This document shows, piece after piece, positions 1 through 64,000 of a DNA stretch of 64,000 nucleotides (position 1 is the stretch's first letter; each line of letters begins with the position of its first letter). Source of the stretch: Patescibacteria group bacterium. Lineage in GTDB: Bacteria; Patescibacteriota; UBA1384; XYA2-FULL-43-10. The notes under the pieces were generated by a model. The model saw only the letters and a program-made list of their open reading frames with translations, was not told the DNA's origin and made no database searches. The position numbers were made by a program, and so were the translations under genes. Location: contig JBAYVT010000005.1 in NCBI GenBank assembly GCA_041674405.1, forward strand, positions 77,047 through 141,046, read 5' to 3'.

Positions 1-366
1 AGAAACATCATTTGCATTTAGATCAGCCATTTTTTCTTCAGCAATCTGCTTCAATTTTTCTTGTGAGATTTTCGCGACTTTGTCCTTTTTCGAGTTCGCA
101 GCCCCACTCTGAATATTACAAGCTTTTTTAAGGAGGATTGCCGCTGGGGGGGTTTTCAAAATAAAGGTAAAGGTTCGATCTTCGTAAATCGTAATTTCAA
201 CCGGAATAATAGTGTCACCTTTTTCTCGAGTTTGCTCATTAAAAGCTTGGCAAAATTCCATGATGTTTACACCATGTTGGCCAAGGGCTGGTCCAACCGG
301 GGGGGCAGGATTTGCTTTTCCGGCAGGGCATTGCAGTTTTACAATTGTTTTTACTTTTTTTGCCAT
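1..366 (-). CDS. rplK: 50S ribosomal protein L11 (5' part; 3' end lies beyond the window start)
   Basis: Reverse complement from the ATG at 364-366 reads [39 protein letters not shown]..., the canonical L11 N-terminus. It lies downstream of nusG as in the conserved secE-nusG-rplK order. Confidence 0.9.
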
Positions 367-407
367 AACATTTACCTAAGATATTAGTTTTAAGTTATTA
401 GTTAATA

Positions 408-1085
408 TTACACTTTTTTAACTTGCAAGAAGTCTAAGTTTACAGGTGTTTCACGACCAAACATATTAACAAGCACTTTGACAGAACCTTTGTCTTGGTT
501 AATTTCTTCAACCTTACCTTCAAATCCCTTGAGTGCCCCATCGGTAATACGAACCAATTCGCCTTCTTTGAAATCGACTTTATACTTTGGTTCTTCAACA
601 CCCATTCGTTTCTTGATTCTGCCAATTTCATCCTTCGACATCGGGGTTGGGCGAACGCCGAATCCAATAAATCCGGTAACATTCGGAGTGTTTCGAACAA
701 CATACCAAGAATCATCAGTTACAATCATGTCAACAAGGACATATCCTGGGAAAATTCTTTTTTCAACGGTTCGTCTTTTACCATTTCTGATTTCGATTTG
801 CTTTTCTTTTGGAACAATGACATCAAAAATTTTATCAGCCATGCCAAGAGATTCGATTCTCTGTTTAAGGGAATCAGCAACTTGTTCCTCGTATCCAGAA
901 TAAGTGTGAATTACATACCAGTTACGCTCGCCAGACTGCTTTAAGGTTAGAAAGCTTTTCTTTTCTTCGTCGGCTTGTGGTGATGGCTCTTCTTCCTTGA
1001 GAATCATCTCTTCGGTTTCACTCTCGCCCGAAACCTTATCGACAGAAACAGGCTCTTCAATTTTTTCAATTTTTTCTTCTGCCAT
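408..1085 (-). CDS. nusG: Transcription termination/antitermination factor NusG with an acidic N-terminal extension
   Basis: 225 aa. The NGN domain starts at NWYVIHTYSGYE and there is a C-terminal KOW motif (GELVRITDGALKGFEGKV). About 50 aa of E/K-rich leader precede the NGN domain. Confidence 0.9.
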   Translation of the reverse strand: MAEEKIEKIEEPVSVDKVSGESETEEMILKEEEPSPQADEEKKSFLTLKQSGERNWYVIHTYSGYEEQVADSLKQRIESLGMADKIFDVIVPKEKQIEIRNGKRRTVEKRIFPGYVLVDMIVTDDSWYVVRNTPNVTGFIGFGVRPTPMSKDEIGRIKKRMGVEEPKYKVDFKEGELVRITDGALKGFEGKVEEINQDKGSVKVLVNMFGRETPVNLDFLQVKKV

Positions 1086-1092
1086 AAATCCC

Positions 1093-1293
1093 CTATTGTT
1101 TTAAGGAAATTATATATGAAATTAAACTTGACAATCCCTGATCTATCGCCGTAACTATCAGCACCGCAACTATCGAGGAAACAATGACAATCAAAGTATG
1201 ATTAATTACATCCTTACGGCTAGGCCAAGTAACCTTATTAAGCTCCTTCCATACTTCTGAAAAATATTTCGGGATCCTATTTATAAATGTCAT
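1093..1293 (-). CDS. secE: Preprotein translocase subunit SecE
   Basis: 66 aa with a single C-terminal TM helix. It sits immediately upstream of nusG, the conserved synteny. Confidence 0.8.
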   Translation of the reverse strand: MTFINRIPKYFSEVWKELNKVTWPSRKDVINHTLIVIVSSIVAVLIVTAIDQGLSSLISYIISLKQ

Positions 1294-1607
1294 TTGGACT
1301 CTATTTTATTAATTTGAACCTTTAAATACGAACTTCTTGACCCGGCAGTTCGCTTGTATCTCTTCTTTGCTCGGAACTTCAAGATGCGAACTTTGTCCGT
1401 TCTGCCAGTTTCTAGAATTTCTCCTTCGACTTTGGCATTTTTTATCTCCGGTTTACCGATTTCCGTTTTTTTATCATCAGAAACAAGCAAAACCGAATCA
1501 AAAATGATTTTCTTGTTCTTGTCATCGTAATCAGACATCGGTAGATTGATAGTTGTCCCTTCGGACACCTTGTACTGATTGTTTTTGTAAGAAATTATTG
1601 CAAACAT
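1290..1607 (-). CDS. rplU: 50S ribosomal protein L21
   Basis: 105 aa. MFAIISYKNNQYKVSEGTTI... and the basic tail ...KFRAKKRYKRTAGSR match the L21 family pattern. Confidence 0.8.
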   Translation of the reverse strand: MFAIISYKNNQYKVSEGTTINLPMSDYDDKNKKIIFDSVLLVSDDKKTEIGKPEIKNAKVEGEILETGRTDKVRILKFRAKKRYKRTAGSRSSYLKVQINKIESK

Positions 1608-1699
1608 CGGTACTCCAAATTAAAAAAGACCTGCGGTCCACTTGGTAAAAGTGTATCATAAGGCCCTAATAAAAGTCAAGTGAATTAACACCCATACCC

Positions 1700-2818
1700 C
1701 TATTTGAAGAATTTTTGTTTTTCTTTCTGATATATACTCTGTATTAAACCAAGTGCACTAAAACTAATAACTAGAGATGTTCCCCCGTAACTCATAAATG
1801 GCAAAGGTATTCCTGTAACTGGTAAAAGGCCCAAATTCATTCCGATATTAACTGCTGTTTGAAAAAGAAACATTGCACCAATCCCACATGCCAAAAAAAG
1901 TCCGTAATAATCTTTTGAATATGAGGCGATCGAAAAAATCCTAATTATCATAAACAAAAATATTGCCACTATCAAAACTGAACCCAAAAAACCCAGGGCC
2001 TCTGAAGTACCAGCAAAAATAAAATCAGTATGTGGCTCTGGTAAAAATTTAAGTTGGCTTTGCGATCCTTGGCCCAATCCTTGCCCCAGAAGGCCACCTG
2101 AGCCAATGGAAATTTCTGCTTGTTTTACATTGTATCCATTCCCGTACGGATCGTTCTGGGGATTAATGAAAGTCATCACCCTATTCCGCTGATAAGTTTT
2201 AAGTAGTTTTCCGAAGGGAGCAACATTATTTACGGATAAAATAAAGGATCCTAAAAATAAGGCTAGAATTATAAATATTACGGCATACTGCTTGACAGTC
2301 GGTTTTGAAATAACCAACAAAATTGTATAAATAAATGCTACAACAAGCGCAGTGCCAAGATCGGGCTCTTTTAAAATCAGAAGTAGAGGTGGAACCATTA
2401 GAACAAGTGACCATAAATAATCTTTTATATTGAGTTTTCCCACGCGTTTATAAAAAAAGGAGGAAAGAGCGAATATCAAAGAAATCTTGGCAACTTCAGA
2501 GGGCTGAAGCCGAAAGAAGCCAAGATCAATCCACCTGGTAGCCCCCTTTGCCGTTGCACCCATCATGTCTACAATAATAAGAAGCAAAAGCGCCACGAAA
2601 TAAAAAATCCACCACACATTCTTGAAGCTTCTATAATCCGAAAAAGCAAGCACGAACATCGCCCCAAGACCAAGTAAAGCACATAGACCCTGTTTAAATG
2701 CCAAGGTGGCATCTCCGCCAGCATATACTAAACTATAAATTACCGATACGCCAATCGCACACAGAATGATTGGCCCGATAAACAAACCCAGATCAAAATT
2801 TTTGAGCTTTGTTAACAT
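1700..2818 (-). CDS. SEDS-family peptidoglycan glycosyltransferase (RodA/FtsW-like); second copy besides the dcw ftsW
   Basis: 372 aa, about 10 TM helices, conserved FtsW/RodA C-terminal motifs (GGTSL..., PLPFMSYGG). Confidence 0.8.
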   Translation of the reverse strand: MLTKLKNFDLGLFIGPIILCAIGVSVIYSLVYAGGDATLAFKQGLCALLGLGAMFVLAFSDYRSFKNVWWIFYFVALLLLIIVDMMGATAKGATRWIDLGFFRLQPSEVAKISLIFALSSFFYKRVGKLNIKDYLWSLVLMVPPLLLILKEPDLGTALVVAFIYTILLVISKPTVKQYAVIFIILALFLGSFILSVNNVAPFGKLLKTYQRNRVMTFINPQNDPYGNGYNVKQAEISIGSGGLLGQGLGQGSQSQLKFLPEPHTDFIFAGTSEALGFLGSVLIVAIFLFMIIRIFSIASYSKDYYGLFLACGIGAMFLFQTAVNIGMNLGLLPVTGIPLPFMSYGGTSLVISFSALGLIQSIYQKEKQKFFK

Positions 2819-2824
2819 GTTGGC

Positions 2825-3079
2825 CTAAATCATTATTTCAATTAACTTTTGGGCTGTTTTCTCGCCTTTAACGATCCTTATAGCGGACGGATTAGTGTTG
2901 AAATATTCAGCAATCGATCTAATCACCGCCTTATTCGCTTTGCCTTCAACTGGTTTTTCGTTGATCCAAATTTTAAAAATGCCGTCATTCTCGAGAATCT
3001 TCGGTTTTTTTGAATTAGTAATTACTTTAACTGAAATTATTTTAGTGTTATTTTTTACATTTTTCATCGAGTGCTTCAT
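2825..3079 (-). CDS. DUF167/YggU-family small protein
   Basis: 84 aa. The ...ISVKVITNSKKPKI...NEKPVEGKANKAV...RIVKGEKTAQK pattern is typical of UPF0235/DUF167. Confidence 0.55.
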   Translation of the reverse strand: MKHSMKNVKNNTKIISVKVITNSKKPKILENDGIFKIWINEKPVEGKANKAVIRSIAEYFNTNPSAIRIVKGEKTAQKLIEIMI

Positions 3080-3488
3080 TTACTAGCCTATCAGCCCTCT
3101 TGTTTTGTTCGCGTGGCACGTATGTAAAAATTAATTTTATGTGAAACTTGCACTTGATCTTATTCAACGAATCCAAAAGAATACTTATGCCCTCATTTTT
3201 TACCTTGTAATTTCCGTTGATTTGTTCAACTACCAGCTGGCTATCTAGCCGGCAAACAACTTCTGAATCAGGATTGTTGTTGTTTTTTAGCCACTTGCTT
3301 TTCTCGAGAATTAGAAGTGCTTTGAGAATCGCACGATATTCAGCCTGATTATTGGTAGTATTGCCGATAAATTCTTTATAAGAATGGATTTCAACTTCAT
3401 TTTCATCATAAAAAACCACTCCGATGCCTGCCGGACCCGGATTTCCTCTTGCCCCGCCGTCGGTATTTATATAGATCTTCGGCATCAA
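3048..3488 (-). CDS. rnhA: Ribonuclease H (RNase HI-like)
   Basis: 146 aa. DGGARGNPGPAGIGVV... carries the DEDD catalytic residues (D..E..D..N/D) of RNase H-like proteins. The 4-nt ATGA overlap with trpS suggests translational coupling. Confidence 0.75.
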   Translation of the reverse strand: MMPKIYINTDGGARGNPGPAGIGVVFYDENEVEIHSYKEFIGNTTNNQAEYRAILKALLILEKSKWLKNNNNPDSEVVCRLDSQLVVEQINGNYKVKNEGISILLDSLNKIKCKFHIKLIFTYVPREQNKRADRLVNEALDEKCKK

Positions 3489-4465
3489 ATTCCCAATCCA
3501 ACAGCCTTATGCACCCTTCCAAGGGTTTCTGTGGCAATAGGCCAAACTTTATTGGCTCCTTCGTTCAATAATTCCTTGATTTCAGATTCACTTGATATTA
3601 TTTTGTTGTATTTTTCCTGTATTGGGCGCAAATATTCAATAATGACTTCAGTCAAAGATTCCTTGAATTCCTTGTACCCTTTGCCGACAAACTCCCCTTC
3701 GATTGAGCTAATTTCTTTTCCGGTGACCTCGTGATAAATGTTCAATAAATTGGTGATCGCAGGCCTTTCTGTTCCAGATTTAACTTCCGATCCAGAATCG
3801 GTAACCGCGCGCATTATTTTTTGCTTGACAATGTCCGCTGTGTCAAACATTGAGATATAGTTGTTTGGGGTTGAAGATGATTTACTCATTTTCTTTTCCG
3901 GGTTATCAAGACCCATAATTCGGGCGGATGTTTTTTTAATTAGTGGCTCAGGTATAGTAAATATTTGGCCAAATTTGCTATTGAATCGAATGGCAATGTC
4001 ACGGGTTAGCTCAACATGCTGTTTTTGATCATCACCAACAGGCACATGGGTTGTCCCATAAAGAAGAATATCGGCCGCCATAAGGACGGGGTAATCGAAC
4101 AAACCGGCAGAAACCGAGTCAGAATCGCCTCCTTTATCTTTAAATTGGGTCATTCGTTTAAGTTCGCCAATATTTGTAAAACAATTCAAGATCCAGGCAA
4201 GTTCGGAATGTTCCGGTCTTTGAGACTGGACAAATAGAGATGATTTTTTAGGATCAATTCCTGCTGCCAAATAAAGCGCAGCCAAAGATATGATATTTTT
4301 CTGAAGCTCCTCGGGGTCTTTTGGTACAGTTATGGCATGAAGATCAACAATACAAAAAATAGATTGCTCGGCATCATTTTGAAGATCAATCCATTGTTTA
4401 ATTGCACCCAAATAATTTCCGATGTGTATTTGCCCTGTTGGCTGTATACCAGAAAAGATCTTCAT
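3485..4465 (-). CDS. trpS: Tryptophan--tRNA ligase
   Basis: 326 aa. Class I motifs: HIGH-like GQIHIGNYLG and KMSKS (KMSKSS), the TrpRS signature. Confidence 0.9.
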   Translation of the reverse strand: MKIFSGIQPTGQIHIGNYLGAIKQWIDLQNDAEQSIFCIVDLHAITVPKDPEELQKNIISLAALYLAAGIDPKKSSLFVQSQRPEHSELAWILNCFTNIGELKRMTQFKDKGGDSDSVSAGLFDYPVLMAADILLYGTTHVPVGDDQKQHVELTRDIAIRFNSKFGQIFTIPEPLIKKTSARIMGLDNPEKKMSKSSSTPNNYISMFDTADIVKQKIMRAVTDSGSEVKSGTERPAITNLLNIYHEVTGKEISSIEGEFVGKGYKEFKESLTEVIIEYLRPIQEKYNKIISSESEIKELLNEGANKVWPIATETLGRVHKAVGLGI

Positions 4466-4537
4466 TTTGATCCTAAAATTAATGTTAAAAAAATAGAATT
4501 TAACTTTATACTATACAAGTTCGTATGAAAATTCAAA

Positions 4538-5266
4538 CTATGGGTTATAGTCTCGGCTCTCAACACTCGTTTTGATTTCAGCCTGAGCACGATAATTGGG
4601 CAGTAAATTGTCATAATCTTTTGATTGTGCAAAGATCCCTATCCTTACAAATGGCTGCTGAATTCCAGACGAAGCCATAAACCCCCAAAATCTGGCATTG
4701 AGGCTTACTTCATTATTTACTATTTCCTCTCTAAAATTTTGGTTTGTGTTCAAATTTATCGTGCCTTTCCATTCATTACTAGAAACTTCATCAGAAATCG
4801 TATATTCGCGACGATAAAGGTCATGATCGCCACTTGCAGTCACCAGCGTTCTGTAGAGTATTATTTTACTATCAGTTTTTTTAAGTACTCCAAGAGAATA
4901 ATAGTTATTTGAATTGTAGTTGATTGTCTCATCTGGGTTTGTTCCGCCTGGCCTAACAATATTTCCAGAAGTCGTGGAAAAACTGCCAGACTGATCGGTT
5001 TGGACCAAAAACACATCCCTAACAAGCACATCTGCGGTAGTACCCGCCGTGATTTTTACGCTGCCGTTTGAAAGCCTCACGTCATCTGAAATTTTCATCA
5101 TAGTACCCCTAGCCTCGGACAGAGAATTTCTGGTTTCCCTAATTTTTGCATTATATGAGGAAGTCATAGAAAAAACAGCTGTTGCCATGATCATAATAAT
5201 GGCAAAAATTGTCGATGCAATCAGTATTTCTATGAGTGTAAAACCTTTTTTGTGTGAATTTGTCAT
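4538..5266 (-). CDS. Prepilin-type N-terminal domain protein (minor pilin-like)
   Basis: 242 aa. The N-terminus KKGFTLIEILIASTIFAIIM is a class III signal (G-F-T-L-I-E). It is the last in a run of pilin genes. Confidence 0.7.
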   Translation of the reverse strand: MTNSHKKGFTLIEILIASTIFAIIMIMATAVFSMTSSYNAKIRETRNSLSEARGTMMKISDDVRLSNGSVKITAGTTADVLVRDVFLVQTDQSGSFSTTSGNIVRPGGTNPDETINYNSNNYYSLGVLKKTDSKIILYRTLVTASGDHDLYRREYTISDEVSSNEWKGTINLNTNQNFREEIVNNEVSLNARFWGFMASSGIQQPFVRIGIFAQSKDYDNLLPNYRAQAEIKTSVESRDYNP

Positions 5267-5269
5267 ATG

Positions 5270-5866
5270 CTAAAAATTAGGATGTGAATTAGTAATAAGC
5301 TCGTCAATCAAAACAGACTTGCTATTATTATCGCCCCAGGTTATCGTGCAAGTTGCAATTATGGCATTGTTATTATCGACGGTGATATTATTTCCTAAAC
5401 CATCTGTAACATTGTCGATATCCTCTGCAGCCTTGAAAATAATGGTTCGCGTAAATTTGTTTCCATCTAGCGGTACTTCTCCAGTGATTCCGGATCCATC
5501 TTTTTCAACTAATTTTGAACGATTTGGATAATTGGGAGCCGGAGTAGAACTCGCGGCCTTAAAGTCAAAAACATATTCGGTATTTAGTTTTGGCTTATTG
5601 TCAGCAATATTTTCCAATACGAAGGAATTCCATTTTGTAGAGGGGTCATTGTCAATGTAATTGGTATCGCGAATCTGCCTTAACATTTCAATCCCCTGTT
5701 GTGCTAAAAATGTGGCTTGAGCTCTTTGCTTAGTCAAACTCAAGTTGTTTAGAACCGTCTTGCCAAGCACAACAAGAGCACCAAGCATGGTGATAATAAT
5801 AACTCCAGCCAGTAATACTTCTAGCAAACCAAAGCCTTTAGTTTTTGTGACGAGCATTTTTTTCAT
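5270..5866 (-). CDS. Prepilin-type N-terminal domain protein (minor pilin-like)
   Basis: 198 aa. The N-terminus KGFGLLEVLLAGVIIITMLGAL is a divergent prepilin signal. Confidence 0.6.
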   Translation of the reverse strand: MKKMLVTKTKGFGLLEVLLAGVIIITMLGALVVLGKTVLNNLSLTKQRAQATFLAQQGIEMLRQIRDTNYIDNDPSTKWNSFVLENIADNKPKLNTEYVFDFKAASSTPAPNYPNRSKLVEKDGSGITGEVPLDGNKFTRTIIFKAAEDIDNVTDGLGNNITVDNNNAIIATCTITWGDNNSKSVLIDELITNSHPNF

Positions 5867-6390
5867 TGCATAATGGTATTATTTTTTGCCGAATAAGGCT
5901 CTGCGGTGACTACGACCCGTTGTTCGCGCGTTGTTCTGTTTGAACCTATAGTAATGCTTGTACTTGGTAAATTATTATTGATTTTAAAATTTCCGGGGTA
6001 ATAAGAGTATGTAAAACCCAAATCCGATCCGGTACCGAAAACTACATTCATTCCAGTAAAGTCTACAATGTCTTTGGAGTCAGTTATAGAAGTAGGCGCA
6101 AGATCACAATCCTCTTTTGTGCTATTGATCTGCCCGTACTGAATATTCATACTTGTTCCATCGGGGTTTTGAGTAAATATAATCCTGGCACAATTTTGGT
6201 TTTGTTGGGGATTTTGTGAATATGCATAGGCGCGATCCAGCAGCGCTTTCACCTCGTCTGCCTTTAATACGACTTCCTGCCTGGCCCCAAAATTTTGATA
6301 TGCCGGAATAGCTGCCGCAGCCATTAACAAAATAATCGCAATCACTATCAATATTTCAATTAATGTAAAGGCTCTTTTTTTAAAACTCAT
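5863..6390 (-). CDS. Prepilin-type N-terminal domain protein (minor pilin-like)
   Basis: 175 aa. KRAFTLIEILIVIAIILLMAAAAIPAYQNF. Confidence 0.7.
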   Translation of the reverse strand: MSFKKRAFTLIEILIVIAIILLMAAAAIPAYQNFGARQEVVLKADEVKALLDRAYAYSQNPQQNQNCARIIFTQNPDGTSMNIQYGQINSTKEDCDLAPTSITDSKDIVDFTGMNVVFGTGSDLGFTYSYYPGNFKINNNLPSTSITIGSNRTTREQRVVVTAEPYSAKNNTIMQ

Positions 6391-6414
6391 TTTTAACCAA
6401 AATTAACAATATTG

Positions 6415-7062
6415 TCATGGCGCACTAACAAGATTTGAACCGACGAAAAATATTTCTGGATATTCCGGTGATGTATAGGCGCTGGAAAAATCTTTGAGCG
6501 ATTCAGATGCGGACAGTGCCATCGCTTGCCCTTGTGTATCGCGGAGTGTTTGGCTGAAAAATTTCCTACCATTCCCATCATTTGCGATTTCAAGGTGAGC
6601 GGCTAATACATAAGAATATTTCGATGTAAGATAGGTGTAAAAATATTCATTCGGATCCGCATGCCAAGTTACATGGTTTTGGGTATTATCTTTTTGTTTA
6701 GGATCTTCCGCCATAGGAAGGGGAATATATCCGTTGAGAAGCCCATTGAGACCGCTAGACCAGCGATTAGTATTGGGTCCACCATCCGGGTTTGACAATG
6801 AATTACAGCTTCTTACCCGATACCAATTTTGGCCGGCTGGAACATTTACTGCATCATATGGATATACCCTTCTATCGGCATGAAATGCTTCAATTGCCGC
6901 AGCAATTGCCTGAATATCAGCCTTTCTCTTGTTGTCCCGCGCTTTTGCCTGGGCATTGGTATATGAAATGATAATAATTGTTGCAAGAATCCCAATAATT
7001 GCAACTACGACAAGCAGCTCAATTAATGTAAATGCCCTTGATTTTGCTAAATGCCGTCTCAT
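6415..7062 (-). CDS. Type IV pilin (paralog of 7059-7625)
   Basis: 215 aa. [42 protein letters not shown]. The first ~45 aa are nearly identical to the neighbouring gene. Confidence 0.8.
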   Translation of the reverse strand: MRRHLAKSRAFTLIELLVVVAIIGILATIIIISYTNAQAKARDNKRKADIQAIAAAIEAFHADRRVYPYDAVNVPAGQNWYRVRSCNSLSNPDGGPNTNRWSSGLNGLLNGYIPLPMAEDPKQKDNTQNHVTWHADPNEYFYTYLTSKYSYVLAAHLEIANDGNGRKFFSQTLRDTQGQAMALSASESLKDFSSAYTSPEYPEIFFVGSNLVSAP

Positions 7063-7625
7063 CTATTTGTGTGTTTATCTATAAAATAGGCCTTGTTATT
7101 GTCATGATCTTGTTGGTTGTAAGAAAAATTTGGCGGATCAGTGGTTGCGGGACCATATCCCCCGCAAATCCCGCCCACAGGGTAAAAAGCGGTGTTTCCG
7201 GAAGAAGTCTCAAGACGGGTAGTCAAACAATACTGATTTGGCCACAATATAACCCCGTAAGAATAAATCTCACTTTGATTCCACGATTCAAGTCCATTGT
7301 ATGAGCTGAGTGCAACCTTTGGATCTTGCGGTAGAGAACTAAGATAGCCCGAAAGCCAATTGCCCAACTTGGGCCAATAGCGAGGGTCTGCAGAATCGTT
7401 GACATATGAGGCGAAGGTATCATGATCTGTGTTGGAATACCTATGCTTATCGGCATATCTCATTTCCAACGCACTGGCGATGGACTCGAGATCGACCTTT
7501 CTTTTATTATCTCTGGCTTTGGCTTGTGCATTATTATAAGAAATGATAATTATTGTTGCCAAAATTCCGATTATTGCAATAACAACCAATAACTCAATTA
7601 ATGTGAAACCTCTTTTTCTGTCCAT
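7059..7625 (-). CDS. Type IV pilin
   Basis: 188 aa. [42 protein letters not shown], a prepilin cleavage/methylation signal. Confidence 0.8.
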   Translation of the reverse strand: MDRKRGFTLIELLVVIAIIGILATIIIISYNNAQAKARDNKRKVDLESIASALEMRYADKHRYSNTDHDTFASYVNDSADPRYWPKLGNWLSGYLSSLPQDPKVALSSYNGLESWNQSEIYSYGVILWPNQYCLTTRLETSSGNTAFYPVGGICGGYGPATTDPPNFSYNQQDHDNNKAYFIDKHTNR

Positions 7626-7633
7626 ATCCCCTC

Positions 7634-8392
7634 CTAAATCCTAAAATATCCAAAATACCAATCAATAAAATATTGTCCCCAAATAAGGGCAATCAGCGCC
7701 GAGGCAATCAAAAACGGGGCAAATGGCAAACTATCTTTCATTTGTTTCTTTTTAGTAGCTAAATATATTACACCCACTATTGAACCGAGAACAAAGGCAG
7801 CGAAAATCAGAAACATCGCTCGCGGATAGCCAACCATGGCACCAACCAGAAAACCAAGTTTGATATCGCCTGCCCCCATCCATTTTTCCCTAGATACAAG
7901 CACGAGTATAAGCGGGATCGCTCCACAGATTAATGAACCAATGAGCATATTAGATAATCCAAAATTTCCAAAATACCATGATCCCAAAAGGGCGATTACA
8001 AGCCCTGTCCAGACAAATTCTTCCGGAATCAGTTCGGTTTTAAAATCATATACAAAAACGACGGTGAGTATAGAAAACAAAATCGCATAAAAAGCAAATT
8101 GCCACCCCAGCCCAAAAATATAATATAAAACTAAAAATAATAGGGCTATCCCCACCTCAACGATTGGATATTGGATTGATATTGTTTTTTTGCAATATCT
8201 GCATTTTCCGCGCAAAATAACATAGCTTAAAAATGGGATAAGATCATACCATCTCAGCACCTCTTTGCAATGTGGACAATGTGACCTAGTATAAAGAACG
8301 CTTTTCAAATCATCAATACGGAAAATTATAACATTCAAAAAACTGCCAATCGCCAGTCCCACAAGAATCGCTATGATTGGATAAATATACAT
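7634..8392 (-). CDS. pilD: Prepilin peptidase (A24 family, PilD-like)
   Basis: 252 aa polytopic membrane protein. The N-terminal Zn-binding tetracysteine CPHCK...CRYCKK and the conserved ...MGAGDIKL... aspartyl motif are present. Confidence 0.85.
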   Translation of the reverse strand: MYIYPIIAILVGLAIGSFLNVIIFRIDDLKSVLYTRSHCPHCKEVLRWYDLIPFLSYVILRGKCRYCKKTISIQYPIVEVGIALLFLVLYYIFGLGWQFAFYAILFSILTVVFVYDFKTELIPEEFVWTGLVIALLGSWYFGNFGLSNMLIGSLICGAIPLILVLVSREKWMGAGDIKLGFLVGAMVGYPRAMFLIFAAFVLGSIVGVIYLATKKKQMKDSLPFAPFLIASALIALIWGQYFIDWYFGYFRI

Positions 8393-8424
8393 TAAAAATA
8401 CTCCTTATTCAATTTTTAAATTAA

Positions 8425-8450
8425 TACCCACAGGGTCCCCCTAAGGGGAC
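8425..8450 (-). terminator. GC hairpin between the pilin gene and pilD (terminator/attenuator)
   Basis: GGGTCCCC-taa-GGGGACC immediately after the pilin stop. Confidence 0.45.
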
Positions 8451-8461
8451 CTTTGTAGAAA

Positions 8462-8974
8462 CTAATCTGTTAGCGCATAATTGTAGTTTGCGGGCAACCC
8501 AACTGTTGAGGTTGGTGCTGTTGCATTCACTATTTGATATGTGCCCTCAGTGGCTCCCGGAGTAGCCTCACCTTTATCCGAATCTGCTGTATTTTCAAGC
8601 TCTGCGGCTAGAGCAAAATCAGCCGGGGTGCCAGCAGTGCCATTGTGGGATAAATACATATACGGATTTGTTCCCTGTGGATCTGCAGGCATTGTCTTAA
8701 GATAAAGCCCTCCCGCAATAAGAGCGGCTGTAACCGTGTTTCCAGAAGCTGCCAAAGATTCAAAAGTATCATCAGCGGTAGCAGCCGGGAATTGATCCTT
8801 GTCCGTGTTATATTGGGCGAGAGCGGACTTGATCGTACGAAGATCATTTTTTCTTCTCGCATCGCGAGCCTTGGCTCTGGCACCATTAAGCGCTACAAGC
8901 ACCATAGCTGCCAAAATGCCAATGATGGCGATAACTACAAGAAGCTCAATTAATGTAAAACCTCTTTTTTTCAT
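8462..8974 (-). CDS. Type IV pilin (probable major pilin, paralog of 9005-9427)
   Basis: 170 aa. [45 protein letters not shown]. Strong SD (AGGAG) upstream. Confidence 0.85.
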
Positions 8975-9004
8975 AAAAACTCCTAATGATTTATTAGTAT
9001 TGTA

Positions 9005-9427
9005 CTAATCGCAGTTTGATGTTGAGCCAACAGTACAAGTAATAGATGGATACCCCGTAGCAGGAGTTACAGCCATTGCTGTTAACGTCGTTCCATTTAA
9101 AGCATTGGTTACCGTGTAGGAGTAACCGTCACTGGCAGCTGTTAATGTTGGCCAAACAACATTTGCCGCATCTGATGATACGCCTGCGGGGATATTGCTG
9201 CAGATATTACCAGAGGGGGTTGTATTTGCGTGAGCTGCACCAAGATTTCCACCATCTACCACACAAATAGAAATCGTCTTTAGGGCCTGGTTAAGATTTG
9301 AAACTGCTGCAGCTTTTTTGGCGGCCGGCCTTGCATTAGATAATGCAATAATAATGATCGTCGCCAAAATGCCAATGATTGCGATAACCACCAAAAGCTC
9401 GATAAGTGTAAAACCTCTTTTTTTCAT
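9005..9427 (-). CDS. Type IV pilin (probable major pilin)
   Basis: 140 aa. Its N-terminus [22 protein letters not shown] is identical to that of the neighbouring gene. Strong SD (AAAGGAGGAAT-ATG). Confidence 0.85.
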
Positions 9428-9497
9428 ATTCCTCCTTTAACGCTTATTACAGTCTTGATCGACCCCTCCTAGGACAAGACAGTTTTTTATATTAAAA

Positions 9498-10700
9498 CTA
9501 CTGAATTTGCGCAATATTATAAATCGGCACCAAGATTGCAAAAATGAGAAATGCCACGCCAAAGCCAATAACCAAAAGCACGGCTGGTTCAACCAGAGTG
9601 GAAATGCCCTTAATTTTTTCGGATGTTTCAGATTCATAATATGTTGCAACCTTATCCAGCACCTTATCCAGTTTGCCAGTCTGCTCACCAACAGCTACCA
9701 TCTGCCCCATAAGTCCGGGAAAAGAAACGTCCTTGGAGAGTGGAACGGAAAGCGGAACACCTTTTTCTACTTCTAAAGCCATCTGCGCGATACTTTCTTC
9801 GTAAATTTGATTATTCATTGTGGCACCAGCAATTTTTAATGAATCAAGTATTGGCACGCCAGACGAAATTAGCATTTCGAGCGTACGCGAAAATCTGCTC
9901 ATGTAAATCCCTTCGGATAATCCTTTAATACCGGGAATTTTCAATTGCCATATGTTTAGTGTTCTGGCTCCCACGTCAGAAACGAGCCAAAAACGAATTC
10001 CCAAAACCAACAAGATCAAGATTATCAAAGCTAGCCACCACATATTTGTGAAAAATCCTGAAAGGGCTATCAAAACCCGCGTGGCCACCGGCAATGTAAC
10101 ACCATTCGCCTTAAAAATTACATCTAATTTTGGAATAACCGCAACAAGCATATATACACCAATACCAAGCAGGGCAACAAGTATAAATATCGGATAATAA
10201 AGTGCGCTTTTGATCTTGCCCACAAAATTGTTATCATTTTCATATTTATCAGCCAGTTGCGATAATACCACCTCGAGATTACCCGTTGTTTCTCCTGATC
10301 GTGCAACAGACACGAAGATTCGGTCAAAAACGTTCGGATGTTTTGCCAGTGCTGTTGAAAAAGCGTAACCTTCTTCGATATCCTTGAAGATTTCATAATA
10401 AGCAGCCTTTAATTGTTCATTCCGCGCTTGCTTCGCGACGATACTCAATGCTTTTGACAATGTAAGCCCAGCACCAATCATTGTGGCGAGTTGGCGGGCA
10501 AAAACAGCTTTGTCTTTTAGGGTTGCTTTGGAAACAAACAGATTATTAAAATTTAGTTGTTTCCTTTCTGCGATAATTTCACTAGGAAACAACTTGTTTG
10601 AAAGGAGCATTTTTTCAGCCGCAAATTCATTCGCCGCTTCTACCGAGCCGGTTACATTTGCCCCTTTGTCGTTTTTTGCTTTAAATAGAAATTTCGCCAT
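9498..10700 (-). CDS. pilC: Type IV pilus assembly platform protein PilC (GspF family)
   Basis: 400 aa with duplicated GspF domains and 3 TM segments. Confidence 0.85.
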   Translation of the reverse strand: MAKFLFKAKNDKGANVTGSVEAANEFAAEKMLLSNKLFPSEIIAERKQLNFNNLFVSKATLKDKAVFARQLATMIGAGLTLSKALSIVAKQARNEQLKAAYYEIFKDIEEGYAFSTALAKHPNVFDRIFVSVARSGETTGNLEVVLSQLADKYENDNNFVGKIKSALYYPIFILVALLGIGVYMLVAVIPKLDVIFKANGVTLPVATRVLIALSGFFTNMWWLALIILILLVLGIRFWLVSDVGARTLNIWQLKIPGIKGLSEGIYMSRFSRTLEMLISSGVPILDSLKIAGATMNNQIYEESIAQMALEVEKGVPLSVPLSKDVSFPGLMGQMVAVGEQTGKLDKVLDKVATYYESETSEKIKGISTLVEPAVLLVIGFGVAFLIFAILVPIYNIAQIQ

Positions 10701-10782
10701 ATATCAGTTTGTTGTTATTGGTCCGTAGTTTTTAGTTAATTTCAACTGGCTTTTAGTTTTTATATTTAAGTTATTAACTAGC

Positions 10783-11853
10783 TTAATAAACCATCATCTT
10801 AAAGCTCTTCGGATCAAGCGACCATGAAAGCGCATCCTCGAGCGTAATTTCGCCCCTTGATACCAATTCAGCCAACACTTTATCAAGGCTGATCATGCCT
10901 TCAGACGCAGAAGTCTGAATCACATTTGGAATTTGATGAATTTTACCTTCACGAATCAAGCTGCGAATTGCAGAGTTCGCAATCATAATCTCTGCGGCCA
11001 TGACGCGACCACCATTGACTTTTGGAATCAATCTTTGTGACACCACCCCAAGAAGCACTGAGGCTAATTGCGATCTTACCTGTTGTTGCTGGTGTGGCGG
11101 AAAAACAGAAACAATACGATCCGCGGTTTGAGCAGCGGAATTTGTATGAAGTGTGGTAAACACTAAGTGGCCAGTCTCAGCCATCGTAAGAGCCGCATCT
11201 ATGGTCTCCAGATCTCGCATTTCACCCACCAGAACAACATCCGGGTCTTCACGAAGGGCTGATCGCAGTGCACGAGCAAAAGTATTGGTATCCTGCCCGA
11301 CCTCTCTTTGTGAAATGAGTGATTTTTTGTGTTCAAAAACATATTCAATTGGGTCTTCAATCGTAATGATATGATTGCGTTTTTCGGAATTTATCCGGTC
11401 TATCATTGCAGCCAATGTGGTAGATTTTCCTGAACCAGTCGGTCCGGTAATAATTACAAAACCCTGGCTTGGCTCGGTAAATTTCTCTAAAATCGGCGGC
11501 ATGCCCAGCTCTTCAAATCCCCTAATTTTGCTCGGAATTAAACGAAGCGAAGCAGCTTCGTAGCCCTTTTGGTAGTAAATATTGACACGAAAACGCATTT
11601 CTTTGTAACCAAAAGAGAAATCAATCTCCTTTTTCTGTTTCAAAAGAAGAAGAACATCTTCAGATACGATACCCGAAATCAACTCTTTGGCTTTTGCCTG
11701 AGTGACTGCTGGCACTTCTGGAATCGAGAACAATTTACCATCTACGCGTAATGTGACCGGAACACCCACGCTAATGTGAATATCAGAAGCATTCTTGGAT
11801 ATCGCATATTCAAGATATTTGCTCATTTCCGGACTTAATTTCCCCTCCGTCAT
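10783..11853 (-). CDS. pilT: Twitching-motility retraction ATPase PilT
   Basis: 356 aa. Walker A GPTGSGKST, Asp box and His box (TLHTNSAAQTADRI), with a PilT-length C-terminus lacking an N-terminal extension. Confidence 0.85.
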   Translation of the reverse strand: MTEGKLSPEMSKYLEYAISKNASDIHISVGVPVTLRVDGKLFSIPEVPAVTQAKAKELISGIVSEDVLLLLKQKKEIDFSFGYKEMRFRVNIYYQKGYEAASLRLIPSKIRGFEELGMPPILEKFTEPSQGFVIITGPTGSGKSTTLAAMIDRINSEKRNHIITIEDPIEYVFEHKKSLISQREVGQDTNTFARALRSALREDPDVVLVGEMRDLETIDAALTMAETGHLVFTTLHTNSAAQTADRIVSVFPPHQQQQVRSQLASVLLGVVSQRLIPKVNGGRVMAAEIMIANSAIRSLIREGKIHQIPNVIQTSASEGMISLDKVLAELVSRGEITLEDALSWSLDPKSFKMMVY

Positions 11854-11950
11854 ATACCCTCCAAAATAGTACTAAAGAGCACCTATAACCATTATAAATA
11901 TACGCTTAATTGTAGTCAACTGCTTTTAAGATTTTGAGGTTAACGCTTTA

Positions 11951-14470
11951 TTAGCTGCTTGTTGCACGGAATACTTCATCAATAGTGGTCAAACCCTCAA
12001 GTGCTTTAAGTATTCCATCTTGTTTCATCGTAATCATCCCGTCTTTTAAGGCCGCTTCTCTGATTTCGTTCGCCGGCCTTTTCTCAACAGTAAGGGCCTC
12101 AATTTCATCTGTCATGCGCAAAACTTCAAATATGCCGATTCTTCCCACATAACCTTGTGAACAATTACTGCATCCCACGCCATGGTAGAATTTAAATTCT
12201 GATGGAATTCTTTTTTTGTCTTGTTCGTTTTGGGCTGATATGGCGGATAATTCTTTTTTAACCTCTTCGATAAACGCTTGCGGAACTTTCATTTCCTCTT
12301 TGCACTTTGGGCAGATTCTACGGACTAGTCTCTGTGCAATAATGATGTTGATTGAAGAGGTGATCAAAAACGGTTCAATTCCCATATTTGTAAATCTGGG
12401 CAAAGCGCCCGAAGCATCATTCGTGTGAAGAGTAGAAAGTACGAGGTGGCCAGTAAGCGCGGCGTGAGTTGCCATCTCAGCAGTTTCCCCATCCCTAATT
12501 TCACCAACCATCACCACATTTGGGTCTTGGCGCAGTACACTGCGCAATCCTTCTGCAAAGGAAAATCCGATACCTGGTTTTACCTGGCACTGGTTAACTC
12601 CATTAATTTCATATTCAACAGGATCTTCGAGGGTAACAATATTCACCGATGGTTTACTGATTCGATTAATAATTGCGTATAAAGTTGTGGATTTTCCAGA
12701 ACCAGTGGGGCCTGTGGACAGAATAATTCCGAATGGTTTTCCGATCGCCTCAATAGTTAAATCAAAACCACGGCCGATCATCCCCAGGTCTTCAAGGGAA
12801 AGAATGCCCTGATCTTTGTCTAGGATTCTCATCACAATCTTTTCGCCATGCACCGTAGGCAGTGAAGAAACTCGAACATCCACCTCTCGATTCTTAAATG
12901 TAACGTCAAACCTTCCATCCTGCGGAACTCTTGTTTCATCAATTTTCAGTTTTGACAAAATCTTCACACGGCTCGTAATCGGAGGATGCAAAGACAACGG
13001 CAATCTGATAATATCTCTCAAAATTCCATCAATTCTATATCTGACGCGCAGATCCTTTTGTTCTGGTTCAATATGAATGTCAGATGCGCGCTCAAACAAA
13101 GCGAAATTTATTAAAGCAGCAACTATCTTGGGTGCCGAAGAATTCTTGATATTGCTTTTTAGGCCCTCGACATCAACAATATCTCCTTTAAGATAGGCCC
13201 CGATGTTTTTTTCGCTTTCTTCCACGCTTTCATCAGTTTTTGGATTTTTTTCAAGCTCTTCCGTTGCAATTTCGCTGATATCAGTCTTTGATTCGAGATC
13301 AGGATTATCACTTGGCTGCTCACCATTTTGCCCTGCAGTCTTATCTTCAACGCCATCGCCAGTTTTTGATTCAGTCTTTGTGGGTGATTTTATATCTTCC
13401 GGGGCAGTAATATTGCCAACCGCAGCTGTTTCTCCGCCTGGCTGAGCCCCAAATGGGGCAACGATTGTCTCTTTTTCATCCCCACTCTCTTCGCTGTCAA
13501 TTCTAATTACTGGCGTTACCTGAGAAACGGGCTCCTTTTTTCCAAGAAAAGAGCCAAACAAGCTCGAAAGTGTAATAATTTCATCACCAGATGATTGCTT
13601 TTTTTCAATAACTTTTTCTTTGGTTTTTTCTTCTTCCACCTCTACTTTGACAGAATTTTCTTTTTTATTCTCAAGCTTTTTCTTGTATGCCTCGATCGCA
13701 TAGTCGATATCTTCGCGAGAAGTGGCAAAAATTTGAAAATTAATTTTGTTAGCATTCTCCAAAGATTTGATGGCCTTGTGCAAAGCAGTATCATCTGGGT
13801 TCTCTGCTGCCAGAGCGAATGAATTATCCGTTTTTTTGTAAAAAACAACTACCCGATACTGCTCAATAAATGAAAGCGGAAGCTTGCCCAGATATTCCGA
13901 CCTTATGTCCTGATTTCGCAAAAAGACCGTCGGATAACTTCCGGTAGACAATAAATCCTCAAACTTTCCCTTTTGGTCGTATTGTTTTAACGCCTCCAAA
14001 AAATCTGATTTTGCGGTTATATATAAATCTAAATTCAAATGCCTATCTTCGATAATTTTTTGAAGGCCCTTGTTGAAATTTAGAGACAATTCCGTGGGAT
14101 TGGCAACAGCAAGCTGCAATGATCCCTCCTTAAGCCCAAATGGGATCACAGAAAATTTTTCTGCAACTGATTTCGGTATAATACCAAAAACATCGTGTGG
14201 AATTTCAAAATTCTTTAGGCTGACATATGGGATTTTCAAAAGAATACTATACGCTTTGTTTATGGTGTCCGAACTGACAATACGATTTTTCAAAAGAAAA
14301 TTTTCCACATCTCTATTGGTTCGGTATTTTTTCTTGAGTTTGGTTGCGTCAGGTGCGGTTAGTAATCCCTGCATTACAAACACATCCAAAACAGACTGGG
14401 TAATAGAATTATAATCCAATCCATTCAAAAAATAAGAGTTTTTTGAAACTGTTTGTGACATTGTATTCAT
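11951..14470 (-). CDS. pilB: Type IV pilus extension ATPase PilB/GspE with N-terminal GspE_N domains and a long acidic low-complexity linker
   Basis: 839 aa. The C-terminal core has GPTGSGKSTT and the tetracysteine CPKC...CSNC motif. About 175 aa of K/E/S/D-rich linker separate it from the N-terminal domains. Confidence 0.85.
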   Translation of the reverse strand: MNTMSQTVSKNSYFLNGLDYNSITQSVLDVFVMQGLLTAPDATKLKKKYRTNRDVENFLLKNRIVSSDTINKAYSILLKIPYVSLKNFEIPHDVFGIIPKSVAEKFSVIPFGLKEGSLQLAVANPTELSLNFNKGLQKIIEDRHLNLDLYITAKSDFLEALKQYDQKGKFEDLLSTGSYPTVFLRNQDIRSEYLGKLPLSFIEQYRVVVFYKKTDNSFALAAENPDDTALHKAIKSLENANKINFQIFATSREDIDYAIEAYKKKLENKKENSVKVEVEEEKTKEKVIEKKQSSGDEIITLSSLFGSFLGKKEPVSQVTPVIRIDSEESGDEKETIVAPFGAQPGGETAAVGNITAPEDIKSPTKTESKTGDGVEDKTAGQNGEQPSDNPDLESKTDISEIATEELEKNPKTDESVEESEKNIGAYLKGDIVDVEGLKSNIKNSSAPKIVAALINFALFERASDIHIEPEQKDLRVRYRIDGILRDIIRLPLSLHPPITSRVKILSKLKIDETRVPQDGRFDVTFKNREVDVRVSSLPTVHGEKIVMRILDKDQGILSLEDLGMIGRGFDLTIEAIGKPFGIILSTGPTGSGKSTTLYAIINRISKPSVNIVTLEDPVEYEINGVNQCQVKPGIGFSFAEGLRSVLRQDPNVVMVGEIRDGETAEMATHAALTGHLVLSTLHTNDASGALPRFTNMGIEPFLITSSINIIIAQRLVRRICPKCKEEMKVPQAFIEEVKKELSAISAQNEQDKKRIPSEFKFYHGVGCSNCSQGYVGRIGIFEVLRMTDEIEALTVEKRPANEIREAALKDGMITMKQDGILKALEGLTTIDEVFRATSS

Positions 14471-14475
14471 TTCTC

Positions 14476-14730
14476 TTATTCCGGATTAGCAAATGGGTTT
14501 GCTTTGCCCATTTTTGTAGTTGGGTCAGGAAGCGGTATTCCGGCATTGTTCTCACGACCCTGAACAAGCGTCTCAGCTTCATCCTTAACCCCGGAGATGT
14601 CAAGAGTAATATAAGATGCCGTATTTTGTACCGAGATGCTTGAATTATTTTTCCAGATCATGTAAAAACCAACGATAGCGATCGTGAGAAATATTAGGCT
14701 TAAAATTAAATTGAATGTTCTTTTCTTCAT
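14476..14730 (-). CDS. Small single-pass membrane protein in the T4P operon (unknown; possibly a pilus assembly accessory protein)
   Basis: 84 aa with an N-terminal TM helix. It is operonic with the pilO-like and pilB genes. Confidence 0.4.
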   Translation of the reverse strand: MKKRTFNLILSLIFLTIAIVGFYMIWKNNSSISVQNTASYITLDISGVKDEAETLVQGRENNAGIPLPDPTTKMGKANPFANPE

Positions 14731-15299
14731 TGTGTCTCCCCCGCACTAACACTTCCTCTGGTATAAACCTCCAGGGTATAAGATGCCGATATGATATTTT
14801 CTTCCGGAGAAGTCATTGATAGCGCCTTTATGCGCATAAATTTAATGCTTTTTTCGATCGTGTCGGTAAATGCGCTTATGTTTTCAAAAGAACCGGAAAC
14901 TGAAAAACTTACATTCAATAGATTTCCTGCTGTTACAGTTTCCGCCCCCTCGCCCTCTGTGGTGGAGATTGCAGGAGCAATGTCTATGGATGGAACAGCC
15001 AATGAATTTTTTGTAGCCATTGCCTCAATTTCAGAAATTAAATTCGGCTCATCATTGTCGGATGGAACCGCGATCAAAAGCTCATTAATGGTATCCGATA
15101 TAGAAGATAAGCTGCTCTTTGCCTCTTCGATCGAAGCAATTTCATTTTTTGCATCCGAGACTTCTGCCGATAATTTCTCTGCTTCAGCCTTGTTGTTAGA
15201 ATACGATGGAAGAATAATCTTCCACGATATCAAGAAAACAATAATTGTAAGAATTACTGCGATTGAATTTGAAGCCATTTTGCTGTTTGTTTGTTTCAT
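14727..15299 (-). CDS. PilO-like pilus assembly protein (bitopic, coiled-coil)
   Basis: 190 aa: N-terminal TM helix, coiled-coil (AEAEKLSAEVSDAKNEIASIEEAK), periplasmic domain. Positioned between the pilN-like gene and pilB. Confidence 0.5.
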   Translation of the reverse strand: MKQTNSKMASNSIAVILTIIVFLISWKIILPSYSNNKAEAEKLSAEVSDAKNEIASIEEAKSSLSSISDTINELLIAVPSDNDEPNLISEIEAMATKNSLAVPSIDIAPAISTTEGEGAETVTAGNLLNVSFSVSGSFENISAFTDTIEKSIKFMRIKALSMTSPEENIISASYTLEVYTRGSVSAGETQ

Positions 15300-15312
15300 G
15301 ATAAATCCAATT

Positions 15313-16080
15313 TTATGGCGCTACTTCCGGAGTTATGTTTTCTGTGTTCACACTATCTCCGTAACCATAGGTTGAGCTGCTATCAGTCCCGGAACTATCC
15401 GTTGTGACACTGCTTGATGTTGAAGCAGGTGTTGATTCGCTGGTTTCAGTTTCAGCATTTGATGACGTAGTAGTAGAAGAAGATGTGCTGCTCTCGGTTG
15501 TGACTTCCTTTGTCGTATCTAGCTTGAAGGAAACAGAAAATGTTACTTTTTCGTTTGGCGGCGCATCCTCTGCCGTCGACATGGAAACGCTCTTTAGCTG
15601 AAGATCAGAAACTTTGTCGTATGATTTAAGCGCAAGCATAAAATCTGCAACGGTGCGATATGATGCGGTAGCGCCATCTAGGCTAGCTGTTCCATCGGAA
15701 GTGAGAGCGATCGTTGAAATATGAACATCCTTCGTAAAATGCAAATACAAGTTATCTAGAACCTTTTTCTTGCTTTCCTGCTGAGTGGAAACTTGAGATA
15801 GGATTGAAATTACATTTTTAAGTCCAGTAACGTCATTGATAACTTTTTGATTTTCCACTAAAGCTAGGGTTGCATCCGCGGATTTTTTTTCGCTTTGCTT
15901 TTCGGAAATTGTAGTCTTAAGCGATGCGTCCGAAAACCAGATAAAACCCAAAAATAAAACCGCTACAACAAAAGATAACCAGACAATCAGAGACGAAAAA
16001 TCCGTTTCTTTTCTGTCGGCAAATTCGACTATTTCTTTACCACTTTGGTTATCGTGTACACCCGGTTTTTCTTCCGGCAT
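15313..16080 (-). CDS. PilN-like pilus assembly protein with a Ser/Thr-rich C-terminal tail
   Basis: 255 aa: short cytoplasmic N-terminus, TM helix, coiled-coil. The last ~60 aa are almost pure S/T/D/E. Confidence 0.5.
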   Translation of the reverse strand: MPEEKPGVHDNQSGKEIVEFADRKETDFSSLIVWLSFVVAVLFLGFIWFSDASLKTTISEKQSEKKSADATLALVENQKVINDVTGLKNVISILSQVSTQQESKKKVLDNLYLHFTKDVHISTIALTSDGTASLDGATASYRTVADFMLALKSYDKVSDLQLKSVSMSTAEDAPPNEKVTFSVSFKLDTTKEVTTESSTSSSTTTSSNAETETSESTPASTSSSVTTDSSGTDSSSTYGYGDSVNTENITPEVAP

Positions 16081-16183
16081 CTCCCCTCCGAGGGCAATGT
16101 TATATCATCAAAGATAATTGTAACACAACTTTCTGTCTATACAAATTTTATATCACATAAAATCTCAATGCAATACCTAAAAG

Positions 16184-17356
16184 TTATCTTTCGGACGCAA
16201 CCGGCATATTGAAATACCTGAATCCGGGCGGCCAATTGCCCGAAAGATTATAATCATATGCAAATCTGATATTTACAATATTAATACCTCGGCCTGATGA
16301 ATCCAAAACAATAAAGTCTCTCGCAACATACGAACCGTTCATCGTTACATTTTGAGTAAAACCAGTGGTGTTTTGAATTCTGATAGCTCCCAGGGCAAAC
16401 ATCGCAGCCGTTATTTTGCTGTTGCTATAAAGGCGAACATTTCCAGTGCCATTAACAATGATTCCGAGCGAATTTGACGGATTCTGAGAATCCTCAGGAC
16501 TAATATTCACTCCATCTTGGATAGTCAAAGTGCCATTAATAATGATTGTTCCACGCCCGCTATATGTAATCGATTGACCAAGGTTAACATTGCCGTTTAC
16601 AACCCATATTTTCCCTTCGGGATATTTTTCAGTGTTATTTCCGCCTACTCCCCCGGTGTAAAAAGAGCTGTAATCATCCGCCTGCAGATGCCAACGCAGA
16701 CCCCCGGCCAAATCTGCCGGAGCATTTATCACTTCTGCTTCTCCCGCAAGATCATTTATCCGATTTGTATATGAAGATCTCTGGCTTTCAGCATAGGATG
16801 CTTGCGCCTCAGAATTTAGCGTGTAATTTCGGATATTCCAACTGGCGTTTCTGTTTGAGTTTAAATTCAAATTTTTACCATACACTTGAAAATTATTCAG
16901 AACATCTGCACTACTATAGATATCTCCCTGGACAGATAACACTGGATAAAAAAGCGTCGAAATTTCAAGCCCCGTTGAACCTCCAATTTTTGTGCGACTA
17001 ACCATATTCCGAATCGATGAATTTGCAGGATCAAGGCGATAGCAATATGGGTTGGTCGTGATTTTATCCCAACAATATGCCGCGCCCGGAGAGACTAACA
17101 TCGATTGATTAAACCCGAGTAGATAATTCTGGTCAAAATTAATTACTGCTTCGTTGCCGTTCATTCCGGAATAATAAACTTGGCCACTATCTTTTGTGAC
17201 TGTTAAATTTCCAACCAAAACTTGCGGAAGCTGATATGATTCAGCAAAAGCATTTGCCGGTATAAGCGCAAATACCACTAATAACGATAGAAACAAATAT
17301 ATTCTAACTAATCTGGTCATGATCGCTCTGTTAATTAGTATGTTCGAACCTGGCAA
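16184..17356 (-). CDS. Secreted protein with N-terminal signal/anchor and beta-helix-like repeats (possible pilus-associated protein)
   Basis: 390 aa with a hydrophobic N-terminus ...LLVVFALIPANAFA. Repetitive N/G/T-rich segments (NGNVNLGQSITYSGRGTIIINGTLTIQDG) follow. Confidence 0.5.
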   Translation of the reverse strand: MPGSNILINRAIMTRLVRIYLFLSLLVVFALIPANAFAESYQLPQVLVGNLTVTKDSGQVYYSGMNGNEAVINFDQNYLLGFNQSMLVSPGAAYCWDKITTNPYCYRLDPANSSIRNMVSRTKIGGSTGLEISTLFYPVLSVQGDIYSSADVLNNFQVYGKNLNLNSNRNASWNIRNYTLNSEAQASYAESQRSSYTNRINDLAGEAEVINAPADLAGGLRWHLQADDYSSFYTGGVGGNNTEKYPEGKIWVVNGNVNLGQSITYSGRGTIIINGTLTIQDGVNISPEDSQNPSNSLGIIVNGTGNVRLYSNSKITAAMFALGAIRIQNTTGFTQNVTMNGSYVARDFIVLDSSGRGINIVNIRFAYDYNLSGNWPPGFRYFNMPVASER

Positions 17357-19899
17357 TAATATGTGATTGGGGAAGTAAGTGGGTTCTGGCCATTATTCGC
17401 CCATTCTACAAAATCTCCAGAATTTGGGTCGGCGCTTGCAACAAATGTTCCGCCATTTAAATAAGCATCAAACCCAAGGCTACTGCTCCCTGTTATATCC
17501 GACGGCTCGCATCTGTATCGGTAGGTATCACTTGGAATTCGCAAAAGTTCATCATCTACCGTTGCAACGCCCGTCATATCGCCAATTTCAATGGACACTT
17601 GAATTACATCCCCTAGCTGCAGCGCATAGGGATTAAAAGCAGCCCCAGACCCCTGCCTATTTATCGGAACCAGTTTTTTGCGAATATTAAATTGCGGCCC
17701 ACCTGTTACAACTATTAATCTGCCATCTTGCCCATCATAAACTTTATCCCCATCGCTATTATTGATTGACCAAGCCCCATTCTTGCTGCCCCTGGCTCCA
17801 CTCACTCTCGAAGCTGTTCTAATAGCACTTGAATCAAGATTGGAGTTTGTATATTGAATAAATATGTAACCCCCGCCTCCCCCAGACGATCCATCAATGT
17901 TATACAAAGGCACAGAAATCAAATTACGGTTGCCAGTGATTGGAATCTCTTGGGCAGATGCTGAAAATACTCCGGACAAACCAACGCCCACATTCAAAGT
18001 TGAGACCCTAATATTAATACTTCCCCCAGCTCCTCCGGCATAACCAGAGTCATTGTCATAAGGCTGCTGCATAGAACTGGTCCATCTTCCCTCAGCAAAA
18101 ATTGCTCTTGAAGATTGAATGGCTAAAACTGATGAATTTATTTCTAATAAACCACCACCGTCACCACCACCATTCCAGCTTCCAGTATATCCGCCCCCAG
18201 AACCAAGACTACTTGGATTATCAGCTGGTCCCCCGTATGTGTTATTTGGCCAATCTGGCGGTTTGCGCCACGTATTACCTCCACAATTTAACCCACTATC
18301 ACCGGCCCCACCTTCTCCTGCATGCGACCCAGCACTAGCAATTGCGGTACACCCACCATTCATTGAAATACCTCCGCCTGGCGCTCCATCAAACGAAACG
18401 CTACCTCCCCTAAGGCGAGTTGAACCATAATTCGGTTGAGTCCCAACACCCCAAGCACCCGCATACCCAGATCCGGTTGCATCAATTTTTCCACCGCTTC
18501 GTATTAAAATTGTGTTGGCCACATTGAGATGTAGGCCCGCTGGATTGTTATTATAATTATCCGCATATGCTTGATCCAACGCATTCCAATTAATAGTTCC
18601 CCCATCATAATGCGAGCCTAAAATATTGTAGCTTGGAATCGCGCCACCTTTGTCATCCCAAGTACCAAGTGGATCGGCTACTGGGGTAGAGTTTTGCCCC
18701 CATCCTTGCCACTCAAATTTGAAGGTATCATCGTTGTGGTATGCATCCCATTTGCCATAAGACTCGCCGGTTCCTCCATTGGAACCAACAGGACTATCGA
18801 GCATTCTTAAATCTTGCCTTAAATTCATGTTACGCTTGTGTCCAGCCAGAACCGCATTAGAAAAGCCAGATCCCATATTAAGGTCATATTGTGGAATAGT
18901 CTTTTCGGTATAGGCAGAAATATAATAGTCGAAATCCATTCTTCTCACCAAAGATGTATTTACAGTTCCATCTTCATTGGAGCCATAGAAATTACTCAGA
19001 GGCATAGCTACAGCAGCCACAGCAACGCCATATGGGGACGAGGGATTGAGCTCGATATAATTCAACCAGAGTTGTGATGATCCACTGACTTCACCAAAAT
19101 AAATTTTAACCGGCACATAAGTAGTGGACCCAGTTCCGGTCATTAAGGTTCTTGTGCACGCATCAAGGCCATAGTATCGATTCGCTGGTGATCCATTGCC
19201 AGCATTATCGCCATATATTGGCCAACTAGCCGATAATGAGTCACTATAAATAGTATGCCAGTAAGTAGTATCAACTGTTGTAGCGGGTGCGCTACACGAA
19301 GCGTCGGTTCCGACTTCGATTGCCATCGCATCATCAAGTTTTCCTCCGGCCGCTTGAGGAAATATAAGATTTGTACCTGTTAATTTTATGAAACCTGTCC
19401 AAACCACTCCCCAATAATCAGATGAATATGTGGGGCGATTCAAATGCCCCGTTCTATCTGCATATGCTTGGGTTAATGTACCATTATTTGTAACTGTCAA
19501 GTTATTTAAATTTACCGATCCCTCTGCCATCAATGTTGCGAGTCCAGATGTACTGCCTACCGTAAGGTTTGTGTTTGAATCCACTGCAAAACCGGTATCA
19601 ACATTGTAGAATGTGCTTAAAAATCGCTGGTCGAGCTGAGCATCATTCATTGCCGGCAAAAAAGGAGATTGGTATGTATAAATATGTCCGTCAGTTTTCA
19701 ATAGGTACGAACCAGTTTGAATTGTAACGTCATTACCGGTTTGCACTATCGCTGCCCGCGTCTTGCTCGCGCCGTTCATCATATTGGTCACAATGGCAAG
19801 CCCAGAAAATATCACAAGCAAAATAAGCGCCACATACGTGAAAATTCGCCTGCGATTTATACGATCAATTATCGAGATCTCTCTCATATCCCCTCGCAA
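17335..19899 (-). CDS. Large Gly-rich cell-surface protein (possible pilus-tip adhesin/PilY1-like analogue)
   Basis: 854 aa with an N-terminal TM anchor and GGGGGY, GGGDGGG and SGGGGG tracts. Confidence 0.55.
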   Translation of the reverse strand: MRGDMREISIIDRINRRRIFTYVALILLVIFSGLAIVTNMMNGASKTRAAIVQTGNDVTIQTGSYLLKTDGHIYTYQSPFLPAMNDAQLDQRFLSTFYNVDTGFAVDSNTNLTVGSTSGLATLMAEGSVNLNNLTVTNNGTLTQAYADRTGHLNRPTYSSDYWGVVWTGFIKLTGTNLIFPQAAGGKLDDAMAIEVGTDASCSAPATTVDTTYWHTIYSDSLSASWPIYGDNAGNGSPANRYYGLDACTRTLMTGTGSTTYVPVKIYFGEVSGSSQLWLNYIELNPSSPYGVAVAAVAMPLSNFYGSNEDGTVNTSLVRRMDFDYYISAYTEKTIPQYDLNMGSGFSNAVLAGHKRNMNLRQDLRMLDSPVGSNGGTGESYGKWDAYHNDDTFKFEWQGWGQNSTPVADPLGTWDDKGGAIPSYNILGSHYDGGTINWNALDQAYADNYNNNPAGLHLNVANTILIRSGGKIDATGSGYAGAWGVGTQPNYGSTRLRGGSVSFDGAPGGGISMNGGCTAIASAGSHAGEGGAGDSGLNCGGNTWRKPPDWPNNTYGGPADNPSSLGSGGGYTGSWNGGGDGGGLLEINSSVLAIQSSRAIFAEGRWTSSMQQPYDNDSGYAGGAGGSINIRVSTLNVGVGLSGVFSASAQEIPITGNRNLISVPLYNIDGSSGGGGGYIFIQYTNSNLDSSAIRTASRVSGARGSKNGAWSINNSDGDKVYDGQDGRLIVVTGGPQFNIRKKLVPINRQGSGAAFNPYALQLGDVIQVSIEIGDMTGVATVDDELLRIPSDTYRYRCEPSDITGSSSLGFDAYLNGGTFVASADPNSGDFVEWANNGQNPLTSPITYYCQVRTY

Positions 19900-19954
19900 T
19901 AAATATATCTTATGAAATTTTGATTACAACGATATTATAAACACTACGGAAAAA

Positions 19955-20635
19955 CTATACAACTCTTTTTAATTTCTTCTTTGCCTGTTCTATTTGAATT
20001 ATTGCCTTGACGATGTCCTCATACATTTTATATCGGCTTTTTATCCCGGCCCAGATATCATCATTCTTTTCTTCCTTAATTACCTGGGTTAAACCGTGCA
20101 AAACCACAATCTCACGCCGCTCCTTTGGAACAGCCGCCGTAATCAATGCATCAACGCCGAATCTGGAATGTTTAATTTTTGCAAGTGGAGGCAAATTCTT
20201 CCGCCAAATCACACGTTGGCCGGAGATTGCAGGAAATGCCCTATTGGCGATTTTTGTGGTTGTAAGCTTATCAATATTGAATACACCAAGCGAAAGATCA
20301 GCCGTTTTCATAAATGCCACCGGTCCCAAAAGCTCCAAAATATGCCCCTCTGTTAAACCAATCAAGTCGGCATCCAAAAACAACAAAAGCGGATGGTGCG
20401 AATGTTTAATGCCATTATATAAAGCCATTCCCTTGCCGCCATTTTGTTTGTTTTTAAGAAGGCGTACATTTGAATATTTTTTAACAATTTCGCATGTTTT
20501 ATCCTTTGAGCAATCATCCACAACAATTTTTTCATCAATAAAATCAAGCGGAGCGACTACGTCGAGAACTTTGCGAATATTTTTTGCTTCGTTGTATGCA
20601 CAGATAATCAGTGAAATTTTTTGTTCAAATTTCAT
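19955..20635 (-). CDS. Family 2 glycosyltransferase
   Basis: 226 aa. N-terminal ISLIICAYNEAKNI...VVDDCSKDKT (DxD-type GT-A). Confidence 0.75.
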   Translation of the reverse strand: MKFEQKISLIICAYNEAKNIRKVLDVVAPLDFIDEKIVVDDCSKDKTCEIVKKYSNVRLLKNKQNGGKGMALYNGIKHSHHPLLLFLDADLIGLTEGHILELLGPVAFMKTADLSLGVFNIDKLTTTKIANRAFPAISGQRVIWRKNLPPLAKIKHSRFGVDALITAAVPKERREIVVLHGLTQVIKEEKNDDIWAGIKSRYKMYEDIVKAIIQIEQAKKKLKRVV

Positions 20636-20749
20636 CGCAGACTAATTATACCAAACTATAAAATAAAAATCAGTTTTTGTCGTATAAACGCAGCAACTCC
20701 CACAGACTGGCTGCGGGAGTTGGAGATCTGCCGTTCCCCGGAGGGAACA

Positions 20750-21277
20750 TTACGGCGCGTAGCTGGGGGGAGTGAGATGGCCAGCAATGGTCGTCCCGTT
20801 GTTCGTAGTGACGATGTCACCCTCCGCGGCGAAGTTGGCGGCGAGGCACGCCGCCGCGCCGTCTACCGAGATGTGGTTGCCGTCCATGGCGACCACCTCC
20901 ATCCACCAGGAGCCCTCCTCGTACTGCATCAGAAGATAGGGCTGGGTGCCCTGGCCCAGGTCCAGACTCCGAAGAGCCAGAGACAGGATCTCCTGGCTAG
21001 GCCGGATAGGGACCGACCCGACCTCGACATCGGCAGTGTTGTAGACCTTGATCTGGCCGTTGCCGGTCCCGTCGCGGGACATGGTCAAGTACGTGATGCC
21101 ATCGCCGCTGTCGAGGCGAGCGATGTTGCCCAAGCCGTCTGTGGCCCACTTCACACCCGCCGTCGGGAAGGCCGGGTCCACGCTTCCGCCTCCGCCACCA
21201 CCACAACCAGTCGAGATGAGGATCGCCACCAACATGGCGACCAGTCCGACCAACAACATCCATTTGCGCATGTTCAT
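20750..21277 (-). CDS. High-GC orphan lipoprotein-like protein (start ambiguous: Met at 21304, 21277 or 21271)
   Basis: Signal peptide MRKWMLLVGLVAMLVAILISTGCGGGGGG followed by a G/T/D-rich domain. GC is far above the flanks. The antisense 247-aa ORF is Arg-rich and looks spurious. Confidence 0.5.
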   Translation of the reverse strand: MNMRKWMLLVGLVAMLVAILISTGCGGGGGGSVDPAFPTAGVKWATDGLGNIARLDSGDGITYLTMSRDGTGNGQIKVYNTADVEVGSVPIRPSQEILSLALRSLDLGQGTQPYLLMQYEEGSWWMEVVAMDGNHISVDGAAACLAANFAAEGDIVTTNNGTTIAGHLTPPSYAP

Positions 21278-21540
21278 CACCTGTTCCAGGAGTTCGTACA
21301 CCATGTGGCGGCATACGTATTACAGCGCCATCAAACTAGCATATATTCAGCAATTTGTCAATAATAGATAATTATTTTCTGCCGTTATGCTACCGGCCAC
21401 AAAAAATTCTTCAGCCAAGCCAATCAAAAAATTTCCAACCATCTGGCTGGAAATTTTTTGTCAGACTTGCATACCTTTGTATATCCGAAACACAATGGAT
21501 AAGCATTGTGAAGTTGTTTTTAAAGCTACTTTATCCTAAT

Positions 21541-21572
21541 AAAAATAATCAGCTCTAAACTGATTATTTTTT
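21541..21572 (-). terminator. Intrinsic terminator downstream of rdgB; a near-identical copy lies at 23272-23304
   Basis: AAAAATAATCAG-ctctaaa-CTGATTATTTTTT. Confidence 0.65.
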
Positions 21573-21639
21573 GCAGAAAACATTGGAAGATACTGGAGAT
21601 TGTCTAGCGGTAAAACATTTTTAACGACAATACGGTACT

Positions 21640-22257
21640 TTAAAGACTAAAGTACTTGTCAAGTTCCTTGATCGCTGACCTAAAAGCTTTTCCCCTATGA
21701 TTTATTTCTATTAAATCATTTGGGTCGAACTCAGCATTTGTTTTTTTATAATTAGCATTTTTTGATAAAAATATGGGTGCGTATCCAAAACTTTTTGTTC
21801 CTTTTGGCTCGAGTGCGATGCGACCATCCCACCTTCCTTCGGTTGTCTTAACAAATTTGGTTGAAGGATCATATATAGCAACATTGCAGTTATAATGACA
21901 ACCCCGCATACTCATCGGAATCTCATTCATCTTTGACAGAACTTTTCTGTTATTTGCCTCGTCTGTTCCTTCTTCCGAATAACGGGACGAGCATATTCCC
22001 GGTTCTCCACCAAGAGCATCAATGCAAATTCCACTATCATCAGCAAGCGTAGTCATTTGCAAATTGTCGCCAATTACAATTGCTTTAATTAGCGCATTTC
22101 CTTCAAAACTTTCTGCATTTTCCTGAACCTTAAGATCAGCAATCTTGTCTTTATAATCATAAAGGAATTTCAAGTCATAATTTGAGTTCTTAAAAATCTC
22201 CCGAATTTCCCTTGCCTTACCTTGATTCGCAGTGGCGATTAAAATTGTTTTTTTCAT
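21640..22257 (-). CDS. rdgB: dITP/XTP pyrophosphatase (Ham1/RdgB family)
   Basis: 205 aa. ILIATANQGKAREIREIF... matches the Ham1 signature. Confidence 0.8.
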   Translation of the reverse strand: MKKTILIATANQGKAREIREIFKNSNYDLKFLYDYKDKIADLKVQENAESFEGNALIKAIVIGDNLQMTTLADDSGICIDALGGEPGICSSRYSEEGTDEANNRKVLSKMNEIPMSMRGCHYNCNVAIYDPSTKFVKTTEGRWDGRIALEPKGTKSFGYAPIFLSKNANYKKTNAEFDPNDLIEINHRGKAFRSAIKELDKYFSL

Positions 22258-22474
22258 AAATTATTATTTAGGATATTGTTGGCTAATATAGTATCAGAAA
22301 CACAAGTTCAATTCCAGCCATTTTTTAATGACAAAATATCCAATCTGTAGGTGGATATCTTTGGCAATGTAAATATGCAAAGTTAGAACTTGTTATAATG
22401 CCGCATAATCAAAACGGCCGCCCCCGAAGAGGCGACCGTCTGATAATACACCGGAAACGCTCCGGCGCGACTCA

Positions 22475-23149
22475 CTAGCGAAGGCTGAGGTAGCCTTGCT
22501 TCAGTTGCTCGTGAGAGATGGTGATGGTGGCGTACAGCACCCGGTTCTCGTCGATCAGGCTTCCGGGATTCTCGAAGTTCCAGGACGGCAGCCAGAGCAA
22601 GTTGTCCACGTAGTACTTGAAGCGAACCACAGGGGGGCCTTGCTCGCTGGTCAGGACCTTCACCCTCTCCATCGGAAGAGAGCTAACGAAGGTTGGCACA
22701 TCTCCCCCGCTTTGGTTTTGGGGAAGCGACCAGCAGAAGACATAGCTGACTCCTGGCCGAGACTTTCCCTCGACGCTGCCCTCGACGTAGCCTCCGAGGA
22801 AATTGCCTCCCCCGCTTAGGCTTCCACTGAGGTCAGACTTCTGGCCTTTGCTCACCAGCGGGTTGAAGACCAGTGGATGGGGCCCGAGCAGATGGTATCT
22901 CTCCAACTGCCCAATGTTCCACTTCACCCATCCAGTATCTCTGGCAGACTTCTCTCTGGCCCGCTTGATGGCAGAGTCATAGAGTTCGAAGTTACCTATC
23001 CGTGGGTTAAAGCTTCGTTCCCAGAAGTAGTCGGGCGTGTCGAGCCTGACTTTCAGCCAAGACTTGTCCGCGGGAGTCAGCCCCTTGGAGCAGCCTACAA
23101 CTGACACACCTACCAACAGAACCAACAACACGACAGCGATCTTTCGCAT
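22475..23149 (-). CDS. High-GC orphan lipoprotein
   Basis: 224 aa. MRKIAVVLLVLLVGVSVVGCSKG is a signal peptide plus lipobox (VVGC). SD AGGAAGG upstream. A GC-rich hairpin plus T-tract follows at 22411-22440. Confidence 0.55.
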   Translation of the reverse strand: MRKIAVVLLVLLVGVSVVGCSKGLTPADKSWLKVRLDTPDYFWERSFNPRIGNFELYDSAIKRAREKSARDTGWVKWNIGQLERYHLLGPHPLVFNPLVSKGQKSDLSGSLSGGGNFLGGYVEGSVEGKSRPGVSYVFCWSLPQNQSGGDVPTFVSSLPMERVKVLTSEQGPPVVRFKYYVDNLLWLPSWNFENPGSLIDENRVLYATITISHEQLKQGYLSLR

Positions 23150-23271
23150 CTTGATCGTCCCTTCCTGGATATCGGTCTAGATTTGTGTTTCAGAGCTTAA
23201 ACACAATAACACAATATTACAAATATGTCAATTATTAACTTCATTGAAGTTATATAAATATAGAACTCAAC

Positions 23272-23304
23272 AAAAAATAACCAGCACTAAACTGATTATT
23301 TATT
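23272..23304 (-). terminator. Intrinsic terminator downstream of the NUDIX gene (paralogous copy of 21541-21572)
   Basis: AAAAAATAACCAG-cactaaa-CTGATTATTTATT. Confidence 0.55.
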
Positions 23305-23354
23305 GGCAGGATATAGCAACTGAAATCAGAAACTTTTATTTGAGTGCAAATGTT

Positions 23355-23891
23355 CTATATTAGTTTCTTTTCTTTTAAATATCTTAAACCAACGAGACCC
23401 GTTGCCATGTCTGTCAGCTCTCCGGAAAGCAAGTGTTTCTCAAATTCATTTAAACTTAGTAATACTACTTCGACAAACTCAGTTTTTTCATTTTCTGGTT
23501 CTTTCACTTGTTTGCAATTTAGTGCTATAAAATTATGAAGTTCGGTATCCGAATAAGCACACTTATAAGCCTTATTAACAAGGTAAAATTCTCCTGTATA
23601 ACCAGTTTCTTCCAGTAACTCTCTTTTTATCCCATCAACCGGATATTCATTATTATCGATGCCTCCACCAGGTAGCTCAAGCAATATTTTCTCGCACCCA
23701 GGTCTAAATTGTCTCGCTAGAATTATTTTTTTATCTTCAGTAATCGCCAGCACTGCAGCAACAGGGCCCTCTTTCTTTATATGATAATTCTCAACTTCTC
23801 CATCAGGCATGCGAAAAGTTTTTTTGATAATTTTTCTAAAACCAACCTTAATCGGCTCTTCCTCTTTTATTTTTTTCCACCTTATACTCAT
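23355..23891 (-). CDS. NUDIX hydrolase
   Basis: 178 aa. Nudix box GGGIDNNEYPVDGIKRELLEETGY. Confidence 0.8.
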   Translation of the reverse strand: MSIRWKKIKEEEPIKVGFRKIIKKTFRMPDGEVENYHIKKEGPVAAVLAITEDKKIILARQFRPGCEKILLELPGGGIDNNEYPVDGIKRELLEETGYTGEFYLVNKAYKCAYSDTELHNFIALNCKQVKEPENEKTEFVEVVLLSLNEFEKHLLSGELTDMATGLVGLRYLKEKKLI

Positions 23892-24038
23892 TATTCTTTC
23901 TCCTTTTTATCATTTACCAATATCACTCTAGCAAATTCACGCCAATTGTTCTAACAATGTATTACCTATACAAAAATAACCACTCATAGAGTGGATATTT
24001 TTTGGCGAAGAACAGCGAAAGAAGTTAGAACTTGTAAA

Positions 24039-24677
24039 TTAGTGCCCCGTGATAATAATTGATGGAAATGCTGTTTTAAACAGCTCCAAACGCTCTTTGG
24101 ATTTTTCGATACTTTCGTCGGCGTACTGCTTAATTTTTTTCGATATCTCATTGCCCTTAATGCCATTCACTTTATAATCCGATAATTGCACCTCTGTTAT
24201 ATGATCCCAAATTGGGAAACTTACTTTCTTATTGATAACATCATCGGAAAATCGCTTAGAAATACTCTGATAATAAAATCCCCTGTCAAATGGATGAAAA
24301 TAAACTAGGCAGATTTCATCGGCATGCTTGCCAAGAATTCGTTGCAAAACCGTAGGATCGGCAATGGCCGAATCTAAAGCGATGTTTGAAACGGCTAGCA
24401 TATTATCAATAAACCCTTTGGCTGTAGTTTCAAAAGATTCTTGCCATTCCTTTGGGGCAATCCCGCCATAAACAGTAAAAGCTTCTTTGTCTTTTGCCCC
24501 AAATTTATTCCTCACGCTTTCCCGAACGATCAGATCAAATTCAATATGCTTATAGTTTAGACTTTCTAGCTCCCTGGCAAATGTTGATTTGCCCGTACAG
24601 GTTTTGCCACACAGGACAACTATTTGTGGTTTTTCGCAAATTATTCTTTCTTTCACTTGATTTGTAGTCAATTTCAT
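24039..24677 (-). CDS. P-loop NTPase / kinase-like protein
   Basis: 212 aa. Walker A VVLCGKTCTGKST near the N-terminus; otherwise unassigned. Confidence 0.55.
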   Translation of the reverse strand: MKLTTNQVKERIICEKPQIVVLCGKTCTGKSTFARELESLNYKHIEFDLIVRESVRNKFGAKDKEAFTVYGGIAPKEWQESFETTAKGFIDNMLAVSNIALDSAIADPTVLQRILGKHADEICLVYFHPFDRGFYYQSISKRFSDDVINKKVSFPIWDHITEVQLSDYKVNGIKGNEISKKIKQYADESIEKSKERLELFKTAFPSIIITGH

Positions 24678-24744
24678 TCTTCTAGTTTAGCACTTTTTTA
24701 TTTTCTTCTATCAATTGGGTTATATTCCCGAGTGCCATATACAA

Positions 24745-24946
24745 AAAATCACTAGTCCCAGACTAGCAATCTTTTGGCATGGGCTAGAGGAGGATCTCAC
24801 GTCGGCTATTCGCCTCCCTGGATACCCTCGGTTTCCGGCTCCTTCCGACATCGGGAGACCAAATGTTCTCCCGACCCCACTTTGTTCGACTCCTCTAAAA
24901 ACCAAAAGCCATCCCGCATAGTCAATCTTTGATTGGCGACGTGGGA
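24745..24946 (-). ncRNA. Candidate structured ncRNA, or long structured 3' extension of tRNA-Trp, ending in an intrinsic terminator
   Basis: GC-rich relative to the flanks. Nested hairpins: TAGAGGAG/CTCCTCTA closing stem, GTCGGGAGA-acatttgg-TCTCCCGA, GTCGG...CCGAC. Terminator CTAGTC-tggg-GACTAG plus T6 at 24745-24770. Only Arg/Pro-rich short ORFs overlap it. Confidence 0.4.
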
Positions 24947-25019
24947 TGGCAGGGGCTAGAGGAGTCGAACCTCTGACTAGGGTTTTGGAGACCCCTATTA
25001 TACCGTTTAACTAAGCCCC
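24947..25019 (-). tRNA. tRNA-Trp (anticodon CCA)
   Basis: Sense GGGGCTTAG...GGGGT-CTCCAAA-ACCCT...AGAGG-TTCGACT-CCTCT-AGCCCC-T-GCCA. Anticodon loop CUCCAAA; encoded CCA end. Confidence 0.85.
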
Positions 25020-25104
25020 TAAATGAGTCGTAAGCCCATAAAGTTGAGAGTCTATAAAGTAATTCAACAACTTTATGGACTTTAAAAACTTTACAGACTT
25101 TTGA

Positions 25105-25272
25105 CTACTTTGTTTCTTTATGTAACGTTGATTTTTTGCACTTTTTGCAATATTTTTTAAGCTCGATCCTTTTGATCACATCTTGGCCTTTTAGCCTTTT
25201 TTCAGTGTGATGGCCGCGCTCTTTGCAGACTTCACATTCAAGCGTTACAATTGTTCTTGCATCTTTTGCCAT
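25105..25272 (-). CDS. rpmG: 50S ribosomal protein L33
   Basis: 55 aa from an internal Met: MAKDARTIVTLECEVCKERGHHTEKRLKGQDVIKRIELKKYCKKCKKSTLHKETK (CxxC...CxxC zinc ribbon). SD AAAGGAAAT upstream. The 95-aa track ORF is an upstream extension through tRNA trailer sequence. Confidence 0.85.
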   Translation of the reverse strand: MAKDARTIVTLECEVCKERGHHTEKRLKGQDVIKRIELKKYCKKCKKSTLHKETK

Positions 25273-25383
25273 AATTTCCTTTCGAATATTTCGATTGATT
25301 TTATTATTGAGGCTCCTCGACAGGCTCGGAGTCATTCGACTCATCTGGTTTACCATGAGCGAACAGCTTTGTTGTGAGTCGAA

Positions 25384-25458
25384 TGGAGCCACCTGTCGGA
25401 TTTGGACCGACGACCTACTGTTTACAAAACAGTTGCTCTACCACTGAGCTAAGGTGGC
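25384..25458 (-). tRNA. tRNA-Thr (anticodon UGU)
   Basis: Sense GCCACCT-TA-GCTC-AGTGGTA-GAGC-A-ACTGT-TTTGTAA-ACAGT-AGGTC-GTCGG-TCCAAAT-CCGAC-AGGTGGC-T-CCA. Confidence 0.8.
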
Positions 25459-25459
25459 A

Positions 25460-25546
25460 TGGTGCTGAGAGCAGGATTCGAACCTGCGAAGGCCGGAGGC
25501 CGACAGATTTACAGTCTGTTGCGTTTGACCGCTTCGCTATCTCAGC
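25460..25546 (-). tRNA. tRNA-Tyr (anticodon GUA), class II with long variable arm
   Basis: Sense GCTGAGA...ACAGA-CTGTAAA-TCTGT; variable arm CGGCC-TCC-GGCC; GCAGG-TTCGAAT-CCTGC-TCTCAGC-A-CCA. Confidence 0.85.
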
Positions 25547-25702
25547 AAGATATTAATTTGTAGGCTCCTCGACAAGACCCAACGGGTAGCCATTGGCTCC
25601 TTCGGCTCGGGTCTCGGAGTCATTCGACTCATATGTTTTACTGTGAGCATGTCGCTTTATTGAATGGTTTACCATGAGCGAGGAAAGGAATGACGGGTCG
25701 AA

Positions 25703-25780
25703 TGGAGCCGTTGAGCGGACTTATTCCCTCGACCTACTCCTTACCATGCCTGTCCGCCTCTGGCGGAGAGTTGCCCCCAC
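25703..25780 (-). pseudogene. Degenerate tRNA-Thr(GGU)-like copy (pseudo-tRNA) fused to a structured trailer
   Basis: The sense strand retains ...CATGGTAAGG...AGGTCGAGGG...GGCTCCA, colinear with the adjacent tRNA-Thr(GGU), but the acceptor, anticodon and T stems no longer pair. Confidence 0.45.
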
Positions 25781-25783
25781 CGA

Positions 25784-25859
25784 TGGAGCCGACATCGGGA
25801 ATCGGACCCGAGACCTCATCCTTACCATGGATGCGCTCTACCAACTGAGCTATATCGGC
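25784..25859 (-). tRNA. tRNA-Thr (anticodon GGU)
   Basis: Sense GCCGATA-TA-GCTC-AGTTGGTA-GAGC-G-CATCC-ATGGTAA-GGATG-AGGTC-TCGGG-TCCGATT-CCCGA-TGTCGGC-T-CCA. Confidence 0.8.
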
Positions 25860-25980
25860 ATACATCGGCCGGGGTAAATCTACCAAACCCTAAGGGTCCC
25901 CTTTGGGGCTGAGCCACAACGGCACAATAAATACAAAAATAACATTGAAATTATACCGCAAAATCCTCTCTTTGGCAACC

Positions 25981-26733
25981 TTACACTCCCCTGTACGCCT
26001 GAGAGTGAGCTCTCTGCTTTTCCTCCGCCTCCATGGCAAGTTTTTTATACTCTAAATTGTCAATGTCAAGCGACGCAGCACGCTTCAGCGCTTTTGCTGC
26101 TTTCGCAAATTGCCTCACTTCCATATAGGCCTTGCCAAGGCCAGCTTGCCATTCGGCATTATTACGATCGTAATTGACCGCTTTTTGAAAATTTTCTATT
26201 GCATCAGTATATTTTTCATCTTTATAATAAATTTCGCCCAAGATCGCGTAAGCAAATCCGTTATCGGCATTGCATTTAAGCGCGGTTGTGGCAGCTTCTT
26301 TTGCCTCTTCATAATTTTGTTTTAATAATGCAACCTTGCCCACAAAAACATATGCTTGGTCACATTTTTTATCTTTGCCGATCGCATCGATCGCCTTTTC
26401 TTCGGCTAATTTAAGGTCGCCTGCCCTAAAGGCATCATCTGATTCATGGAGCATTTGCGCAACCTCAGGGTCTTCCACAAAATACGTGGCTTGCGCATCC
26501 TCGATTTCTTTTGGTGAGATGATATCACGCTGGCCAGAAATAATTGCTTCTTCAATACCTTTTTCAGCCTTCTCGCGCCTTTTTGACAAGATTTTTTTTA
26601 AAAAATTCATATTAATTCCTTTTGTCGAGTTATCTTTGGCAATATAAATAGATTCATTTCCTGTTTTTGAATAATTTCTAAGAACAAGAATTAATACTAT
26701 GGTAACGCAAATTATTATGCCCAACTCTAACAA
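25981..26733 (-). CDS. TPR-repeat membrane-anchored protein
   Basis: 250 aa with an N-terminal TM helix and several TPR-like repeats (AEWQAGLGKAYMEVRQFAKAAKALKRA...). Confidence 0.6.
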   Translation of the reverse strand: MLELGIIICVTIVLILVLRNYSKTGNESIYIAKDNSTKGINMNFLKKILSKRREKAEKGIEEAIISGQRDIISPKEIEDAQATYFVEDPEVAQMLHESDDAFRAGDLKLAEEKAIDAIGKDKKCDQAYVFVGKVALLKQNYEEAKEAATTALKCNADNGFAYAILGEIYYKDEKYTDAIENFQKAVNYDRNNAEWQAGLGKAYMEVRQFAKAAKALKRAASLDIDNLEYKKLAMEAEEKQRAHSQAYRGV

Positions 26734-27536
26734 CTTACCTCCACAATTCCCCCATCCTCATCAAGTTTAACTGAAACACAATTTTTGAAAATATTTTGGC
26801 TAATCACCTTCCCTTTACCCTTTGATGTTTTTAATTCATCGCCGATAGCCGGCATCTTCGCTTTTATTTTTTTGTATTCTGGTAGTTCATATTTAAGGCA
26901 ACACATTAGCTTACCACAATTTCCAGTTACTCTATTTGATCCCATTTGTGCCAAACTCTGTTCGTAAGCCATGTCTAGTGTCACACTTTCCAAATTGCCT
27001 TTAAGAAAACGTTTACAGCAAAGCTGTTGGCCACATCTGCCAACTCCGCCAATATGCCTCGCTTCATCCCTGGCACCCACCTGCTGAAGGCGAATGATTT
27101 TTTTGAAAGTATGCGCAAGATCAGAAACTAGCATTCGAAAATCTACTCGGCTTGGTGCAGAAAAATAAAAGGTAAGCTTTTTCTCGTCATACGAAAGGTC
27201 AGCATCCAAAAGAACCATTGGCAATTTGAATTTGTCAATTTTGTCTTGGCATTCAACAATATATGATTTTGCTTCCTTGGAAAGTGCAGTAATTTTCTCT
27301 CTATCAGCATCGCTTAATTTCCGTATAAAGATCAGCTCGCCCAGATTATCCTTTTTTGTCCCGGTCTCATCCCCGGACTCGTTTTCCAAACTAATTTCCG
27401 AAGGAATAATAAATCCTAGTTCCGTGCACTGGTCAGACTCGACCAATATATTGTCGCCAATTTTTAGTTTATGTGCTCCGGCATCTACTTGATAGAACTG
27501 CCCGTCGCTTTTAAGCTTAACCGAATATTTTGCCAT
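26727..27536 (-). CDS. ricT: PSP1 C-terminal domain protein (RicT/YaaT-like)
   Basis: 269 aa. PSP1 signature GGVGRCGQQLCCKRFL...CGKLMCCLKYE. Immediately downstream of holB as in the Firmicutes holB-yaaT synteny. Confidence 0.7.
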   Translation of the reverse strand: MAKYSVKLKSDGQFYQVDAGAHKLKIGDNILVESDQCTELGFIIPSEISLENESGDETGTKKDNLGELIFIRKLSDADREKITALSKEAKSYIVECQDKIDKFKLPMVLLDADLSYDEKKLTFYFSAPSRVDFRMLVSDLAHTFKKIIRLQQVGARDEARHIGGVGRCGQQLCCKRFLKGNLESVTLDMAYEQSLAQMGSNRVTGNCGKLMCCLKYELPEYKKIKAKMPAIGDELKTSKGKGKVISQNIFKNCVSVKLDEDGGIVEVSC

Positions 27537-27537
27537 T

Positions 27538-28254
27538 TTATTTCCTTATCAATTTGCGGTTTTTTAAAACCAATGTTTCGATTGCCAATTTCGGATTAGC
27601 ATTGCTTTTTATCTGACTTTTCACCTTCTCTGTTTCTTTCAATAATCTGGCAGCATCAGCAGTTTTTAAAGACAGAAGTTTCTCTCTTGCAAAGTATTCT
27701 AAAGTATATATCAATTCATCAATTTTTTCATCCTTGATATATAATTCAATTGTATCCGAAACATCTTTGAAATTCCCTTTCAGTTTTTGGGCCAACTCGC
27801 CATCATAGCTTGAACTGCCGCCCCCGGAAACTTGAAAGTTTTTAACCATGCAGCGAGAGACGATTGTCGGGAGCAAAGCTCGCAAGAAGGCAAATAATAT
27901 TATTACAGCGTCTTTCGGCGGCTCTTCAAGCGTTTTTAAAAACGCATTTGCTGATTCTTTGTTGAAAGTTTCAGCGCAAATAACCGCCGCAATTTTTGCC
28001 TTGCCCTCAGGTGAAAGATTCAAAAAATGAATTAATTCTCTAACCTGTTTGATCGAAATAATATTTTTTTTACCAAGTGACTCTTCTGGCCGGATAAGTA
28101 GAATATCAGAAATTCCCGGCCTAAGAGTATCTGAAAAATATTTCAATATATCTTCAATTTGGCCTTGCGATGTAACATAAAATAGATAGGAAGACGCTTT
28201 TTTGGGCTTACCGATCCCCGCAGCAATTTTTTCAATAAAATTTACACCTTCCAT
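27538..28254 (-). CDS. holB: DNA polymerase III delta' subunit
   Basis: 238 aa. AAA+-like N-terminus and the diagnostic LKTLEEPP motif. Confidence 0.75.
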   Translation of the reverse strand: MEGVNFIEKIAAGIGKPKKASSYLFYVTSQGQIEDILKYFSDTLRPGISDILLIRPEESLGKKNIISIKQVRELIHFLNLSPEGKAKIAAVICAETFNKESANAFLKTLEEPPKDAVIILFAFLRALLPTIVSRCMVKNFQVSGGGSSSYDGELAQKLKGNFKDVSDTIELYIKDEKIDELIYTLEYFAREKLLSLKTADAARLLKETEKVKSQIKSNANPKLAIETLVLKNRKLIRK

Positions 28255-28446
28255 TAATTTTTACACTAGCAAATTAAGGCAGGTTTCGCAATGGACAAGA
28301 GATCGTTATCTTGATAATATCGAGATAACATAAATTACGAATTTCAAATTTTCAAATTCTAAAATTTTTGGGAAATTGATCATTGATGTTCGAAAATAAT
28401 TCAGGATGATGAGTTTAGAATTTAGGATTTTTCTCAGAAGGAGAAT

Positions 28447-28788
28447 ATGTCTGGCTCAAAAGTGAAAGAATCAGATCTTTCCGATCGCACACTGATGTGT
28501 AAAGATTGCGGAGATAAATTTATTTGGACTGCTGGCGAGCAGAAATTTTTTCTTGATAAGGGCTTGCAGAACATACCAAAGCGCTGTAAACCATGCACTG
28601 CGTTATACAAAGCGAAACTTCGGGAAAAGAAACCGATGTTCTGGATTCAGTGCAAAGATTGCCGGAAAAAATCCGAGGTTCCTTTCGAACCTCAAACTGA
28701 AGATGTATTGTGTGAAAAATGCTTTGAAAAAGAAATAGAGAAGCGCAACGAAGCCATAACCGCTCTTGGTGAGCAAATTCCAGAATAA
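28447..28788 (+). CDS. Zinc-ribbon protein of the zf-trcl type (probable nucleic-acid binding)
   Basis: 113 aa. CKDCGDKFIWTAGEQKFFLDKGLQNIPKRCKPC matches the Cx2C...EQxFF...PKRCx2C pattern; a second, partial copy follows. Strong SD AGAAGGAGAAT. Confidence 0.55.
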   Translation: MSGSKVKESDLSDRTLMCKDCGDKFIWTAGEQKFFLDKGLQNIPKRCKPCTALYKAKLREKKPMFWIQCKDCRKKSEVPFEPQTEDVLCEKCFEKEIEKRNEAITALGEQIPE

Positions 28789-28974
28789 AAGCAAAATTAA
28801 TTATACAATTAAATTTATAATATTTAATGAGAGATAATCCAAAAAATTATTTCTCGTTTTTTTCATTCTTATTATCAATCAAAACGTAACAATTTTACCG
28901 CGACCGCGAATAAAGTGTTACAATTTCATTTGAAAAAAATATTAAAATATAATTTCAAATTTAAAAAAATAGCA

Positions 28975-29012
28975 AAAAAATCACCTTGAATTTCATGGTG
29001 ATTTTTTTATAT
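28975..29012. terminator. Bidirectional intrinsic terminator downstream of rpmB
   Basis: AAAAAAATCACC-ttgaatttca-GGTGATTTTTTTAT. Confidence 0.7.
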
Positions 29013-29041
29013 AAATTCTCACTTGTCTTAAAATAAACCTG

Positions 29042-29224
29042 CTAATCCTGCTTTTTACCTTTCGATTTCTCCGGTTTATCCATTGTTCGCAAACAGGAGG
29101 TGCACAGAACCACGCCATTGACTTTTTGCAAGTTTGGCTTGAATTTTCTTTTGGTATGAACTTGTGAGTGTGAGACATTGGAGCCAGAGACAGCGCCTTT
29201 GCCGCAAATTGAACACTTAGCCAT
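29042..29224 (-). CDS. rpmB: 50S ribosomal protein L28
   Basis: 60 aa. [35 protein letters not shown] fits the L28 consensus (MAKxCxxCGKxxxxGNNVSHS..K..FxPNLQ). SD AGAGGA. Confidence 0.85.
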
Positions 29225-29232
29225 TTGAAATC

Positions 29233-29267
29233 CTCTTATCTTGAACGAACATATTTTGTTCGCTATA
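29233..29267 (+). promoter_or_regulatory. Sigma70-type promoter for the site-2 protease gene
   Basis: TTGAAC, 17 nt, TATAAT. It overlaps the CGAACA/TGTTCG inverted repeat. Confidence 0.5.
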
Positions 29268-29432
29268 ATTTTAACTACTAGATATTAGCATAATCTTGAA
29301 AGCATTTCAAGATTATGAAACTAATAACTAAAAGCTTTGAACGAAAAATCTAAAGGAAAATTTCAATTGGTTATTAGTTATTAGATATTAGCCCCAACGG
29401 GGCCCCTTCGGGGTTATTAGTTATTTAAAAAT

Positions 29433-30080
29433 ATGCTCATCATAAATCTTCTACAGAACCCCTTTGCTTTTATAGCCTTCATCGTCGGGCTAATTTTTGC
29501 AATTACGGTCCATGAATACGCTCACGCATGGATTGCCTACAGAAACGGCGATCCAACTGCCCAAATGAATGGCCGCTTAACATTAAATCCATTTGCCCAC
29601 CTGGACCCACTTGGTACTTTGTTTCTTTTTCTTGTTGGATTTGGCTGGGGTAAACCGGTCCCAATCAATCCGACTTTTTTTCACCACAAATCAGATGAGC
29701 TCAAGGTTGCAATCGCAGGAATTGCAGCCAATATTATTCTAGCGTTTATATTAGGAATCCCCATCCGCATAGCCCTTCTTGCCGGACACTCGATCGACTC
29801 AAATATTGTTCTCTCGTTTTTAAGTATTTTAGTGCAAATCAATTTGATTCTGGCCGCATTTAACATTTTGCCGATTTTTCCACTCGATGGCTCTCATTTT
29901 GTCGAATATTTTCTTGATAATTACAGCAGAGTGAAATTTCAGCAATACGGGCCGTTTATTCTTCTGTTTCTTTTGATTCTTGATAGGGTATCTAGCTTTT
30001 CAATCATCACAGCTGTTATGGAGCCGATTATTCGGGTTCTCTCATCACTTGTGATTGGCACATACTCAATATTTTTATAA
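29433..30080 (+). CDS. Site-2 protease family zinc metalloprotease (peptidase M50)
   Basis: 215 aa polytopic membrane protein. The HExxH motif (HEYAHAW) lies in the first TM region. Confidence 0.7.
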   Translation: MLIINLLQNPFAFIAFIVGLIFAITVHEYAHAWIAYRNGDPTAQMNGRLTLNPFAHLDPLGTLFLFLVGFGWGKPVPINPTFFHHKSDELKVAIAGIAANIILAFILGIPIRIALLAGHSIDSNIVLSFLSILVQINLILAAFNILPIFPLDGSHFVEYFLDNYSRVKFQQYGPFILLFLLILDRVSSFSIITAVMEPIIRVLSSLVIGTYSIFL

Positions 30081-30298
30081 TGAACTTAACAATACCCCTA
30101 GCATCTGGTAGAATCAGATTGGTTCTGTCGAATCTTAAAATTGGCTAACAATTTACACATTGGAATCCCGATCAGTCGGGATTACTCTGCTTTCGCGGAG
30201 TAAGATCAAAATTTGATTCGGCCGTGGCCGAAGCGTGAGATCATCCACATACTCATTCCAACCAATTTATAAGTATCGACAGAACTTTATTAATTTTC

Positions 30299-30374
30299 GG
30301 GGTATAGCGTAGTTGGTAGCGCGCAGGGCTGGGGGTCCTGAGGTCGCCGGTTCGAGTCCGGCTACCCCGACCAA
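30299..30374 (+). tRNA. tRNA-Pro (anticodon GGG)
   Basis: CGGGGTA-TA-GCGT-AGTTGGTA-GCGC-G-CAGGG-CTGGGGG-TCCTG-AGGTC-GCCGG-TTCGAGT-CCGGC-TACCCCG-A-CCA. Confidence 0.8.
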
Positions 30375-30377
30375 AAA

Positions 30378-30737
30378 ATGAACGAGAATTTCAATAAAAC
30401 CAGAAATGTAATCCCGATGTCTCCTGAGTTAGTAGACCTTATTTTGTCAGGCGAAAAAATCAAAACGTATAGATTTGGCCACAAGTATGATCATCTGAAG
30501 GTTGGAGATAGGGTTAAAATTACGAATTCACAATCAAATGAGCTCATCACAAATGCAATAATCATAGATAAATTTTATCAAGACTTTAAAGACCTACCGA
30601 TTGATATTCCTGGCCATGAACCTTATCAAAACAAAGAACATCAGAGACAGATATTCAATGGGTATTATAAATATTTAGACAGACCGATACGCGACGATGA
30701 TAAATTCATTGTGTTTGAATTTAAATTGTTAAATTAA
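30378..30737 (+). CDS. ASCH (PUA-like) domain protein; the real start may be the internal Met at about 30417
   Basis: 119 aa. MSPELVDLILSGEKIKTYRFGHKY... is typical of ASCH. The first ATG lies only 3 nt after the tRNA-Pro CCA. Confidence 0.6.
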   Translation: MNENFNKTRNVIPMSPELVDLILSGEKIKTYRFGHKYDHLKVGDRVKITNSQSNELITNAIIIDKFYQDFKDLPIDIPGHEPYQNKEHQRQIFNGYYKYLDRPIRDDDKFIVFEFKLLN

Positions 30738-30803
30738 GATCAATTTGTCTTTTTTTTCTGATATTTGCTAAAATGTAGCCATACAATTTAAAAGTGAATC
30801 TTT

Positions 30804-32975
30804 ATGTCTAAGAATCCTGTTTGGATTAGGCCGGCATTTTTGGCCACAAGAGAAAAACTTGAGGATAGGTTTGTTTACGTTGGAAAAATCGCTAAAGAAG
30901 GGCAACCTTCCGTTTTTATGTTCTATTTGATAGAGATTCTGTCCCCCTGGCATCCATCTACGAAAGTTGAAGAAGTCATCACGAAAGCTTTGGCTAACGA
31001 GTATTCTCGAAAAGATGCGTACACACTTGAAGATTTTGAAGAAACCCTAAAAGTGGTCAATGAAAAACTCGGCGCCCTTTCACAAGATGGAGACAATGAC
31101 TGGATCGGAAACTTAAACTCAATTGTCGGTCTCGTGGAAGCAGGTAATCTTCACATTTCTGTTTGCGGAAACATTCTAGGTTATCTCCTGCGAAAAGGAA
31201 AAATATCGTCTGTGACAGAGGGTTTATCCGCAGAAGAAGATCACCCTTTGAAAACCTTTGTGAACATAACATCCGGAGCAATGGGAGAGAATGACAGAGT
31301 AATCATCGGCAATATTAATTTTTTTGATGTACTTTCAATTGATCGCCTCAAAAAACTGACATGCGAAACTAGCGCAAAAGAGGCGATGTTTGAAATACAT
31401 CGCACCCTTCGCCGCTCCAAGATCGATAAAACTAGTTGTATTATTTTAGATTGTGTCGAAGCCGAATTTAAAGAAACAGACAAAGAAAAAGAGCTGCCTG
31501 AAATGTTTTTTCTAGACCAATCTTCCGATACCGGGTTCTCAAAATTCATGAAAAAGGCTTCTCCGGTCGCCAAATCTGGAGCAAACTCAGCCAAAAAGGG
31601 ATTGGTTAAATTTTTTCACTTTTCAAAAAAGGCTGCGGCAGGCGCCCACAAAAAATGGAAGGAGAGTTATGGGCCCAAAACTAAGGAAATATTTGCAAAA
31701 GGCAAGAATAGCGCCGGTGCCGGAATTGCAAAAATTTCAAGCAGAATAAGAGACAATCAACAAGTTAAATATATGGGCGTTAAAGTAAGGCCTTATTCCA
31801 AACGGCCCAAGGGAACATTATCTAGAATTATGGGTTCTGTCTTGAGTGCAATTTATATGATCTCTGAAAAGAAAAACCGCCGATATTTATACGTTGGTCT
31901 CGCAATCATCCTTGTACTTATCGGCTATATGAAAATTCGGGCAAATAATGCAAACCGTGTGGCATTAAATACAGAAAGAGAAATTACCGAGAGTTATACC
32001 CAAGCTGTTGATTTATTCAATCAAGCAAAAGATGATCTTTCGCTTGGCAAACCCAATGCCAAAGATGAGTTCGCATCGGCACTTGATTTAGCAATCAAGG
32101 CCCAAGGAAGCGAAGCCACGAAAAACGAGGCGATCGTTCTTGCAAACGAAATTACCGATAAACTCGATGGGCTTATCTCTGCTACCCGATTTAGAAATTT
32201 AAGTCCCCTATTTTCAGTCAATGGCAATGTTGCCCATAGCGCTTTAGTCGGTACAACCATATATTCCATTACCGACACTGGCCGAATTTATGCGACAGAT
32301 ACCAAAGACCAATCACCAAAATTAGTGGCTTCTGTTCCATCAGATGCGGGAAATATAATTTCTAGTACCTTTGCTGATTCCCAGAATATACTTTTCTTTT
32401 TAACGGATAAGGACAAAATTCTTTCCTTGGACATCGATAATAATACCATTGGCTCTCCATCTCTTGCTTCAGGCGCCTCCTGGGAAACATCGGCGGCAAT
32501 CGGTGCATATGTTTCAAATCTTTATTTGTTGGATGCAGAGAGTGGCACAATATGGAAGCATATCGAAAGCAACAATGCTTTTGGAAAAGGCTCTTCTTAC
32601 GCCCCAACCAAAGATATTGACCTCAAGGGGGCAATCGATATCACAATTGATGGTAACATTTATATCCTAAAATCTGATTCAAGCATTGCAAAATTTGTTA
32701 AAGGTTCATATGACAGCTCTTTTTCAGTAAAAGCTTTGCCCTCGCCTTTTGATAAGATTGAAAAACCCGCAGGTATTTTTACTGATTCAGATACTAACTA
32801 CATCTATGTTCTAGACAAAGGACAAAACAGGATTATCCGATTTGATAAAACAGGCACTTTTGTAAATCAATATTTCTTCGATGGTGCAACAATAGATCAG
32901 TTTTTTATAAATCCACGAATCCAAAAAATGTGGGTTTTCTCAGGCAATAGTGTTTATGAGATAAATGTTCAATAG
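30804..32975 (+). CDS. Large bitopic protein: possible degenerate PP2C-like cytoplasmic N-terminus, one TM helix, C-terminal beta-propeller-like (NHL-type) repeats
   Basis: 723 aa with a TM helix at about aa 360 (YLYVGLAIILVLIGYM). The C-terminus has repeated ...YIYVLDKGQNRIIRFDKTG... units. Confidence 0.4.
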   Translation: MSKNPVWIRPAFLATREKLEDRFVYVGKIAKEGQPSVFMFYLIEILSPWHPSTKVEEVITKALANEYSRKDAYTLEDFEETLKVVNEKLGALSQDGDNDWIGNLNSIVGLVEAGNLHISVCGNILGYLLRKGKISSVTEGLSAEEDHPLKTFVNITSGAMGENDRVIIGNINFFDVLSIDRLKKLTCETSAKEAMFEIHRTLRRSKIDKTSCIILDCVEAEFKETDKEKELPEMFFLDQSSDTGFSKFMKKASPVAKSGANSAKKGLVKFFHFSKKAAAGAHKKWKESYGPKTKEIFAKGKNSAGAGIAKISSRIRDNQQVKYMGVKVRPYSKRPKGTLSRIMGSVLSAIYMISEKKNRRYLYVGLAIILVLIGYMKIRANNANRVALNTEREITESYTQAVDLFNQAKDDLSLGKPNAKDEFASALDLAIKAQGSEATKNEAIVLANEITDKLDGLISATRFRNLSPLFSVNGNVAHSALVGTTIYSITDTGRIYATDTKDQSPKLVASVPSDAGNIISSTFADSQNILFFLTDKDKILSLDIDNNTIGSPSLASGASWETSAAIGAYVSNLYLLDAESGTIWKHIESNNAFGKGSSYAPTKDIDLKGAIDITIDGNIYILKSDSSIAKFVKGSYDSSFSVKALPSPFDKIEKPAGIFTDSDTNYIYVLDKGQNRIIRFDKTGTFVNQYFFDGATIDQFFINPRIQKMWVFSGNSVYEINVQ

Positions 32976-33033
32976 TTTTTAGTTATTCGAAATTATTTTT
33001 TAGTTAACAAGGCACCGCAAGGTGCTTTTTACA

Positions 33034-34734
33034 TCACATTTTCTCCGGTGCTTCAATGTCACAGATTCTAAGGGAATTAGCGATGATTGTTCTTGCTGCA
33101 CGTACAAGTGAGAGCCGGGCAAGGGTTAATTTTTTATCATCGGACAGAACCTGGCAATTGGTATAAAATTCATGAAATAGCCCTGCAATTTTATAGGCAT
33201 AGTGGGGGAGCAACTGAATTTGAAAATCAGATATGATATTTGAAAGAATGTCCGGATATTTTACAAGCTCTTTTATGAGTTGGATTTCACTTTCGTCTTT
33301 TAATAAGGAAAAATCAAAGTCTCCATCACCGATCCCCTCTTCCTCTGCCTTTCTTAAAATGCTGGCAGTTCTGGCATGTGCATATTCAATATAAAATACT
33401 GGGTTTTTTTCTGAACGCTCTTTCGCAAGCTCAATATCAAAATCGATGGGGGTATTTGAATTCTGTGAAACAACGAAATATTTAAATGCATCAGCAGAAA
33501 CTCCAGCTTCAATCACTTGCCGCAAAGTAACAAAATTACCGAATCGCTTTCCCATTTTTACAATCTCGTCTCCGTTTTTAAGCCTGACATATTGGTATAA
33601 AATTACTTTTATTTTATCCTCGTCAATTCCAATCGCAGCCATCGCAGCCAAAAGGCGCGGGATATGTCCATGATGGTTCGACCCCCAGACATCAACTACA
33701 AGCCCGTTCCCCCGTTCAATCTTTTCCTTGTGATAGGCAATATCATCAGCAAAATATGTCAATGTCCCAGCTTCATCACTCTTTTTCAAAACCGATTCCC
33801 TGTCAGAAAGATCGGGATCAGCAGGATTTTTAAACCAAAGAGCTCCCTCTTTTTTGGCCGTAAAACCTTTTTCATTTAGTTCTTCGATTATTTTGTCTGA
33901 TTCTCCATTTTTTTCAATTTCACTCTGATAAAACCAGTGATCAAATTTGATGCCGAGTAGCTCGATATCAGCCTGAATCATTTCAATAATTTTTTTCAAA
34001 CCCTCTTTCTTGAAAAATTCAACAAATTCTTCCCTGTTTTGCATTTTAGCTAATTTTTCTTTTCGCTCTTCAAAAATATTTTTAGAAATTTCTTCGAGAT
34101 ATGCACCTGGATACCCTTTTTCTGGAAAATCTGCAGGAAATCCATTCGCTTTTTCATACCAATAATATATCGTCTCCGCGAGGCGGTTCACTTGGCCACC
34201 AATATCGTTTACATAAAATTCACGCTCAACTTTGTAACCAAAATTCTCAAAAATATTAGCAATCATTTCGCCAATAGGACCAGATCTTGCATTCCCAACA
34301 TGTAGAGGACCAGTCGGATTTGCGGAAATATATTCTACATTTACAGATTTGCCGCTGCCCTTTGTGCTCTTGCCATACCCACTTCCCTTGTTAAGTATTG
34401 CCTTAAATTCTGAAAGATAAAACTCTTTACTTAAATTGATATTTATAAATCCAGGGCCAGCAACTAAGGCATCCAAAATTAAATCATCGGGTTTAATACG
34501 ATCAGCGATTTCCTGTGCAACCTCCCGTGGATTTATCTTTCTCTGGTTGGCAATAATCATTGCAACATTACTGGCATAATCAGCGTTGGTCGCTGGCGGT
34601 GGTTCAGTAATATCAAAAGAAATTAGCTCTTTATAACCCGCAGCTTCCACAGCCTCAAAAATTTTTGATTTAAGCTTTTCAACAATCATAAAAATATCTT
34701 TCCCATCATTGCGAACCCCAAAGGGGCGCGACAA
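33034..34734 (-). CDS. argS: Arginine--tRNA ligase
   Basis: 566 aa. Class I HIGH-type motif (NPTGPLHVGNARSG) and a DALK-type anticodon-binding C-terminus. Confidence 0.85.
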   Translation of the reverse strand: MSRPFGVRNDGKDIFMIVEKLKSKIFEAVEAAGYKELISFDITEPPPATNADYASNVAMIIANQRKINPREVAQEIADRIKPDDLILDALVAGPGFININLSKEFYLSEFKAILNKGSGYGKSTKGSGKSVNVEYISANPTGPLHVGNARSGPIGEMIANIFENFGYKVEREFYVNDIGGQVNRLAETIYYWYEKANGFPADFPEKGYPGAYLEEISKNIFEERKEKLAKMQNREEFVEFFKKEGLKKIIEMIQADIELLGIKFDHWFYQSEIEKNGESDKIIEELNEKGFTAKKEGALWFKNPADPDLSDRESVLKKSDEAGTLTYFADDIAYHKEKIERGNGLVVDVWGSNHHGHIPRLLAAMAAIGIDEDKIKVILYQYVRLKNGDEIVKMGKRFGNFVTLRQVIEAGVSADAFKYFVVSQNSNTPIDFDIELAKERSEKNPVFYIEYAHARTASILRKAEEEGIGDGDFDFSLLKDESEIQLIKELVKYPDILSNIISDFQIQLLPHYAYKIAGLFHEFYTNCQVLSDDKKLTLARLSLVRAARTIIANSLRICDIEAPEKM

Positions 34735-34823
34735 TCTTTATTATAGAAATTGCTTCGTCCTCGCATTACTCGCAATAACTGATTTATGTAAATATGCGTA
34801 ACAGACTGTGTAATATTCTCCAA

Positions 34824-35993
34824 TTATTTTATGCGCCAATATTTTAATTTTCCGACCTGGATAACCATACCCTTATAAGCTGAAATTGTTGACTTGGGAT
34901 CAGAAATCTTTGCCCCGTCAACCCTGATTGCACCTTGTTGAATCAATCTGCGAGCCTCTGAATTGGAATTTGCTGCTCCGATTTCTACGATTAAAAGCGG
35001 AAGTTCATAATTGCCCGTGAGTTTAATTTCAGGCATTTTGTCTGGCATTTTTTTCTCACGAAATTGGGCAGAAAATGACGCGGCAGCCTTTTTGGATTCT
35101 TCCTCTCCGTGATAGAGCTTTACAATTTCAAGCGCTAACTTTTCTTTTATATCGCGAGGATTTTTACCAGATTTCAACTCGTCATCAATTTTTTTTATGT
35201 TTTTTTCATCATACAAAGCACAAAGTTCAAAATAGGTCAAAATCAGCGAATCAGGAATCGACATAATTTTTCCAAACATTATTGGCGCAGGCTCAGTAAT
35301 CCCAATATAATTGCCTTCGCTCTTGCTCATTTTTTTCTTACCATCAGTGCCAACCAAGAGCTTAAAAAGAACAATTTCTTGTGGAATTTGGCCAATTTTT
35401 TTCTGCAATTCTCTTCCAGCTAAAATATTGAACTTCTGATCTGAGCCGCCAAATTCAATATCTGCGTTTAATGCGACTGAATCATACGCTTGCATTAGGG
35501 GATAAAGCAGCTCGTGTAAGCCAACCTCTACACGATCTTTGATCCGTTTCGAAAAATCATCACGTTCAATGATTGAGGCTACAGTAAACTTTCCAGCAAG
35601 AGAAAGTATGTCACTAAAAGTCATGTTTTTGAACCACTCAGAATTGTATCTGACTTCAGTTTTTTTAAGGTCCAAAATTTTTGAAACCTGATCAAAATAT
35701 GTCTTGGCATTACACTTAATTTCTTCATCAGAGAGAACAGGGCGTGTTGTATTTCTGCCCGATGGATCGCCAATTTTGGTAGTGTAGTCGCCTATCAGAA
35801 AAATAACAGTGTGTCCCATTTCCTGTAATTCTTTAAGCTTCCACATCGCCACCGCATGGCCCAGATGGATGTCTGGCCTTGTCGGATCTACCCCGTATTT
35901 AATGCGAAGTTTTTTGCCTGTTTTCAATCTTTTTTGAAGCGAATCACTGCTGATAATTTCTTCAACTCCAGATTTCCACAAATTATTTTTCAT
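34824..35993 (-). CDS. tyrS: Tyrosine--tRNA ligase
   Basis: 389 aa. HIGH-type motif (DIHLGH), KMSKS, and a C-terminal S4-like domain. Confidence 0.85.
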   Translation of the reverse strand: MKNNLWKSGVEEIISSDSLQKRLKTGKKLRIKYGVDPTRPDIHLGHAVAMWKLKELQEMGHTVIFLIGDYTTKIGDPSGRNTTRPVLSDEEIKCNAKTYFDQVSKILDLKKTEVRYNSEWFKNMTFSDILSLAGKFTVASIIERDDFSKRIKDRVEVGLHELLYPLMQAYDSVALNADIEFGGSDQKFNILAGRELQKKIGQIPQEIVLFKLLVGTDGKKKMSKSEGNYIGITEPAPIMFGKIMSIPDSLILTYFELCALYDEKNIKKIDDELKSGKNPRDIKEKLALEIVKLYHGEEESKKAAASFSAQFREKKMPDKMPEIKLTGNYELPLLIVEIGAANSNSEARRLIQQGAIRVDGAKISDPKSTISAYKGMVIQVGKLKYWRIK

Positions 35994-36075
35994 GTTTTCC
36001 TCTTTTTATGCTTCTATACTTACTAAATTTCGACTGGGGAAAAGTGCCTGGAAATTTAGTAGTGTTAAGAATCTT

Positions 36076-36104
36076 TCCATCATTCTTGACACTTCAACCT
36101 CATC
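36076..36104 (+). promoter_or_regulatory. Consensus sigma70 promoter upstream of the PBP1A gene
   Basis: TTGACA, 17 nt, TATAAT, an exact consensus. Confidence 0.55.
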
Positions 36105-36161
36105 TCCGTATAATTGTGTCGTTTCAAGTTAATGTAAATTTTTTCGACTAAAAATTGACTC

Positions 36162-36190
36162 GTATATTCTGTTTACAGAATATCAATCTG
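36162..36190 (+). promoter_or_regulatory. Second sigma70-type promoter (proximal) for the PBP1A gene
   Basis: TTTACA, 17 nt, TATAAT. It overlaps the small palindrome TTCTG-ttta-CAGAA. Confidence 0.45.
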
Positions 36191-36247
36191 ATTCTATAAT
36201 GTAAAGCATAGAACTTCGAGAAGAAGGGTAATCGAAGAAAGGTTTAA

Positions 36248-39028
36248 ATGTCAAAAAAGCATGATCTTTTTGGAAAACTGAGAAATCCGCTCAATATCAA
36301 AAAACTCTTAACCCCACATCGCAAAAAAAAGTTTACGTGGAAAACATTAGGGAAATACGCACTTTACGCATTGGGCGCATTTGTTGTTTTTATTATCATT
36401 CTCTTTGTTTGGTATGCTAAAGATCTTCCCACCCCATCGAAGATTGCAAGCCAAACCATGTCTCAATCCACAAAATTGTACGATCGAACCGGCAACACCT
36501 TGCTGTACGAAACCGGTAATGAAAAACGAACAATTGTAAAAAGTGATCAATTTTCCGATAACTTGAAAAAAGCAACTGTCGCAGTCGAGGATTCGGATTT
36601 TTATTCAAATCACGGATTTTCGATCCGCGGTATCATGTCCGCAGTGTGGCAAAAGGTTTCTGGAAAAACAGTGGTAATGCGCGGAGGATCAACCATTACC
36701 CAACAATATGTCAAAAATGCACTCCTAACATCTGATCGATCTTTTTCAAGAAAAGTAAAAGAACTAATCCTGTCGATCGAACTTGAATTTATGTACAACA
36801 AAGATGAAATTTTGACAATGTATTTAAATGAAATTCCCTATGGCAATTCAACCGCAGGCGCCGAAGCTGCGTCGGCAATGTACTATGGAATTCCGGCCAA
36901 AGATCTGGACTTGTCACAGGCAGCCACTATCGCCGCAATTCCCCAAGCACCAACTTATTATTCCCCTTATGGCACGCATACTAATTCTCTAATCAATCGC
37001 AAAAATTATGTTCTCGACCGAATGGTTGATACTAAGGTAATCACCAAGGAGCAAGCGGATGCCGCCAAAGCCCAAGACACGACCACCGTTGGAACGATAA
37101 TCAAACCGCGAAAAGACAATTTGATCGCACCTCACTTTGCAATGTATGTTTTGCAAGAAGCTGTTGATGAATATGGTGAACAGGCTATTCAAAATGAAGG
37201 ATTAAGCATTACCACCACCCTTGATTATGACAAGCAAAAAATCGCCGAGGACGCAATAACAGCTGGCATGCCAAAAGTTGAAAAATATGGAGGATCAAAC
37301 GGCGCTTTGGTCTCTGTGGACACCAAAACCGGACAAATTCTCACAATGGTAGGATCAAAGGATTATTATGATACTTCAATTGACGGTAATGTTAATGTTA
37401 CTGATTCACTACGCCAGCCAGGATCATCCTTTAAGCCCTATGTCTACGCGACAGCTCTTAAATCGAAAGAGTTTTCTCCTGCTCGAACGCTATTTGATTT
37501 AACGACAGATTTTGGCGGAGGATATGTTCCCCATGATTATGACGGATCCACGCGCGGGCCAGTGACCCTTCGCCAAGCTCTTGATAATTCACTTAACATT
37601 CCAGCAGTCAAAACGCTTTCTCTCGCAGGCATTGATAATGTGATTGAAACAGCAAAAAGCATGGGGGTTACTTCCTTAAATGATCGAGATAAATATGGTT
37701 TATCATTCGCCCTCGGAACTGCGGAGATCCGGCCGGTCGAGATGGCGGGAGCATTCGCAACATTTGCTACAAATGGCATACATCATGACGTAAAAAGTAT
37801 ATTAAAAGTAACCGATTCACATGGAAAGTTACTATATGAATATAAACAGGAAAAAGACAAAGGAAACCAGGCGCTTGACCCACAAATTGCTTATGAGATG
37901 AGCAATATACTTTCCGATAATCAGGCGCGATCACTAGTGTTCGGCACACGCTCTCCATTGGCATTCTCCGGAAAAACAATCGGTGCCAAAACCGGCACCA
38001 CTTCAGATTTCAAAGATGCATGGACGGTTGGTTTTTCAAAATCCATTGCCACTGCTGTTTGGGTGGGTAACAACAATAATACAAAGATGAGCAGCGGAGC
38101 AGATGGTGTTGTGGTCGCTGCCCCGATTTTTCATACATACATGGACAAGGTGGTTACAGCCGATGAGCCATTTGATAAGCCAGAAGGAATTCAAACTGTT
38201 ACTGTTGATCGTTTTTCAATGAAATTACCGACCGATCAAACAACCGAGACCATTACTGACATTTTTGCATCATGGCAAGTTCCCACAGAAAAAGACGCGA
38301 CCAGCGTTAGCGTTAAAGTCTGCAAATCAAACGGACTCTTGGCTGGTGATGATGTAAATGAAGCCCTTACCGAATACAGGTCATATCGCGCAGTACATTC
38401 AGAGCGTCCTGACAATCCAAATTGGGAAGGGCCAGTTCGATCTTGGGCAGAGGCCCATGGCTACGCCAATTTTCCACCGACAGAAAAATGCAATCCTGGC
38501 GACGCATCATTACAAGTGACGATCAATACCCCGGGTAATGGTGATAGCGTTTCGGGCAGCAGTTCAATATCAGCTTCAGTAAACGGGACCTTTAACATAA
38601 AAGACGTAACTTTTTATATCGATGACATATCTATTGGCAGTGACGATTCTACCCCATACGCAGTGAATTTTGATTTCGACAACCTATCTGAAGGAAATCA
38701 CACCATTTCTGCCATTGCCACGGATGTAACAGGCACTACTTCGAAAGATACGATTTCAATCATAAGCTCAAAATCTCCGCCAACAATTTCCGCAATTGAT
38801 GCCCAGGTTTCCGGAACCAGTGTCACTATAACCTGGACTACCAACAAAGAATCAAGTTCTCAGGTACTATACGGACTTACGAATGCATTGGGGTCGTCAT
38901 CCTCACTTGATCCTAATAACAAAACTTCACATTCGGTTAAAATTAATGGATTATCTCCAGGAAAAAAATATTATTTTCAAGTGAAATCGGGATCAGCCAC
39001 ATCAGACATTAAAAATTTTCAAACTTAA
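36248..39028 (+). CDS. Class A penicillin-binding protein (PBP1A: glycosyltransferase + transpeptidase) with a C-terminal Ig/FN3-like extension
   Basis: 926 aa with an N-terminal TM anchor. GT51 motifs (EDSDFYSNHG, RGGSTITQQ) and transpeptidase SxxK (SSFK), SxN and KTGT motifs are present. Confidence 0.85.
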   Translation: MSKKHDLFGKLRNPLNIKKLLTPHRKKKFTWKTLGKYALYALGAFVVFIIILFVWYAKDLPTPSKIASQTMSQSTKLYDRTGNTLLYETGNEKRTIVKSDQFSDNLKKATVAVEDSDFYSNHGFSIRGIMSAVWQKVSGKTVVMRGGSTITQQYVKNALLTSDRSFSRKVKELILSIELEFMYNKDEILTMYLNEIPYGNSTAGAEAASAMYYGIPAKDLDLSQAATIAAIPQAPTYYSPYGTHTNSLINRKNYVLDRMVDTKVITKEQADAAKAQDTTTVGTIIKPRKDNLIAPHFAMYVLQEAVDEYGEQAIQNEGLSITTTLDYDKQKIAEDAITAGMPKVEKYGGSNGALVSVDTKTGQILTMVGSKDYYDTSIDGNVNVTDSLRQPGSSFKPYVYATALKSKEFSPARTLFDLTTDFGGGYVPHDYDGSTRGPVTLRQALDNSLNIPAVKTLSLAGIDNVIETAKSMGVTSLNDRDKYGLSFALGTAEIRPVEMAGAFATFATNGIHHDVKSILKVTDSHGKLLYEYKQEKDKGNQALDPQIAYEMSNILSDNQARSLVFGTRSPLAFSGKTIGAKTGTTSDFKDAWTVGFSKSIATAVWVGNNNNTKMSSGADGVVVAAPIFHTYMDKVVTADEPFDKPEGIQTVTVDRFSMKLPTDQTTETITDIFASWQVPTEKDATSVSVKVCKSNGLLAGDDVNEALTEYRSYRAVHSERPDNPNWEGPVRSWAEAHGYANFPPTEKCNPGDASLQVTINTPGNGDSVSGSSSISASVNGTFNIKDVTFYIDDISIGSDDSTPYAVNFDFDNLSEGNHTISAIATDVTGTTSKDTISIISSKSPPTISAIDAQVSGTSVTITWTTNKESSSQVLYGLTNALGSSSSLDPNNKTSHSVKINGLSPGKKYYFQVKSGSATSDIKNFQT

Positions 39029-39060
39029 AGAACTCAAATTAAATTTGTGTTTAATCTGAC

Positions 39061-39085
39061 AAAAGCGGCAAAAAGCCGCTTTTGT
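39061..39085. terminator. Bidirectional intrinsic terminator between the convergent PBP1A and radA genes
   Basis: AAAAGCGGC-aaaaa-GCCGCTTTT, a perfect stem flanked by A and T runs. Confidence 0.75.
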
Positions 39086-39104
39086 CTTTTGTTTAGAACT
39101 TATT

Positions 39105-40382
39105 CTAGCTTAACAAATCGTTAATTTTTACAAGTTTAGGCAAAAATTTATATCCCAATTTTTCCGCTTCCTTTTTTCTATCCACCGCCTTTGGCACAGG
39201 CCGGATTTCGCCCATAAGGCCAACTTCACCGAAGAAACATAAATCTTTCGGTATTGGCTTATTTAAGTATGAAGAAATTATTGCGGCACAGATCGCAAGA
39301 TCAACTGCCGGCTCTCGTAATTTCAAGCCGCCAATAACATTGATGTAAATATCCTGATTGGAGAGATTGATTTTTGTTGACTTTGATATAACCGCAGCAA
39401 GAAGATTTAAACGATTTAGGTCAAAACCGGATGAGGTCCTTTTTGGGTAACCAAAATTTGTTGTAATAGTTAAAGCTTGAATTTCTACAAGAATCGGTCT
39501 TGTTCCTTCAAGCGTTACAGCCACAACACTACCAGGTGATTTGTCTGGACGTTCGGCTAAAAACAACTCGGATGGATTTTCGATCGGAATCATTCCACTC
39601 TCAGACATCGAGAATATTCCCGCCTCATTCGTTGCGCCAAATCTGTTTTTAATTCCGCGCAAAATTCTGGCATCATGAAATCGTTCGCCCTCAAGATAAA
39701 GAACGACATCAACCAAGTGTTCAAGGATCCTTGGCCCGGCGATTGACCCTTCTTTGGTGACATGGCCGATCAAAATTACCGGAATTTTTGTTGTTTTAGC
39801 CAACCTCTGGAGAAATATTCCACACTCTCTGACCTGGACTAAGCTGCCAGGGGTCGAGGGTAAATCATTCAAAAATACCGTTTGTATTGAGTCAACTATA
39901 ATAAGCTCCGGCTTGTTTTTTTTAACTTCTCGCTCAAAGGCGTTAAGGTCTCCTCCGGAATATAAAGTGATGTTCTTTGATTTTAGGCCCAACCTATCGG
40001 CCCGGAGTTTTATTTGCTCCAGAGATTCCTCAGCTGAAAGATAAAGGCAATTTTTAATTTTATCGGCAACCTCCAAAATCAAGGTTGATTTTCCGATTCC
40101 CGGTTCCCCGCCCAGAAGAATTATGGAACCCCTTACAATTCCTCCGCCTAGTACTCTATCAAATTCAGAAATTCCGGTTTTTTCCCTACCAAAATTACCA
40201 ACTTTTATATCAGATAAATTGGATTTTTCAATTGAGTCAGGTGCAATATTTTGATGTGAATCAGTAAAACTCATTTCCTTTAGGCTATTCCATTCACCGC
40301 AAGCATCACATTTTCCCGACCAGGCCGAAAATTCATTGCCACAGGAGGAGCATATAAATATCGTTTTATTCTTTTTGGCCAT
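39105..40382 (-). CDS. radA: DNA repair protein RadA/Sms
   Basis: 425 aa. N-terminal CxxC zinc finger, Walker A GGEPGIGKST, the KNRFG motif and a Lon-like C-terminus. Confidence 0.85.
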   Translation of the reverse strand: MAKKNKTIFICSSCGNEFSAWSGKCDACGEWNSLKEMSFTDSHQNIAPDSIEKSNLSDIKVGNFGREKTGISEFDRVLGGGIVRGSIILLGGEPGIGKSTLILEVADKIKNCLYLSAEESLEQIKLRADRLGLKSKNITLYSGGDLNAFEREVKKNKPELIIVDSIQTVFLNDLPSTPGSLVQVRECGIFLQRLAKTTKIPVILIGHVTKEGSIAGPRILEHLVDVVLYLEGERFHDARILRGIKNRFGATNEAGIFSMSESGMIPIENPSELFLAERPDKSPGSVVAVTLEGTRPILVEIQALTITTNFGYPKRTSSGFDLNRLNLLAAVISKSTKINLSNQDIYINVIGGLKLREPAVDLAICAAIISSYLNKPIPKDLCFFGEVGLMGEIRPVPKAVDRKKEAEKLGYKFLPKLVKINDLLS

Positions 40383-42036
40383 TTTCCCTCATATCAATAA
40401 TATTAGCTGAAACATAATTTTTACCATTCCAAAAATCTTCATCAAGTGTAAATATCATATCATAACGTTTGTTTTCACTAAATTTCTGATTACAATTAAA
40501 AAATATGGACTTGATTTTCTTTTCACCAGAAACAATTCGAAACGATTGATGGGTATTATTTTTTCCCACACAGCGGATATCGGATATTTTTACATTATTA
40601 AGCTCAAAAACAGGCCTCGGATTCCCCATACCAAATGGCTCCAATTGTTTTAATCTTGAAGTTAACGATAACGAAAGTGATGCGAAATTTATCAGAGTAT
40701 CAACTTTTGCAACTTTTTCAAAAAGTTTTTTATCTAAATTATTACACAGTTGTATGAATTCCTCATAAAATTTCTGGAACTTCGATTTTTTAACAGCTAG
40801 GCCCGCTGCCCCCTTATGTCCACCAAATCTTTCAATTTTACTACTACATTTTTCTAATAGCACTATCAGATTCACACCCGAAACACTTCTTGCGCTACCA
40901 ACATATGGATCGGAGCGATCAGAAAAAATAATGGCTGGACGCGAAAATTTCTCAACTAGATGGCTAGCCGAGGGACCAAGCACACCCTTATGCCAATCCC
41001 CAAGAACGACCAATGTATTATTTTTAAGTAAATTTTCTTTTTCAATCCTTTCAGCTACTTTTTTTTCAAGTGCCGCCATTTCTTCTTGGCGCTTTTCGTT
41101 TGTCTGATTCAAAGAAAAGGCCAACTCTGCCGCTTCTTTTTTATCTTTAGTCACAAGAAGCATAAAAGACTTTGTTGCATGATCAAGGCGGCCAGGGGCG
41201 TTAATTCTTGGACCAATCTGAAAACCAATGGAATATGAATTGATTTTCTCTTTATCGATATTTGCTACTTTATATAGTTCCAAAAGCCCAACATTTTTTG
41301 TTTTTTTAAGTACCATCAAACCAAATCTTGCAATAATTCGATTCTCATCTACAAGAGGAACAACATCAGAAATTGTCGATATTGCCACAAGATCCATATT
41401 CCATTTAACAAAAGACTCACTGATTTTTTGGGGGTATTTTTTAGACAAGCCCTGTATTAGTTTAAAAATTACCCCTGCTCCAGAAAGCTCACGAAATGGA
41501 TATTTTGAACCTTTAATTTTCGGATTCATAATTGCATACACATCAGGCAAATTATCACCTGGCTCGTGATGGTCGGTAATAATCAGGCAAATGTCTTTTA
41601 ATTTTGCATAATTAGCTTCTTCAACATTTCTAATACCAAGGTCAACGGTAATGATTATGCTGCAATCTCTTTGTAATAAATAATCGATCCCTTCAGTGCT
41701 TAGGCCGTAGCCTGATTCCCTGTTGGGAATATAAATTTCTGATCGGATATTTAGTACTTCTAGCATTTTGTGCAGCAATGCCGAGCCCGGAATTCCATCA
41801 GCATCATAGTCGGCAAATATTCCGATTTTCATGTCATGTTCTATCGCTTCACGAATTTTATTTTCAATCTTTTTATAACTTGGCAATAATTCTGGGTTAT
41901 GAAAATCTTTTTCAAAATCTGGATTCAAAAATCTTTCAACAGATTTCGAATCATATCGTTCGCCAAGAATTCCCCTATTAAATAAAATTTGAAGCATGAT
42001 ATCGTCATACTTTTTTTTAGCAATTTTCCATTTCAT
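40366..42036 (-). CDS. recJ: Single-stranded-DNA-specific exonuclease RecJ (DHH family)
   Basis: 556 aa with DHH and DHHA1 motifs (ITDHHEPGD). Confidence 0.8.
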   Translation of the reverse strand: MKWKIAKKKYDDIMLQILFNRGILGERYDSKSVERFLNPDFEKDFHNPELLPSYKKIENKIREAIEHDMKIGIFADYDADGIPGSALLHKMLEVLNIRSEIYIPNRESGYGLSTEGIDYLLQRDCSIIITVDLGIRNVEEANYAKLKDICLIITDHHEPGDNLPDVYAIMNPKIKGSKYPFRELSGAGVIFKLIQGLSKKYPQKISESFVKWNMDLVAISTISDVVPLVDENRIIARFGLMVLKKTKNVGLLELYKVANIDKEKINSYSIGFQIGPRINAPGRLDHATKSFMLLVTKDKKEAAELAFSLNQTNEKRQEEMAALEKKVAERIEKENLLKNNTLVVLGDWHKGVLGPSASHLVEKFSRPAIIFSDRSDPYVGSARSVSGVNLIVLLEKCSSKIERFGGHKGAAGLAVKKSKFQKFYEEFIQLCNNLDKKLFEKVAKVDTLINFASLSLSLTSRLKQLEPFGMGNPRPVFELNNVKISDIRCVGKNNTHQSFRIVSGEKKIKSIFFNCNQKFSENKRYDMIFTLDEDFWNGKNYVSANIIDMRENGQKE

Positions 42037-42072
42037 GTGGTTTTTAAACTTTCCACTTTATCTTCTTTGGGT

Positions 42073-42879
42073 TCATTTGTAGTATGCCCAACCATCCACT
42101 CTAAGGTCAACATATTCGTTTATATTTCCAGCCCCCTGAATCATCACAGCCTTTAAATCGTTTAGTTGTTTATTACTGGATCTCGTTGAATCGAACTTGA
42201 TCATTGCCCCTTCTTTGGTGTACAAATTAAGATCAAAGGTTGTCTCTGAGATTACAAAACGATCCGGATGCAAATTAGCCATTTCGGCAATATTTTTGTA
42301 AATATTTAAAGAAAAGGCAACAAAGCTTGGGCTAACAATTTGTTTTTGCAGATCAACTGGTAACTTTTGTGCATCCTCAATAATCGGAAGGTTGGAAAAA
42401 CTTGATATGTCCGCAGTGACATCCTTGTAAGCCCTTCCTTGAGAATCAAGTAAATAAAATTTATCGCCCGTTTTCCAGACAATCGCCTGATCGAATTCCA
42501 CGACTACTATCTTTAGGGCATCTGGAAAACCTTTGTATATCTGTACGTCATTTATTTCTGGAATATTTTGTTTTATTTTCTTTTCTATATTGCCCGTGTT
42601 TACTATAAAAATATTTTTATCCTTTGGAACAATCGAGGATATTTTTTCAGTGGTAACAAGATTATTCCCTTCAATAATAATATCTCGAACCACGAAACTA
42701 CTGGATAAAAATAGCCACCACAAAAATACAATCAGTGCTGCCACAATTAAAATATTCCCCATCGATAAAAATGAAGATATTCGAAGTTCAGTTCTTTTCC
42801 GCTCTTTTCTTTCTAAATAAATTTTCGGTTGCCGAAAATTTTGAGTACGTTCTCTTTTTATCAGCCTCCTTCTTACCAT
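42073..42879 (-). CDS. ftsQ: Cell division protein FtsQ/DivIB-like (POTRA)
   Basis: 268 aa with an N-terminal TM helix. It lies directly downstream of murB in the dcw cluster. Confidence 0.6.
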   Translation of the reverse strand: MVRRRLIKRERTQNFRQPKIYLERKERKRTELRISSFLSMGNILIVAALIVFLWWLFLSSSFVVRDIIIEGNNLVTTEKISSIVPKDKNIFIVNTGNIEKKIKQNIPEINDVQIYKGFPDALKIVVVEFDQAIVWKTGDKFYLLDSQGRAYKDVTADISSFSNLPIIEDAQKLPVDLQKQIVSPSFVAFSLNIYKNIAEMANLHPDRFVISETTFDLNLYTKEGAMIKFDSTRSSNKQLNDLKAVMIQGAGNINEYVDLRVDGWAYYK

Positions 42880-43814
42880 TTGCCCAGATACTCAACTTCT
42901 TCCTCAAGCGTAATATGAAAATTTCTCTTTACCGCTTCTCTCATCTCGTCAGCTAAAATACGGACATCCTTTGCAGATGCGTTTTTTCTGTTTATTACAA
43001 AGTTTGCATGCTTAGATGAGACCGAGGCCCCACCAACTCTCAATTTTTTTGCACCCGAATTTTCTAGAAGGTAACCCGCAGATTGTTCTCTGACTCGGCC
43101 GGGATTTTTGAAAAAACTGCCGGCGCTTTTATCGGATAATGGTTGCGTCAATTTTTTTTGTTCTAAATTCTCGATTATAGTACGAAGGATCTCATCTTTC
43201 CTTTTCTGGGCTAACTGAATTTTTACAGTTAATATTACCGGCTTAAATTCTTTATTTTTGTTTCCATTTTTTAGTTTACTTCCTCGATATTTAAAATCCA
43301 TCCATTCGTGGCTGTGGCGAACGACGGCAAGCTTGCCCATCCGCTCTTCAAGAACAGTAACACTTTTTACATAGTCGCCAATTCCAAGGCTTTTGGAGCC
43401 TGCATTGTTATAAACCGCACCACCCAAAGTCCCAGGGACCCCTGCGAGAAATTCTAATCCTCCAAGATCATACGAAGCAGCCAAATTTAATATTTTTCCC
43501 AACACCAGGCCAGAATCAGCAATAATTTCACCCGTTTCTTTGTTCACTACAACATTGGAACTTTCATTCTTTATTATCAAACCAGAAAAACCGTAATCAG
43601 AAAAAACCACATTATAGCCGCCCCCAAGAACAATAAAGGGAATTTTTAATTTGTATGCAGCATTTGTTGCAGCAACCAAGTCTTCAATATTTTTTGCAAC
43701 ATAAAAAAGATCAGCGATTCCCCCCACTCCAATGCTCGTATGTTCCCGAAGCAAAACATTGGTTTTTAACTCATCTCCCAGAACTACCCTGAGTTCTTGC
43801 TCCAAAGTATCCAT
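42873..43814 (-). CDS. murB: UDP-N-acetylenolpyruvoylglucosamine reductase
   Basis: 313 aa with an FAD-binding PCMH domain and the MurB C-terminus. Confidence 0.8.
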   Translation of the reverse strand: MDTLEQELRVVLGDELKTNVLLREHTSIGVGGIADLFYVAKNIEDLVAATNAAYKLKIPFIVLGGGYNVVFSDYGFSGLIIKNESSNVVVNKETGEIIADSGLVLGKILNLAASYDLGGLEFLAGVPGTLGGAVYNNAGSKSLGIGDYVKSVTVLEERMGKLAVVRHSHEWMDFKYRGSKLKNGNKNKEFKPVILTVKIQLAQKRKDEILRTIIENLEQKKLTQPLSDKSAGSFFKNPGRVREQSAGYLLENSGAKKLRVGGASVSSKHANFVINRKNASAKDVRILADEMREAVKRNFHITLEEEVEYLGKW

Positions 43815-45058
43815 TATTTCTCCTTGACAATTTTTTCTGCCACCTTATAAATCGGTGGAATTCCAATAGTCAAAATTATACTTGAAGAATCGGTATTATT
43901 TATCAAATAATCACAAATTTCATCATCGTTATCAAACACTTTGGCCTTTTTACCCTTTGTGTTGATAATTTCTACAATCTTTTCAGAAGAAACATCGAGC
44001 TCCTCGTCCCGACCAGGCACAAAATAAATTGGTTTTAATATAACATCATCTGCGAGTTTAAAAGCATCGGCAAATTCTGATAAAAGCGGCAAAATTCTTT
44101 TATACTGATGCGGCCAAAAAACTACAACTAATTTTTTATCAGGAAACTGATCAGAAAGAGCCTTGATAGTTGCCCGAATTTCTGTGGGATGATGGCCATA
44201 ATCGTCATAAACCTGGGCGCCGTTTATGCTTCCTTTGTACTCTAGCCTGCGATGCGCTCCTTTGAATTTTTTTAACACGCTTCTTGCAATATCCAATTTG
44301 ATGCCGAGTTCTTTCCCCACAGAAATAGCGGCCTCAGAATTTAATTTATTATGTTCTCCCAGAAGGCCAATTTCGAATTCATTGCCAGAAATTTTGTACG
44401 GGACTTTCTTGGCATTTTCGTACTTATTTACAAGTTGAGATAGGTTTTGATCTTCTGCGCAATACACCAAAATCCCACCGCTTTTAATATTTTTGATAAA
44501 TTCGCCAAAAGCGTCCAAAATTTCAGGTACCCCTCCCGGATATGTGTCCAGGTGCTCTTTATCAATATTCGTGATCACTGCAATATCTGGTTTAAAATCC
44601 AAAAAACTTCTGTCATATTCACAAGCCTCCATCACAAAATATTTTGATTTACCTATCCGAACCACATCCCCAAACTCCCTCACTTCTTCCCCTACCAAAA
44701 CTGTCGGATCAAAGCCAGCTTCAATCATAATCAGGCCAATCAACGAAGTCACAGTTGTCTTTCCATGCATCCCGGAAATTGTTATTAAATATTTCTTCTT
44801 CGTAATATCCGCCAAGATTTCGGAGCGCTTTACTATCTTAATTCCCAATTTCTCCCCCTCTAAAACCTCAACCCATCCTGGAGATCCTGGGCTTACGGCA
44901 GAAGTTCTAACAATCACATCGATATCCGAAGATATATTTTTAGCATCATGCCCCTTGAGCTTTAAATCAGATCCGGTCACAACATGCCCTTCATGTTCCA
45001 AAATTTTTTGTATTCCACGCATTGATACGCCCATTGACCCGATCAGATGATAATGCAT
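43814..45058 (-). CDS. murC: UDP-N-acetylmuramate--L-alanine ligase
   Basis: 414 aa Mur ligase (GMHGKTT P-loop) in dcw context. Confidence 0.8.
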   Translation of the reverse strand: MHYHLIGSMGVSMRGIQKILEHEGHVVTGSDLKLKGHDAKNISSDIDVIVRTSAVSPGSPGWVEVLEGEKLGIKIVKRSEILADITKKKYLITISGMHGKTTVTSLIGLIMIEAGFDPTVLVGEEVREFGDVVRIGKSKYFVMEACEYDRSFLDFKPDIAVITNIDKEHLDTYPGGVPEILDAFGEFIKNIKSGGILVYCAEDQNLSQLVNKYENAKKVPYKISGNEFEIGLLGEHNKLNSEAAISVGKELGIKLDIARSVLKKFKGAHRRLEYKGSINGAQVYDDYGHHPTEIRATIKALSDQFPDKKLVVVFWPHQYKRILPLLSEFADAFKLADDVILKPIYFVPGRDEELDVSSEKIVEIINTKGKKAKVFDNDDEICDYLINNTDSSSIILTIGIPPIYKVAEKIVKEK

Positions 45059-45059
45059 A

Positions 45060-46139
45060 TTAGTCCTTCATATCTTTTAATAGGAATTGAGAAATTTCAC
45101 AAAGCCCATCGTGTTTTATTGCTTTGCTACAATTTTGGCCAAGCGTTTGTAAATTTTTGTTATCTGACAATAAATATTCTATTCTATCCATCAAGGTTTT
45201 GCCATTTAAATTCTCTTCGCGCAGAAGAATAGCTGCATTTGCCCTTTCAAAAAATTTCGCATTTTTAAGCTGATGGTCAGCCGATGCATAGCGATATGGA
45301 ATCAAAATCGCTGCCTTAGATAGAGCAGCCAATTCACCAATCGTATTCGCTCCTGCTCGGCAAATTATAAGATCAGAAGAAATCATTGCTTTCTCTCCCT
45401 TTTGCATCGAGAAATCAAAAAAATAATACTCACCATCCCGGTTTTCCAATGTTTCATTAATTTTGACTGCTTTTTCGTAGCTATGTCTCCCGACCTGATG
45501 AACAATATCATACTTCTTAAGAAGACTCGGCAAAATTTCAAAAATTAAGTTATTCATGCTCACTGCACCCTGGCTTCCACCAGTAATAAAAATTTGCGGT
45601 TTAGCATTGTAGGAAGTCTTGCGTTTCGTGTTCGAAATAGACTTGCGAACTATTAAACCGGAATAAATCGCATTAGGGGGAAGTTTTTCAGAATATATCG
45701 AGAGTGGAAAACTTAAAAAAACTTTTGAGGCCCTGTTTAAAAACAGTTTATTGGTTAGGCCAATAATTGAATCTGATTCATGTAAAGAAAAGGGAATTCG
45801 AAGCAAATTTGCGTTTGACAACACTGGTAAGGCACAGAATCCACCCTTGGAAAATATACTTCTTGGCCTGAAATAAACGAGCAAAATAAAAGATTGAATA
45901 AAACCGACGATAAGCTTCAGCCCTTCCCAAAAGTTAATTAGCGAGAAACGTCGGTGCAATTTTCCCGATAAGATTTTAATACTTTTAGTGTTTTTAAAAA
46001 GTTCCAATTCGATTTTTGAACCAGAATGAAAAATTATTGGTTCCGCGCCATTCTCTCTCAACTCATCATATATTTCCAAAACTGGCAAGGCATGGCCTCC
46101 AGTACTTGAAGATATTAAAATTATTCGTTTTTTTCGCAT
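45060..46139 (-). CDS. murG: Undecaprenyldiphospho-muramoylpentapeptide beta-N-acetylglucosaminyltransferase
   Basis: 359 aa with the GT28 N-terminal G-loop (SSSTGGHALP). Confidence 0.8.
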   Translation of the reverse strand: MRKKRIILISSSTGGHALPVLEIYDELRENGAEPIIFHSGSKIELELFKNTKSIKILSGKLHRRFSLINFWEGLKLIVGFIQSFILLVYFRPRSIFSKGGFCALPVLSNANLLRIPFSLHESDSIIGLTNKLFLNRASKVFLSFPLSIYSEKLPPNAIYSGLIVRKSISNTKRKTSYNAKPQIFITGGSQGAVSMNNLIFEILPSLLKKYDIVHQVGRHSYEKAVKINETLENRDGEYYFFDFSMQKGEKAMISSDLIICRAGANTIGELAALSKAAILIPYRYASADHQLKNAKFFERANAAILLREENLNGKTLMDRIEYLLSDNKNLQTLGQNCSKAIKHDGLCEISQFLLKDMKD

Positions 46140-46141
46140 GC

Positions 46142-47245
46142 TTAAGCCTCTTTAGAGATGTTAACCAGTATACCTGTTGCCGCCATTAAAAACAATAAGG
46201 ACGAGCCTCCATAACTGATAAACGGAAGAGGAATTCCAGTAAGCGGAAGAATCGAAAGCATGGCACCGATATTGATGAATGCCTGCCAGAAAAACCATGT
46301 GGTAATTCCGATCGCCATTAAAGACGAAAATTTATCTGGAGCATTTTTAGCTATTTTATATCCGCGAAGTGCAACAAAACCAAAAATCAAAACAAATAAG
46401 GCACTGCGAAAAAAACCCAACTCCTCGGAAATGATTGCAAAAATAGAATCGGTATGGGCCTCGGGTAAATATAAATATTTCTGCCGGCTTTGCCCAAATC
46501 CCAAGCCAAACAATCCCCCAGATCCAACAGCAATTAGGGCGTTTCGAATGTGGTACCCAGCACCAGAAGCATCAGAGTTAGGATTGATAAATGCAGTCAG
46601 TCGTTCTAGCCGATATGGCTCAAGCTTAATTGCCAGATAGACCAACAAGGCTCCTATTCCACCGCCAAATGCAATATTTTGCAACGAAACACCAGACATA
46701 AAAAACATTGCAGCGGCAATTCCCAACATAACCGTAAGAGTTCCAAGATCCTTCTGGACCAACATGATTAAAGAAATTACAATCATCACAATAAAAAATG
46801 GAATAGTCAAAGAATCAATTTCAGAATCCTTCTTTTTGGAAAACCAGCTTGCCAAATAAATTATTAATGTTATTTTTGCCATTTCAGCCGGCTGGAAAGA
46901 AGCTGTACCCAAACCTATCCAACGCTGCGCAGTATTTCCTTCTGAAAATCCTACAAAAATCGGTAATAACAGAAGCCCAATGGTAACATACAACATATAT
47001 TTGCTATATTTTTCCCATACCCGGTAATCAATCGCCTGAAAAATTGTCCAGGTAATAAGGCCGAGTATAACAAACAGCACTTGCCTTGAAAGCCAATATT
47101 TGTCAGTAATGCCATTTGTGACCTGGAGAGAATAATATTTGGAAACAGAATAAATCATGATAAGCCCAAATAAAACCAAGGCAAAAATCACGATTGATAA
47201 CACATAATCAGATCTTTTTTTTCTGAAATTTACTCTGCTTTTCAT
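46142..47245 (-). CDS. ftsW: Cell division SEDS protein FtsW
   Basis: 367 aa polytopic protein lying between murD and murG. Confidence 0.8.
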   Translation of the reverse strand: MKSRVNFRKKRSDYVLSIVIFALVLFGLIMIYSVSKYYSLQVTNGITDKYWLSRQVLFVILGLITWTIFQAIDYRVWEKYSKYMLYVTIGLLLLPIFVGFSEGNTAQRWIGLGTASFQPAEMAKITLIIYLASWFSKKKDSEIDSLTIPFFIVMIVISLIMLVQKDLGTLTVMLGIAAAMFFMSGVSLQNIAFGGGIGALLVYLAIKLEPYRLERLTAFINPNSDASGAGYHIRNALIAVGSGGLFGLGFGQSRQKYLYLPEAHTDSIFAIISEELGFFRSALFVLIFGFVALRGYKIAKNAPDKFSSLMAIGITTWFFWQAFINIGAMLSILPLTGIPLPFISYGGSSLLFLMAATGILVNISKEA

Positions 47246-48720
47246 TTGGCTTGAGCTATCATTTCTTTAAATTTATTCCCTCGATCTTTATAGTTTTTGA
47301 ACATATCAAATGATGCGCATGCTGGTGAAAAAATGATTATGCTACCCGGTTTTGCGATTCTCAAAGATTCAAAAATTGCTTTTTTAAAATCATGATTCGC
47401 GCAAACAATTTCACCAGGAAAATTATATTTTTCAAGGCTATTTTTGATTTTTTTAGCTTCGTCTCCAATAAGTACAACCCCGGCAACGTTGCCATGAACA
47501 ATTTTTTCCGCAAGTTCATCAAAATTTGCTCCCTTGCTGCTGCCGCCTAAAATCAAAATTTTTTCTGAAGAAAAAGAATTTATGGCAGCCATTGTTGGAT
47601 CCGGATTAGTAGCAAAAGAGTCATTGTATATTTTTACACCATTGATTTCCCGAACAAATTCGAGTCTGTGGGGCAAAGGATCAAAATTTTTTACACCATC
47701 TCTTATTTCGTCAATGCTAGCGCCGGCAAGCATAGATGTAATAGAGGCAGCAGCCACATTTTCTAAATTGTGCCGACCGACTAATTTTATTTCATCAGAT
47801 CCGCAAATAATCTCTTCTTTGTCATCGATTCGTAATACAACCTCATACACATCATTTTGATCTTCTTTTGTTCGTAGTTTGGCATTTGGATTTTGCAGTT
47901 TTCTAATAAATGCGCCCTCATCCACCGAATTTTCACCTGAAAAATAGTACGTTTTTCCAGAAGTTAAGCTTGCAAACTCAAACGAAGTTAAATAATCCTG
48001 ATTAATAACAGCAAAGTCATTTTTGTTTTGAAATTTTACTATAGACTCTTTTGCTTCGTGATATTCATTTTCATCTTTGTGATAATCCAGATGGTCGATA
48101 GAAATATTTGTGATTACAGCTATATGTGGACTTAAATTTAAGTCTTGAAGCTGGAAACTTGAAAGCTCTAAAATTGCTGTATCTACTTCGGAAATTTCAT
48201 CAATTAATGAAATTGCCGGATGCCCAATATTTCCGGCAAAAAAAACTTTATTTATGTTTCCGGATTTTTGATCCCAAAGGGACTCCTTCGGGGTTTTCTT
48301 CTTTAATATATCGTATATCAAGGAAGCAGTGGTCCCCTTTCCCTTTGTCCCAGTTACTCCAATTATACTTGCCGGGCACAATTCAAAGAAAAGTTTAATC
48401 TGACTGGATATCTCGACGCCATTTGCTTTGGCTTCTTGAATTTCTGGGCTCAAATATGGAATCCCGGGAGAGCGGAATATGACATCAAAGCGTTTTAAAT
48501 TAAATAAATATTCTTTACCAAAAATTTTCGAAAAAGTTGGATTGTCAAGAATTTCAGAAATTCCAGGAAGGTCCTGATTCTTCCGAAGATCATCTTCTTC
48601 CTTCTGGTCAAGCAGGGTTACACTTTCACACTTATTGACAAGAAAAGCTGACAGGGCGACGCCCTCAATGCCCAAACCCAACACTGCCACCTTTTTGTCT
48701 TTAAAACGGAAGTTTTTCAT
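47242..48720 (-). CDS. murD: UDP-N-acetylmuramoylalanine--D-glutamate ligase
   Basis: 492 aa Mur ligase lying between mraY and ftsW. Confidence 0.8.
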   Translation of the reverse strand: MKNFRFKDKKVAVLGLGIEGVALSAFLVNKCESVTLLDQKEEDDLRKNQDLPGISEILDNPTFSKIFGKEYLFNLKRFDVIFRSPGIPYLSPEIQEAKANGVEISSQIKLFFELCPASIIGVTGTKGKGTTASLIYDILKKKTPKESLWDQKSGNINKVFFAGNIGHPAISLIDEISEVDTAILELSSFQLQDLNLSPHIAVITNISIDHLDYHKDENEYHEAKESIVKFQNKNDFAVINQDYLTSFEFASLTSGKTYYFSGENSVDEGAFIRKLQNPNAKLRTKEDQNDVYEVVLRIDDKEEIICGSDEIKLVGRHNLENVAAASITSMLAGASIDEIRDGVKNFDPLPHRLEFVREINGVKIYNDSFATNPDPTMAAINSFSSEKILILGGSSKGANFDELAEKIVHGNVAGVVLIGDEAKKIKNSLEKYNFPGEIVCANHDFKKAIFESLRIAKPGSIIIFSPACASFDMFKNYKDRGNKFKEMIAQAK

Positions 48721-48764
48721 AGTTCTATTTTATCTCAAATTCACTTTATATTTAAGAGTAAACG

Positions 48765-49781
48765 CTATTTTCCAGTTCCAAGAAGGGCAATGACCAAGCC
48801 GGCAATCGTTGAGACAGCTCCAATAATCCAAAAACGCATTGTGATCTTATATTCGGGCCACCCAATTGCTTCAAAATGATGGTGAATTGGCGATGATAAA
48901 AATATTTTTTTGCCATTGCGAAGCTTCTTCGATAAAAATTGGACAATAAAACTTAAGCCCTCAATTGTAAAAATGAGCGTAATAATGGGAAGAACTATGA
49001 CGGAATTAGTCAGAAAAGCAATTACGCCAAGGGTTAATCCTAGTGCCATCGAACCCGTGTCTCCCATAAAAAACCTCGCTGGTGGAATATTGAACCACAA
49101 GAATGCCAAGAGTGCACCCATCACTGTGCCGCAAAAGGCAGCCAACTCTACCTTACCTTGTGTTAGGGCAATGACAGCATAGGCAAAATACGCTAAAGCG
49201 AAAATGCCACCAGCCAGCCCATCCAGGCCGTCAGTTTCATTTGATGAAAATGCCATCCACACCAACGCAATGATAAAGAGAGGAATGTACCAGGCCCCAA
49301 TCACATAATCACCAAAACCGGGCACATGAATGCTGTCCCAGCCCAATTTTACATAAAACCACCAAGCGCCCGTTGCTGCAATTACCGCATATAATAAAAA
49401 TTTGTCTCTAAATCGCATACCACCACCATTTGGTCCTTGTCCTCGAATGTTCATAAGGTCATCAACAGCCCCCACTATTCCGGTAGCAACAAGACAAAAA
49501 AGTGGTAACCAGGTTGCCGATCTTTCAAGATTAAAAATTAGGGTAAGAAGTGCCGTAGTTACCCAAATCAAAATTCCTCCCATTGTAGGAGTTCCGGCCT
49601 TTTTGGCGTGGAGCGAAGCCATAATTGGCGCATTCTTACTTTCTCGAATTCTTTTTCCGAGGTTATTTTTATACAAAAAATTTGTAAAAACCGGTGTCCA
49701 GGCTACCGCAATCAAAAAAGAGATCACCGATAACCATAGAAGACGAGTGAGGTCCGGAATAAAAATTTTGATAATTTCCAT
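48765..49781 (-). CDS. mraY: Phospho-N-acetylmuramoyl-pentapeptide transferase
   Basis: 338 aa polytopic protein with the MraY/WecA family motifs. Confidence 0.85.
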   Translation of the reverse strand: MEIIKIFIPDLTRLLWLSVISFLIAVAWTPVFTNFLYKNNLGKRIRESKNAPIMASLHAKKAGTPTMGGILIWVTTALLTLIFNLERSATWLPLFCLVATGIVGAVDDLMNIRGQGPNGGGMRFRDKFLLYAVIAATGAWWFYVKLGWDSIHVPGFGDYVIGAWYIPLFIIALVWMAFSSNETDGLDGLAGGIFALAYFAYAVIALTQGKVELAAFCGTVMGALLAFLWFNIPPARFFMGDTGSMALGLTLGVIAFLTNSVIVLPIITLIFTIEGLSFIVQFLSKKLRNGKKIFLSSPIHHHFEAIGWPEYKITMRFWIIGAVSTIAGLVIALLGTGK

Positions 49782-49837
49782 ATGTGATTCTCCTTTACCG
49801 ATCCAATATATCAGAGGAACTAATCTTATGGAAGGGG

Positions 49838-51562
49838 TTAGTTCGAAGGTTTATTGGGCACTAGTTTATAATAATAATTTACTAAAAAATTTCCAATTTG
49901 CCCCCAAACCGGTGCCGAGGTTGACTCTGCATATGTCGCGGCTTTGGGTTTATCTAGCTTAACCAACATTACAAATCTCGGATCGTTTGCAGGAGCAAAA
50001 CCCATGAATGAATGGTTGAAAATTCCCTCTTCATACCCCCCTTCTGGCTTAGGAACTTGGGCAGTTCCTGTTTTGACAGCAATTTCAACCCCGGGAATAG
50101 CTGCCTTTTGATCATGCCCTGTGGCAAAAACCGATTTTAACATTTCCGTCACTTGTGCTGCGGTTTCAGTTTTTACAACCTGCTTTCCTTCTGTTTTCTG
50201 AATCTGAGTTTCAGTGCCATCAGAATTAAGTATTTTATCAACAACATGCGGGTAAATATATTTGCCCTTGTTGGCAATCGCAGTGTAGGCACAAACCATT
50301 TCAAGCGGAGTTACAGAAACACCCTGGCCAAATGCAATAGTTGCCCGGTTAATATCCTGCCATTGCTTGAAAGGCGGGACAGAGCCTTCAACTTCCCCGT
50401 CAAGGTCTATGTTTGTTTTATTCAAAATATTAAATTCATTTAAATATTTATAAATATTATCTTTACCTTCTTTTTCAGAAACCCACGCCATACCAATGTT
50501 ATCTGAATTTTGAATGATCTGAGACATATTTTCTGTACCAAACGCTTTCCCCTCCGCTGTATGAATTGTATATCCGCCAATCTCGACCTCGGATCCAAAA
50601 GTTTCTGTTGTGTCGGGAGTAACCGCACCGCTATCAAGCGCGCCTGCCATCGTGATCGGTTTCATAATGCTGCCAGGTTCATAGAGCCCGGAAATTGCCG
50701 GGTTCATAAAAATATTTGAATTGTCTTTTGCTACTATTCGATATTGGTTCGGATCATAACCGGGTTCATTTGCCATGGCCACAATCCCGCCCGTCTTAAC
50801 ATCCATTATTATAATTGTTCCTGAATCGGCTTGATATTTAGTGAGTGACTCTCTGAGCGTCCGCTCAACATAATACTGCACAGACCGATCTATAGTAAGG
50901 ACATAACTGGTTCCATCCTTCGGATCCTTTTGTTCAAGAAGATTAATCACTCTCCCTAACGTGTCTTTTTCTCCAATGGTCTGCCCTGATGTTCCTTGCA
51001 GCTCTTTATCATAATGCCCCTCAAACCCATAATTTCCTTTTCCCTCAGCATTCACAAAACCAAGAAGCTGAGACGCCAAGGTTAATTCAGGATAATAACG
51101 GCTATATTCCGGCATAATAAAGACTCCGGAAAATTTTTTAGCCTTTATCTGATCCGAAAGTTCGTAACTCATACCCTTTTTAATTGGAGGAACGTACAAT
51201 TTATCGTTATTGATCTCATCAAAAATTGTTTTACTATCCACCCCGACCAGAGCACTGAGCTCATCCGCAGTTTTTTCCTTATCTATCACTTGTTTAGGCA
51301 CAACCCAAAGGGAAAAAGATTTTACATCAAAAGCCAGCGGATAAAGAGAATCCTCTCCTCCGATTGAGTCGTGAACATAGATTCTTCCGCGTTGTGCGAT
51401 ATCAGTCGTCTCAAAACGTTGTTGGCCTTCTGCGAGTGCAATATATTCGCTGTGTTGCAAAATTTGTTTTTCAAACATCCGCCACAAAATCACCGCTACC
51501 ATAATTACCGCGAGTACGCTAATAACTTTAAAGCGGTTTATCAATTTATTTTGTGAATTCAT
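49838..51562 (-). CDS. ftsI: Class B penicillin-binding protein (FtsI/PBP2-like transpeptidase)
   Basis: 574 aa with an N-terminal TM helix and a dimerisation domain, plus the transpeptidase SxxK, SxN and KTG motifs. Confidence 0.85.
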   Translation of the reverse strand: MNSQNKLINRFKVISVLAVIMVAVILWRMFEKQILQHSEYIALAEGQQRFETTDIAQRGRIYVHDSIGGEDSLYPLAFDVKSFSLWVVPKQVIDKEKTADELSALVGVDSKTIFDEINNDKLYVPPIKKGMSYELSDQIKAKKFSGVFIMPEYSRYYPELTLASQLLGFVNAEGKGNYGFEGHYDKELQGTSGQTIGEKDTLGRVINLLEQKDPKDGTSYVLTIDRSVQYYVERTLRESLTKYQADSGTIIIMDVKTGGIVAMANEPGYDPNQYRIVAKDNSNIFMNPAISGLYEPGSIMKPITMAGALDSGAVTPDTTETFGSEVEIGGYTIHTAEGKAFGTENMSQIIQNSDNIGMAWVSEKEGKDNIYKYLNEFNILNKTNIDLDGEVEGSVPPFKQWQDINRATIAFGQGVSVTPLEMVCAYTAIANKGKYIYPHVVDKILNSDGTETQIQKTEGKQVVKTETAAQVTEMLKSVFATGHDQKAAIPGVEIAVKTGTAQVPKPEGGYEEGIFNHSFMGFAPANDPRFVMLVKLDKPKAATYAESTSAPVWGQIGNFLVNYYYKLVPNKPSN

Positions 51563-51563
51563 A

Positions 51564-52028
51564 TTATCTAAGAGCCACTGCCCTGTTTGCTTCGTTCAAA
51601 TAATCAACACTGGTTACCGGGGTCATTGGCTGTTTTTCAATATTCGCATCGATTTGATTCAATGAATTCAGCCTGGCTTTTTCAACCTCCAGCTGTTCTT
51701 TTTGGAGTTCTAGGTCAGTTGATTTGCTAGTAAGATCACGAATCTCAATACTCCTGTTTGCCCCAGCCGTTGATTGGGTCAAATATACTATTGCAAGGAT
51801 GGCAAAAATAGCAATACTGATAAATTTTATAGCTGTAGAACCGATTTTTATTTCTTTTTTAATCGCTCTCTTTTTGACACCAACACTGGTCTCACGGCTA
51901 CCTGTGATAGTTAAAATTCTGCCCACGAAATCTCCTTTTGTTTTGGATTTTAATTTTTTAGTCAGCAGCCAAATTTTTGTTTTTGATAGTATCGCTTTTG
52001 AAATTTCGCTGTTTGTTTGAAAATCCAC
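51564..52028 (-). CDS. FtsL-like bitopic cell-division protein
   Basis: 154 aa with a TM helix followed by a coiled-coil, in the position between mraZ and ftsI. Confidence 0.45.
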   Translation of the reverse strand: MDFQTNSEISKAILSKTKIWLLTKKLKSKTKGDFVGRILTITGSRETSVGVKKRAIKKEIKIGSTAIKFISIAIFAILAIVYLTQSTAGANRSIEIRDLTSKSTDLELQKEQLEVEKARLNSLNQIDANIEKQPMTPVTSVDYLNEANRAVALR

Positions 52029-52127
52029 TTTAGATCGTGGAGATCATGCCTTTGCCCCTCCTTTGTCCTCCTCCGTATCCCAAACGAGAACGGGCGTAAG
52101 CTTTTTTGGTGGCTGCTGACTAAAAAC

Positions 52128-52559
52128 TTAAAATCCAATTTCGGAAAGATTTTCGGCAATATCATCCGAATTATCTTCCATTTCTTTTTTAAAGTTCTTC
52201 CAAGTATCTTCTGGCCATACTTCGATTCTGTTAAACACTCCCGCAACAACGGCTTTAGTCTTGATCCCAGCATATTCCTTGAGGTATCCCGGGAGAATAA
52301 TTCTGCCGGCGCGATCCAGTTTTGAATCTGTAGCTCCGGAAAGCATGAGCCTTGAAAAGCTTCGGGCATTTTTTTGTGTGAGCGGTAATTCTGCGATCTT
52401 ACCCGCCAACTTTTCCCACTCGGCGATGGAATATATCCACAGGCAATGATCTAAGCCACGAGTAACCACGCACCCCTCCGAAAGCGATGCACGAAATTTG
52501 GCCGGTATTGAGAGCCTGCCTTTTTCATCAATCGAGTGTGTGAATTCGCCAATGAACAT
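52128..52559 (-). CDS. mraZ: Transcriptional regulator MraZ
   Basis: 143 aa. MFIGEFTHSIDEKGRLSIPAKFR... shows the duplicated MraZ fold, and it is the first gene of the dcw cluster. Confidence 0.85.
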   Translation of the reverse strand: MFIGEFTHSIDEKGRLSIPAKFRASLSEGCVVTRGLDHCLWIYSIAEWEKLAGKIAELPLTQKNARSFSRLMLSGATDSKLDRAGRIILPGYLKEYAGIKTKAVVAGVFNRIEVWPEDTWKNFKKEMEDNSDDIAENLSEIGF

Positions 52560-52762
52560 GTTAGAAAATTTCCAATGATTAAAAGCTGAAAGCTACAAGC
52601 TGACAGCTGATTTTCGTTGACACGAAAACCAAGGCCCTCTCTTTGCCTGTAGGTTGTGAAGTTGCATTTTTGTTTACCTCGAGAGACTTTGTCTCGAGAG
52701 GTTGAATTTTTGTTTTTTGATATTTTCTGTGAGCTTTTGTGGAATGCTTCTGTGATCGATTA

Positions 52763-52791
52763 CTCCCACTTTTTCCCACTTGTTCCCATTT
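52763..52791 (-). promoter_or_regulatory. Putative MraZ operator: three direct GTGGGA/TGGGA repeats with 10-11 nt periodicity
   Basis: Minus sense: aTGGGAacaaGTGGGAaaaaGTGGGAgta, about 205-230 nt upstream of the mraZ ATG. Confidence 0.5.
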
Positions 52792-52982
52792 TAGTCCGAT
52801 ATATATTGCTGGTCAATATAAAAAGCCCACAAATTTCCAAAAATCTGTGGATAATATATGCTACGAGCTAATTCATTAGTCTGGATTTATATTTTTAAAA
52901 AAGATTCTATTACCGGAATATTATCTTCAATTAAAAAATTATCAAATTTTTACTTACAATTTTGACTTTTGAGTTTGAGAAA

Positions 52983-54341
52983 CTATTTTAATTTTCCGCA
53001 AATATGTTCTGTAACTTTATCAATGGCGACCCGCTCCTGTTTCATTGTGTCGCGATCGCGAATTGTGACTGAATTGTCTTTTAAGGAATCAAAATCAACC
53101 GTCACGCACCAAGGGGTCCCGATCTCATCCTGCCTTCTATACCTTCGACCAACCGAGCCTGATTCGTCATAAAACACATTGAGCCCTGCGGCCTTAAGCT
53201 CATCCGATATCTTCTTGGCAACCTCTGGAAGCCCCTCTTTCTTCATGAGTGGGAAAACGGCAACTTTCACCGGTGCTAGCTTGGGGTGCAAACGTAGGGT
53301 CACCTCGCCGGATTCGCGGCCATCCGATCCATCGGATTCATCATAGGCATCACAAAGGAAGGCGAGCAGTGCCCGGTCAATTCCCATCGAAGGCTCAACT
53401 ACATACGGAATGAAGCGTTTGCCGCCTTGTTCATCGAAATACGAAAGATCTGTGCCTGAGAACTTTGTGTGTTGTGAAAGATCGAAATCAGTTCGCTGGG
53501 CAATCCCGGCAAGCTCAGATTGGCCAAACGGATATTTATATTCGATATCAGACGTGCCGATCGAGTAATGCGACAGCTTCTCCTTCGGGTGTTCGTATAT
53601 AGCTAAATTGTCCTCTTTGATGCCGAGATCGGTGTAGAAATGTTTTACCGCATCGATCCAGGTAGTGTACCACTTTTTAGATTCCTCTTTGTCAGGCGTG
53701 ATGAAATACTCTATTTCAGCCTGCTCGAACTCACGCGTACGGAAAATATAGTTGCCAGGCGTGATTTCGTTCCTAAAAGCCTTTCCGATCTGGGCGATAC
53801 CGAATGGGATTTTTTTTCTCGACGATTCAGTCACGTTTTTGAAGTTGACGAATATACCCTGGGCAGTCTCACCACGCAGATATGTGAGGGTAGAGCTGTC
53901 TTCTACAGGACCCAGGAATGTCTTTACGAGAATATTGAAACTCTTCTCCTCTGTAAGCTCGCCGCCGCAATCCGGGCAAACGTCTTTCTCGAGCTGATCG
54001 GCTCGGAATCTGTGATGGCACTTTTTGCACTCACGAAGAGGATCGGTGAAGCCTGATCCTGTGTGACCAGAAGCCTCCCAAACCTTCGCATTCATGATTA
54101 TACCTGCATCGAGACCGACCATATCTTCGCGTGAAGTGACAAATTTCCTCCACCATTCGTCTTTCAGATTCCGCTTCATCTCCACGCCCAAGGGGCCAAA
54201 GTCGTACACTCCGCCGATTCCGCCATATATCTCGGAAGATTGGAATATAAATCCCCTTCTCTTGCAGAGCGAAATGATCTTATCCATTTTATCTCGAGAA
54301 GCGTCAGCGACGAGAGACGATTCCATATTTTCTTTGGCCAT
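52983..54341 (-). CDS. glyQS: Glycine--tRNA ligase (alpha2 type)
   Basis: 452 aa. The N-terminus ...IISLCKRRGFIFQSSEIYGGIGGVYDFGPLG is the GlyQS signature. Confidence 0.85.
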   Translation of the reverse strand: MAKENMESSLVADASRDKMDKIISLCKRRGFIFQSSEIYGGIGGVYDFGPLGVEMKRNLKDEWWRKFVTSREDMVGLDAGIIMNAKVWEASGHTGSGFTDPLRECKKCHHRFRADQLEKDVCPDCGGELTEEKSFNILVKTFLGPVEDSSTLTYLRGETAQGIFVNFKNVTESSRKKIPFGIAQIGKAFRNEITPGNYIFRTREFEQAEIEYFITPDKEESKKWYTTWIDAVKHFYTDLGIKEDNLAIYEHPKEKLSHYSIGTSDIEYKYPFGQSELAGIAQRTDFDLSQHTKFSGTDLSYFDEQGGKRFIPYVVEPSMGIDRALLAFLCDAYDESDGSDGRESGEVTLRLHPKLAPVKVAVFPLMKKEGLPEVAKKISDELKAAGLNVFYDESGSVGRRYRRQDEIGTPWCVTVDFDSLKDNSVTIRDRDTMKQERVAIDKVTEHICGKLK

Positions 54342-54493
54342 TTTAGGTCCTTTTGCTATTTCTAGATTCAGAATATCATTTTATTGCCAAATTCACAATC
54401 TATAGCTATTTACCTTGACTATTTGCCGGTTTTATGATATCGTGCTTACGCACCCATAGGGTGACTACTGAATTGCCAAGGAGGCAAACCGCT

Positions 54494-55378
54494 ATGCCAG
54501 TTAAAACGTCGCACCTCAGAACCCCGTACGTCAGGCAGTTTCTCCAAGCGTTCGACATGGACCTCGGGTTACTAGATGACCTCGAGGCACTCGTCGAAGC
54601 CTGCTCGAGCCGCAACAAGCGCTTCGAGAGGGGCATGGACAAGGTCCGCTTCGAGTTCGAGCGGGACCAGTCCAAGTGGAATCAGTCCCAGTTGGATGCT
54701 ATCTTCACGCTCTCCGAGCGTTGGAGAATGCGCCATGGGGAGACTCCCTTCAAGGAAGGGTCTTCCTACGACTTGATCGTTACTATGGGCGGAGCCAGAC
54801 TCTCTCCGTGGCAGCGCGGTGCCTATGCCGCCTTGGCAATGTCCGAGGGTCGTGTGAAGGCTAGTACCTTGGTCATCGGCGGATCCAAACGGCACCTGCC
54901 GATGGCAGAGCTTCCGTTCATCACCGACTACGTCGATGTTGAGCGGCTGGTGTCCGAACGCAACCACCAGACCTTCTTGGTCGGCGGCGAAGAGAAATCG
55001 TGCATCACTGAGCATGACCTCTGCCTGGCCGCAGAAGCCAAGCTCGTGAAGGCTCATCCCGATCTCCACATCGTCACGATCTGCGTAGACATGGAGAGGG
55101 CGGGCAACCACGATGTCATCGCTGAGGTCATGAACCACAAGGAGCTCTTCCACTCCGACCGCGCACTATCCGTGGCTGGTGTGTCCACTCAGCTCTACGC
55201 GACCGGCCTGGACGCTGACCTCTGGCTGGACGCCGACACGCATGACTGGCGATACTACTCCGCAATCGGCCACCCGGTCGACCCGATCTACTCCGACCGC
55301 CGCACTCCGACCGTGTACTTCAACGAAATTCAGACGACCATGTGCAAGAAGGCACTGGCCGAGCTCAAGGGCTACTAG
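54494..55378 (+). CDS. High-GC orphan DUF218/YdcF(SanA)-like protein
   Basis: Start preferred at MPVKTSHL, preceded by CCAAGGAGGCaaaccgctATG. The ...DLIVTMGGARLSPWQRGAYAALAMSEGRVKASTLVIGGS...EEKSCITEHDLC... pattern resembles the DUF218 core. GC is far above the flanks. Confidence 0.5.
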   Translation: MPVKTSHLRTPYVRQFLQAFDMDLGLLDDLEALVEACSSRNKRFERGMDKVRFEFERDQSKWNQSQLDAIFTLSERWRMRHGETPFKEGSSYDLIVTMGGARLSPWQRGAYAALAMSEGRVKASTLVIGGSKRHLPMAELPFITDYVDVERLVSERNHQTFLVGGEEKSCITEHDLCLAAEAKLVKAHPDLHIVTICVDMERAGNHDVIAEVMNHKELFHSDRALSVAGVSTQLYATGLDADLWLDADTHDWRYYSAIGHPVDPIYSDRRTPTVYFNEIQTTMCKKALAELKGY

Positions 55379-55430
55379 CCCACAACTTACTGAGATCCGC
55401 CTAGTGGCGGATAATGACTCTACCGCCGCA

Positions 55431-55465
55431 GGCGAGTCCCACTCCGGGGCTCGCCTGTTGCATTT
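55431..55465 (+). terminator. GC-rich hairpin terminator after the high-GC DUF218-like gene
   Basis: GGCGAGTCCC-actcc-GGGGCTCGCC followed by TGTTGCATTTTAT. It is preceded by a second hairpin TCCGCC-tagt-GGCGGA (55396-55411). Confidence 0.5.
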
Positions 55466-55520
55466 TATCGTCGAACAATCGACGATCGTTCATTTTTCGA
55501 CGATGATCAAATATAAAAAA

Positions 55521-56258
55521 TTATTTCACATTATTCAAAAATTTTTTGCTTTTTAAATTCTTTTCCAAAATAGTTCGTATATACTCATCCAAAATTTGGT
55601 CTATTTCTTGCTCGATACTCTTGTCGAGCTTTAGTTTGCCAATGGTTTCAAAATCATTTTTCTCGATAAACCGCAGCGCTTTTATAAATTCGTTCGATAT
55701 TTTTGTACCCCGACTGGTCGGGGCACAATTCTTGCAGATTACTCCGCCCTCTAAATTGTCCCAATAGTTCTCCCCTTCGGTGATTTTTTCTTTGCAGTTT
55801 ACACACTCATAAAACTCCGGCTGAAATCCTGCTGTTTCAATAAGTTTAAGGGCAAAGGCATTGATCAAAAAGTTCTTTTCATTTTTCTCGATAAGATCGA
55901 GAATTTGCGCGAGAATTTTGTAAGTTTGCTCTGATTTTTCGTTTTCATGCAGAAAATTATCGACAAGTTCGCCGGCTACATAGGCCTTCGCCATTTTGGG
56001 AAGATCGCAGTGCAATTTTGAAAATTCAGAAATAATTTCCGCGCCGGTGATTGTATAAAAAGTTTTGCCCTCATAAAGCTGAAAATCGACAACCATAAAT
56101 GGCTCCAGGTGGCCGCCAAGCCTGGATGTGGATTTTCGGACTCCGCGCGAAATCGCCTTCACCTTACCAAATCGCTCCGTTAAAATCGTCAAAATACGAT
56201 CGGCTTCGCCAAAATTCATACGTTTTATTACGATTCCATTTGTTCTATATGAGTTCAT
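55521..56258 (-). CDS. recO: DNA repair protein RecO
   Basis: Start preferred at MNSYRTNGIVIKRMNFGEADRILT..., overlapping the upstream stop (ATGA). C-terminal zinc-binding Cys pairs are present. Confidence 0.8.
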   Translation of the reverse strand: MNSYRTNGIVIKRMNFGEADRILTILTERFGKVKAISRGVRKSTSRLGGHLEPFMVVDFQLYEGKTFYTITGAEIISEFSKLHCDLPKMAKAYVAGELVDNFLHENEKSEQTYKILAQILDLIEKNEKNFLINAFALKLIETAGFQPEFYECVNCKEKITEGENYWDNLEGGVICKNCAPTSRGTKISNEFIKALRFIEKNDFETIGKLKLDKSIEQEIDQILDEYIRTILEKNLKSKKFLNNVK

Positions 56259-57031
56259 TTTTGAATCGAAATATTTGAATATACAGCATAGGGCTTGTGG
56301 GATAACGTAGCCCACATCTGATCACCGAAAGAATAGTGCCACCACTCGGTAGGGTTATTTACAAACCCTTCTCCAAGCATCACCCAATACAAAAGCCGGC
56401 GATTTTCTCTGAATTCTATTTGTTCAGAATCTTCAATTTCTAATTTTTCCAAGAAATCAGTGAAAACCGACTCTTCCATTTCATCAAATTTTGCTCCCAT
56501 ATTGAGAAATTCTTTCGAGCCGATTTTACATAAAGTTAGATCAACAGCAGCACCAGTGGTATGCGGCGGCGGCGATTTCGGGTCAACTTCCCATGTTCCA
56601 TTCTTGTTCACGTAAGCCCAAAAATTATTAACTTCGTTTTTAATTTTTTCTTCTGACCAATCCTGATGTAATTTTTTGAAATGATGCGGTGCCCACTCAT
56701 CGTGCATAAATTTCTGCACCTCCGGCGGCCGGTATGTGTCGCGAACAAAAAGCTCGACTCCGGCTGGTTTTAATTCCTGATTTATTTTGACTAATTTATC
56801 CGCAACAGTTTTTCGAGCAAAAAGATTTGGTATCGCACCTAAGACCCTGCCGCCATCATCAAGTTTGAAATTGAAGTAATAATTTTCACCGGCGATGCCA
56901 AGTGTTAGAAGATCAACCACATCATCATCTTCTGGCTTGATAGGCAAATCTCTATAACCAAACTTTTGATTTCGAATATCATCAAGATTTGGTATCGGCG
57001 TATTTTTGAATTTTTCAATTTTTTGATTCAT
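56255..57031 (-). CDS. ddpX: D-alanyl-D-alanine dipeptidase (VanX/DdpX, peptidase M15D)
   Basis: 258 aa. Zn-binding and catalytic motifs ...PPHTTGAAVDLTL... and EWWHY. Confidence 0.75.
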   Translation of the reverse strand: MNQKIEKFKNTPIPNLDDIRNQKFGYRDLPIKPEDDDVVDLLTLGIAGENYYFNFKLDDGGRVLGAIPNLFARKTVADKLVKINQELKPAGVELFVRDTYRPPEVQKFMHDEWAPHHFKKLHQDWSEEKIKNEVNNFWAYVNKNGTWEVDPKSPPPHTTGAAVDLTLCKIGSKEFLNMGAKFDEMEESVFTDFLEKLEIEDSEQIEFRENRRLLYWVMLGEGFVNNPTEWWHYSFGDQMWATLSHKPYAVYSNISIQK

Positions 57032-57036
57032 GTGCC

Positions 57037-57786
57037 TTAGTTCTTAATTCTGGATGTTAAAACATTTTCCACTTGTTGTAGTTGTTCTGGTGTGTTTATG
57101 CCGAGAACTTCGGTTTCGTCGGCAATTTTTACCGCACTGATTTTTTTGCCCTGATCTTTAGCCATTTTTATGACATCCGTAAGGTAATATTCACCTTGCG
57201 TATTGTTGGTTTTAATATTTGCTAGATTTTTCCAAAGCCAGAGAGAGTCGAAAACATAAAAAGCCGGATTGCATTCTGTGGTTTTTAGCTGTTCTTCATC
57301 GCAATCTTTGTGTTCAATAATTGCATCAACGTTACCTTCAGTGTTTCGAATTATCCTGCCGTAGCCTGTCGGGTCAGAGTATTCCACGGTAAGCATTGCG
57401 ATCGTTGGTTTTTCATTTGTGTATAGATCGATGAGATTTTTGATCGTTTCGGGTTTGAATAATGGGGCATCGCCGCAACAAACTATGACCGCATCCGATT
57501 TGCCTTCCAGATTTACTCGCGCAGACATTGTCGCATGGCCAGTGCCGAGCTGTTCTTCCTGTACTGCATACTCAACCTGGTCTTTAAAATAATCGCGGAC
57601 AATTTCTTGTTTATATCCCACAACAAGAACAATTTTCTTAAGGCCAGCATCGCATAACGATTGAATCAAATAACTTACTACCGGTTTACCATTCGCCTTA
57701 AACATGACTTTTGGGATTTCTGATCCATTTTCGCTACCCATGCGTTTCCCCTTCCCTGCCGCGAGCACAACTGCTGCAATTTCCAT
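57037..57786 (-). CDS. Sugar-phosphate nucleotidyltransferase (GlmU N-terminal-like NTP transferase)
   Basis: 249 aa. AAVVLAAGKGKRM glycine-rich loop. There is no left-handed beta-helix domain. Confidence 0.65.
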   Translation of the reverse strand: MEIAAVVLAAGKGKRMGSENGSEIPKVMFKANGKPVVSYLIQSLCDAGLKKIVLVVGYKQEIVRDYFKDQVEYAVQEEQLGTGHATMSARVNLEGKSDAVIVCCGDAPLFKPETIKNLIDLYTNEKPTIAMLTVEYSDPTGYGRIIRNTEGNVDAIIEHKDCDEEQLKTTECNPAFYVFDSLWLWKNLANIKTNNTQGEYYLTDVIKMAKDQGKKISAVKIADETEVLGINTPEQLQQVENVLTSRIKN

Positions 57787-57814
57787 TTTGATTTCCTTTC
57801 AATTATTCATGCCC

Positions 57815-57823
57815 ATTATATCA
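57815..57823 (-). promoter_or_regulatory. Extended -10 element (TGATATAAT) for the nucleotidyltransferase gene
   Basis: Minus sense: GGGCCCaattcTGATATAATgggcatgaataattgaaaggaaatcaaaATG. It lies immediately downstream of the palindrome GGGCCCCGAC-tatt-GTCGGGGCCC (57829-57852). Confidence 0.4.
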
Positions 57824-57989
57824 GAATTGGGCCCCGACTATTGTCGGGGCCCTGTGCTCTCCTCCTCTCTCGGCGGAGGATCACCGAGCCAATACGCGAA
57901 TGGCGGCTCGGCCAGTGGGTCATCTTTGAGTATCTCGGCCCAGGTTGTCTTCTCTTCGTTTGTCATCGCTCTCATGATTTCGACACTCC

Positions 57990-58220
57990 TTAGCAAGACA
58001 GATGTTGCCAGCGGCCAGTGCCGTCAGCGTACGAACGCATGCACTTTCCATGGCCACAGCCGATTTCTCCGCATGCAACGCACCTTTTGAGGCTATTGCG
58101 CTCTCTGCCAGTTTTCTTGGACGGAGCATGTAAACCCGCGTCACAGTGGGGGCATTTTCCCCCGTTCGCGGTGATTCTCCAGCTGCGGTTCCTTCTGTTC
58201 TGACGCTTGCTTGTCGCCAT
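57990..58220 (-). CDS. High-GC orphan zinc-ribbon miniprotein
   Basis: 76 aa with CPHC-x18-CVAC and a further ...CGHGKC. SD AAGGAGGccaggATG. Alternative-frame ORFs are low-complexity and treated as spurious. Confidence 0.45.
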   Translation of the reverse strand: MATSKRQNRRNRSWRITANGGKCPHCDAGLHAPSKKTGRERNSLKRCVACGEIGCGHGKCMRSYADGTGRWQHLSC

Positions 58221-58284
58221 CCTGGCCTCCTTGGCTGTTTGGTTTCGAAAAGCTTAACCGGTTTAAGCCCTTCGAGCCAAAAAC

Positions 58285-58312
58285 AAAAAACCGCCCTAGT
58301 GGCGGCCTTTTG
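58285..58312 (-). terminator. Intrinsic terminator of the CYTH-domain gene
   Basis: Minus sense: AAAAGGCCGCC-acta-GGGCGGTTTTTTGTTTTT. The stem sequence is near-identical to the hairpin at 55396-55411. Confidence 0.6.
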
Positions 58313-58410
58313 AAAAATATTTTTAAATCAAATTAAATAAGCCGCCGAGTAGTCGGAATAAGTAGATTGACTTGAATTGCGCGGCATTTGATATTCATAT
58401 TGAGTTGATA

Positions 58411-58902
58411 TTACCCTTTATTCATATAGTTTGCAATATCGGCAAACTTCTTGCCGGCTAGCGATTGGTTGGTTGCCCAGTCCTCTTCGGTAACTTCTCT
58501 CCCAAACCATTTTGGTTTTTCAAACGACTTGGCAGTTTCTTCGTCTGTAGTCGACACCTCGATCAGTGCCAAACCGTCAAGATCGCCTTCAAACTCATCA
58601 ATCATTATCTCAAGGCTGGGATCATCTTTGTATGCATATCTTTTCTTTTTAATGGTTTTCGTCACCACTTTCCAGATTCGGTCAAACTCTTCCTTGTTGA
58701 TTTCAACTTCAAATTCTTCCCTGTATCGCTTATCGCCAGGGATCGCCATCAATTTTCTGGTGATAAAAAACTTGTCTCCAATTTTTCGGACACGTGTGGC
58801 ATCCTCAGCATTTGAAAGGTAGCCCTGCTCTATCTCTGATGATTTTAGTTTGCCAAGTTCCGGTAATTCCGTTGCCAAATAGGTCGATTCGATGTTAATC
58901 AT
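58411..58902 (-). CDS. CYTH-domain protein (triphosphate tunnel metalloenzyme-like)
   Basis: 163 aa. The N-terminal IESTYLATELPE resembles the ExExK motif of CYTH, and acidic residues alternate through the beta strands. Confidence 0.45.
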   Translation of the reverse strand: MINIESTYLATELPELGKLKSSEIEQGYLSNAEDATRVRKIGDKFFITRKLMAIPGDKRYREEFEVEINKEEFDRIWKVVTKTIKKKRYAYKDDPSLEIMIDEFEGDLDGLALIEVSTTDEETAKSFEKPKWFGREVTEEDWATNQSLAGKKFADIANYMNKG

Positions 58903-58909
58903 GTTCCTC

Positions 58910-59644
58910 CTAATTTGTATTCTTAAAATTCAATCTCTTTGAAGTAGCTTCAAACTCGCCTGCAATATCATCGGTTAGTAATCTTGCATTAATCATATCT
59001 CGCACAGCATGCAAATAGTGATCAAAAACATCCGCGTCGTAAAGTCTAACTTCATGATCGCCGAGATTTTTGATTTTCCAGCCGCTGTTGGCGTAGTGGC
59101 TTAGCTCCAATGTTCTTACTTGGAGTAAAGATAAGTTTCTGACCAGCCCCTGGATTGCCTGCTCGCAAAGTTCGGCGAGTACGATTTTCGGTTTGATAAT
59201 CTGTTCCGTTTTTACCGACAAAAGTTTCTCGTACCGTTCCACAAATCCGGCGATATCCGATTTTTTTAATTTGCCGTCCCTGAGAAGAAATTTAATTCTC
59301 TTCAATAAATCATGCTGACCCTGGGTTAGGGTAAATGCTCCAACAAGTAATTCACGGGGAACTTCTGTTTCGGAATTGATAGGGTAGTAACCATGTTGCT
59401 CGTTCTTATAACGATTTATCCAACCGACTATCTCTCGTTTTTGCTCATCAAATTTGATGTCGCTGTCTTTTGCTACCCGGAAGCAACCGTCATCCTTATA
59501 AACAAAGATCCCACCACCGATCCCTGAATAGGGCAAGGTCATTTCCGGATTGGTCGAGAAGGTTGCTCGACCGTCGATAATTGAAAGGCCGTCATTGACT
59601 ATTCGTTCAATAGCAGCCTTTTTTGTTCCGTGAAAATAAAGCAT
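58910..59644 (-). CDS. Hypothetical protein
   Basis: 244 aa, long intact ORF with no motif recognised by eye. Confidence 0.4.
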   Translation of the reverse strand: MLYFHGTKKAAIERIVNDGLSIIDGRATFSTNPEMTLPYSGIGGGIFVYKDDGCFRVAKDSDIKFDEQKREIVGWINRYKNEQHGYYPINSETEVPRELLVGAFTLTQGQHDLLKRIKFLLRDGKLKKSDIAGFVERYEKLLSVKTEQIIKPKIVLAELCEQAIQGLVRNLSLLQVRTLELSHYANSGWKIKNLGDHEVRLYDADVFDHYLHAVRDMINARLLTDDIAGEFEATSKRLNFKNTN

Positions 59645-59686
59645 AAGAAATCATTTCTTGCATACAAATTGTCCGAAAATCTAGTC

Positions 59687-60574
59687 TTAGCGCTGGCAGG
59701 CAGGACAAAAGTGCGTTCCGCGCCCCCCCAAAGTTATTCTTTTAATTTTTCCGCCACATTTTTTGGGGCAATTCTCACCCGTTTTCCTGTACACCTTCAG
59801 ATGTTTGTGAGCCTCGCCAGGGGTTCCGTCGGCTTTAACATATGTATCAGCAGAAGATCCGCCGTATTTCAATCCAAGCTTTAATGATTTTATTATACCA
59901 GAAATAATTTTTTTCCATTCTGCGTCTTTGATATCTTTTACTTTCCGTGTAGGAATTATCCCGGCACAAAACAACGATTCGTCAGCATAAATATTCCCAA
60001 TCCCTGCAATAATTGATTGATCCATCAGAAATAATTTGATTGGTCTATTGGGGATTTTTTTCGCTCGGTTTTTTAAATATTCTACTGAAAATTCACTCGA
60101 AAACGGATCGATACCGATATTCGCAAGTTCTTTAGTTTTTAGATTCTTTAGTTCTTCAGTTGAATACGACCTAACGTAACCAAACCGGCGCAGATCATTG
60201 AAATACAAAACACTTTCATCGTCGAAATGAAAAATTGCTCGCGTATATTTACCCGGCATTTTTTCATGCCAATCTTTCGATGGATGGCCGCCAGCCGTGC
60301 GATTGCGCAGGCAAAATTCTTTCTCTCCGGCACATTTTTCCCAAATAAGCTGACCGGTCATTTTCATATGAATTAGGATTGATTTTTTCGAATCCAATTT
60401 AAAAAGAAGCATTTTCGCGATTCGATCCACATTCAAAATCTTTGCTCCAATGACATCTTCTGGCTTAAGCTGTACGACTTTAGAATCGCGCGATTCGAAA
60501 TCAGATATCGTTTTTCCCTTGATCTTGGCAACCAGCCCTTTTCTGATTGTCTCTACTTCTGGTAGCTCTGGCAT
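59687..60574 (-). CDS. mutM: Formamidopyrimidine-DNA glycosylase (Fpg/Nei family)
   Basis: 295 aa. N-terminal MPELPEVE (catalytic Pro2, Glu3) and a C-terminal zinc finger [25 protein letters not shown]. Confidence 0.85.
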   Translation of the reverse strand: [295 protein letters not shown]

Positions 60575-60582
60575 AAAAATTC

Positions 60583-61578
60583 CTAATTTTCCAAATAAGT
60601 AATCACGGGCATTTTCTTAACTTTTTTAACGACTGCTCCCAATTTTTGACTCGCAGCTTTCATAATCCTTGCAACAGATTCCTGCTCTTCAGTATCGAGC
60701 TCTTCCCAGAAAACAGAGTTTCCCGTTTCAAGTGACAACAATTCTATCACATCATTCGCCGTTAATGGACCAGACTGCAACTCTTCTCTTGGCCTCGTTT
60801 CGAGTGATACTACTAGAGCATCTGTCATATCTTCTTCTGCTATCTTACGTTCTGCTAATTTTATTCCACCCAAGAGGGTTTGCCCATCCGGAGTCGAAGC
60901 ATATTCTTCCTTCCATTCGGCAGGAACAAAGAATCCACTCTCGTGCAACATTCTCATCGCTTGCTGCGGGTCAAGGACACCTGCCCCATTAGCGCGAACA
61001 AATTCGGCAAATCGAGTCGTTAGCTTAGGCAAATTGTATCTGTAAGCTTCGAAATCGCGATCGTAAATTGTAAATAACTTATCCAAATCTCCGAAGTTGA
61101 TTTCTTGCTCCTCGTTTTCTCTATTATAATTTTCCGCCCATTCGGACAATGAATGGCCGGTAGCCTTCGCATAAAATTTCTTCATTTCATCAGCAAGAAA
61201 GGCAACGCTAGCAAGATCAACATCCGCCTCTTTGGCTGTGCCTTGCCACAGATAATGCCGTAGCACTCGGAGAGAAGTCTCTCCTAGAGAATATTTGGTT
61301 TTTCCAACTGAATTAATTTGGTCCAGAACTGATTGTGCCTCTCGTAAAAATCCTAGATTGACATCTAACTCTTCTTTCTCAACTTCGGCAAAAATTCTGC
61401 GCGTTACATGTGACATAGCATTCTCATGAGATTCACCAAAAACGATCTCACCTTCCGGGTAGAAACGCCCTATTATTGGTTCGCAAACTTCAGCAAATTC
61501 TTGTGTTTCTCTCTCCCTTTGCTCAGGAGTTTTCATTTCTTCGCGCTTGATACCTCTCTCATCATTTGGATCAATCAT
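60583..61578 (-). CDS. Hypothetical acidic protein
   Basis: 331 aa ORF operonic with mutM. No recognised motif. Confidence 0.4.
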   Translation of the reverse strand: MIDPNDERGIKREEMKTPEQRERETQEFAEVCEPIIGRFYPEGEIVFGESHENAMSHVTRRIFAEVEKEELDVNLGFLREAQSVLDQINSVGKTKYSLGETSLRVLRHYLWQGTAKEADVDLASVAFLADEMKKFYAKATGHSLSEWAENYNRENEEQEINFGDLDKLFTIYDRDFEAYRYNLPKLTTRFAEFVRANGAGVLDPQQAMRMLHESGFFVPAEWKEEYASTPDGQTLLGGIKLAERKIAEEDMTDALVVSLETRPREELQSGPLTANDVIELLSLETGNSVFWEELDTEEQESVARIMKAASQKLGAVVKKVKKMPVITYLEN

Positions 61579-61782
61579 ATTGTTCCTTTCTGTTCAAATT
61601 ATACCAGATTGTTTATGCTTCGCCGGATTTGACAAATTTTGCGCTTTGATATACGCTAAAAATACCAAGCATCGCATAGCAAAACAAAAATCAATCAAAA
61701 CCAAAGGCACATCAAATGGCCTTTTTATGTTCCAATTTTTTGATTTTTGAATTTTGATTTTTGAATCTGAACGGAGTGAAAT

Positions 61783-62127
61783 ATGGATTTAGAAAATCCC
61801 GGATACTGGAGAAAACTTATCAACCAAGGGATGATTCGATTTTTTCTTTTAAAAGTTCTCTACAAAGACAAAGAAAGTTACGGATATAAGCTAGTCAAAA
61901 GAATTGAAGAATTGTCCGAAGGGATTTGCCGACCGACTGAATCCACCATTTATCCCGCCCTTGATCAGCTTATGAAAGGTGGATATGTGACGATACAAGA
62001 AGTCTCCGCTGGGATGAGGACAAGAAAAGTATATTCTCTAAACGAGCAAGGCAGGAGCGCTTATCGCACTGCCGCCAAAGCATACGGAGAAATAATTCCC
62101 CTACTCCGCGAAGCAATAATGCTCTAA
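61783..62127 (+). CDS. padR: PadR-family transcriptional regulator
   Basis: 114 aa. Winged HTH with GYKLVKRIEELSEGICRPTESTIYPALDQLMKGGYV. Confidence 0.75.
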   Translation: MDLENPGYWRKLINQGMIRFFLLKVLYKDKESYGYKLVKRIEELSEGICRPTESTIYPALDQLMKGGYVTIQEVSAGMRTRKVYSLNEQGRSAYRTAAKAYGEIIPLLREAIML

Positions 62128-62170
62128 AATTGGTTATATTTAAAAATAACAAAATCTTGGTCTAAGATAA

Positions 62171-62214
62171 AAACGTAACAATTCTTCCGCGGTCGCGGAA
62201 GAATTGTTACGTTT
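62171..62214. repeat. Perfect 20-bp-arm palindrome (REP-like element, copy B); a degenerate copy lies at 28882-28925
   Basis: AAACGTAACAATTCTTCCGC-ggtc-GCGGAAGAATTGTTACGTTT. Copy A reads AAACGTAACAATTTTACCGCG-acc-GCGAATAAAGTGTTACAATTT. Confidence 0.6.
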
Positions 62215-62274
62215 CAGGGCTTGATAAGTGCCTAGAAGAAGTAAGATATTTTAAATTCTTGAGTTATAAAAAGT

Positions 62275-62305
62275 TAACAGCGATAAAAAGCAAGAGCGGA
62301 CAGCT
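62275..62305 (-). terminator. Intrinsic terminator of the 106-aa higher-GC gene
   Basis: Minus sense: GCAAGAGC-agctgtcc-GCTCTTGC-TTTTTAT. An alternative GCGGAC/GTCCGC pairing overlaps it. Confidence 0.55.
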
Positions 62306-62323
62306 GCTCTTGCCGTCCGCCGG

Positions 62324-62644
62324 TCACCCGAGAAGCTCGTTATGCCTCACCGGGTTGAAACTCATTACTTCCCATCCATGCTGGGCCTCTTCTAGGAGCA
62401 CGTTTGGGTCATGTTCAACTTCGGTGTACTCGTGCATGAGCATTCCGTCCTCCACTAGCGTGTATGCTTCATTGCCGCTACTGCCACCGTAGTTATACAC
62501 CCTGATCGTCGCAATCCAGGGATCGAGAAGCCCAACCTCCAGCATCCATAAGAATGGCGCACTACCCTCGAACCTGGCAAACCCATTCTGCTCGCGCTGC
62601 CTTTGCAGCTCAAGGAGGATCAACCGCTTTTCTTTTTCGGTCAT
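62324..62644 (-). CDS. Higher-GC orphan hypothetical protein
   Basis: 106 aa. SD GAGGTGA 6 nt from the ATG. A hairpin CAGTATA-gata-TATACTG lies in its upstream region. Confidence 0.45.
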   Translation of the reverse strand: MTEKEKRLILLELQRQREQNGFARFEGSAPFLWMLEVGLLDPWIATIRVYNYGGSSGNEAYTLVEDGMLMHEYTEVEHDPNVLLEEAQHGWEVMSFNPVRHNELLG

Positions 62645-62706
62645 GCTTCGTCACCTCAAAAATCAGTATAGATATATACTGAAAATAAATCAAAAGAGAA
62701 CAAAAA

Positions 62707-63174
62707 TTATTTTGTCGCCGGCGGTTTGGCTCGTTTGCCAAGTAAATTTAGATCAAGATTTTCAATATCGGATAAAATTTTATTAGCATCGGCCGATATT
62801 TTTTGTTGTATATTTTTGTCAGTAATTTTTTGAGAAAAAATGAATTCTATCGTTTTATCAAAATCATTTTTGAATTTAGTGTTAATCTTCTTCCACTCAA
62901 TATCCCTGAACGCTTCCGCTTCAGTTTCATCATACTTTATCACACTGCTTAGCATTAAAAATGCAATTGAAGGATATCCTAAATAACCCTGCCAATACGA
63001 TCCATTGTCATTTGACATAATAGAATGTGAATCGGGGTTGTACACAACATCATAGTATTTCAAACCGTCAGATGAATAAACCTTAGCACTATTTCCATTT
63101 ATATGAACCCTATTGTCAGCAATAGACCCCAAAGCTTCATATATCTTAATCTTTGGTGGCAATTTCCACTTCAT
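62707..63174 (-). CDS. Hypothetical protein
   Basis: 155 aa ORF; the stop/start is contiguous with the pspC-domain gene. Confidence 0.4.
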   Translation of the reverse strand: MKWKLPPKIKIYEALGSIADNRVHINGNSAKVYSSDGLKYYDVVYNPDSHSIMSNDNGSYWQGYLGYPSIAFLMLSSVIKYDETEAEAFRDIEWKKINTKFKNDFDKTIEFIFSQKITDKNIQQKISADANKILSDIENLDLNLLGKRAKPPATK

Positions 63175-63639
63175 TTACTGGTCCATCCTGGAAAAAATTA
63201 CTGCTAATCCAACAATGATAAGGATGAGGGGCCAAAGTTTGATGATGTGGGCAAAGGAAACAAAATTATTAGTCAAAAAAATTAAGCCGATGAAAATTAG
63301 AATGATTGCAAAGATGATTGTACCATCGCGGCGGCCTTTTGTTTTGGCAACATCTTTAACCTCGGATTTAAATTCTCGGGCAGCTCTTTTCATATTTTCT
63401 TTTGGGTCCGACTTGCCCCTTTTTGAACCGGCCAGATCTTCAAAATATGATATTTCCCCTTCTTTTGGTACAACAAGCCACATAATTATATAAACTAAAA
63501 CACCCGACCCACCCAAAAGAGTGAAGGCAACAAAAATAATCCTGACAATGTTTGGGTCAATGTCGAAATATTCTCCTAAACCGCCACAGACTCCGGCAAC
63601 CATTTTGTCTTTTTTTGAGCGCATTAGATTTTTTGCCAT
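63175..63639 (-). CDS. PspC-domain membrane protein
   Basis: 154 aa. MVAGVCGGLGEYFDIDPNIVRIIFV is the PspC domain signature. Two TM regions. Confidence 0.65.
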   Translation of the reverse strand: MAKNLMRSKKDKMVAGVCGGLGEYFDIDPNIVRIIFVAFTLLGGSGVLVYIIMWLVVPKEGEISYFEDLAGSKRGKSDPKENMKRAAREFKSEVKDVAKTKGRRDGTIIFAIILIFIGLIFLTNNFVSFAHIIKLWPLILIIVGLAVIFSRMDQ

Positions 63640-63670
63640 GATGCTCCTATAAAAAATTATGGATAAACCA

Positions 63671-63699
63671 TTGACCTAATTTAATCTATATTCTATACT
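63671..63699 (+). promoter_or_regulatory. Sigma70-type promoter of the Cys-rich micro-ORF
   Basis: TTGACC, 17 nt, TATACT; about 36 nt upstream of the micro-ORF ATG. Confidence 0.45.
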
Positions 63700-63735
63700 A
63701 TTAATACTAAATTAGTAACCTTTTGAAAGGCAAAT

Positions 63736-63792
63736 ATGACAGATCCAAAAGATGAGGGATGCGGAAACTGCGGCGGATGCTGCGGTTGCTAA
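63736..63792 (+). CDS. 18-aa cysteine-rich micro-protein MTDPKDEGCGNCGGCCGC (candidate small protein or coding sRNA)
   Basis: ATG preceded by gaaaggcaaat (weak SD). Six Cys in the last ten residues. An intrinsic terminator follows immediately. Not in the ORF track (under 60 aa). Confidence 0.4.
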   Translation: MTDPKDEGCGNCGGCCGC

Positions 63793-63822
63793 AAAATGCC
63801 CCCTAGGGGGCATTTTTTTATC
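63793..63822. terminator. Bidirectional intrinsic terminator
   Basis: AAAAAATGCCCCC-ta-GGGGGCATTTTTTTAT. It serves the micro-ORF (plus) and the convergent minus-strand membrane-protein gene. Confidence 0.75.
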
Positions 63823-64000
63823 CGCGCTCTTTTTTGTCATCGATTATCGTGAGAACTAGGAGAACAATCCCCAAAAGTGCAATTATTATTGATGCGATTA
63901 AGAAAATTCCGTAGTTGCTTTCATTGCCAGGCGATACTGAATCGGCACTGATATTAAAATAACGGCTGGAAAACAAAATCACTAGCCCGCCGCCAATACA
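63818..64000 (-). CDS. Membrane protein, C-terminal part (5' end beyond the window)
   Basis: The minus-strand frame reads ...FLIASIIIALLGIVLLVLTIIDDKKERG* with its stop inside the terminator T-run. Confidence 0.5.
   Translation of the reverse strand, partial: CIGGGLVILFSSRYFNISADSVSPGNESNYGIFLIASIIIALLGIVLLVLTIIDDKKERG

Follow-up and report, generated by a model that had tools for sequence, protein, structure and literature searches.

Does the short spacer between a pspC gene and a convergent small membrane protein gene in this Patescibacteria genome contain a gene of its own? An earlier note on this DNA had described, within the spacer, a transcription unit encoding an 18-residue Cys-rich peptide. 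Standard annotation does not see genes of fewer than about 30 codons, and none of the three copies of the micro-ORF compared here was called in its source assembly. Judged from the sequence and its relatives, the locus very probably holds an unannotated micro-protein gene, retained in both of the close relatives known. The 64,000 nt stretch of DNA that was analysed is referred to as the window. The features of the locus are listed in Table 1.

Table 1. Features of the micro-gene locus. Positions refer to the window except for the copies in loci L005 and L006, which have the numbering of those loci.
Feature	Position	Strand	Remarks
-35 hexamer TTGACC, micro-gene promoter	63671..63676	+	identical hexamer at matching position in L005 and L006
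-10 hexamer TATACT	63694..63699	+	17-nt spacing from -35; hexamer and spacing identical in L005 and L006
Palindrome TACTAA-A-TTAGTA, putative operator	63705..63717	.	right half within conserved block ATTAGTAA
Shine-Dalgarno AAGG	63727..63730	+	ATG 5 nt downstream; GAGG in L005 and L006 at 4-5 nt spacing
Micro-ORF MTDPKDEGCGNCGGCCGC plus TAA stop	63736..63792	+	57 nt, 18 codons
Bidirectional intrinsic terminator	63791..63819	.	A-tract, GC stem 63797-63812, T-tract 63813-63819; begins within stop codon
PspC-domain / LiaF-TM membrane protein gene	63175..63639	-	divergent neighbour; Pfam PspC 3.2e-27
Small two-TM protein ORF, 3' part	63818..64000	-	convergent, terminator in common; 74 aa in L003
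L005 micro-ORF MGDEKKDCGGCCGGCCPNE	889..830	-	same place as window copy, divergent from pspC
L006 micro-ORF MSDEKKNGCDCSSCPGCGSN	443..381	-	same place as window copy, divergent from pspC

The transcription unit in the window

The 57-nt ORF was present as described and encodes the Cys-rich 18-mer MTDPKDEGCGNCGGCCGC. Its ATG is at 63736, one base before the position that had been implied, and its TAA at 63790-63792. The peptide contains five Cys and five Gly, has a net charge of -2 and has no hydrophobic residues after the Met. Six Cys had been counted in its tail; a direct count of CGNCGGCCGC gave five. The stretch after Lys5 is DEGCGNCGGCCGC. The Cys layout is CxxCxxCCxC, in which C9, C12 and C15 form a CxxCxxC. 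A longer product is ruled out by in-frame stops directly upstream of the ATG. One of these stops is a TGA; treating UGA as sense was considered and rejected, as decoding through the TGA reveals no additional start.

The promoter proposed in the earlier note, TTGACC-17-TATACT, was read directly at 63671-63699. It scores 10/12 and is the top promoter-like site within 62500-64000. On its own the promoter match could be due to chance, with 17 sites within two mismatches of the consensus in the window compared to 11.3 expected. Several of these consensus-type sites precede real genes elsewhere in the genome (e.g., 11891-11919 and 36086-36114). The Shine-Dalgarno (SD) sequence was also found, AAGG at 63727-63730 with the ATG 5 nt further.

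Folding confirmed the strong bidirectional terminator, which lies directly at the stop codon. The hairpin (A6-UGCCCC-CUAG-GGGGCA-U7) folds at -17.7 kcal/mol with a z of -3.1, and is bidirectional as an A-tract and a U-tract flank the stem. A consensus terminator scanner missed the hairpin at 63791-63819; the fold itself is unambiguous. The convergent small two-TM ORF, with its stop at 63818, is terminated by the same hairpin. Transcription is predicted to start near 63706. From the -10 position and the terminator the transcript would be about 115 nt, roughly 63706-63819.

Counterparts in two related loci

Among 5.8 billion proteins only two PspC proteins, P0003 and P0002, were more than 52% identical to that of the window. 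Each is 60% identical to the window PspC and they are 67% identical to one another. Repeating the PspC search from L005 revealed no close relatives beyond these. The contigs of both proteins have a counterpart of the micro-ORF, in the loci L005 and L006. Conserved in all three loci are TTGACC, the 17-nt spacing, TATACT, the block ATTAGTAA, an SD located 4-5 nt before A(T/A)ATATG, the TAA and the terminator, which lies 0-8 nt past the stop. The N-terminal codons x-D-(P/E)-K-(D/K) are conserved as well. The Cys-coding nucleotides diverge, as does the length of the ORF (57, 60, and 63 nt in the window, L005, and L006, respectively). The earlier view of a self-contained unit with a peptide product is supported by the SD spacing, the ATG, the small size, the stop followed by the terminator and the Cys/Gly composition, all of which are kept in L005 and L006. 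The comparison is of three independent sequences, too few for dN/dS or covariation. The strain copies L001-L004 are 99.9-100% identical, with all four identical in the micro-gene region, and are uninformative on constraint for this reason.

The three peptides are Cys-rich (5/18 residues in the window, 5/19 in L005, and 4/20 in L006). The Cys region is filled with Gly, Ser, Pro, Asn, and Asp. All three lack F, I, L, V, W, and Y, lack His, and are acidic with a net charge of -1 to -2. The Cys spacings are CxxCxxCCxC in the window, CxxCCxxCC in L005 and CxCxxCxxC in L006, the last with a CxxCxxC at C11, C14, and C17. Since the number and spacing of the Cys vary among the three, no single metal site is conserved.

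Conservation at the codon level as opposed to the nucleotide level had been suggested as a check on the peptide, together with the presence of the ATG in relatives. The Cys region diverges in nucleotides and stays Cys-rich, and the ATG is present in the relatives. In the core CGGCCG the window and L005 differ at third positions only (GGA/GGT and GGT/GGC). Asp3 (GAT/GAT/GAC) and Gly8 (GGA/GGT) also vary synonymously. TGC accounts for 13 of the 14 Cys codons in the three micro-ORFs compared to 55% in the window genes. A translated gene would be expected to vary in this way, and the suggested check thus came out in favor of the peptide. The conservation of the unit in L005 and L006 is the decisive evidence for a real gene, and the micro-ORF is likely to be a selected, translated protein-coding gene.

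A chance ORF in an intergenic spacer rich in promoters and terminators would agree with the near-chance frequency of promoter-like matches (17 compared to 11.3 expected) and with the ubiquity of short ORFs. What it does not account for is the three-fold recurrence of a promoter, an SD, an ATG, a Cys-rich product free of hydrophobic residues and a terminator. The window contains 232 ATG-ORFs of 15-25 aa; besides the micro-ORF none of them has four or more Cys, and just one other is free of F, I, L, V, W, and Y. Across 505 kb of assorted loci, micro-ORFs with an ATG and four or more Cys turned up by chance about once per 23 kb and were hydrophobic. This rate corresponds to roughly 0.01 per 200-nt spacer and hence to about 1e-6 for three loci. 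The comparative data effectively refute a chance origin, which would be given next to no weight.

The unit could also encode a small non-coding or dual-function RNA. The 5' block AUUAGUAA..GAGG..AUAUG..GAnGAGAAAAAA would then act as a seed or bind a protein, with stability provided by the GC-rich hairpin and the terminator, and the ORF would be secondary. A transcript of about 115-130 nt with a strong terminator fits such an RNA. The transcripts of all three loci fold better than shuffled sequences (z of -3.3, -2.5, and -2.7), and the most conserved nucleotides fall within the leader and the first few codons, outside the Cys region. Set against this, the Cys region has diverged and yet remained Cys-rich, in frame and free of stops, and the SD-ATG spacing is kept. 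The GC-rich Cys/Gly codons form hairpins in all three transcripts. The minimum free energy folds consist of the terminator and a separate coding-region hairpin, with no alternative pairing common to the three sequences. These internal hairpins follow from the self-complementary UGC and GGC codons, and those of L006 are not homologous to those of the other two. No Rfam family reached threshold for the micro-gene, the best overlapping matches scoring 24-28 bits against gathering thresholds of 50-55. When L001, L005, and L006 were scanned whole at the gathering threshold, only rRNA was matched. The pspC leader, inspected by eye, contained no target complementarity. A non-coding or dual-function RNA is considered unlikely.

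A gene on the opposite strand was also considered. It would encode a hydrophobic type I toxin-like peptide (window 63840..63712, 42 aa; L006 333..479, 48 aa), with the plus-strand RNA as its antitoxin. The codon-aligned frame is open in all three loci and has a basic N-terminus followed by an Ala/Thr/Phe/Leu-rich stretch. Such a frame is automatically open because Cys, Gly, Lys, Asp, and Glu codons never complement to stops. The antisense ATG lies inside the terminator stem, has no SD or usable promoter, and is missing in L005. Two Arg interrupt the hydrophobic stretch in L006. The differences between the window and L005 in the CGGCCG core leave the plus-strand peptide unchanged and would alter that of the minus strand. 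An antisense toxin is regarded as extremely improbable.

Gene neighborhood, putative operator and distribution

Linkage to pspC and the divergent orientation are kept in all three loci. The neighbors of the micro-gene in the window include ABC/FtsX, the small-TM protein, PspC, UCP014422, PadR, and Fpg. Relatives that do not have the micro-ORF also contain the ABC/FtsX pair. What lies beyond the terminator varies. The window has the small-TM gene after the ABC/FtsX genes and L006 has a small-TM gene (77 aa). In L005 the small-TM ORF is absent and a 5S rRNA occupies its position. As the earlier note had stated, no co-oriented gene lies downstream, and only convergent features are found beyond the terminator. 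The window ORFs scanned (at least 250 aa, 1.7-45 kb) were of the housekeeping type (pilus, aminoacyl-tRNA synthetases, and mur/fts). No metal-homeostasis gene or recognizable metal-regulator box was found in the window, L005 or L006 loci, and FeoB was found neither at these loci nor in the scanned window ORFs.

These surroundings bear on attenuation, which the earlier note had offered as an alternative. The micro-ORF would be a regulatory leader peptide in which the movement of the ribosome across five Cys codons (and the Gly codons) sets read-through of the terminator, acting by antisense or interference on the convergent genes or tuning the pspC promoter. As the stem of the terminator directly adjoins the stop codon, its 5' arm would be covered by a ribosome terminating there. 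A run of codons for a rare amino acid is present, and the tiny ORF rich in one amino acid with a terminator immediately after it resembles attenuator leaders such as Phe_leader (RF01859), which it matched weakly and below threshold (24.1 bits compared to 55). Attenuator leaders differ in having a co-oriented downstream operon and conserved alternative hairpins. At the three loci there is no same-strand downstream gene, the convergent partner is not conserved, the stop-terminator distance ranges over 0-8 nt and the minimum free energy folds show no antiterminator pairing common to the three. The conserved charged motif D-E/P-K-K/D would be superfluous for a pure codon sensor. Attenuation is disfavored on these grounds and is judged very improbable.

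The block ATTAGTAA (63711-63718) is invariant across the window, L005, and L006 and starts 10-11 nt past the -10. The inverted repeat of the type TACTAA-N-TTAGTA is present as a single copy in the window; one copy compared to 0.48 expected is not significant alone. In all three loci TACTA(A/t) overlapping the -10 pairs with TTAGTA located 9-10 nt downstream. The left arm lies within the promoter in L005 and L006, which makes a DNA operator likelier than an RNA hairpin. The block and its palindrome may be an operator. Palindrome-like half-sites were also found in the pspC promoter regions of relatives that do not have the micro-gene, which suggests a regulator of the pspC locus. Likely pspC promoters stand back-to-back with the micro-gene -35, namely TTGAAA-18-TAAAAT in L005, TTGCAA-17-AATATT in L006 and the weaker TTAAAT-17-CATAAT in the window. 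Because this promoter region with its conserved palindromic element is common to both genes, the micro-gene is possibly co-regulated with the pspC/LiaF-type envelope-stress locus. A PadR-family gene is located near the locus in the window (61783-62127) and L005. PadR acting through the palindrome would be only a guess, as no copy of the palindrome was found upstream of the local padR.

The micro-gene unit was absent in PspC relatives of 45-52% identity (L007/8, L011, L024/25, L026, L070-72, and L073/74), of which L070-72 is a Woesebacteria genome. The small-TM gene and pspC are only about 100 nt apart in L024/25 and L026, and this spacer contains a terminator, a TTGACA-type promoter facing pspC and nothing else. 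L009/10 has no more than a Cys ORF on the same strand, which is dissimilar to the micro-ORF. L023 ends 30 nt upstream of pspC and is uninformative on the presence of the micro-gene. Genome and metagenome contigs were scanned with the pattern TTGACC-N17-TATACT-N(8-13)-ATTAGTAA. A Cys-rich micro-ORF followed none of the 11 genome and 43 metagenome loci returned. Absence outside the clade is weak evidence as these scans were keyed to the promoter and leader and did not return the window contig, L003, L005, or L006. With the unit kept by a narrow clade, the pspC link constant and the far side variable, the micro-gene appears to have been inserted into the promoter region of pspC in the ancestor of this clade, and retained in its descendants.

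The peptide and its likeness to known systems

The favored reading is an independently transcribed and translated micro-gene for a metallothionein-like thiolate peptide, perhaps co-regulated with PspC, and is given a probability of about 0.45 as a whole. A sigma-70-type promoter would produce the transcript of about 115 nt, on which a ribosome binding at the AAGG/GAGG SD would make an 18-residue soluble, acidic, cytoplasmic peptide. Its N-terminal third would be charged (x-D-P/E-K-D/K) and its C-terminal two thirds would be a Cys/Gly cluster with CxxC, CC, and CxC. As far as composition suggests, the clustered thiolates could bind soft metal ions (Zn, Cu(I), Cd, Fe, or an Fe-S cluster), or the peptide could be a gene-encoded thiol redox buffer. 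From composition alone a role in metal or thiol chemistry is put forward tentatively, at somewhat less than even odds. In a narrower form, which is doubtful, the peptide would be shorter than any known metallothionein or thiol buffer that is gene-encoded, standing in for low-molecular-weight thiols or acting as a minimal metal or Fe-S ligand, and induced with the PspC module through the palindromic operator. The thiol stand-in assumes that ultra-small Patescibacteria are without glutathione-type biosynthesis.

Small Cys-rich metal-binding peptides are already known. The micro-peptide is outside all sequence families tested, and composition is the source of its suggested metal role. A search of 5.8 billion proteins with a 67-aa query of the three peptides joined by X spacers returned nothing at E<=10. 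With the peptides extended by X to 20 aa if shorter, NCBIfam scans gave no match at E<=10, and Pfam gave no metallothionein family at E<=10. No significant match was obtained in the PDB, where a ferredoxin CxxCxxC gave an echo at E 8.5. A tblastn search, which had been proposed as a check, gave no match for the L006 peptide against plasmids or the L005 peptide against phages. In the literature nothing relevant was found on Cys-rich small proteins or metallothioneins in Patescibacteria/CPR or linked to PspC.

The earlier note had also raised a Cys-rich precursor peptide. The micro-ORF could encode the precursor or core of a RiPP (of thiazole, thioether, or sactionine type, or cofactor-like) with its modifying enzymes encoded elsewhere. 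Cys-rich RiPP precursors include SCIFF/ranthipeptides and heterocycloanthracin-type TOMM precursors with CGG repeats, and precursors of the TOMM, ranthipeptide, and sactipeptide classes typically have cores rich in Cys, Gly, and Ser. The micro-peptide shares such a C-terminal core. In addition, a radical-SAM gene of 695 aa lies two genes upstream of pspC in L011; this locus is one of those without the micro-ORF. The RiPP leader or follower recognized by a maturase is typically at least 20 residues. Only 7-8 residues precede the first Cys in the micro-peptides, so there is no leader of recognition length, and the last Cys has 0-3 residues after it. The scanned genes included none for a radical-SAM, YcaO, cyclodehydratase, or lanthionine synthetase enzyme and no peptidase/export cassette. 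The scan covered ORFs of at least 250 aa at 1.7-45 kb of the window, annotated genes from 53 kb to the window end and 3.3 kb beyond. No maturase was found in this way in about 75 kb around the window copy, nor near L005 (6 kb) or L006. The NCBIfam precursor models also had no match. With a leader this short and no maturase in the scanned neighborhood a RiPP precursor is disfavored, and is held to be very unlikely.

The preferred reading of a micro-protein gene has several consequences. That a reduced Patescibacteria genome keeps a conserved, strongly signaled gene of 18 codons implies that its function is of value. If the metal or thiol reading is true it would be a cheap, gene-encoded answer to metal or redox stress under minimal metabolism. 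If the micro-ORF is regulatory instead, it would be tied to the poorly understood PspC/LiaF-type envelope-stress modules. The micro-peptide, known from three lineages, is a concrete test case in an under-studied group and is accessible to chemical synthesis.

The only Pfam likeness, a weak one, was to PF12669, in which the L006 peptide aligns at profile positions 23-43 of 44 with 13.5 bits compared to a cut-off of 27 bits (E 0.09). The window and L005 peptides had no match to PF12669. PF12669 proteins have a transmembrane helix, sit by feoB and are found mainly in Firmicutes and Bacteroidetes, and their Cys motif is thought to bind iron (PMC8749426). The L006 peptide resembles their Lys-rich linker and Cys/Gly-rich C-terminal tail. 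In contrast, the micro-peptides are free of hydrophobic residues, have no transmembrane helix and have in-frame stops directly upstream, and feoB adjoins none of the three loci.

A second comparison is with synthetic ferredoxin maquettes. These are 16-mers with CxxCxxC...C which assemble a [4Fe-4S] cluster. The micro-peptides are of similar length and those of the window and L006 hold CxxCxxC plus more Cys. The L005 peptide differs in having no CxxCxxC, and the similarity to natural ferredoxins is at the motif level only (E 8.5).

Metallothioneins are defined by low molecular weight, a high content of Cys in CxC, CxxC, and CC, the lack of aromatics and the binding of several metal ions in metal-thiolate clusters. 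The three peptides agree with the sequence side of this definition, being of 18-20 residues, Cys-rich and aromatic-free. They are very small with 20-28% Cys as CxC, CxxC, and CC, have a Gly/Ser/Asn/Lys/Asp filler and have no aromatics, His, or signal peptide. The likeness is one of composition; they match no Pfam or NCBIfam metallothionein model. As with smtA, the micro-gene diverges from its neighbor over a compact operator-promoter region, with the difference that this neighbor encodes a PspC membrane protein and not a metal-sensing repressor. Bacterial metallothioneins include SmtA/BmtA and MymT, and the shortest known metallothioneins include fungal Cu-MTs of about 25 residues, e.g., that of Neurospora crassa. 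We know of no metallothionein as short as 18-20 residues with 4-5 Cys. If metal binding or thiol buffering is its function, the micro-peptide would push the lower size limit of metallothionein-like proteins further down.

Gene neighborhood of pspC and the micro-gene

In many of the examined Patescibacteria relatives, pspC was immediately preceded by a gene encoding a two-TM protein of 71 to 80 residues, and this gene often followed a MacB-type ABC/FtsX pair. The protein had no match in Pfam, and of the four assemblies covering the window locus, two leave its gene unannotated. Downstream of pspC the window encodes a UCP014422 protein, and all other relatives examined encode a LiaF-TM/Toast_rack protein of approximately 296 aa or a shorter LiaF-TM protein (89 to 128 aa). 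The second gene of the stress module has been swapped in the window lineage.

In the window's contig, approximately 2.8 kb separate the micro-gene from the 3' end of a 23S-5S rRNA operon; in the relative L005, this end immediately adjoins the micro-gene terminator. The ABC/FtsX/small-TM block thus represents an insertion or deletion between points that are otherwise syntenic.

Coordinates of features in the window and compared loci (L001 and L003, strain copies; L005 and L006, relatives carrying the micro-ORF counterpart; L009 and L011, loci of PspC relatives)
Feature	Location	Strand	Remarks
Two-TM protein gene	Window 63818-64000 and beyond	-	Extends past window end
Two-TM protein gene, other loci	L003 4497-4721; L006 97-330; L009 3561-3791; L011 2396-2611		
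UCP014422 (PF27709) protein gene	Window 62707-63174	-	155 aa; downstream of pspC
Loci compared with UCP014422 gene	L005 1473-2363; L006 1035-1931		
23S-5S rRNA operon, 3' end	L001 1-862; L005 1-777		L001: just past window end
Antisense open frame	Window 63712-63840	-	42 aa
Antisense open frame	L006 333-479	+	48 aa
Type IV pilus-like cluster	Window 7634-16080	-	Prepilin peptidase, T2SSF, two T2SSE ATPases, PilN
mur/fts division-wall cluster	Window ~42-52 kb		

Small frames near the micro-ORF and pspC

Both antisense frames have a basic N-terminus followed by an Ala/Thr/Phe-rich stretch and continue across the terminator. They were rejected as genes, their openness being an automatic consequence of the Cys, Gly, Lys and Asp codons in the micro-ORF.

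In L009, whose PspC is 48% identical to that of the window, the spacer preceding pspC contains a small ORF, MSQKFDYCLSCNCNHCN, on the same strand as pspC (3816-3922; identical in L010). It encodes four Cys, three of them by TGT, and has a weak SD and an upstream inverted repeat, ACTAAT-N5-ATTAGT. No terminator was present at this ORF in either locus. This ORF may have arisen by chance, or it may be a distant cousin of the micro-ORF serving as a pspC upstream ORF.

Upstream repeats and wider gene content

Degenerate short tandem repeats filled the 680-nt intergenic region upstream of pspC in Woesebacteria CP058602.1 (L070 9322-10000), first GTCGGACATC-like units and then AATTTG/GAATTT-like ones. 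The promoter/leader pattern scan also matched Bacillota/Tepidanaerobacteraceae and metagenome contigs (L019, L020, L031, L044, L046, L061 and L066). These had strong promoters followed by three to four tandem (A/T)TTAGTAA repeats upstream of a conserved ORF with the N-terminus MKIPTNL(K/M)HKPVIVCENYENIDGRNAYKSDAKGLSLGLAQWNDRGK. The repeats look like an operator array and have no relation to the micro-gene finding. The type IV pilus-like and mur/fts clusters of the window are typical Patescibacteria content.
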